A stretch of 64,000 nucleotides of DNA, taken from NCBI GenBank assembly GCA_000320545.1, contig ADNK01000241.1, positions 1 through 64,000 on the forward strand, written 5' to 3'. Position 1 is the stretch's first letter. Every line of letters begins with the position of its first letter. Below are positions 1-64,000 of the stretch, piece by piece. Source of the DNA: Bigelowiella natans CCMP2755. Its lineage: Eukaryota > Protista > Cercozoa. The notes beneath the pieces were generated by a model that saw nothing but the letters and a program-made list of their open reading frames with translations, was not told where the DNA came from and ran no database searches. The position numbers and the translations under genes were made by a program.

Positions 1-325
1 GTCTGACCAATAATTGGTTCCACGGAATCTGGGGGGGGGGGGGGGAGGGGATCGTTGAAAGAAGGGAGGGGGGAACGCTTCTAAATACAATGATACTGCC
101 TTTTGAAGGGTTCTTCTGTGTTGCACGCACAAACACTAACATCTATCCTCCTCATAGTATCACATATATTTACTTATATTCACCCAGTAATTATAACCAT
201 CATCTGTGTGTTCCAGTACGATGCTGGTTCTTTTATTCCCCCCCGCCCCCCTCCCCAAACACTTTTGCTTGAGAACGGATGCATACCCATACGCATGACG
301 ATGCTGAGAGAGTGCTTTCGATCAG

Positions 326-395
326 GTGCCCATTGTGTAAATATGCGGTTGGGAGTGGGGAAAAGCCAAACGGTGACGAGCAGAAAGTAACGTAA
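326..395 (+). CDS. Probable last exon of a gene entering from the left edge; RING-finger-like C-terminus (CPLCKYAVGSGEKPNGDEQKVT*)
   Basis: A CAG acceptor at 323-325 is followed by a CPLC motif typical of the final RING Cys pair. TAA is at 393-395, and a 3'-type spacer follows. No upstream exon can be assigned within the window. Confidence 0.4.
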
Positions 396-429
396 TGAAA
401 GCTGAACCGCAGCAGATGCCAGAATGCAT

Positions 430-1340
430 CCACGTGGTAAATCTACTTACTATAGCACCCCATATCTGGACATCTAAACAGCGACCAGCCAACATTGCTA
501 GATTGCGGTTACTGACTAGCTAGCTAGCTGAATGCATCTAGGCATTTTAGATCTAGCTTGCATCGCACCTGTTATTTGACACGTTCTAGTGTTCTATACT
601 GAACACCAATTGCCTTCCACAGCAGCCCTCGCGGCAATCCGAATCAATAGTACTAGAGTCAGAGAGTATGCTAGTATTGCATGTAATAAATGTACACACA
701 TCTAGACATGATAATAAGTGATCGATCATGAATCCGTCTAGATGACATCGGCATGCTCTAGCTAGCTTGCCAGATGTTACGTTAATGCATTGTTATTAGG
801 CGTGCTAGCGTGCGATTGATTCTCGTGCTACTTGCTAGCTTGCCTAAGTATACTCAACGATATCTCTGCTAGGACTAGCTAGCTAGCTAGCTAGAGATGT
901 CTAGATGTTCTGTGCTATTAGCTAGCTCGCTAGGAGACATGCTAGCATGCATCTAGATTTTAGTTTTAAAATGTTAGAAATCAAGAACCTCATCGGCGGT
1001 TAGACGTACATCGAACTACAAAATTTGTGAGTATATCACTCTAGTCATTTACTGCACTACATTCGATCTCCTGCTGCTGGATGTGTATGCCGCATGTCTA
1101 GATGTGTTAAGAGTCATCGTTAGCTGTTGCGTGGCATGAAATCTTATGACATATCTAGCTAGCTAGATCTGCACATATAGGCTTATTTATTTACTTTGGC
1201 CAGATATATTGCTAAGAGCTACATTAAATATTTATAGAACTAGATAAACACTGTACAGCACATTAAGGACGAATAAATAAACACAATGTAGAGGGTTAGA
1301 GGTGCTGCTACTGGCGCATTCCAAGCCTCCTAGCTTCCAT
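430..1340. other. CTAG/CATG-palindrome-rich intergenic spacer between convergent 3' ends
   Basis: About 30 CTAG in 481-1260 by manual count, against about 3 expected by chance. Includes (CTAG)5 at 856-875-scale tandem runs in 841-900. No ORF and no dinucleotide microsatellites. Confidence 0.75.
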
Positions 1341-1390
1341 CAGGATCACAACTGAAAGATCGGAGCTTTGGTATAATGACATATTTACAT

Positions 1391-1429
<39 letters not shown>

Positions 1430-1463
1430 CGATGTTTCCTTGACTTTCGGTCGACGAACGATG

Positions 1464-1653
1464 CTAATAGCTCGGTTTATCCCATGTGGATTCGTTCGAG
1501 ATGGTGTTGTAGTAGTAGATGTCTGCATAACAAAAAGCACGCAAGTATCATCGACTGAATTAATCAATCAATGAGTCAATGAGTAATGTCCATGAACTCT
1601 TGAAGCGTTCTAGTAGTGTATGCGTCGCAGCTTATTACTATCATAGATGCTGG

Positions 1654-1689
<36 letters not shown>

Positions 1690-4600
1690 TCAGAACAACA
1701 AAGGTGAGTAATAACTCTCAGCGATCTGCACCTGAACGATGGCAATGTAGCGAAACAACCTCTCCTCCCCCTCCCTCCCCCCCTCTCACTAGCATCAGTA
1801 GTGGATAACGGAAGAAGAACTCCAAAGGATGCTAGCTAGAGCAGCAGCAGTAAGGTTGGTCGGTGCTACACCAACCACTGCTACAGCTACTCCTCCCCCT
1901 ACCTCCGCTCTCAGGGTCTTCCGCACTCTTCCAGTTGGGTGGGAGGCTGGGCCGATTCTTGATCGGAGGCTTCGGCTTCGGCTTAGATGGCTTCGGACGC
2001 CTGCTGCTATTGCTGCTGCCAGAAGCAGCTTTCTTCGCCTCGTAGTAGGGATTTCGCGAGGAGGACGACGGTTGCTGCTCTCCGGTGCTCGTCGTTGCAA
2101 GTGCGCTCGGCGTGGCCACTGGATCACCGTTCTCATCCAACACGATTGCGTTGTCAACCTGCTGCACGCCCTTCCGCTTCATCTCGTCCAGGACGTCTAT
2201 TGAGGTGTTATAACCCGCACAGAACGACTGGTGCCTCACGTGGCCAGCCTGGAGCGTACGTGCGCGTCGTGAGTTTATGTTTATCAACCAATCGTACTGC
2301 TTCTGCTGCTATTACCAACTACGACGACTTCTTCTTCTTCTGCTACCACACACTATCACTATTCTCATCATCATCATCATCATCATCGTCGACGTCATCA
2401 TCATCATCATCAGAGAATCCGTCATCGCGGAACCACCAACCGCCGAAGAAGACAGAATCCTCCCTATTCACAGCACCACCTGACCTGTAGAAGAATCCGA
2501 GAGATCCGCTCCACCGTGGGCACGTCCAGTTGGGCGCCAAACCCGGCCTCCTTCGTGTCATACATCTTCCGGTGCATGGCGCTGAGCAGCCCCTCCTTCT
2601 GATCTTTGGGCGCCCTTTGCCGGATAAAGACCTCGAGGAAGTTCTCGACAGAGGGTGTGGGGGGGAAGCTAGACACGCAAACGAGCAGCAGCTGCCAGCC
2701 CTTTCTCACGCTCTCGAGCTTAGGGTTTTGACTTAGCTGCTTCATCATCTGGCAGTATACCTGGAGCGTGTACGTTGTTCAGTTTTCAGCTGAAATAACG
2801 CCCCGGATAACCAAGCTCACAGCCACAGTACGCACAAAACACACACACTCTCTCTCTCTCACCCCCACACACATACACACATGAAACCTCGGTTCTCAGC
2901 TCCTCCTTTTGGATACACGCTGAGGCGATTTGCTGCGCGAGATAGTACTCCTGGCCGGCCTGATACTGGCGGTCTCCCATGAAGCCAAGGATGTTCTTGA
3001 ACATCAGACGCGCGCTCGCCTTGGCTGCCTTATCTACGAATCGGCGGATGAGGCAGTGATGGATCGGCTGTTGCGTGTGCACGAGCATGCTCGCAGCTAA
3101 GCTCTTCTGGTCGAAGCAGAACAACTTCTTCGCCGCCCATTCTTCCGGGGCAATGAGGAGGGAGAACCTCCGGAAGGCGAACATGCCCGTCTGCTTTCCG
3201 AGTGAGATCTCACGAAGCTTGATCGTCGTCGCGACGATGCGCTCCCTATCCCCCTGCGCAACCGACGCCTTGAGCTGCATCTTCACGAAGTCGTCCTTGC
3301 TAGTGTCGTAGATGAGCGAGATGATCTTCTCGATCGTTGGCGAACGATGGGGGTATTTCAGGGCGTTGGCGCGGTCCAGCACGTTCTTCAGCTCCGCGAC
3401 CTTGAGTGATTCGATCGCTCGCTTGCCGTCCTCGTCGATCTTGTCTCGCACCCTCCGCGCCTGGGCGAACATGCGGCGTGCCTGCTTCACCGTGTCAGAG
3501 TCCAGGCCGATCTCGTCGGCCGTTTTGAGCAGCTCCGCCAGTTCGCCGAACACCTCTTCGGGGTCGCAGCGCAAGTATGAGTGCAGCAGCTTCTCGATGC
3601 GCTCCTCCTCCTCGAAGACGTGCAGCATCCAGCGCGCGTCGCGCATCAGCTTCATCTCGAACCCGACCGTGTCGGCCTTCGCCAGGGCCGCCTTGAGGGT
3701 CTCCGTGTTGCGGCTGGCGAGGGCTCTCTCGAGGACGGGGATGATGGCGCGCATCCGGCGGTAGAGGCAGCGCGCGATGAATCCCTTGGCGATCTTCTGG
3801 ATGTAGCGCACGATGCGATCAACGGCGACTTGCCTGTGCCCCTCCATTACGCGGTGCTCGGGCGTGCGGTAGAGTACCTGAGGGGTGGGGGTGGAAGAGG
3901 AGGGGGAAAGGGGGGAGGAGGAGAGAGGTAAATCAATTAGTTATTCCTGAGTACAAAATCTCCATCGTCATCATTGTCGTATCGGCAAGCTGGGATGCGT
4001 TTTTATATTATGATATTAGTGTTGTGGTGCCTTGGAGCGGCCGATCTGGACGAGTTTGGTGTCTAGGCCAAAATGGCGGATCAACGTCTTACAGTTAGCA
4101 ATAGCATCCCTGCCCCATCGCCTCTTCATCTCAGGCATCGTGCATTTGAATCGTCGGAAGAACTCACGGTGAGTGAAACGGAAAGGGAATCCAGCCTTTC
4201 TTATCTTCACCGCTTCAAAAACCTAGTGGTGTACATACACACGCACAAATAATACACTTACGTACACGCACACAACACTTCCTTGAGAGCCACATGAAAG
4301 AATATCACACCGCTCCCATCCCCTTCCTCCCCTCTTCCCGTCATGAGCTTCTTTACCCCAGAGTTCCTTAATTGATCAAAGCTCATTCTTCCATAGAACT
4401 CGAGCGGTGCCTTGTGTGGGTTCGGTTTGATGCAGCGGATATAGTGAGGTTCCGTCCCATGAAGTGTCTTCATCAACGCATTCAGCTGCCTGAAATATGA
4501 GGAGGAGGAGGAGGAGGAGGAGGAGGAGGAAATCACAGTCGAAGAGCAGTAGCAGAAACCCGGCCATCTATACAGTCGCGGGGGGGAAAAGCGATGGTGG

Positions 4601-5540
4601 CCTTTCTTCAATATCTACGCACCCCCCATCTCCTACTCACAGGGCAGATCGAAAGGAATTGCTGATGCACGCATGCATGCATGTGTGGTATGGTATGGTA
4701 TGGTATGGTATGGTGTGTATGGCCGAGGACTACTTGGTAAATCGGTAGCCGAGTGTGCTTTTCTTGGCCTGCGTGCCGATTGTCCTCTTTTCCTTCGGGA
4801 AGAGACGCGCCAGAAACTTCGATTTCGTCTTTGACAGAAGCCCCTGTGCCTCGTCGTTCAGCCTGTCGCGGTCCTTCTCGAGGAAGCCCCGGGAGTCGTA
4901 TGTCACCGCCCCGGCGTAATGCATTACAGTGAAATACTCATTGCCCTGGGGGGGATGATGGTGGATATGCTTATTAGATTGGGGTGTCCAAAGAAGGTGG
5001 TTATACGATCAAGGGGGGGGGGGGGGGAGGGAAAAGATTCCGTCGATGCCAAACTTATACGGTACTATTTACTACGGGGAAAATCAATGCAATAGCCATA
5101 GGCACACACCACACACACACACATGCACGCACAAATACTGATTTTAAAGTTACGTGTCACATTGATTGTAAAAATCTATTTTTGAGGTATTATTGACATG
5201 ACATCGTGAGCATCAGCATCAGCATCATCAGCATCATCATCATCATCATCACCATCCACGCTTCATACATCATCATTTGCCAAAAATTAAATCCTATATT
5301 AAGTATGCAGCACCTTTCGCTCCTGCTGATAGTACTTGCTCTTGCCGAGCTTGTCGTGTAGCTTGTTTATGAGCGTTTTGTCGCTCCCTCGCGGCACAAT
5401 CAACTCCTCATCGATCATCGGGATGATGGCGCGCGGTCGCTTCTCTATGAGGTCCAGCACCGGTTGGTTGTCAATGTAAGGCACCTTGGCGTATCGAATA
5501 CCTTCCTGCAAACAGTGAGCGTGCGCGTAAATCTTAACGA

Positions 5541-5575
<35 letters not shown>

Positions 5576-5666
5576 ATCCTGCTGCGAACATTTATTGGCC
5601 TGAATCTTTGTCATAAAACACTGTTACTGTCATCACTATAACCACCACCACCACCATCAGTACCAC

Positions 5667-5697
<31 letters not shown>

Positions 5698-6092
5698 ATC
5701 ATCATCATCATCATCCCCCTACTGGCAGCAGCAACAGTGACATGATATGATGACGGGTGCAAAGTGGCGCAACCTCTTGATAGCACTTCTCCTCCTGCTT
5801 GAAAGTGTGGAAGTTGAAGAACTGCTGCAGCTTCTCGTTGGTGAAGTTGATGCAGAGCTGCTCGAAGCTGTTGTGCTCGAAGATCTCGAAGCCAAAGATG
5901 TCAAGAATGCCGATGGAGTAGCGCGCCTTCTTCTTGGCCTTCACGACCAGGTTCACCTTCTCCACCAGCCAGTCGAAGAGCTTCTCGTAGGCGAATTTTG
6001 CAAGCGCGTCGCGTGCCGACGTTGCCTGCTGTGCGCTAAGAGTGACTGTAATGGGAGCCTGTCCTGTCACCTGAGTCGTACGTCATCTATGC

Positions 6093-6137
<45 letters not shown>

Positions 6138-7134
6138 TGTGTGTGTGTGTGAGAGACAGAGAGAAAAGAGAAGATTCCAACCTCCCTCCTCTTACTATCA
6201 AGTGCACCTTCAGTTTTGTCGTAGTCACGACTTGATTGAGTGCTTTTGAATCAACTTCAAGCAGCGCCGCCGCACTGCTGACGTCGGACGAGTTAGTTAC
6301 TTTGCACTTGCGCTCGCCCACGTCTTTAAAGTTGATGTTTCCCTGATTGTGTGATAAGAGAGGCAGTTACGCAATGAATGAGTGATTGAGTGACGATGCG
6401 ATCACAAGGAGAGCTAGCAAGTCATCTGTATTCGTTCTAATTGCTGATACACAAAATCTCGCACGCAAATCTTCGAAAAATATATATGTGCATATTTTTA
6501 TTTTCATTTATATTTAATTTGTGTATTGGCAAAATAGTTTCAAAATTTCCCGTCCTCCTCCTTCTCCTCCTCCCTCTTCATTCTACTACTCCGGTTCTCA
6601 CCAAGGTCAGGACCCCAGCCACGATCTGAAAGATGCTGTCGATCTCTGCCTGCGAAAAGTTGAGCTCCAGCATCGATGGCAGCAGCTCATTATGGAATAC
6701 GTCCTCGTCAGGCACCCCCTCCACCGTGCTGCACCCGCTCTGGTTAAGGTATTGGTACTTGCGGATATCTGTGAGCCTGAACTTTCTCCGCATCTCCGCA
6801 GTTGCGCCACGCACCAGCTGGTAAAAGACGTGGTAGTTGCGCTCTCCCTCCGCCTGGAAGCACACGCGGCTTTTCTCGAGTAGATAGTTAGTCGTCATGG
6901 CTCCTGTGATAGCGTTGCGATGATCGAAGAACACCTCGAGGTACTTCCCAAATCGGGATGAGTTGTCGTTGCGCACGGTTTTGGCGTTTCCAAAGGCCTC
7001 CAGGACTGGGTTGGCCATAAGGATCATCTGCTCGATGTTCGTAGCAGATTCGGCGATTTCAGCCAGGAATCTGATAGACAAGCGTCAGCAGCAGCAGCAG
7101 CAGCAGTATCCGGAAATAAAGAGATGAACGTGCA

Positions 7135-7176
<42 letters not shown>

Positions 7177-8593
7177 ACTTCAAATATATTCGATGTGTCA
7201 AAAATTCAAAATACAAAATGTCGTCCTCATGGCGATACCAACATTATTTGGGGAAGTCGCATATATTTCATATATCCCAATTACTGGAGGGCCTGCTTGG
7301 TGCATTCGGTTTTCCCTGCCCCGGATTCCCCAGATATAACGATGCTTTGGCTTTTGGCGTTCGTTACTAGCTCTCGAAACGCACTGTTGGCTACGGCATA
7401 GACGTGTGGCTCCAAGTAACGATTGTCGCTGCACCGCGGTTAAAAACACAATAATTAAAATTTAGTTCTCGCAAGGATGATAGTAATATTGATGTCCACG
7501 CACATAAGTACGAAAGATGTTATTCATGTCATTGTAATTGCTCCTAGTGCTACGGTCACCACCGTTTCATGTAGTCATTCAGTATGTTGGGCGTGTAGAG
7601 AGGCAGGATCTTGTACGGGTTGCACGATATCAAGATCGGGCCTACATAAGAGTATATCTTTCCAAGAAGAAGAAGGAGATGGAGAGCGAGATACGGTGTG
7701 GCGGGGAAGAACGAGAGGGAGAGAGGGGGGGGAGAGAATATCAGCAACACTACCACGAAGTAAATTCGTAAACTGCATTATTAAGCTGACGACGATAGGA
7801 GGGATAATGAATCCAGTGGCATTTTGATGATATGGGGAATCGCACTGTTATTGTTGAGTACCTGGTTGGTATGGTAGCGCTGCTTGATGTGGAATAGGAT
7901 GATAGCGGGATTCACGTCCTCGAGCATAACGAGGTCATTTTCGGAATTAACGAGGTCCAGCCCTTATACAATTACAAGAAGGGCATGGCTTAGGAGGATA
8001 AGAAGGTAGAAAGATTCACTTGGATAGGTGCTGCTACAAATAAAGGCAAATTAATGTCGACCAAAAACCATCATAAATATCACTCACAGTTGAGCCTGAT
8101 TGGCTTTCCCGCGTCCTTTCGAACAGAAATGCTATCGCCGTTCATTGCGGTGTATCTTTTTATGAAAGAAAGAAGCAACCAGTGCATAACTTGCGGTTTT
8201 AAGATGTTCGCCAATCTCTAGTTTAGCAACAGTATTTCTGCCTCACACTTTCAGCAATGAGTACGTGTGCAATATCCATGATGATAGCTGGAATACTTAC
8301 CCCCCTCGCCCCTTCTTCGCTGGGACATAACCTTTTGTCGGATGGTCAACCCAGAACCATTCACCCGCCTCCTTCTGTCGGTCCGCCTGGAAATAAGAAG
8401 AAGGACGAGTCGGAAAGATTGATACGAATGATTACAGAGTGCATCGTGTGACGTCTCTTCCCGACACACATGCTTACACCTGCGTCTTAAGCTCTTCGGG
8501 GACCGCCCACGCGTATTTGTGCAAGCCCGGGCTGTACCAGTAGAAGGACCCATCGACGGCGCGACCCTCCTGCCAGTCATTCGCACGAAACAT
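1464..8593 (-). CDS. Unconventional myosin, multi-exon: N-terminal WW, SH3-like segment, motor, IQ, helical tail, MyTH4, C-terminal WW
   Basis: Motor motifs: P-loop GESGAGKT, switch [10 protein letters not shown], switch II DIFGFE, plus [14 protein letters not shown] and [11 protein letters not shown] motif: [11 protein letters not shown]. MyTH4: LRTE|VYCQMMKQL...KGWQLL. WW: [16 protein letters not shown] at the start and [14 protein letters not shown]|[17 protein letters not shown] at the end. Exons join in phase. ATG at 8593, TAG at 1466-1464. Confidence 0.93.
3878..4030 (-). other. GC-AG intron in the myosin gene
   Basis: The conserved converter QIGRSK|VLYR can only be joined using the AAG|GCACCA donor and the CAG|GTA acceptor. 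Read-through hits TAA after 4 codons. Confidence 0.75.
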
Positions 8594-9173
8594 CCTCAAG
8601 GTTTCTCGAGTGTGTGTTGTATGGGAGTCGGGTATGGCCTGCTGTGCGACAGATTTTTGTATCATCCGGCAAGGGGGTTCCAGCGCATAGTTAGTCCCCC
8701 AGGCGCCAGCAGCACACGTGCTCTTCCACAACCTGAATTTCCTTCCAGTTTCACCTGGCGACAGGGACAGAGGGATGGATATTCTGGCCTAGCCCAGTCG
8801 AAGGAGACCTGGGAGACGGTTTTTTTCGTCGGAAAACAAAACATTAAGTTTTGAGGCATCGGGTCCCTGTGTGACACGGCCCAAAACCCAGGGCTTTTCT
8901 GCGCTGCGGCAATTCCATCCCTAGTGCCCATTATTTTTTGGAAATGGGAGGAATTGTCGACCTGCGACAAGGATGAATCCACGTCGTTATCCGAGGGAAA
9001 AACCTACCTGATGGGGGCGAGGGCTAATTTCGCTTGAAGGAGGATGATGATTATGATACCAATGATGGGCTGCTTCGAGTAGTTTTCCGCATTTGTGGTG
9101 GTGATCTTCGAACTCGAGGCAAGATCAGGGAACAGATTTCCCACTACATCACCTGTTTGATTTCTTGAATAAA
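8594..9173. promoter_or_regulatory. Divergent (head-to-head) promoter region, myosin / VSD-like gene
   Basis: 580 bp between opposing start codons, free of microsatellites. Confidence 0.55.
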
Positions 9174-10728
9174 ATGTCGGATGCATTGGAGGGAGGAAGC
9201 GACAGCCATTATGAAGCTGTCCAGTCGCCGCCAGACCTCGAGAACTGGGTCAGTGCACGAATAAACACTCTCGTAGCTGTTGAGGTTTTTACGATTACGT
9301 CTTTTCAATGGGATCGTCCTCGAAATTCCATCGATGGTGTTTTTATCGAGTCAAATATAGAATATGCTATTTTACAGCGAACGAACCTTTTCCCGACCAC
9401 TTTCTTTCGCTCCTGAGAGGATTATGCCTTGAAAATATCTAATTTCGCGTGATGTTCTATTGGTGCGGTCTGTTGATAATAGCTCCATTCTGATGACGAG
9501 GACGAAGAAGAGCCTTACAAAGAAGATCTTTTAATTCGAACCATGTTCACTGGTGTGCATTCATGGAAGGATTGCGCAAAGATGACCCTACTTGGATGGT
9601 ATTTGTATTTCACAGTCGATATAATACGCAATATTTTATCTACTTAGATGGAATTTGTAGTTTAAAGTCATTTCACTATATTTCACCTCCCTGGATGGTA
9701 TTTGTACATAGTCAACACACAGTATTCCCCGTCCCCCACGCGAAATGTCAGATGCATGCAGTTCATATTTGCTCGGCTTATATTATCAGGTCGTATGGTA
9801 TAGCTGTGGTCGTCTCTCTAATAATGAATATAGTCCTTTTCAGCCTTGCCATAAGCTACTACGCGAAACGGACGCCAGAGGTAGCATTTTGGCAAAAGTG
9901 TGTTTTTTCTCCTTTTCTTTGCGATACCCAAAATACACGTCGAAACCTAACTATATGCTGCATGCAAATACATGCCTGATGAAAGAATGTGTGCTCATAT
10001 TCTGTCACAGCCCGACTCTCTTGTCGCCCTCAACATTATCATGACGATTTTGCTGATTTTCGAAGTGATGCTTCGAGCATTCGCCACACGACACGCTCCT
10101 TGCAGCGGCTGTAAGGTCTGCTTAAGATAATATTACATTCACAACCAAAGCTGCAACGAAACGACCCCTCTCAAACAAACGACCCATATCCACATTTACA
10201 TTGTTGCCCAACATTTCCACAGGTTCTTGAATACAGTCTTGCCCTCATCTGCTTGACGGCGTTATTCACATATCTCATTGATACTGATGATGTGGATGGG
10301 GTCAGTTCGTGGATACGAACAATGTATGATGATGTGTAACGACGTGTTGTGTTTTCAAACAGATCTTCGAAACCGCGGTACTCGCGTTTCGTTCCGTGAC
10401 AGTGCTGTGCAGGGTAGTGAGTGCTAATAATATGTCTCCGTTTTAATTGCTATGCAACACAAACGTTTAAAATTTGAAGTATTGAATCGCTGTTTTGCTT
10501 TAATCTATATTTAGATAGGCATAGGACTCTCGAATGTGAAGACCTACAGCGAAAACAAGCAAGCTTCATCGTATTCGCATGTGGACTTTGACCTTGTACA
10601 AGATATCCAGGTGTGTTTCTAGCATGTATTTCTGCTACGATGCACCAAGAAATGAAAATATTGCCGACTGATTTAGTTTTCACACTAAGGTGACTGATGA
10701 GGAGCACGGTGTGGTCTCATATGAATAG
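9174..10728 (+). CDS. Small multi-exon membrane protein with a voltage-sensor-like (S1-S4) 4-TM domain and no pore
   Basis: In-phase GT-AG splicing gives MSDALEGG...ENW|LHSDDEDEEE...LLGW|SYGIAVVVSLIMNIVLFSLAISYYAKRTPE|PDSLVALNIIMTILLIFEVMLRAFA...GCK|VLEYSLALICLTALFTYLIDTDDVDG|IFETAVLAFRSVTVLCR|IGIGL...VDFDLVQDIQ|VTDEEHGVVSYE*. The S2-type ExxLR motif is present. Confidence 0.7.
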
Positions 10729-10729
10729 T

Positions 10730-11850
10730 AGGCATAAATCAACATAGTCTATATTGCTGCATACTTAATTAACTACAAGTACGCAGTATCGAAAACCCAG
10801 TATGGTTTACTGTTCAGAAACAACGTCAAAATCGCTTTAGACGGCTGTAGTTGTAGTGAGTATCTGTGGAGGCCACTACATTGGAATAGCTTCACATCTC
10901 GTGATTGCTTCTAATGAATGAAGAGCATGTACAAAATTAAATACTTATAGATAATGCAAATACTCATCATCGATCAGCCAGCGTCTAGGCGTCGCTGCCA
11001 ACACTTTTGCTGATTTTCCCGTGCTCGCATAGCGCGACATGATGTTCAGAAACACACAAACATACATGCTGAACACACATGTAACTTCAAGATGATGTTC
11101 ATTTTACAATTCAGTGCAACATATAATCAACATCGAGTGCTTCGTATGTACTGTGTGTGCTGCGCTATGCTGTCTAGCTGTGATGTGGCCATTGGTGTCT
11201 ACCAAACACATGTCTAGATTTGCATGATGCACTTTCATTTTTTTCCAAAGCCTTTCAAACGAAGACGCATCGAAAAGGAGGAAATCTACTCCAAGAGCAA
11301 GAGTAATTCATCCAATCATTCGATGGGATGCTTCTAGCTAGCTAGGCTTGTCAGATGAATCTACCCGAACAAGCGAATAGTCGATGCAAAACCTAGAAAT
11401 CTGGAATCATGCAATCATCACATCTACCATCTGCCATCAATTCTTTGATGTCTGTTATGGCTTGTGATGAGTACGGATAGGCTACGACACTAAATGTAGG
11501 ATGATAGACATGCAATATCACATACATAATATATTGCTGTGTCCATTATTAGGAGCCACTGGCGTATGTATGCATGCTAGCAGCTAGCATGAGATCTAGA
11601 GATGCGACAGCAACTGCATCCACAGTCGCCGACACACAGGAAAGATTGTGCAAACTCTCATTGTAAAAGGGATTGACCATGCACCAAAACACTGCATTGG
11701 AAATAAGATCGAATTGAAATCGCTCGCACAACGCTATTTGAAGGAATCACAGAGTTTCCACGTCGTCTTCCCGTTGAACACAGCTGAGTGCTCGGGAGTT
11801 CGGTGTCGAAAGTCGGTTACCCACGACGACGACGTATCAGTTTCCTCTAT
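10730..11850. other. CTAG/CATG/TGCA-rich spacer downstream of the VSD-like gene
   Basis: Contains GTCTAG, CTAGCTAGCTAG, CATGCTAGC and CATGTCTAGA words. No credible ORF and no microsatellites. Confidence 0.55.
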
Positions 11851-12110
11851 TTATTCCTTGTCGCAAGATGTGTAACAGCCTATGTTTCTCAAACACAGAA
11901 ACTGTGACAAAATTTGAGGACGATTTTTGGAAGAGACAGGATAGAATGAGTAATTTTGAATAAAATCACTCTCATTCACTTTCCCAGAGGAAACGCCACA
12001 TAACATAGCAACCGGAAACGCAGTGATCCTCCCCCTTTCTATTTCCCCCTTCCCTTCGCAAGTGACCGGTCTCCTCGTAGAGAGGCAATAGGTCTCAGGA
12101 GGAGGGATCA

Positions 12111-12803
12111 ATGAAGAGGGATGCAAGGGAACGATCCTCCCTTTCCGGTTCGAAGAAGGAAAAGAAAAACACGTCAATGTACAGAAGTACCTACCGCGAC
12201 AAGAAGCAGAGGGAGGACATGATCGCAATGAATCAGAAGAAACAACGGATAATCGAAGCTCGGGAGAGAATACAGGTATTACTTTAGTGGTTTTGATTAT
12301 TTCATGACCCCTGTTCGACGAGGTGGGAATTGCTGTGCTCGAAATACATCTCCACCGTTTCTTCAACACCAATAATTACACACGAGCAACAAAAACACCA
12401 CTTTATTCCGGAGAAAAGTAATGAATGTTTATCCTATTCTAAGGTTCATGAAAGGGAGTTCGATGCACTGAATCAGAGTCACACAACAGAAGTGGCAAAA
12501 ACACTTGCTCTCGAGGAAGAGGTCAATTTCTAAGCTGATGTGGTGAATACATACTGACCGCAATGATCTTGACTTAATAACGCACGCCTCCCCTACACCA
12601 TTTTTTCTCCCTGTTTTCGTATTATATATTTTTATGGATAAATTGCCACAAAAGCAAACTGAAATATTAACGATGAAAATCCACATTTCAGGTGAAAGCT
12701 CTCTCAGAGGATCTGAAGCTTTTGCGCACGCAGGTGGGCGAGCTCAATCGTAAGCCGCAGGAAGAGGTAGTATAAGCTTTATATGATCTATCCTGAAAAC
12801 ACG

Positions 12804-12882
<79 letters not shown>

Positions 12883-14562
12883 GTGCACACACACCTTATT
12901 ATTCCCCCTCAGCCAATGCTGAAAAAGCTAAAAACTCTCGAGGCGCAGCTCAGAGTTCAACGATTACGCGAACAGGAGTCGCAAGAGAGATGCTATGATG
13001 CGTCCCAAAAGTTGAATGGGACTGCCCATGACCTGCATGTTATGAGTGCCCAGGAGGCTGACATCGACGCTTTTTTCGAGAAGAGAATCCTTGAAACCAA
13101 GGAAATCGCTTCCACAAGAAAAGCATTACGCAAGAAGAGAGAGAACGACAGGGCCAAGGCGAGATCCAGAGCTTTCAAGAAGCAACAAATGAAAATGGAC
13201 TCTATAACCAATAATCTGTAAGTAACAATCTCCCGATCACACTCTTTATCTCTCTCTCCACACGTGAATTTTTGCGCATCTTCACAACAGCACATAAGTA
13301 CTGTACTTCCAATATACTCTTTCACTAAATTCACGCCTCATCGCCGTTACAGCTTCGACCGCAGTACGGTCGACCACCAGGCAAAGGTGCGCACGCGACT
13401 CGCAAAGGACCTTCGAGAGGCCAAGCAATTCGCCGATATGCAAGATAACGCGCATCTTGATGCAATGCGCCGCCGCACGGATAATGTTATCTCCCTCAAG
13501 GCGAGTACAGACGCATCGCGCGCCAACATCATTGGTGCCCAGGAAAGAAGAAAGAAACGGGAGGCCAGGGCGCGCTCACGAAGAGAAGCAGAGCGCGCAG
13601 AGTTGGCCAAAACCAATCGTAACCCCGAGGCCATTCTACGTGCACGCGAAGCAGCCACAGAAAGCACTGGCCAGCGGGAGGAGATTGAACGCAGGATACA
13701 CAAGCAGAAGATGGAGCTCCTCGATCGGTAATGTTTTACCAGAAGCACCAGCAGTGCACTCCCTACAACTAGATATGATAAATGTAAATAGTAACGCACA
13801 ACATTTTACACACACACACACACACACACACATCTTTCTAGAAGAAGTGGTTATTTATGTAAACAAGTGCGACACACACACACACACACACGCACGCACG
13901 CACGCACACCACGCATATACCAGACTGCACGAGGAGCATCGACGGGATCGAGTAGCGAGTGGTGTAGTCTTCTCGAAAAAGGAGCAGCGAGAACGACTAG
14001 CTCGAGGCTGCGTCGCCCGCAATAAAGAGGATAGGGTCCGATACACGAAGAGCCTGATGCCGGATAAGAGACAGAACTTTCTCGACCATTACATGGTATT
14101 TTCACCATCGTCACTGAGAGTGTGCAAGGGATCAGTGATCCAGCTAGTGGCGCTCTGCACCTTCTTGTTGGGTGTAGAAATGCAGCATCCGCGCAAAAAA
14201 CATATTTATGCAATTTTTTTTTGGTCCTACGGCATGGGTCAAGAAATCGGTGCGTCCCCCCCCCCCCCCCCACCCCTGGCACCGGTGGGAGTTCTTTGGT
14301 TTTGTTTTCCTTCTGGTAGACAGATGTTCGTTGCTGCTGCCACTGGCTGATGGAGATATTGCTATGCTGACGTGTTTGCTTCCGTAGAAATCGCAGACGC
14401 TCGCAGGGACTGATCTAATTGATGTTTCGGGAACGAAAGGCCCAATCTACGGGTCCAAGGTCGGCTGCTCGCACCTTTCCCACCTTCCTGCTCATATGTT
14501 AGCCTTTGCCTCTTCTCTTGCCACATAGCTTATCAATTCAATCGTCAGGAGCCAACTTATAA

Positions 14563-14618
<56 letters not shown>

Positions 14619-16968
14619 AGAAATATAGAGTAAGAAACTCATGAGTCTTCCCTTTTTTTTCCCGTCCACCCTAGGTAATGCCAGTGAAGCAGAAATCATT
14701 CGGCCTCGGCCGGGCCAACATAGAGGCGATCAAGCGTGAGCAAATTCTCTATCCGGATGTGACATATAATGAGTCACTTCTCAACGTCCCTGACATCGAG
14801 AAGCAGCCGCGGTTTGGGCGCACAATGGCGGAACCGTCCCTGGATTCGTCCGATGAGGACAACGACGGCGACGAATCCAAGCAGAAGAAGCAACATGACG
14901 TAGAGGCTAGGCGGCCACCCACAGCCCTTGACCTCGACTCTGCACTGTCCGGAGGGAGGGGGAAACCGCCTGTGAAGATATTTAAGGCTCCCGTACTCGA
15001 CAAGTAATGACTACCACTATTTCTCTTCCTTTTTCAAACGCGCATTCTTTGCTGAGAGTGCATATAACCAGGTACATGGAACGGAAGCTTCGTGAAGTGC
15101 GTGCAGAGAGGGAGGCACTGCTGCGAAAGGGCGTGGAGAAGAAGATACTCGGGAAGACGTATAAAGGATCTAAATTTCTCTGCCAGCCAGAAATCGTAGA
15201 ATTCAAGGACTTTATCGTCGGGAAGAAACGCAGGAAGCGAGTCGTGCTAACCAACGTCTCCTTCACATTCAATAGCTTCCGCGTGGAGGGCATAGAGATG
15301 AAGTATCAGGTGAAGAGATGTCCTCTTGATGGTCGTTCGACAACGATTTTTTTAAAAGAATAAATCCTTCGTAACGGCGCAGAAAGCACCGCACCGATGC
15401 ACCACCATCATCGTCATCAATCATCTTTTAAAAGTAGCTCCCACTCCATGTTTTGTGCAGGACCTGTTCGAAGTAAACTATAAGCCTCCGGGGCGTATGT
15501 CAGCAGGGCTGACCGCCACGATCGAGATCGTATTTTTGCCCGAGCAGAACCTGGATATCATAACGTACCTCGCTCTCATCACAGAGACAGGGCCGCTCAG
15601 GATTCCGATCGAATGCCGGACGCGCAAGGTAAGGAGAAAATTGACAAAGGAGAGGTCGGAGGGTAGTGGTGGAGGGGATAAACGCAGCGTGTTGTGCGGC
15701 GGTGATCGTGAAGAACAAAAAATTAAGCTATTGGCGTGCCACACATATTCCCCTCCCCCCCCTCCTCTAGGTCGATATCGCTGTTCCATCCCCCCATCTA
15801 GAGCTGGGCGCGCTCGCCTGTGGCGAGACTCTTCATCGTACAATCACAATTGTGAACCGTGGCGCGCTTCCCATCGACTTCGAAACCATATTTGACGAGG
15901 ACATGGGGGAGGCTCTGGGCTCTGCGACCTTAGAGGACGCACAAAAGGCTATCAGCTTCGCCGGGAGTCCCACACGCATAGGGGGCTACTCCTCAAGGAA
16001 AATTCACATCACGTTCAAGCCGGAAAAGGCTGGCAGCTTTGACTTGGTCGCACGCGTGGTCTTCGGGCGCCAGATTAAGTGCTGCGATCAAGGCTTTCCT
16101 ATCGATTGGGGTTCGCCAAGGGAGTTTCCACTGCGCATCACTGGCCGCGCAGACGAAGTGCCAGTTTATGTGGAGAGGGAGAGCCTCGATCTGCAGACAT
16201 GCGTCCTGGGTAAGCTATATCGAACCAAGCTAGTGCTCCGAAACCGCTCCAACAACTCACAGAAGGTAGCCATCTAATAGATGGCAGGACTAATGAGGAA
16301 CAAGAATTATTGCATTTTCCTTGCTTCCGGCAAGGCATCGTCGTGGGTGGGGAGGGGTGATCTGGTTTTCTTTTAGCGCGATAAAGATCTGACTTTTGCA
16401 ATCCTGATTCAATAAATTGATATGACTTTGCTACCCCCCTACCACCAGGTGTCTCTGAAGGCACCACGGCCTTTATCTAGCGTTATCAAATTCACTCCTC
16501 GTGATGGCTACGTGCAGGTTTAGAACAGAGCAAATGACAATTATAAAAATGAATTGAGAGGATGCCGTTACTCTCTCTCTCTTTCTCTCTCTTCCTCTCT
16601 CTCTCTCTCTCTCTTTCCCCCCTACCCCCCCTCCACACACATTCAAAGCAACACATATTCGAGGATTTAAGACGCACTTTCACTTGCTTTCTAGACCGAC
16701 GTGCCGTTGGTCGTGAGCGTGCAGTTTGTCCCTACTGCGTCATTCGAGCGGAAACTCCTCGTCAAAGACTACTACGACGGCGAGCAACGAGCACTAGACA
16801 TTGGACTTACGGTTGATGTGCCAGGCCAAACACTGCCTGTGGAGTACAGGTAGTAGCAGCAGCACGGTGTTTTGCGTGGCCGTTGCATTCGGAAAAGCCA
16901 AAGAAGGGGAGGGGGGAGAGTGCAAGCTTTTCATCACCATAATCATTAAACAGCATTGCACTACAATT

Positions 16969-17045
<77 letters not shown>

Positions 17046-17653
17046 ACCTCCCATCACGAATTAAACGCATACATACAAACACACAAACACGCATATCTTT
17101 CCTTAGAATTAAGGCCCAATTCACGACCTCCGCACTATTGTTTGAGAGCGGTGACGACAAGGAGCATGGTAGTGAGGGCAAGGGCATCGACAATGAAAGC
17201 GACCTTGTGCTTGACTTTGGGCGCTGCTATACGTCTCACACTGTCGCGAAAACGATCCGTATCACGAACAACTCGAGTATCTTGCAGAGAGCAGGCTTCG
17301 TCGAATTGCCATCAGTTGCGCAGGTAGGTACAGTTTGCGGGTCTTTGAGGGAAGGAAACCCCCTTTTCTGGCACATTTTTCTTAAGAGCGATACTGCAAT
17401 TTAATCTCAATCTCTTCTTAATTCTTTCTCTTGCTCCATTCTGATTTCGTTCTATCTTTTTTTTCGTATTTTTAAAAGATACTTCCGACCGCCTTCATGG
17501 CGATTTTGCCCGGGCAGACGGTGACGCGCCATATTCTTTTCCGCCCAATCGCTGTTGCGGAGTATAACATCAAGGTGACCCACCTGTTGAAGTTAAATTC
17601 GCAGCGTATCGTAAATACGTCGGCGGATTAAATTCTATACGAAAATGATAGAA

Positions 17654-17711
<58 letters not shown>

Positions 17712-17881
17712 TGTGTGTGCGTGTAATCGTAAATGACATCTTGTGGCAGCATATAAAAGAGAGAAGCTTTTTAAGTGCTGCATTATTGAATAGTAATTTC
17801 TGAGGGAGCTTTTCGTTTGCATATATATACCTTTGAGCCGGAATATAAATATTTTATCTATGTCCATTAACAGGCTATATT

Positions 17882-17948
<67 letters not shown>

Positions 17949-20026
17949 TGTATTAACCTTCCATACTGTAGCTTTTCTGCCGAGCAAACCTGGGCGACAC
18001 GTACACGATCCACTGCCGCGGAAAGGGCGCGAAGCCATCCCTCTCCTTTCTACACTCGAACCTGAAGCTTGCTGCCACAGCCGACGGCCATAGAGAGCAG
18101 GTGCACACCTACCTCACGAGCGAAGTGGATATCCCAATGGCCTTCAACTTTGGCATCAAGAACAACCCATACCTGGAGGTAACAATAAGACGCTCTCCTT
18201 ATTTGCCATGCCCCATCGCCATCTTTACATTGACGTGCTCTACACATCATAATAGGGGAACATCCCTGGGACTCCGGAGGCTTGGCAGAACAGTTTCTTG
18301 AGCATCTCACCAGCATCCGGCGTGATCAAACCTCGCGGTACCGTTCGTGTACAGATTGACTTTCATCCTGAGGTGAGGGTGGAGAGCTACCTGCGCGAGC
18401 TCGGGCTGGCACCGAAATTAAAGGAATCCGTTGTCGGGGGTGTGTACATAACTTACACTAATACGCGCGCGCGCACACACACACACACAATATACGTGTA
18501 TGTGTATATGGGGAGGGGGGGATGCAGGTGTTTATTTGCGGGGCACTGATGTTATTTTGTCCTCTGTAATTTATAGCTGGCGACGGTGAATCAAAAGAAG
18601 GTGGCGAGGAAACGAATGAAGGAGGAGATGATGGCGAGGATGAAGCCGCCGCATCAGCGGCAGCCACAGCGGAAGTGAAAGGTGACGAGAAGGATGCAGA
18701 CGCTTCCTTGCCGAAAAACCCAGAGGATGATGAGAATCCTGACGCCGCTGTGCAGTTAATGCTCAAGGATATCGTCACGTTCAGCTCCAGTGCGTTCCCC
18801 AAAACTATCATCAAGGTTCCAGGAAAAGAAGAAGAAGAAGAAGAAGAAGAAAAAGGGGTGGGCGAGGTAAAAAGCGAAGACATCGCTGCTGACAGCAACC
18901 TTGACGCTGCTGCTGATGACGAGAAGACCAAGGACAGCGCACAGAAGCAGCTAGAGCCCTGGTCGCGACATGCCCGCACGCTTATCTCGCTGTTCGCTGC
19001 ACCAGAGGAACATGTGCTGGCCGCGAGGAGTAGCGCCTCGGGGAAACTTTCCGTGGCCCCCGAGCAGCACTACCTCTCCATTAGTACGACCGTTGTCGAG
19101 CCGAAACTCCGCGTAGCGCCGCGTTGCATCCACTTCGGCCAGGTTGTGTGCGGCCAAAAGGCGGTGCAGATGCTCCAACTGAGCAACACGAGCGACCGCG
19201 AGATGTCAGTGAGGTTGCGGCCCCTGGGTGCCTCAAGCCCCTTCCGTGTCCTCAACGCGCCGCGTAAGCTCGCGGCTGGTTCCAAACGGACGCTGCTCGT
19301 CGAGTTCCAGAGCAGCGTGGAGAGACGCTTCGTAGAGGTTTGTTGTACTATATGGTACTAGTGCAGTAGTTTCAGTAGTAGCAGTTGAAGAAGCAAAAGA
19401 AGAAGAAGAGAAAGCACTGACAAATCCCTTCCAATGCATCCCTCAGCCTCGCTCCTCCCTCCCTCGATCACCTCAATCGCGCGTGTTATCTGATCGATTA
19501 TCATCAATCCTTCACCCTCCCCTTCCCACGATCACCTCAGGTCCTCAACCTCTCGGCGGACGACTGCGCACTGAGCATCGGGCTGGTGGGGCAAGGAGTG
19601 ACGTCGGAGCTCGAGATAAAGTATTCAACGGTGGAACAGAGGTTCTTGCACGCCGGCGACATTTTGTGCGGGGACAGTCGCGTAGAGCCCATCACTGTGA
19701 CGAACAAGTCAGAGTTTCCGTTTTCCTTTAATCTTGGTCGGCGTTCTGAGCCTTTTGACCCATGTGAGAAAGGAGAGAGCGGCCTCGCGGAGTTCAATTT
19801 CGTCCCGAAAGCAGGCCGGATACAACCGGGTGAAACACTTGAGATTAAGTGCTCCTTCCAAGCCGACCGGGTAAGTACCACGCCATCTGCTACTACCGTC
19901 ATAGGGGTTAATCTGTGTAGGCGTCTTCCATACGCAACAAAATATCCCAAATCTGCTCGAAGTTCACAGTTGACGTGTGTCGGGCTACTAATCATACCCG
20001 AGAAAATGCACATATAAACCTACTCG

Positions 20027-20089
<63 letters not shown>

Positions 20090-20718
20090 ACATGCTCACA
20101 TAGATAGAACACCATTACTATCCAACCACGTTTTCAATTCTTCTGTCTCCACCCATCCTTCTTCCCTTAAATTAGCCTTCGCTAGACTATAAGACGACAT
20201 TACTCATTGGACGGTACACTGTACCAGTGCGGGGGCGTTGCCACTCCGATCAGCTCTTTTTCATCCCACCGCCTTCGCCGAAAAAGCTAGCCCCGCCACA
20301 CCCAGTCGAGCAGATTGTAGAGGTGCGGATCATAGTTGTCATTGGCAAAACAATTAAGAATAGAATCCATCTGCAGCCGGGCCATTACCACCTTGCGATC
20401 GTCCTCCTCCTCCTCCTCCTCCTACTCCTCCTCATCCATTCTTAGCAGTTCAAACCATAGCATGGCGGATATGCAAATATTCTCTGGGAACATACTCCGA
20501 TGCCTTTTTTGTCACGAAACATCGAATAACTCTAGGGTTGATGATCTGCCATTTTTTTTGCAATCTTAGGAGGGGAAGCCAGATCCTGCCACCACGCACG
20601 TAGACCCCTTCGCTTTCCTTGATTCGCTTGGAGCTGAAGATGAAGCAAAGGGGGGGGAAGAAAAAAAGGGGGAGGAAGAGTCTCTTGCACGTGACCCAGT
20701 AGTGCTCGAGCTCAGACC

Positions 20719-20758
<40 letters not shown>

Positions 20759-21489
20759 GTGTGTGGGGGCGGAGTGTGTGGGATTATAGCTATGCCTTGA
20801 TATATACCACAGAACATGTGCAATTCATTTCCATCATTTTTTGACGTTCATCTTTCTACCAAAAACGTAGAAGAGAGCGAAGGTGAAGAGAGAGCTCAAG
20901 CAGCGTTCAAGTCGTACCAGCACACCCCCTGCTTCGGCTAAAGAAGCTGGGGATATCAAGGAGGAGGACTGGAGACCGGATGATGGAAAGTACCGAGCCA
21001 AGGTCATTGTAGGGAGCTGCCTTACTCAGGTACTTAGTGTGTGTGTGTGTGCAAGATAAGCATCGTAAATACACGCACAACGCATACCTACACACATACT
21101 TAAATTTATATTCATTCAAATTTGATTCATTTTACATAGCACGTCTGCATAGGTTCGACATGATGTAAATACATTGAGCATACGATAATATAGAGAGTCG
21201 GTGTTTAAATGCGCGCTGTTGTCGCTTTCCCCTCCCAGGATAAGTCCAAATCATCATCCGGGTCGTACGAGTTTACATTTGCGGAGGATTCCAAAGACAA
21301 AGAGGCAGTGATAGCAATCGAGCCGTCTTCAAAGTCGATCGAGCCGGGCAAGGTGCAAGAAGTCATATTTACATTCGATCCAGAGAAGTATGAGGAGCAG
21401 CTGCGAGAGAAGGCGGACGACGGTTTGCCATCGGTCGTAATATATTTAAGCCGAACAACTATCTTTCTCCCTCTCTCCCTCTCTCTGTC

Positions 21490-21530
<41 letters not shown>

Positions 21531-21747
21531 GACACACACATATCCCTAGTATGCCCTAGATGTATTTTTGGAGCTCATAATACGCAATTTGTCTGTCGTA
21601 CCTACCCATGCTCTTCCATGATGACTCTGATATCAGACTGGAAGCCTGAAGGTGAACATAAAGTGTAAGCTTAAAGGAGGCTACAGGAAAGACGGTGCGG
21701 GGGAGCAAGAGCTGAACCTATGCCTTCTAGCAAATATTGATCGATGA
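12111..21747 (+). CDS. CFAP74: Cilia- and flagella-associated protein 74 (central-pair component), multi-exon
   Basis: An N-terminal coiled coil is followed by ASH/Ig-like repeats. KFLCQPEIVEFKDFIVGK...LTNVSFTFNSFR and DLFEVNYKPPGRMSAGLTATIEIVF...TETGPLRIPIECRTRK match the CFAP74 pattern, and the protein ends KCKLKGG...*. The GT-AG exons checked join in phase. ATG at 12111, TGA at 21745-21747. Confidence 0.85.
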
Positions 21748-21749
21748 CA

Positions 21750-22400
21750 CAAGCGATCCCCATAATGATCTTGTGTGTCATATCGACGCGTGTACCATGG
21801 CGGAAACTGTAGATATGCGTGCATTGGCGGTCGTGTTCAAGCGATTTTCGAGACAGTAGATGTATTTTCTAGATCTATGAATTCAAACATTGTAGAGCAT
21901 AACCGACTATTTTTGAGGACAAGACATTTTTATTTGTTTATTACCCAAACCGGTGATGTCACTCATTGCGATACGCCTGCTAGCCTGCTGCGTGCATCTC
22001 AACCTTCATGTCTATGTATTCGCCAGCGCAATATAGTAGCATATAGATGCGAAGAACGCGCGTGCAGCAGACTGGAAAATTTCGATCGCTTCGGAGCACG
22101 TCATCAAAGCAGTTGTCACAGTTTGCATGCACATGGGCAATGTGACTTGAAAGACAGAATGTGATTAGTTCATTGCATCCGTTTCACATTGAGCGCCACA
22201 CATGCAACACCACAATTCAGTCCACGCATCGCGATCGCAGCGGCAAGAGCCATGTCTGTTTCCGGTGCGTATTGACATTTATAACATATTACTATTTAAT
22301 GCTGAATGACACTGAATTTCAGGGAAGGTGATTTATGTGATCAAGGTGACTCTCTGATCTAATAGAACGCCCCTCGATCTGCTTGTCTCCCACGCTCCAT
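21750..22400. other. Convergent 3' spacer (CFAP74/Rab) with a weaker CATG/TGCA/CTAG signature
   Basis: TCTAGA, GCTAGC, GCATGC and TGCA words; no microsatellites. Confidence 0.4.
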
Positions 22401-22477
22401 CTACATCTTCATCCTTAGAATATAAGAAGCTACGTGCATGCACTGTTGCTTCCAGTCGAAGCGTATAATTCTATGTG

Positions 22478-22519
<42 letters not shown>

Positions 22520-22557
22520 ATGACCATTGAAACAATTTAAACATTTCATTACATCCG

Positions 22558-22597
<40 letters not shown>

Positions 22598-22703
22598 TGC
22601 GGATCGGATGCTACACATTAATTCCTTTATTGTTTCGGTTCCTTTGATTATTTGTTGTCATTTTTCTTCGCTCTACGGTGGCTGCTAAGGCTGTCCAACG
22701 ACC

Positions 22704-22756
22704 CTAGCTTGTTCCCGCGTTGCTCCGTCTTGCATCCTTTCGTAATATTATGACCT

Positions 22757-22803
<47 letters not shown>

Positions 22804-23109
22804 AGTGGCCATCTTCGCATGTGGTCGCATCGGGACCCCGGAATCTCGTTTTGCGCCGAAATAAGCAGCACGATGATCTGCGAACGAATTGGGGGGTTGA
22901 CACGCGTAACTAACTAATACGAGCAGCGGAGCAGCAGGCTGCCTAAGCGAGCGAAAGTTTGTAGGATATTATATGCGTGTGATTTGGTTGTTTCCATGAG
23001 TGACTGACCGATTATTGCGTTTCTCGTCCTCAAGCGTGAATGTGGAAGCAGCTTTGGGTTGCTGCTGCTGCTGCTGCTGCTGTTACCACGATGATGTTGT
23101 GAGCACCAG

Positions 23110-23150
<41 letters not shown>

Positions 23151-23461
23151 TGTGAGTTTGAACAAAATGAGAATGTAACACTATGGGATCTGCAGAGAAT
23201 ACACGTTTTCGACTATCAGAATTACGACAATATTGGGTGCTGCCTTCTCTTGTTTGTACATGTAGCAACGGTCTAATTGTCATGATTGCGTGTTGATGGC
23301 CCCCGACCTCGCTGGCGGCTACGGCACTGCCCGCTTTCTGAATCAGGCTAGTGAATGCTGCGTCGACATGCGACCCATCTAAAGCCTGCTCACGATTACA
23401 AAGGAGAAAAAACACATCATATCTCATTCAATTATTCCCGTATTATTATTGCCGTCCTCCA

Positions 23462-23532
<71 letters not shown>

Positions 23533-23665
23533 CGAATAATCATTGTTAGAGCTATCATACTCCAGATTATTATTTAAGTTTCTGATCTCTCTGCAATCTT
23601 TCTCCTTTCCCATCCCCCCCCTTCGTTCAAATGAGCGATTCTAACTAATCTGCAGGAAGAAAATA

Positions 23666-23698
<33 letters not shown>

Positions 23699-24389
23699 AG
23701 CAAGGCGTTTCAACCGAGCACTCGAAGAACTCCGCCTACGAAGGCAATCACACACACGTTCGTACATGCTTATTCATGTTGTGGAGAAGAAAAACACGCA
23801 ACGGTAAAGACGACACATAACCAGGAGACAGCAGAGGCTACTTCAGATCTCGCTCTCAAAAAGCGAGATTCGTCTTACTTATTTCTTTACGTTTCAAGTT
23901 TGAATACGAAAATATATGTATATTAGTGTGCACGCATATAACGATGTGTTTTCGGACCCTTAGACTTTTGTGAGATACAATATGGATGTATTTTCATCTT
24001 ATAATGTTGTTTTCCTCCACGAATCCGCACCTTTATCTCATTCGCCAGCAATTGCCCCCGTTCTGCCTCCACCTTCATCGTGCCAAAAAAATCACCGAAA
24101 GATATCGAATACAGGGGAAGCGGGGAGAGGGGATGACGCAACGGAAAATAAAACAAATCAATATCAGTTCTGATTGTAGGTTGAGAACGCCTATTTTTAC
24201 CGAACACTCGAGGGAACACAGTGTAAACTATTTCTCTAGTAATTTTCGCTCGAGAATACGTTCGGTCAAGACAAGACGAGAGGTTTCTCACTTACCACTC
24301 GCTCAGGTGCTAAGTCTAATTTGTTGGCGATCAGTACTACTTCGAAGTTTCCGTCCTGCAGCGATGGAAGAAGAAGGTAGTGTGCATAG

Positions 24390-24425
<36 letters not shown>

Positions 24426-25744
24426 TCTTCAGCCAGCAAGTACAAAGACAAGAAAGAAAGTATTCGCTGAAGAAATACGAGACACGGAGTACCCGCGTTC
24501 TCAACCACACAAACACGCATGCAAGATATATGATATGAGGGGATGACAAACTGCATTAACGGCCACGGACTCACGGCGAAAACTATATCGATGATTTTTG
24601 GTTGCAAGATTATAGTAGGCAAAAATCGTGGATGTCGTTCGGAGCTTAGAAATGAACTTATAACATATCCTTGAATTGGAAGTCACGATTGTTGTCGTCG
24701 CATAAATAAATTTCATGTTGGTATGAGATATGAAATCCTTACATGCATATATGCACATGTGTGTTTATGCGCACGTGTAATCACAGTATTAATTCATATA
24801 TCGGCGCATAACTACCGCTGCTGCCTTTAGATCCTTTATCCATGAGAAGACGTGTCGAAATGATTCTTGGCAGGTCAAATCGTAGACCTACAAAGCGACG
24901 GCGCCAGAGGCAGCATTTATTTTGAAGTGGTTTTGTTCTTAGCATTGAGGGGGAAAGAAGTGCGGGAAATAACAAAGATATCGGTGCCGTGGTCATCATC
25001 ATCATCATCGTCACCATCGTCTCTATCATCACCCTCATCAACATCAGTTGTTCTTAAAGATGACGACGAGGAGCACCACCTACCAGCACGACTCCGTGAC
25101 AGCCTCGATAATAGTTCTGCGTGAGGTGTCGAAAGCGTTCCTGGCCTGCAGTATCCCAGATCTGAACCTGCATGATGAATTCACCAGCGAAAATCAATAA
25201 TGGCGAGCGTAAGGAGTGCAGATGGTGGCCCGGCAAACGCAGCGGCATGGTCCACGCACATGACATTTCAATTTTCCCAACCGCCACTCACACAGCACCT
25301 GTGCGCTTTTGCCATTTTCTAGCTTCGTGTCCATCGCGACGAGATCGATTCCTACCGTTGCTGCGTACTCGAGCTGGAATTCTGCGAGGGTGTGTATAAG
25401 AAAATGAAACTGAGCCCAAGTCCTGGTTTGTTTCATGCATCTTGGTGTGCGAGATGCTAGAAGTTTGGAAGCAAATCTGGTTGTTCAATTTCCCCTGTTA
25501 CTCCCCCTCTATATTCTCAGAATGAGATCAATTTTCCAGTTTAACTCATAGACAAGATCACATAGTGACCTTGGTGGACGAAGCGCTGTATCAGCGAGGT
25601 TTTTCCACAGCCTGCATCGCCCAACATCAAAACCTTCATTTTGATCTGGCTCTTTCCTTCCTTCCAGGACCCCACGGAGGCCCCATTTGTGGTTTCTGAG
25701 TCTCGGTTCGAGATTGACCCATTTCTGCTAGGACTAGAACCCAT
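22704..25744 (-). CDS. Rab-family small GTPase (Rab1/8/18-like motifs) with an N-terminal MGSSPS extension; the exon after about 23330 is uncertain
   Basis: G1 GDAGCGKT, effector YAATVGID, G3 [19 protein letters not shown]|VYD, G4 NKLD and G5 ECS|A are all joined by in-phase GT-AG introns. Confidence 0.85.
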
Positions 25745-26499
25745 TCTGTGCAATTTGAAGGCGTTCAAGCTCGTTGTACAAAATTCCGGTTGGAAAGTAA
25801 CGCTGAAATGCACAGGCACGGAGGCTCCAAAACGCGCTTTCGCTCTCCGCGCTGTGACGGTTCAAAAACACAAGATGCTGTGACCTTCAAACGTACCTGT
25901 TCTATACTGAGAACAAGGTTGACAAGCTTAGGGGTCCATCACTCACTGGTGTTGGTGAGCACTGTCGGCACGAGAGGGGAGTGTCATTTCTGGACTCTCA
26001 GACCAGATGCAGTTGAGGCGAAAGACGAAAATATGTAGAAATGCATTTGAATCTTTCCGCTGCGACATCCTTGCACGACCTCCATTTCCGCACAAAATCC
26101 GCTGCACAATTTCATTGGCCGAGTTGCCCTTCGGAGCGAGGTCCTTTTCCCCTTTTGCAGCATTGGATTCATGTCGTCGCATGTGAATGATAAACACCTT
26201 CACACATCGTGCTCGCATGCATCCATCGGGAACACATCTTGCGCGACAAGTTCAAATTGTTGTCTGTAATTCAAAACCTCCCCCGTTTTCGCCTCATGTT
26301 CTCGTGACTCTAGATCTAACAGAATCGATGAAGCGAAGGGAGTGGATCTTCTGACGCAAAAAGGAAGCCAGACGATGATGACAGAATCTCTAGCAGGGAA
26401 AGTTCGAAAGCACAGGTGCTCATCCTACGAGGCTTGCGTTCAGGAGCATGAGCTTTGATGTGTTTTCGGCGCACCAAGGCATGCCATAGCATGGGGAAA

Positions 26500-27390
26500 T
26501 CAGACATCAACAAAGATCACGTTTGTTGACGAAAGTGTGACGTGTGCTGCTGTGCCCATGATTTTTGCCATGTCATTCTAGCAACTCAGTTCAGCAGTAG
26601 GCCCGCAGTAGGTGATGTTTTGGGTTGCAAATTTTGCGGTATTTCCCTTGCTGATTGTGGTTGGGAAAAAAAAAATGGGGCCAAGCTAGCAAGCTGGCAA
26701 TGAGGATGTGAGCAGCAGCAACGGCAACTCCGCGTTCATTTGCTTGGACAGTCTGTGCGACTCCAGGACAAGACGTGTAAGTAGCTGCCTGTTGATCTGC
26801 CCGCACGGCATGCCAGCATGCTAACAGGCATGCCGCATGTGACGAGCACAACCTGGACAACTCTGGCGGAAATTGCGTGTGAGCAGCGCTGCGCTAGCAG
26901 CGATGCGCTGTGGTCCAACCGTGCGACCAATGATGGGATGCAGCGGCGGCGGCGACATTGTTTTTTGGAGAGGGCAGGCGCTAGGGTGGGCACGTATGCT
27001 GGCATGCGCACATGCAGCATCATCTCTTAGCTAGGCTCTGCGTCTTGCTAGCTTGCGCGACATGCAAAATTCTGAACAAAGCTTGCAGGCAGCACGATGT
27101 GGCTCGAAATGCGAGACGGCAGCGTCCTAAATGCTGACTCTTGGTTTGCCGCATGATCGACGAGCAGCACACACAATGCACGCAGTACACCATCGATCTC
27201 TCATGAACGCTGAGCAATGCATTTTTGCGGCGCGTGCAGTCTTTGACTCAAGCCACAGCACATGCCACTTAGGAGAGGAGGTGCACAGCCGTGTGACAAT
27301 GCCAAAATGCTCGAAATGAGCTACATGTACGAATCAGTGAAGCTAATTAACAATCTCGGCATTTGATTAGCGTGGCTTGTCTCTAATGAA
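26500..27390. other. GCATGC/GCTAGC-rich spacer downstream of the SNF2 gene
   Basis: Repeated GCATGC, GCTAGC and CATG words. No microsatellites and no convincing ORF. Confidence 0.5.
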
Positions 27391-27391
27391 G

Positions 27392-28119
27392 TTACTGCAG
27401 CTTGGCTTTCTTCGCCGCAGTCTCCTCCAGGGATGGCATTGTCCTCTTTGCCCCGGCAGAGACATGCGTCGTGTTGTCATTTTCTGCATCATCCTTTGAC
27501 CCACCATTCAATGAAGCATCTCCGGAAGCTGAAGCTGCCGTCTTGGGTATAGACTTACATTCCTGACCCTCACTGTCATTGTCATCCCCAAGGAGATCGA
27601 TTTCGCCGTCGCTTTGATCATCGTCATTTTCTACCACCAGTGGTCCCGCTGCAGTAGGAGCAGGAGCAACCTTGCTCCTCCTTCGTTCGGCTTCCGCTCC
27701 CATCGTTGCCTCTAACTGTCCTTCTGAGCGTGACTGGCCTGATTCTACTGTTACTTGCTTGGCATCGCCCCCACTACCTCCTCCTCCTCCTCTTTCCATT
27801 GGGATCACTTCTACATCCCCACCCGACTCCACCATCTTTGAGGAGTCGCTGCTTAATCCGGTTTCTATCTTTTGGCTGCGGGATCCACCAACAAGATTGC
27901 TGCTGCTGCCGCTGCTACTACTACTACTACTTTTCCTATTACTATTTCTAATGCTACTACCACGAGGACCACCACTACTCTTCCCCTCCCCCTCTTCTTC
28001 CTTATCGTCTACATTTTCTACTGATTTTACAATGTCTGTGCTGCTACTGGGTTGGTGCTCATGCTCGTCATTATCGCCGTGACTGCTGGTCTTCGCACCA
28101 TCACTATCACCACTGCTAT

Positions 28120-28154
<35 letters not shown>

Positions 28155-28887
28155 TGCTTCTTCCTTTTTTCGTTGCTACTGCTGCTACTACTACTGCCGT
28201 TTCTGCAAGCCGCATTGCGATCATCGTTGGGTCGCGGACGCTTTTCCCCGTTAGGATTCTTCTTTTGGCTGGTTTGTACCGTATCAGCCGCGGTCTCCTC
28301 CTCATCTTCCTCCTCCTCCTCCTCCTCCTCCTCCTCCTCCTCTTCAATCTTATCAGAATAGTTATACTGAGGCCTAGTCCGGGACCTCCGTTTCTTGCCA
28401 AGGAGCGCCATTGGATCTTGAAAGACGAACTCCCTCCGTCTCTCCTTCACCCCAGCCTCCTCCGCGTCCTGCTTTGTCGCCCAATCCTGTCGGGTTTCGT
28501 TGGCTCTGCTTCCGTTCGCGAGGAAGTCCCACACCCACAGGGGGAACTTGCCAGGGGGGGCAGCATTGTAACGGTCTTTGTCGTCCATCGCCGTGTAGTA
28601 GGCGTACTCCTCGTCATCTCGCGCGATAGAGCGGTTGATCATGTCGAGTTCGGAGACACGGTTCACGTCGTCGTCCTCGCCGCGCTGCAGCACGCTCTTC
28701 ACCAGTTTCTGGGACTCGTCCACCTTGTAGTCTTTGTTGAAACCTGTGAAGTAGCGACCGGATAGCGAACAGCAAACGAGGGAGGAGAAAGGGGAGGGGG
28801 ATGGGGCCGGAAGGAAAGAATATTGGTTCATCGAGTGAGGGCGATGCTTTATTGACATGATTTTAGGGATTATTACGACGGTAAGAC

Positions 28888-28927
<40 letters not shown>

Positions 28928-31714
28928 TGACCTCCCGCTTGGATGACCATGGCCTCCACATCCCTCTTGTTATTCGCGGTCTGTAACACCTTCTCCTCGA
29001 TCGTCCCCACGGTGACGAAGCGTATCGATATCACCTTGGCCCGCTGCCCGATGCGGTGCGCACGAGCCTGGGCCTGCAGGTCGTTCTGCGGGTTCCAGTC
29101 GCTGTCGAATAGAATCACCGTGTCCGCCGTTTGCAGGTTCAGCCCCAGCCCGCCCGCCTTCGTACTCAGAATGAACATAAAGTAAGGGGAGTCCTCCGCA
29201 TTGAAAAGCTTGAGATTCTGCGCACGGGTGGTTGCGGCCGTCGTTCCGTCGAGGCGGAGATAGCGGTATTTCCGGTACTCCAGGTAGTGGCCGATGATGT
29301 CCATGCTCTTGGTCATCTGGTTGAAGAGGAGCACCCGGTGGCCCTTGGCCTTGAGCTTCCGGAGGATGGTGTCGAGCATGCGGAACTTGCTGCAGACCTT
29401 GATGAGGTCGGAGTCGATCATGTAGCGGTAGGAGTTGGGGATGCCTCGACAGTACGGATGGAAGAGGTAGGGGTGGTTACATATCTTCCGCAGTTGAACC
29501 ATGCGATTGTGCATCGAGACTTTGCCGTCCTTTATCGCGTGGTAGAGGACCTTCTGCACGGACGTCATCTCGCAGCGAAGCACAACGTCCACCTTATCCT
29601 GGAGCTGGCTTTCCACCTCCCTCTTCTCTCGGCGCAGGACGAAGGGGCGGAGAATGTTGTGGAGACGGTCAATCACCAGCAGCTTTTCCTCCTCGTTCAT
29701 GTCTACGTCTGTGGAGCCCTCCGCCCCGAGATTCTTCTCCAACGGCGCTGCAAACCACTGCTGAAAGTTGTCACAGGAGTTGAAGATGGAAGGGTGGAGG
29801 AAGTTCAGCAGCGACCAGAGTTCTGGGAGGTCGTTCTGCAACGGTGTGCCGCTCAGGGCGATGCGGCGGGCTCCCTTGTCGTACTCATTGAGATCGGACA
29901 CTAACTTACACTTCGGGTTCTTCAGCCGGTGTGCTTCGTCGACAATGATATATTGCCACTTGGTCTTGCGCAGGTACTTCTTGTCTCGCATCGCGAATTC
30001 GAACGTGGTAAGTAGCGCGTTGTAGTTCCCGTAGGCCATATCCTCCTCCCTGAGCTTCTTGCGGTTCTCCTTGCCCCCGTCGTAGACGATGACCTGCATG
30101 CTCGGAACCCAGCGGTTCATCTCGTAGGCCCAGTTGTTATGCAGTGTGCTCATCGGTGCAATCACAAGGAACGGCCCGTTGTTACCCTTATGCTCCATTA
30201 CGTACGCCAGCAGCGATATCGATTGAATGGTCTTACCAAGGCCCATCTCATCTGCCAAGATGCCGTTGAGGTTGTTATTGTACAGGGACACGAGCCACTG
30301 CAGCCCCGCCATCTGGTAGCTCCGAAGCTTACCGAAAACGAGGGCCTTCGGTTGCTTCAGGACCTTCTCCTTCGTCTTGTGGGCGAGATTGTAGTAGCGC
30401 TTTCTCGTGCCTCGGAGGTCGAGATGGTTCTTCGGCGACTGGTTGACTGGGGCGGCTGAGTTGTCGACGTCATCTACAAAGTCAGCGCCTTCTCCATCGT
30501 TCTCTCGCATTCGTTTGTTCCGTGCCTGTTCCTTCTGGATGGTAGCACCTATCAACTCCATATATTCTTCCGTTTGCTTAAGGAGGCTCATCAAGCGTTC
30601 ATTTTTGGCTTCTTTGAGCAATTCCATGTACTTTTCCTCGTCGTTCTCGCGGAGGGCTTTCAGGCGGGCACTATTCGCGCTCTTCTCGTGTTCTTCCTTC
30701 TTCTTTTGTCGATTCTGAAGCTCTCGAATCACGGCCTGAATATTTTCACATTTAGCCATACAGCTTTAAAGTGTGAATGCTAGGACATACAAACACGTCA
30801 ACGAAATTTGTGCGCTTGTTATCGGAGTGAGGTGTATCGAAGTATGATTCGCAATTTCTGACCTTTGCAAGGTTTCTCGCTATTCTACGTTGTTCCCTAT
30901 GAAATGTGTTGAAGGTTTTCCGATGATGGGTGCACACGTGCTGCAGAAATTCTCTGCGGGCTCTTTCTTTCCTCTTGTTTTCCTTCATCCTATTCCTCCG
31001 GCTCGCCTTCTCTCGTTGACGCTGCTGGCTCTCAACCAACGGAGGTGGCCTGAACTCTCCCCCCAGGATGATCTCCGGATTCAAACTCTCTACGACCTCT
31101 TTCCGTACCTTCTGTTGCAAGGCGATGACGTCTTCATCCAACCTAAGCTCCTCAAGGCGAAACGCCAACGAAGGCTGTTTCTGTTTTTCTTGGTACCGTT
31201 TCAAGGAGTTTCTCAACATCAACCGCCTTCTTTTCAAAGCGGCGTCCATTTCAGCCTTATTTTCTTCCTGCACAATCTTGAAGTCCATCTCTGAAGGTGT
31301 TATCTGAGCAGCCATAAGTTCAGTTATGGCGGAGCATGGATCACTGTCTACTGCTGGGGCTCGCATGGAAGGTCCAACCTCGCGAAGCTGCTTCCCGATC
31401 ACCGGCTGCTTCACGAGTAGCGACTTGAGATTATCGATTTGCATAACTAATCTCTCGTACTGCGTGGGTTTGAAGATGCCCTTCGAGGTGATTTGTGTCC
31501 GTGCTATCCGACTGATCTCTCTCATCTTCTGCTTGTTGTCTTCCACCACCTTCACAACGTGGTGCAACAGCCGCATCAAAACCCTGTACCTTTCACTGTT
31601 AGTTTTACCCTCCTTTCTAGCCAGCTCTGCCATTTCCACAAGCTCGCGGATGTCATTGCCGGAGAAATTCACGTTCCCCTCCCTCAGGCATACGGCGTTG
31701 CCCTTCGGGAACAT
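27392..31714 (-). CDS. SNF2/BRM/STH1-type SWI/SNF ATPase (QLQ, HSA, SNF2_N, helicase C; no bromodomain), 3 coding exons
   Basis: Motifs: QLQ-like FKPTQYERLVMQIDNLK; HSA ARLKALRENDEEKYMELL; GILADEMGLGKT; DEAH; LSGTPLQN; STKAGGLGLNLQTAD; QAQARAHRIGQ. Introns fall at AK|AVIRE and QAG|GFNK. Confidence 0.93.
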
Positions 31715-32670
31715 CGCGGCAGCAATCTAAGAATTCCTTGAAGGAAGGGATAGGGTATACTGGTGTGGTGGCCTGCTGAGTCCGCACCCCTCTCACTAGC
31801 TTGGCGGGAAAGAGTTGCGGTTTTGAATGGAGCTTGTGAGATTCAGTAGCAGCAGCGGTAGCAGCAGCAACAGCACAGCGGCGGCTGCAGCAAGCGAGAA
31901 AGACACAGAGGGGGGAGCTCCACAGAGGATCAACCGCGCCACAACCGGACACCGAAATGATTTTCAGATTATAGGATATCTCGACAAGGAGATAAAAATC
32001 AAATATGATTTTAAAATGGTTCATTTTGGATGTGTAATAGATGAAATATCCTCAATTACATGATTTGAAAGTATTTTGTGCGGGAAGAAGATCTGATAAA
32101 AATTTATAAGATAAAATAGGTGTCATAAAAACATTTAGATATACAAGAAAATCATCCAAAATTATATCATATTGGGATATAATTTAATTTTTTTTCCTAA
32201 ATTAACGGGTGTAGGGATCTATTTGGTGCAAATACTGTATCTCAAATTCGGGAAGAGTATTGGAAATCAATGCCTGGTTATCCCGGATTTATCCCGTTAT
32301 AGGTTAAAATAGAGGACTTCTCTCTGAAATGCATATCCAATCTTCTTTGACGAAAAAATAAAATTGTCACGCGGCGTGGTTAGACCGTTTTCACTATTTC
32401 TTTAAAATATCGCGCGAGTTTTTTAGGTAGAGTCTGTTGTTCAAAGTTCTACTTTCTGCAGTTCTTTTAAATCTTCTCGGCCTCCAAGCGTTTTCGCGCC
32501 CGGGGGAATTTAAGATACAAAAGAAGGGTTGAAACAGTTTGAGAAAATGCGAGATGCACAGTATTAAGGAAATATTACTGGTAAACATCGTTAAACGACA
32601 TGAACATGTTGGAAAATATGTGAAAAAATAAGAACCAAAGTGTTACACTGGTGGTCCAGAAAACCAGAGA
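31715..32670. promoter_or_regulatory. Divergent promoter region SNF2 / prefoldin 1, AT-rich core
   Basis: Lies between opposing start codons, with a strongly AT-rich block at about 31960-32400. Confidence 0.55.
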
Positions 32671-33312
32671 ATGGCGGAAGGGAAGACGAGCAGCGGCGAT
32701 GCTGATCCTCTCATCGAAATACAGCGCAAAAAGGTCGTTCTCTCACGGCAGCTCATCCAGATCAAAGGCCAAATGCAAATGAAACAGAGAGCTGCAAAGG
32801 GCACAGAACTCACGATAGCCGAGATAAAGACGATTCCAGAAGACACCCAGACATACAGAGCCGTCGGACGAATGTATTTATTGACTGTTTAACACACTTT
32901 AAAATGAAAACTGACCATAATATCTTCAAATCATAGCTGCATAGGGATTGGCATTAATTTTCTTAAATTTTCTACCTCTCCCCAGGTTTCTACTCACGCC
33001 GATGCCAGAGGTGCGTAAAGGTTTGAAGGACTTCCTTGACGAGACGTTGAGCGACATAGAGCAGCTGAAGGTTATTGAATTATTGTCCAAAATATGTGTG
33101 GAGTGAAATTTATATTTTAAATTTCACATAATTTAGGCGAAAGAAAAATACGTAGAGAAGCAAGCAAAAAGCGTAGAATCAGAGCTGAAACAGGTGGAGA
33201 CGCAACACAGTTTAGATTGACGTGAGAAATGGATTATGTACTTGTAGAGGACTTAGCCAATATCACAATATTCTCTTTTCTACAGGTTGAAGCAGAAAGC
33301 ACCGGGGGGTGA
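32671..33312 (+). CDS. PFDN1: Prefoldin subunit 1 (beta-type), 4 exons; alternative stop at 33346 possible
   Basis: ELTIAEIKTIPEDTQTYRAVGRM|FLLTP, followed by the coiled coil AKEKYVEKQAKSVESELK. Confidence 0.85.
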
Positions 33313-33349
33313 AAAACCTTCGTTCCAATTCGTTCCCGTACTATGACTA

Positions 33350-34800
33350 GGACACGTACAATACGAGTTTAGCTAAATGAAATAGCCATCAGCAATGTGC
33401 ACAAATATGATCCAGGCATTGTATTACACGGCCATACTTCAACGATACTGAACACTTTTGTTTTGCCCCTAAAATTGAAGCATGCATATTTTATTTCTAT
33501 GTAGAGCACACATGAATTGTTTAACTATTCTTATGTCTACTCGTCGAGTATCGATAAAAGTACGACATGTAGGATTAGGCTCAGGCTAGTGCGATGCACT
33601 ACTGACAAGTCGGACACATCTAGACATGCATGTCTAGATGTGCAATTAAGTAAATTGTGGCACATCACACTGGTGCTACAGGTTACAGATTGCTGGACGG
33701 TTGCGCAGGGATGGAAAGCGTGCGTGCGATTCATGTGCGCTACGATGCAATTGCGTGTTTATTAGCAGAGGCAGGCACATAGTATGGCCGTGAACGTGTG
33801 TAGCTAGCGAGCTAACCTGCCCTAAGTCTACGACAGACATGAACAAGCTAGCTAGCGCAAGCATCGTCATCTCAACATGCATCGAGCAGCTCAAATTCAC
33901 TGGATCGATGTGTCATCATCATCTTCATGAAGGGGCATCGCATGGCGGCTACATGTACTAGCTAGCGATAGCCATGGGTATGTCACTACAACATGTGGCA
34001 TCGATCTGCTAGTTTGCCATGCAACGTGCACATGCTAGCATGGCTTGGTGGGCTGGGCACTGCTAGACTGCGCATGCATTCATTGCAATGTTATAGTCAT
34101 TTAGTCATGCCACATAACAACCACACTATCTACCGTAGCTAGCTAGAACGCTAGCAGTGCATGTGCCCGACTAACCGACACCTCTAGACCTGTGAATGTT
34201 TTGAATTGGCAAAATGGCTGATCATGCGCTAGCATACGCCCATCGCTTCGATTGTAGTCTGTTCGCCAAGCTAGCAAGTTCGACAACAATAACATCGCTT
34301 GTGTTCAATGGCATTGACGAGCTGTCGAACAATCTAGCAATGCGGACGGGGCGACATCCCTATACTTGTTTATTTTGCTCATTCCGAGGTGTATCGTAAG
34401 TGATGTTGCCAAAGATTTTGAACGGAGCAGTCTAGCAATCACTAAAGCGTGTCAACTGAATCTACATTGTTCATCGGATTGCATCATCACTGACGTTCAC
34501 ACCTTGCTAGCTTGCATGCGCTACAATAGCAACGTGCCATGCATGTGCGAGGGCACCAACGCCACGAACATGTTATGCACTGCCACACATGATGTAGTCT
34601 TTTTACACATGCATGTACTGTAGTTCATACATAGCAGCTGCTAGTTATTGCATCTAGGCATTGCTAGATTGTGTGCAGAACTAGCAGATATCAAACAGCA
34701 TCTTCAGCATCGTCAATCGCATGATGTACAGCGAATTCAGATACGACGGGGCAAAGTGGAAGTATATATGTGCATAACAACTCTACTGTGTCATCATCAC
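33350..34800. other. CTAG/CATG-palindrome-rich convergent 3' spacer (PFDN1/UTP10)
   Basis: Dense GCTAGC, TCTAG and GCATGC words, a 28-bp perfect palindrome, and no microsatellites. Confidence 0.75.
33615..33642. repeat. 28-bp perfect palindrome CACATCTAGACATGCATGTCTAGATGTG
   Basis: The sequence equals its own reverse complement. Confidence 0.95.
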
Positions 34801-34821
34801 TAAAATTTTTCATTCGTTAAA

Positions 34822-52211
<17,390 letters not shown>

Positions 52212-53683
52212 TATTCCTTATCTCCAGCCTGACGTTCGAACACATGCACTCTTAGAAACCCCACCTTCGCTCAATAAATGCTATGTGGAACAGTTAACGA
52301 AACTTCCTCCTTTCGAGGAGCAATGAGGGACATAATTTATCGGCTTTGTTGTCAGATTAGCAAAACAAAATGCGAGCAGGGAGGGGCATTCGGACCCGCG
52401 AAGGGGCTATGCCAAGAGATGCAACAGTCCAGAAATCTTAGAAAGCTTTCGTTTTTTGCACGGCGGCTCGACTAATACCATGTCGCTGAGACTTTTTCGG
52501 AGTTATGCGAAACCCACCGAAGACCTGTGTGAAATACATCCTATTATTCCTCGAAGACATAAAAAACAAAAATAATAACCAATAGAATTGCATCGGGCTC
52601 CCGACCAGCGACAAAATAACGCCGAACCTGCCCTGAGACAAGGTCTCATATTTTTTCGAAGCCTACTCGTATTCGTAGCCGAGAAGGAATAAGCAGGAGA
52701 TCTTTGCTGTAAACCTTCCTATCTTTTCTTGGGCGATTTTGCTGTTTAGCTTTTTTCCCGAACCAAATTCGTCAATTAATCTAGGAGAATCGTCCAGGAC
52801 GTCTTGATCCTTTCTGGAACCCGTCTGTGAAAGTGAAGGAACATCCCCCATGCAATCTTGCCCGTACTTTTTAGGAAGACACATCTCATTGACGCTTGCC
52901 TGAAATGCAGCCTGCTTCTCGACTTGGTAAACATGTTGTTTTTATTCGGTTCTGATGTTCTTCGAAAAACACCATGGTTTTTCGATAGTTTCCTGACGAC
53001 TAAGGTGTTTGAGACTCTTGATAGCACTAGGAACCCATCGAGTCCCCTGTACGAAAGAAGTCGTATGAATTCAAGGTCATTTACTACTTACGGCAAACAA
53101 CTAGGATCGAAGTTCGAGCACTCTCCGATTGTTTCTGAGGTGCGATCGCCCCTCCCCATTCTGCCTCTCCTCTCTGTGTACATGTATTTCGAATGGTCCA
53201 TATTTCGCCCTTCGTTTTGATTTGAATCTTTCAGGGAGGTTAGATTTTCCTACCTCCCCTTTTTCCGGCAGTTCAAACCCGAGATTCCAATTCTTTTCCT
53301 TCCTTGCCATCGGTGTTCGGAATGGGGATGGGATTCGAGAATCGATGGGAAGGGGCATCCACCAGTCATTTAAGAATCAGAATATTTACAATTTACGTTT
53401 ATCAATATATTTTTATTCAAGAAAACCATGAACTGCTTGCCTTGCCTCCCCTATCACGAGATTTCAAACTCGCTCTGCATACTTCATTTCCAGCATGGAA
53501 GCGCAACAATTTCCGCCCCCCACGCACTGTGCACCCACTTGGGAATGTTGCTTTTATACCCAGATAGTGTTTAATTTCATCAACATACCATCAGTCATTG
53601 CAGTATCGCCGCACAAAGACTCAGCAGGGGTCAGCAGACCAGGCAACGCTACTCCCCATTGATACCCAACGAGGCGGTTCAGC
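52212..53683. promoter_or_regulatory. Divergent promoter/5' region UTP10 / PTEN-like gene
   Basis: Lies between opposing starts and is free of microsatellites. Its short ORFs have no recognisable motifs. Confidence 0.45.
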
Positions 53684-54564
53684 ATGAGCAGCCCGCTGAA
53701 ATATATTTCCGGTGTATTTCGCCGTGCCCGGCAGAAGGTTGCTGACATCCGCGCGGAGAATCGGTTGCGGAAGTTGTTGGCGAGCAGTGGCCTGGTCAGC
53801 ATTGACCCCCATTTCGTTTCGGATAATACTAGAAAAAAGACTAGTAAATAGTGGCCATTCTGCACGGACGATTTCCATCTGCGTGCCCGTTTTCATAACA
53901 TCTACAGGGCCAAAAAAGAAGCGTCTTTTGTCCTTGTAGCCCTCGATATATCTCATACTCCATGTTGACAGATTTCGAACAGAGCATGTCGAACGAATAA
54001 CCTACCATTTATGAAGGTGCGGGTGACTAGAAATATATTCACGATGGAAGGAGAGAACTTCGACGTTGTGGAACAGGTGGGTATTGATTGCCCACAGTAA
54101 ACGCAGGCTGTATGCACAGTTGCTTATCAGTCTGCTGCTGCCCGCCCCCCCCCCCCCCCCCCCTTTCTTTTGACGCATGAACTACTCGTAGGTTTTAGAA
54201 AGGTTCCACGGTGGGCATTATCTCGTGGTGGTGGTTGGCTCACACATCTTACGTTCTTGTCCCGAGGGGGTGCTGGAATCCGTAAAGATTGATTTCGAAC
54301 ACCCAGATTCTCTATCGGACGTGATCTCAGCCTGTCAGGTGATAATAGGACTTGCATCTAATTCTGTTGTGCGTAGTAATCGTTTGAGGTATGCAGATGA
54401 ACCAAGGGACGTTTTCCCATTAGTAACACCTGTCGTCTTTCTTCTTCGTTTATGTATGCGCTAGTCAATGAATCGCTGGCTCTTGGCGGACGACAAGAAC
54501 ATCATCGTCCTCTGCGCAGATAGGTTGTGAAATGCGTTAATGGGTGCGCATGAGCGTGTGATGG

Positions 54565-54603
<39 letters not shown>

Positions 54604-56657
54604 AGTGAGAGAGAGAGAGAGAGAACGCTTGTAGTGAATGGTGACTGGATGGAGTGTACAAATGTGATAGTACAGTATAATATTGTTACAACCATATGGA
54701 TGTTGTTGCTGTTGTTTTCCACTTATTACCGTTCTACGTCTAGTTGCTAATTGAGACAACCAGTGGTTTTGAAATGTTGTATCTGTCTTTTCCCACTCTC
54801 CACCTTCCCACAGCAAACAGCTCGACAAGCTAGTGACGTGCATGCTCTACTTCAAGCTTCAAAAGGCGGCGGGAAAAGTGAAGTCTCCGGCGAATGAGGT
54901 CAAGATAGAAAATAATACGTTGAAGAATAGAGAGGAGACAACTTCTACCATGAAGGAGGAGGAGGAGGAGGAGGAGGAGGAGGAGGAGGAGAAGAAAGCT
55001 CTTGGAGATGGCGATGATGCCGGTAGTGCCGATGATAATGGAGTGACGATGGAGGCTACTGCTGCTAGTACTACTGGTGATGGTGGTGGTGTTGCTGCTA
55101 GAGCCCAAAGGAAAGCACTTGTTCATGAGAAGCCGGCAACAATGAGGGTCGATACAACGACACCAATCAAAAGTGATCATCGTCGCATTGCAACCGCTCA
55201 AAAACGGCTCCTAAGGCTGCTTCCATCGCATAGGTCTAACCCCGTACGTGCGAGTATATTCTGGCGCGCATTTGATGTGTGCTTGGGGGAGAAGAGGAGG
55301 GGCGGGGTTCCCGCTCCTTCTCCTCCTACTCCTCTCCACCTCTCTTCACCACTCTCAATCATCAGTTTAATGTTTAATCCTATCTTGTTGCTATGGCCAT
55401 GTTTCTGGGTGTGGTGTGGTGCTATTATGCATGCTTGGTATTGATGCACGATCGATCTTCTTAGGCGATTTGTCAAAGACTTCAAGGTGGCTATCGAATG
55501 CGGCTACTCTTCTGCTGGGGACCCCTTAGTAATAAATAATCGTAGCTAGCAACAATGATAATGTAGTGGATGGATACGCGAATCGCCAAACCATCATCAT
55601 ATTCACCATCATCACAACCATCATTATCATCGTCATCATCATCAACCTAATATTCCAACGATGATCGACGTTTGCACAGATTCTGAAGGAATTAGTGATT
55701 GAAAACCTACCCCCTGCTGATAGAACGGGGGCGAAGATCTCCATACTGATTCAACAGAATAAGGTATTTTGTGCTTGCTTTCTGTACGTGCATGTTTTAT
55801 CCTTCTGCGATAGTTATAAAGTGGCAGAAATGATGGTTGTGTGTGTTGCAGCGGAGGAGGAGGAAAAGGGGGGTATTCTTGCCATATTGTATAGTCCTCG
55901 AGTACAAGCGCCCTCCTCCTCCTCCTCCTCCTCCTCTACCTCTGTCCACGTATTATGTGCTAACATGTCGTACGCCATTCCACCAGCGATTCGCCTTCTC
56001 GACGATGCAGCGGGGCGGTGTGATCTGGCTGCCAGCGACAAAAAAGGACCCTGCCACAGCATGCATCTCTATAGGGTAAATATATAGCTAACAATAACAC
56101 TCAACAATTCTTCTTTAAAGAACACCTTCACGCTAAATCGGTCGTGAAAGGTTTACTCCACGATATCAGTTGTGGCACGCTACAGCTGCATCGAGATATC
56201 AGTATATTTCTATCATCATCATGATCATCGTATGCCCCCCCTCCCCCCTCCTCTCCACCCACACACACCGCCCACCACACCGTTACAGGGCCAAAGTCAT
56301 GGAGGATGCAGTGATAAGGGTCTATCATCACCCGGAGCGCGCCACTACGTCTAGGCCACAGAAGTTGCTTTTCAAGGTGCTGCTGTCCATCTACCTGACC
56401 GTGTATCTGTCCGTATGCGCTGAGAACGGTTGAGAATGATGAGGAACTTGTGTATATCGTCTGGCGAGTCTCTTATCGGTGACTCCGTGAGAAATCTGAG
56501 CTGCGATCTGCTTCAAGGGGGAAAACTAATAATCGCTCCTCCACATCTCAACCCCCCCCCATTCCCTTACTCCGAAGGAGAGAAAAGCCAACGACAAAAA
56601 CGGAGCAACTAATTCAATGTTCCGCTATCCGCAACCCCTTCCCCCTCCCCCCCCTCC

Positions 56658-56696
<39 letters not shown>

Positions 56697-56836
56697 AGGT
56701 GCAGATATATATGGACATCGCGAGGCATAGGGGGTACCTACTTCGGTACGAGAAGGGAGACATCGACGAGACGGCGACGAAGGACTCTTACCCATCCAAG
56801 TTCCGATTTCAGACCATTTTCGAAGGTTGCTGTCAT

Positions 56837-56901
<65 letters not shown>

Positions 56902-57267
56902 GGCCGTGCTTCTGGCCTCAGTTTCAAAATGAAGTCATTCGCCTCAAGTTGCATTACGATATCCCCTCACTTAGAACCTGATTCAAAAACGGTGTCGCGG
57001 CACGCGCAGCCGCACTCCAAACGCACGCAGAGGGCGAAAAAATACTGGTAATTCGTTGTTTAGAGCTGTTAGTACCAGCATTCCAAAACTATCGTGATTT
57101 ACCTAATACTACTACAACTACTACTACTACTACTACTACTACAACAACAACTACTACTACCGGTGATAAGCAAGTATAGCCCTACACCCTCCCGTTTTAT
57201 TTTCAGTAGCGACGTGCAATATGTTACTATATCTTCTGCAGGGTGACGATGACGACGATGATGATAT

Positions 57268-57302
<35 letters not shown>

Positions 57303-57782
57303 CCGGGCCAAGAAATTTCTCTAGTATCATCGGCAATCATGCTGAGTTATGCCGTGAAATTGCGGTGTTGTCGCGTTTTCGTGAAAACCAAGATGAGTCA
57401 GTCGCTGTGGTGTGAGACCGCCTACACTTATCATCGCTCTATTGCTGCTACTATGAAATTGTAAAAGGGAGGAGATGAAGAAGCGCAAGGGATACACAAC
57501 CATCGCCCGGGTCGACCTGTTGACCCTCTTGAAGGTTGGGGGGGGGAGTAGTGCGTGAGGAGGAGGGAGGAGGAGGAGCAGAGTTATGATGATGATGACG
57601 ACGACGACGACGACGACGATGATGATGATGATAGTGGAACGATGAGCAGAGCCAATGATCAACCCAAGTTGTAATAATGATTACAATAATATTGGGTGAG
57701 AGAGAGAGAGAGAGAGAGGGGAGAGGGATGAAGGAGGGGAAAGAGAAGCATAGCTGGTGTGCGAGGAGAATTTCCTTCTAAT

Positions 57783-57832
<50 letters not shown>

Positions 57833-58632
57833 CGGTTGTTCATACGTGTGATCGTACTGTCCTTAGGAAGAAGAAGGAAAGCAAAGAAGGTGGTTGTTGT
57901 TGCCTTTGTTTCTCTCCCTTCTTTCTTCTCTTTTTTTAAATTATATGTGATGATGCATGCCATGAACAAAGATCAACCCATATGGCAGTGTAGTGCATGC
58001 AGATGATGATGATGTAAAAACATGAATTCCTCCTCCCCCCATCCCCCTTTCCCAGTGTCGTTTGGGTGAGTAGCTGATGGTGAAGCGTTGTTGTCGTTGT
58101 CGTTGTTGTTGTTATTGTTATTCTTGTTGTTAATCTGGACAAAACGATAGTAGAAAAATGATGAAGGCATGCCATAGCAACCGAGAAAAGTACTAGCCAA
58201 TGCACTCACACACTTACACACACAATACACAATACACACGCATGGACAACTTCGAGCTTTTATACTGGTTTCCATTGAAATCGTAGTAGTGCATACATGC
58301 GTGCATGAATCATCATCACAAACAATGCGTGGGTTTCCCCCCTGCAATAGCGTTCGAATGCTGACGGGGAGGGTGGAAAGACTATTATGTGAGGGGCCAC
58401 TTTGATTTCTCCTTTGCCTACCAACGATTTAATCACGTCTCCCCTCCCCTTTGACAGATCCACGAGCGTGGAAGGTGATAGCAAGACAGAGGAGCACCAC
58501 GCCGCTCGCAACAGCTCCGAACACGCTGATGAAGGGCGCGAAATGTAACTACTAATCTGCGGCTGTATGTTCTAGTTGTTTCTCCTTCAAATGCTGAGAA
58601 TACTCGCTGTGCTCTGTGTGTGCTCTGTGTGT

Positions 58633-58696
<64 letters not shown>

Positions 58697-58795
58697 TGAA
58701 CTAGGCTGGACGACCTGAAGCTTGCGCAGCAGCTGCAGATGCAGTTTGACCTCGAAGCCAAAACGGAGGTGGATGGAGCAGGGAGCGGCAGCGAA

Positions 58796-58826
<31 letters not shown>

Positions 58827-59384
58827 GCAATTTTACCGGTAGTGAAGAGGAGGAGGAGGAGGCATCATCGCATCGTGTCTGTTAGATTTTATCTCTGGAT
58901 ATGCTGTTTACTATGTAACGATTTCACTGTCGGCCGCTTTCATGCCTAACTTTACACTTATGCACACACCTGTAAATATGTTGTGTGTATGTGTGTGTGT
59001 GGTGGGGTTGTATTTTTTTAACTCACTCTCTGTTCTTCATATCCTTTTCAGGCGACGAGGCGTATGCACGGCAGCTACAGATGCAAATCGATAGTGAATA
59101 TGTGCACTCGAGTCGAGAGCGCAGGGTAACGACATCGTTGCAAGCGTGCATGCGTGTTCTCATATTGTGTCTTATCATAATTATTTCATCGTCATCATCG
59201 TCATCATCATCATTGTCATCATCGTCATCATCATCATCGTCATCATCATCATTATCATTATCCCACGCAGCGGAGACGTGAATCGAGAACAGAGGTGTTA
59301 CTTCGAACGGGGGTAATAATGCATCATGCTACTACTACTACTACTACTACTTCTACTTCTACTACCGCCTTCAACATCTTCGTT

Positions 59385-59415
<31 letters not shown>

Positions 59416-59611
59416 CACTCAAGTGTCGTCTTCGTTACTGATTGTGTGCATCATCGTGTTATGTGGTTGTGGGGGTGCCTAACCCAGGCGATAGAACCAA
59501 GCCAGCTGCAATACGAGCAACTTCTAGAACTTGACGTACTACCTACCTACCTACCTACCTACCTACCAACATGCTGCCCAGATAATGGATGATGGGGATG
59601 ATAGTGATGAC

Positions 59612-59645
<34 letters not shown>

Positions 59646-60494
59646 GCAATGGTTACATCCACCCAGTTCCTGGAATATTTGTAAACTTCGAAAGCCGGTA
59701 ATTTATCTCTTCTGCAGCACGGGCTGAAGACAGTACAGACTCATCGGAGAAAGAATGAGTTTTTACAATTAGAAATGGAAAAACCATGATCGATTGCCCC
59801 CCGCCCCCCAACACACACACAGGCAGGAATCCAGCACGGGTTTCATAGAAACGCACAGCTCATTAGCATGCTTCCCGAATTTAAGTGTAAAGGTAATGGA
59901 TCCAACGATATTAGGCGTTCGTTGTCGAGTGTTTCTTTACATCAATGCATCATTGTGGAAAGAGTTCACACATCGAGCGATATCTAAGCAGAAGCTTCAT
60001 AGCGGTCATCGGATGATTGAATTGCACATTTCTCTACTGATACTTGATCACTTCCCAATCCCCCTCCCCCTCCCCCATCCCACTCAGGAAAGCAATGTGA
60101 GCAGAAGTGCATGGTCTGCTTCGAGAATTACGAGGAGGGAGAGTCGTTGCGGGCACTCCCTTGCATGCATACGTTCCACAGGAAATGCATTGACAAGTGG
60201 CTTCGTCTATCTAAGAAGGTGTGCTTTGAGATGGAGCATGAGGAGGAGGAAGAGGAGGAGGAGGAGGAGGAGGAGGAGGAGGAGGAGGAGAAGAGGGGGG
60301 GGGGAGGGGAGGTTGGGAATGGAAATATTTACGTGAATAAAATAGCGAAGCATATGTGTTGTGCGTTTGCATGCGCGTGCTATTTCAAGAACCAGTATTG
60401 AATTGTTGGCACATCATCTCACCCTCCCTCCCTCCCTCCCTAGTGTCCTATTTGCAACCGGAGAGTCGACGAAGCAATGGCTTCCATACAATGA
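53684..60494 (+). CDS. Multi-exon protein: PTEN/tensin-like pseudophosphatase, PTEN-type C2, two UIM-like helices and a RING-H2 E3 domain
   Basis: Phosphatase-like: [17 protein letters not shown]|[19 protein letters not shown]|[15 protein letters not shown]2: [11 protein letters not shown]...[10 protein letters not shown]...LLFK|VQIY...[29 protein letters not shown]-like: [12 protein letters not shown] and [11 protein letters not shown]. Then YEQLLELD and the [36 protein letters not shown]...|CPIC. Linker exon phases at about 57000-58700 are not uniquely resolved. Confidence 0.72.
56840..56900. repeat. (GTC)n trinucleotide microsatellite in an intron
   Basis: About 20 tandem GTC units. Confidence 0.95.
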
Positions 60495-60611
60495 TTATAT
60501 TCATTGATAGAGCAGCACCAAGACGAAGGACTAGATAAGCAAAAATTGCAGACAAAAGCGCGTTCCCGCTGCCCTGTTACAAGGGTCAAGGGTGCGGTTA
60601 TATGGGCACTA

Positions 60612-60652
<41 letters not shown>

Positions 60653-60815
60653 TCTGCTCCTCTCAGTCTTCAACTCACCGTCGGCCTCTTAGCGGGGATG
60701 GATGATGATGAAGATTATGATGATGAGGATGTGGCAGATAATATTACCACGGGCCCATGTTAGTGTTGATACAAATATTATGTAAGATATATCATCTACA
60801 TGTAAACACACACAG

Positions 60816-60847
<32 letters not shown>

Positions 60848-60857
60848 TATATATTAT

Positions 60858-60896
<39 letters not shown>

Positions 60897-60949
60897 CCCT
60901 CACTATTTATACATCCCCTCCCCCCCCTCCCCCTCTAGACCTCCCCTTT

Positions 60950-61780
60950 CCCTCGCATCGCTGTACGATTTTATTGAAAAGAAAACGTAAAAGAAATGTC
61001 ACGCCTTGTTTACTATGACTGCCTGATTAAGACTCCCAGAATGCAATGACATTGCAATTATCAATGCTCGCTCTCATCGACTAATGGGCGCTTCTGGTTC
61101 ATGCATTGCAAGCAATTCAAAAGCATAAGTGTAAGCGGTGCTGCTAGGCTGGCGTGGTCAATGCGAACTAACGAGCAAAGAACGTGTGAGTATGCGTGCG
61201 CAGCACAGCAACTATGCTAGCATGGATGCATTGTAAATAAGACACAATTATTGCACATTGAAACAACTCATGCAACATGTGGAAAATAAAGTTTGATATT
61301 TGCTTGCCTATATTTCGCTGCATGCTAGCATGGCCGATATGATAATGTGCATGACGACCCAATCTAGCAATGAAAGTCAACCTTTAGATTCATTCTCATC
61401 TACACGGCGTCAAATTCCTTGTGCAATCTAGCTAGCTAGCAATGTATTCAAATGATTCAGTCTAGCAGTGTTGTGCAGCTCGTCACTCTTTGATCGAAAT
61501 CCATGTCGATTTGCACAGCATCTCAGCACTTGCCTCACTATGACGACCATGCTAGCATGGAGATTCTCTTTCTAGCTTTCCTTCGACGGCATAATATTGC
61601 GTGGCTGTTTTGGTCGTCACAAATATATAAGGACAATGACATCGTCTGAGGCGAATTGATGCAATTGCATTGCTAGAGTCTCACATGCATAGCTAGCGCT
61701 CCCAGATTGCTCTGCAGAGTTATTCTCAGAATGTGCTCAGCGCATGAACTTGGCTCACAAAGTTACATTGCTCCTTTGGA
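60950..61780. other. CTAG/CATG-palindrome-rich convergent 3' spacer
   Basis: CATGCTAGCATG twice, CTAGCTAGCTAG, AATCTAGCAATG; no microsatellites. Confidence 0.7.
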
Positions 61781-61781
61781 T

Positions 61782-62993
61782 TCAATCAAATCCTAATTTA
61801 TTTCGCCGCATCCCCTTCCGAGAGATATCGGATTTCTTATCCTTCCTCTGCCGTGCGGCATTTCGAGAAGCTTTTCGAGCCTGTACGTTGTAGAATACAG
61901 TTAGGATTAAAATTAAAAATATTATATTGTCTCAAGACTAGAGTAGGTGCTACTTCTTCTGATTTCTCAGAGAAATAAGTGCATACTGCAAGACGACCCA
62001 CCTTCCGCTCCAAAATGAAGTCTTTCTTTGATTTCACAACGACTGTTGTTGTCGATTTCGCGGGGGGGGGGGGGAGTATCTGTGGTTCCCTGGGCCTCAG
62101 ATCCTAACACACAGCCAAAAATGCACACACGCGACGTTCAAGGCAAGGCGCGCCGTGCGAAGCTAACGATGCTAGACATTTTGTACTCACCGCGCCGATA
62201 GGGTCCTCGATTCGATGCTCATGGATGTAAGGAGTCACCCAATGATCGCCTGGGTTAAACACAACATGCCGTCCCCGGTCACAACGATTGGGTGAGATGA
62301 ATAAAAAGAGCGTGGTAGCGAAGGCAGTACCGATTGTCGTCACCGCTACTCGCCATCCCTTCCGCGGACTGAAGAGAGGGAAAATACTCATGATTATATC
62401 AGACGACCAGCAGTTGCGTATGATAAGAACAGATGGCACTGCTTTCAGTGCTATAGGGATATGCTGCCATCATATATGCGTTTGCTGCAAGCCCTTAGGG
62501 TAACAATGATGATATACCATAACATGCTACATCCTACCTTGATAGAAGCAGGGCCATGCGGCTTGTCGCAATATCGACGTCCGCGGACAACACGGAATCA
62601 GCCTTTTCGATGGATATATGATCATTCATCTACGCTTCCAGGGCTACTGTGAACGCTTTCGTTCGTCGTCTCGACGTCGCATGCTGGTGGCAACGGGGAG
62701 GGCTACTTCTCGCATGATGAAAGACACCACATATCTTATTTATCGCTACACAGCAGCACATATCATCACACGCTTGCGGCCATCGGTGAAGGCTCAAAAC
62801 ACTCAGCATTGCGTGCTCTCACCTTGTCCGGGAGCGTAGCGCGAATCAGATGCCCTGGTGCCATCCTGGTGGTGCGACAATACGAGGAAAGGCGACAGTG
62901 ATCTTCGGCAAAATAATAACGGATGCTATCATCATCCCACAGATATAGCGAACCATCACGAAGCAACATAGGATTTTCAACCACACACGCACG

Positions 62994-63029
<36 letters not shown>

Positions 63030-63416
63030 ACACGCTTAGACAACATCTCACACACGCGTACACTCCCCCTTTAATTATCGCATAATTCTTGTCATTGTTG
63101 CCAGCAGTCTATATCGTTCTTGGCATCTAAAACACGTCGTCGTCGGGCAGTGCATCGTTATATTATGATACGACTACTACCAGGGCTGTATAAGAACCTA
63201 AAAACAATGTGAGTACTACGTGACGGAGCTGCTACTTACTGGTCGCATACAATCAATTGGATTCCTCAATTTATGCAACTCCACCCCCCCTCTCCCTCCT
63301 CGTTCATGTAGAATAAGACTCATCAAACCTCAGAGACTGTGGTAATTATAGCGGCGCTTGGGGTCGTGAAGACGTTCTCAATCTGCCAAAGACATTATCC
63401 CATTCATCACAACATC

Positions 63417-63451
<35 letters not shown>

Positions 63452-64000
63452 CGCCAGAACTAATGAGACAACACGATATTGCCCTGGCTACCTCAGCATC
63501 CAGGTACATCGAGGCCAGCACTTTCTGCCTGTAGTTATGATTCACAATCGATCAGTAAGGGAACAAACAGCGGCATGCATACGCATATGCATTGCAGCAA
63601 TGGCAGCCTCGAAGTACCCTGAGTAACATTCTCCCACACTTACCGCTTGATGGCGATGAAGCGAAGCGTATATCTATGCTCACGAATGTCGCTAAATGCT
63701 AGAAGGCCTTCTCTCGCAAACACCCATCCTTTACGTATCTAGATACAGCAGTGGCAGTAGCGGAAGTAGCATCGGAAGAGGGTTAGGATGGGGTGGGAGA
63801 CTTATACTTACAACATAAGCACACAAACACAAACACCACGCATTATACACGGTATAGGGGTATATGAGAAGGGGAGGCTGACCTTGGCATTGGCATGAGT
63901 TTTAAACAGGACATGTTTCTTGATTGTTATTCTTCCCTGGAACAACAACAACGCAGAAACTAACGACGGATATATTATTACGAGATTATTCCGAGTACTA
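61782..64000 (-). CDS. 3' part of a multi-exon gene of unknown function, truncated at the window edge
   Basis: In-phase terminal exons ...IEDPIGA|DLRPREPQILPPPPAKSTTTVVVKSKKDFILERK|ARKASRNAARQRKDKKSDISRKGMRRNKLGFD*. Further GT-AG-flanked exon-like segments continue to about 63940. Confidence 0.6.

Follow-up and report, generated by a model that had tools for sequence, protein, structure and literature searches.

Known Relatives of the Two Halves

Catalytically dead PTEN-C2 modules serve as membrane addresses in clathrin uncoating (auxilin/GAK), in adhesion (tensin) and in actin nucleation (plant formins). To our knowledge, each dead PTEN module known so far serves for targeting and is fused to an effector. 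In auxilin/GAK, tensins and plant class II formins, the PTEN-type module is N-terminal, its CX5R loop is degenerate and a C2-like region follows; the effector is a J domain, SH2-PTB or FH1-FH2, respectively. What, then, can be said of a locus in the 91-Mb, intron-rich genome of the alga Bigelowiella natans, where such a module is followed on the same strand by exons for a RING-H2? The locus appears to share the order of the N-terminal parts with these families and, if it is one gene, likewise the fusion to a C-terminal effector, which would here be RING-H2 plus MIU helices. However, its module is much more divergent, without a Pfam match, and searches found no orthologue of the locus.

For the C-terminal half, Arkadia (RNF111), ARK2C (RNF165) and RNF38 are to be compared. 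Like the locus, they have a RING-H2 at the very C-terminal end, together with a YE-x-LL-x-L helix and a G..G(L/F)....I..LP segment, whereas the upstream parts are unrelated, with SUMO-interacting motifs in those proteins and MIU helices at the locus. RNF168 and RNF169 also combine a RING with MIU-type helices, and the Leu-Gln pair, which is highly conserved in canonical MIUs, is present in both helices of the locus (PMC5824887). Nonetheless, there is no homology beyond these motifs: the RING of RNF168 is N-terminal and of the C3HC4 type, and the protein acts on chromatin, while the RING of the locus is a C-terminal RING-H2 whose upstream module suggests membranes.

Locus and Gene Model

The window analysed here is a stretch of 64,000 nucleotides of contig ADNK01000241.1, and the features of the locus are collected in Table 1. 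We consider the chances evenly balanced that these exons encode one protein of ~710 aa, in which a dead PTEN-C2 module, two MIUs and an Arkadia-type RING-H2 would form an undescribed architecture of a membrane- or phosphoinositide-targeted E3 ligase. This would be a single spliced gene of ~18 exons at 53684-60494, with possible chains of 710-717 aa. Its product would start with a polybasic N-terminus and a PTEN-type pseudophosphatase fold, continue with a divergent PTEN-type C2 domain and a low-complexity acidic linker bearing two MIU-type ubiquitin-binding helices, and end with an Arkadia/ARK2C-type RING-H2. By analogy to auxilin/GAK, tensin and plant class II formins, the dead module would provide a membrane or phosphoinositide address, the RING would bring in a ubiquitin-loaded E2, and the MIUs would hold ubiquitin on the substrate or the growing chain, so that membrane-proximal proteins would be ubiquitinated. 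Here we infer the C2 fold, the membrane binding, the E3 activity and the presence of both halves in one transcript.

Table 1. Features of the locus, with positions in the window
Feature	Position	Strand	Content and basis
exon 1	53684..53794	+	start Met and polybasic N-terminus, ends ..ASSGL; P0001 residues 1-37; donor GTCAGC
exon 2	54017..54076	+	P0001 residues 38-57, 100% identity; AG/GT flanks
exon 3	54192..54338	+	P0001 residues 58-106; equivalent of PTEN WPD-like loop; FEHPDSL..VISACQ
exon 4	54465..54523	+	P0001 residues 107-125; strand running into degenerate P-loop
exon 5	54814..55243	+	remainder of dead P-loop, then poly-Glu insert; first 57 codons match P0001
exon 6	55680..55763	+	candidate first C2 strands, predicted; AG/GT flanks, phase 0, positive coding score
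exon 7	55852..56075	+	candidate C2 middle; frame uncertain; one frame phase-consistent with exons 6 and 8
exon 8	56289..56376	+	putative C2 strand pair; matches paralog profile positions 281-303
exon 9	56699..56825	+	putative C2 end; paralog profile positions 316-347 of 357; best short-exon coding score
stretch of 1632 nt without verified exon	56826..58457	+	introns with small exons, or gene boundary
candidate exons in 56826-58457	57010-57047, 57207/57242-57411, 57475-57534, 57867-57889	+	open, phase-consistent chains
exon 11	58458..58544	+	acidic/Ser linker; C-rich acceptor, GTAACT donor; phase-consistent with exon 12
exon 12	58705..58838	+	MIU-like helix 1, poly-Gly run; basis: pattern count and phase chain
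exon 13	59052..59125	+	MIU-like helix 2; basis: pattern count and phase chain
exon 14	59488..59535	+	pre-RING helix, YEQLLELD ends at 59535; phase 0 at both ends
exon 15	59823..59892	+	phase chain; matches paralog segment GAGVHHGLHQSQIERFP
exon 16	60088..60218	+	RING-H2 ligands 1-6 (CxxC..CxHxxHxxC); Pfam zf-RING_2
exon 17	60444..60494	+	RING ligands 7-8 (CPIC), short tail; phase 0 acceptor behind CCCT repeat

The start ATG at 53684 is confirmed, and the stop TGA lies at 60492-60494 in exon 17. The MMETSP transcript protein P0001 matches exons 1-5 and demonstrates that they are expressed and joined by splicing just as in the initial annotation. All motifs quoted in that annotation are present in the sequence, including YEQLLELD. 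Exon 5, which has the top coding score within the locus, probably ends at the donor GTACGT at 55244; this site was preferred to a 22-nt micro-exon joining exons 5 and 6, which was dropped. In exon 7 the coding score is poor in the phase-consistent frame, and a second frame is open through intron 6.

A Dead PTEN-like Module

The junction between exons 4 and 5 (54523 to 54814) gives LCADSKQLD, so that the degenerate, Arg-less loop proposed from the DNA is now proven by the transcript P0001. The confirmed loop, VLCADSKQLDK, retains the Cys but lacks the His, both Gly and the Arg, and the acid loop reads FEHPD instead of FxDHNP. The N-terminal half thus has neither the catalytic signature H-C-x-x-G-x-x-R nor the acid-loop Asp. 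The genome encodes six canonical PTEN-like paralogs (contigs C3094, C3310, C3532, C2525, C3040 and C2072), which, like PTEN, have the same domain order as is proposed for the locus and an alignable core. Locus and paralogs both keep the catalytic Cys and the Lys after it, but the loop is HCKAGKGRTG in all six paralogs, and with VLCADSKQLDK and FEHPD in place of the paralog motifs, lipid phosphatase activity is not expected. As the catalytic loop is devoid of the His, the glycines and the Arg, the N-terminal half is predicted to be a pseudophosphatase at best.

Does this half really belong to the PTEN/auxilin phosphatase fold? Several tests, weak but convergent, suggest that it does. The best PDB sequence match is the PTEN-like domain of auxilin (3n0a, E = 0.05), aligned in the proper register, and the Pfam match to the Rit1 DUSP-like domain, with E = 0.0016 under the cut-off of that family, points the same way. 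Alignment to the six paralogs by hhalign (P = 0.0048, Prob 7%) places the loop on their P-loop, and MAFFT gives, independently, the same register with the Cys kept; exon 3 is aligned to the FxDHNPCP segment of the paralogs. Exon 4 matches the paralog profile at 105-119, right ahead of the P-loop, where two of 2000 natural decoys score equally high. All of the best ten protein-language-model neighbours are clusters of PTEN/TPTE-type phosphatases (scores 0.82-0.90), which is to be read at the level of a lead. A structure model from a 7-row MSA, the sole model of usable confidence, reaches pLDDT 51.8 (core 68-81), and its top 20 Foldseek matches are PTEN, VSP and auxilin with E of 0.17 or worse, the MSA being built from PTEN paralogs and hence not independent evidence. 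The PTEN-type module with a dead loop, as first annotated, is supported, although the sequence similarity is weak.

In our estimation it is unlikely that the PTEN/C2 likeness is coincidental, with an expressed lineage-specific protein for the N-terminal half and a recognisable function for the RING/MIU part only. Such a coincidence would explain why the Pfam PTEN_C2 and phosphatase families all stay below threshold for this half, why single-sequence AlphaFold (AF2) fails with pLDDT 38.6, why Foldseek E-values are so poor, why the exon-by-exon profile scan over the whole window is at noise level, and why no homologue turned up among 1.84 billion representatives, where phmmer with exon 5 retrieved P0001 alone besides a spurious repeat protein. 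On the other hand, four independent weak tests agree on both family and register, three exons fall on the right positions of the paralog profile in collinear order, with an empirical p of at most 0.0035 each, and the layout from polybasic N-terminus through phosphatase-like core to C2-like end is that of the family.

The C2 domain is half supported by sequence comparison. In the profile made from the PTEN paralogs of the same genome, exons 8 and 9 fall on C2 positions in collinear order, seven and three of 2000 natural decoys scoring as high (empirical p ~0.0035 and ~0.0015, respectively). Of the PTEN-style C2 that was initially annotated, only these last two exons are backed statistically, and no part of it has a Pfam match. 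Exon by exon, PTEN_C2 (PF10409) gives no match at E up to 10, and its six-frame genome scan finds seven other loci and not 53684-60494; a six-frame whole-genome scan with PF22785 likewise finds other loci only. Exons 6 and 7 give no signal with the paralog profile, window-wide exon-by-exon profile scans are at noise level when the exons include intron flanks, and no usable match came from PDB searches with single C2 exons or an Atlas search with exon 9.

RING-H2 and MIU Helices

In the C-terminal half, MIU helices and an Arkadia/ARK2C-type RING-H2 are a solid assignment from the sequence. The RING-H2 is split across two exons and becomes complete only once the 225-nt intron (60219-60443) is spliced out, giving the spacing C-x2-C-x14-C-x-H-x2-H-x2-C-x10-C-x2-C, which lies within the family pattern C-x2-C-x(9-39)-C-x-H-x2-H-x2-C-x(4-48)-C-x2-C. 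The C3H2C3 RING recognised at the outset is thus exact after splicing, with a Pfam match to zf-RING_2 (PF13639) of 1.3e-12 (48.2 bits, cut-off 27.3); in the PDB it comes closest to ARK2C/RNF165 and Arkadia (E ~2e-13). These data support an intact RING-H2 E3 module, which would be expected to have E3 activity. The helix of exon 14 is typical of Arkadia/RNF38-type ligases, and a RING paralog on contig C1129 carries LDYEELLRLDEG ahead of its RING.

The two upstream helices, D/E-x-x-hydrophobic-A-x-x-L-Q at 58712 and 59054, are the only two matches to this pattern when the whole window is translated in six frames, against a chance expectation of 0.27. They had been described as UIM-like. The helices are there, but with A-x-x-L-Q and no Ser at the UIM position they fit the pattern of MIU (inverted UIM), and UIM (PF02809) gives no Pfam match for either helix exon at E up to 10. 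They are therefore predicted to bind ubiquitin as MIU-type rather than UIM helices.

One Gene or Two?

The initial annotation saw no interruption in the series of exons; in fact, 56826-58457 has no verified exon. There may be two adjacent genes on the same strand, neighbours by chance, and no membrane-targeted ligase, a reading to which we give somewhat less than an even chance. The first gene would begin at 53684, stop at 57051, 57179 or 57415 and encode a stand-alone PTEN-like pseudophosphatase with C2 of 468-513 aa; the second would start near 57475, stop at 60494 and encode a small Arkadia-type RING-H2 ligase of roughly 220-260 aa with two MIUs. For each a complete open parse is available, each half alone is a complete and familiar type of protein, and each has an intron number close to the species average of 8. 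The 1632-nt stretch is far closer to the median intergenic distance of the species, 960 bp, than to its mean intron of 182 bp (PMC13746701), and a one-gene chain via 57242-57411 requires an intron of 1046 nt. With a good donor (rank 7 of 130), the ATG exon 57475-57534 joins 57867-57889 and exon 11 in phase. Donors ending 57242-57411 are weak (rank 48-61), and a TGA is found at the same place, which is what a terminal exon would show. Literature searches found no published PTEN-RING architecture, and database searches, within their limits on candidate length, found no transcript, predicted protein or orthologue across 56.8-58.5 kb. The exons that would bridge the halves are short (38 and 23 nt) or of low complexity, have no independent coding signal, and by hexamer coding scores are not separable from repeat-rich introns or 3′ UTR.

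For a second gene, however, the sole well-scoring ATG-initiated exon, 57475-57534, lies only 59-424 nt past every possible stop of the PTEN-like ORF, against the intergenic median of 960 bp, and a 3′ UTR, a promoter and a 5′ UTR would hardly fit in between. A first exon from the ATG at 57950 was rejected, as its donor is the worst in the gap (130 of 130). Neither exon 11 nor the exon of the first MIU has an ATG, and the acceptor is C-rich and genuine-looking; therefore, an upstream exon is needed and the transcription unit extends further upstream. The donor of exon 9 ranks 5 of 130, and the chain exon 9 - 57010-57047 - 57867-57889 - exon 11 is open and phase-consistent. A splice-site model trained on just 14 introns of the gene under study ranks the sites of this chain 5, 12, 6, 7, 1 and 10 among the candidates of the gap; the chains were picked after viewing many options. 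Seven simple repeats lie in the gap at a density equal to that in the introns of the gene, so that repeat density is undiminished where a gene boundary would be. The PTEN-like module has no domain upstream in the same protein, and from general knowledge a dead PTEN module without an effector domain would be unusual. Altogether, one gene is slightly favoured by the scores of the splice sites, by the density of repeats and by how little space a second promoter would have, which leaves the fusion at about an even chance.

Word-index searches returned only P0001 itself with P0001 as a query (candidates up to 345 aa) and nothing with the segment 57170-57412 (up to 142 aa) or the RING exon (up to 205 aa), length windows beyond whose reach a product of 210-260 or 710 aa lies. 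Metagenome scans gave nothing with P0001 and unrelated RING proteins only with the RING exon, an exact look-up of the P0001 contig gave no record, and in Pfam scans of stop-free segments and exact exons the RING alone matched. Rfam matches in the gap are sub-threshold hairpins from complementary (GA)n and (TC)n tracts.

If a ligase with a PTEN-C2 address is real, ubiquitination would join the known roles of dead PTEN-C2 modules, and the protein would be a natural tool for the study of lipid-directed ubiquitination. If there are two genes, one would be a very divergent, expressed PTEN-like pseudophosphatase, seen in one species so far, and the other a small MIU-RING ligase of an ordinary kind. 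The paralog search finds the gene to be single-copy, and none of the other PTEN_C2 loci of the genome has a RING nearby. If the two halves are fused, the protein may be one of several lineage-specific fusions of PTEN modules in this alga.

Expression and Fold of the N-Terminal Half

The locus at 53684-60494 on the forward strand, in which short GT-AG exons alternate with introns packed with simple repeats, encodes a PTEN-like pseudophosphatase half (exons 1-9) followed by a half with MIU helices and a RING-H2 domain (exons 11-17). The window is contig C3496 in a genome assembly of 91.4 Mb and 3736 contigs; the published genome of Bigelowiella natans is described as 94.7 Mb, with about 8 introns per gene, a mean intron of 182 bp and a median intergenic distance of 960 bp (PMC13746701). 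When exon 5 was searched by phmmer against 1.84 billion representatives, the one true match was P0001, a 197-aa ORF of an MMETSP transcript. By tblastn, residues 1-183 of P0001 fall on five segments of the window. A single substitution was seen over these residues, and the poly-Glu run is shorter in the transcript than in the genome, a difference that points to length polymorphism or to a collapse in the assembly. Exons 1-5 are thus real and expressed, and the exon 4-exon 5 junction that the initial annotation had drawn is therefore proven. Because its last 24 residues (174-197), which follow the poly-Glu run, are 100% identical to another contig of the same genome (G000:C574:13423-13494), the transcript is, judged by this mapping, chimeric: its two parts meet at the GAG repeat, across which the assembly probably joined them.

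The transcript reads VLCADSKQLDK at the catalytic loop, and thereby bears out the degenerate LCADSKQLD, devoid of Arg, that had been noticed in the genomic sequence. All six of the canonical PTEN-like paralogs keep HCKAGKGRTG, of which the locus protein has lost His, both Gly and Arg, so that no catalysis is to be expected from it. At least six such genes with an intact loop are found in the genome (contigs C3094, C3310, C3532, C2525, C3040 and C2072), and the C3310 gene has a single 746-aa open frame with two PTEN_C2 domains.

How PTEN-like, then, is the N-terminal half as a whole? No Pfam phosphatase family passes the threshold against it, but several weak signals agree in direction: the Rit1 DUSP-like domain at E = 0.0016 (Pfam; below the cut-off), the auxilin PTEN-like domain as the best PDB sequence match (E = 0.05, residues 53-137 on 50-137), hhalign against the six paralogs (P = 0.0048, with the loop aligned on their P-loop), a MAFFT alignment that reproduces this register and keeps Cys and the next Lys invariant, and the ten nearest protein-language-model clusters, all of PTEN/TPTE type. 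AlphaFold failed on the single sequence (pLDDT 38.6), while a 7-row alignment gave a core pLDDT of 68-81, and Foldseek with this model returned PTEN, voltage-sensing phosphatases and auxilin as its top 20. None of these E-values is better than 0.17, and the alignment itself had been built from PTEN paralogs, so that the model is consistent with a PTEN fold rather than proof of it. In sum, the proposed PTEN-type core very probably has that fold, and it is quite improbable that the likeness is spurious. The N-terminus, K..FRRARQK, appears to resemble the polybasic lipid-binding motif of PTEN.

The PTEN-style C2 domain proposed to follow this core stands in part. Pfam PTEN_C2 did not match the locus, either exon by exon or by genome scan. 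A profile was built from five paralogs, and exact exons were scored alongside 2000 natural decoys matched in length; decoys scoring as high numbered 2 for exon 4, 7 for exon 8 and 3 for exon 9, and the matches are collinear (105-119, 281-303 and 316-347 of 357, respectively). Exons 6-7 gave no signal with this profile, and exons taken with their intron flanks only noise. The profile thus supports the C-terminal half of a putative PTEN-type C2 and not its N-terminal half. In the phase-consistent frame, exon 7 scores poorly for coding; a second frame is open for 140 codons (55665-56084), running through exon 6, the 88 nt presumed to be intron 6, and exon 7, and therefore intron 6 retention or an alternative reading of exon 7 is possible.

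The RING-H2 Half

Between 58458 and 60494, seven exons join in consistent phase to give a stop-free frame of about 197 aa. The helices previously called UIM-like had to be reassigned: neither helix exon has a Pfam UIM match, and the pattern acidic-x-x-hydrophobic-A-x-x-L-Q, which occurs twice in the six-frame window (0.27 expected), both times in this half, is of MIU type, the canonical MIU having this Leu-Gln pair as its conserved core (PMC5824887). The complete C3H2C3 RING is intact, its completion resting solely on removal of intron 60219-60443, and the RING exon matches zf-RING_2 at 1.3e-12 (Pfam). Among solved structures its closest relatives are ARK2C/RNF165, Arkadia and RNF38, in whose class YEQLLELD and G..GF....I..LP segments before the RING are typical; the locus protein has both, and a paralog on contig C1129 also carries segments of these types.

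One Gene or Two

No verified exon lies in the 1632-nt gap (56826-58457) between exons 9 and 11. By concatenated exon coordinates, open parses exist for one gene (710 or 717 aa) and for two, a PTEN-like gene A (468-513 aa) and a RING gene B (210-261 aa). Splice sites in the gap (130 donors, 97 acceptors) were ranked by a position-weight model whose training set comprised 14 introns of the locus. The exon 9 donor (rank 5), two candidate bridging exons and the exon 11 acceptor (rank 10) form a phase-consistent chain, to be read with the reservation that the site model is small, that its training introns come from the locus itself and that chains were picked after many had been inspected. Simple repeats keep an intron-like density throughout the gap, and the flanks at 51-54 kb and 61-63 kb are repeat-poor. 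We consider the chances about even that one gene encodes both halves. Two points count against it: the bridging exons, very short or of low complexity, show no independent coding signal, and one of the chains requires a 1046-nt intron.

Two separate genes are a serious possibility, if somewhat short of even. Gene B could start from a candidate ATG exon at 57475, merely 59-424 nt past any possible stop of gene A; an ATG exon at 57950 was rejected, its donor being the worst in the gap. Homology-search queries were individual exons or P0001, and word-index searches covered products up to 1.75 times the query length, blanks being uninformative on a product of 210-260 or 710 aa. In literature searches on PTEN-type modules, ubiquitin ligases and Bigelowiella, no description of a PTEN-RING fusion was found. 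If one gene does span the gap, it could run through the bridging exons in the table.

Mapped segments, candidate exons and trinucleotide repeats of the locus
Feature	Coordinates	Strand	Remarks
P0001 residues 1-183	53684-53794, 54017-54076, 54192-54338, 54465-54523, 54814 onward	+	tblastn, five window segments
Candidate bridging exon, 38 nt	57010-57047	+	acceptor rank 12/97; GTAATT donor rank 6
Candidate ATG exon	57475-57534	+	donor rank 7; joins 23-nt exon in phase
Candidate bridging exon, 23 nt, purine-rich	57867-57889	+	acceptor rank 7; donor rank 1
Pure repeat, poly-Glu	54954-54991		in exon; transcript-confirmed
Pure repeat, poly-Pro/Ser	55912-55936		exon or candidate exon
Pure repeat, poly-Asp	57244-57302		exon or candidate exon
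Pure repeat, poly-Gly	58802-58827		exon or candidate exon

Simple Repeats

Tracts of (TG)n, in some cases continuous with (CT)n or (GA)n, are found in introns of the locus (54566-54624, 56660-56694, 57783-57832 and 58634-58695). For two introns and a further candidate site, the distance from the end of the repeat to the acceptor AG is within 10-35 nt, a placement that looks as if the repeat served as, or replaced, a polypyrimidine tract. At 57698-57805, (GA)n and (TC)n tracts 65 nt apart are able to pair as a long hairpin, and the dozen sub-threshold Rfam matches to plant miRNA families there are most likely artefacts of this pairing. The stretch 44000-50000 is very repeat-dense, with about 45 tandem-repeat rows in its 6 kb, long (AT)n arrays included, and is probably part of a further minus-strand gene that is rich in introns.
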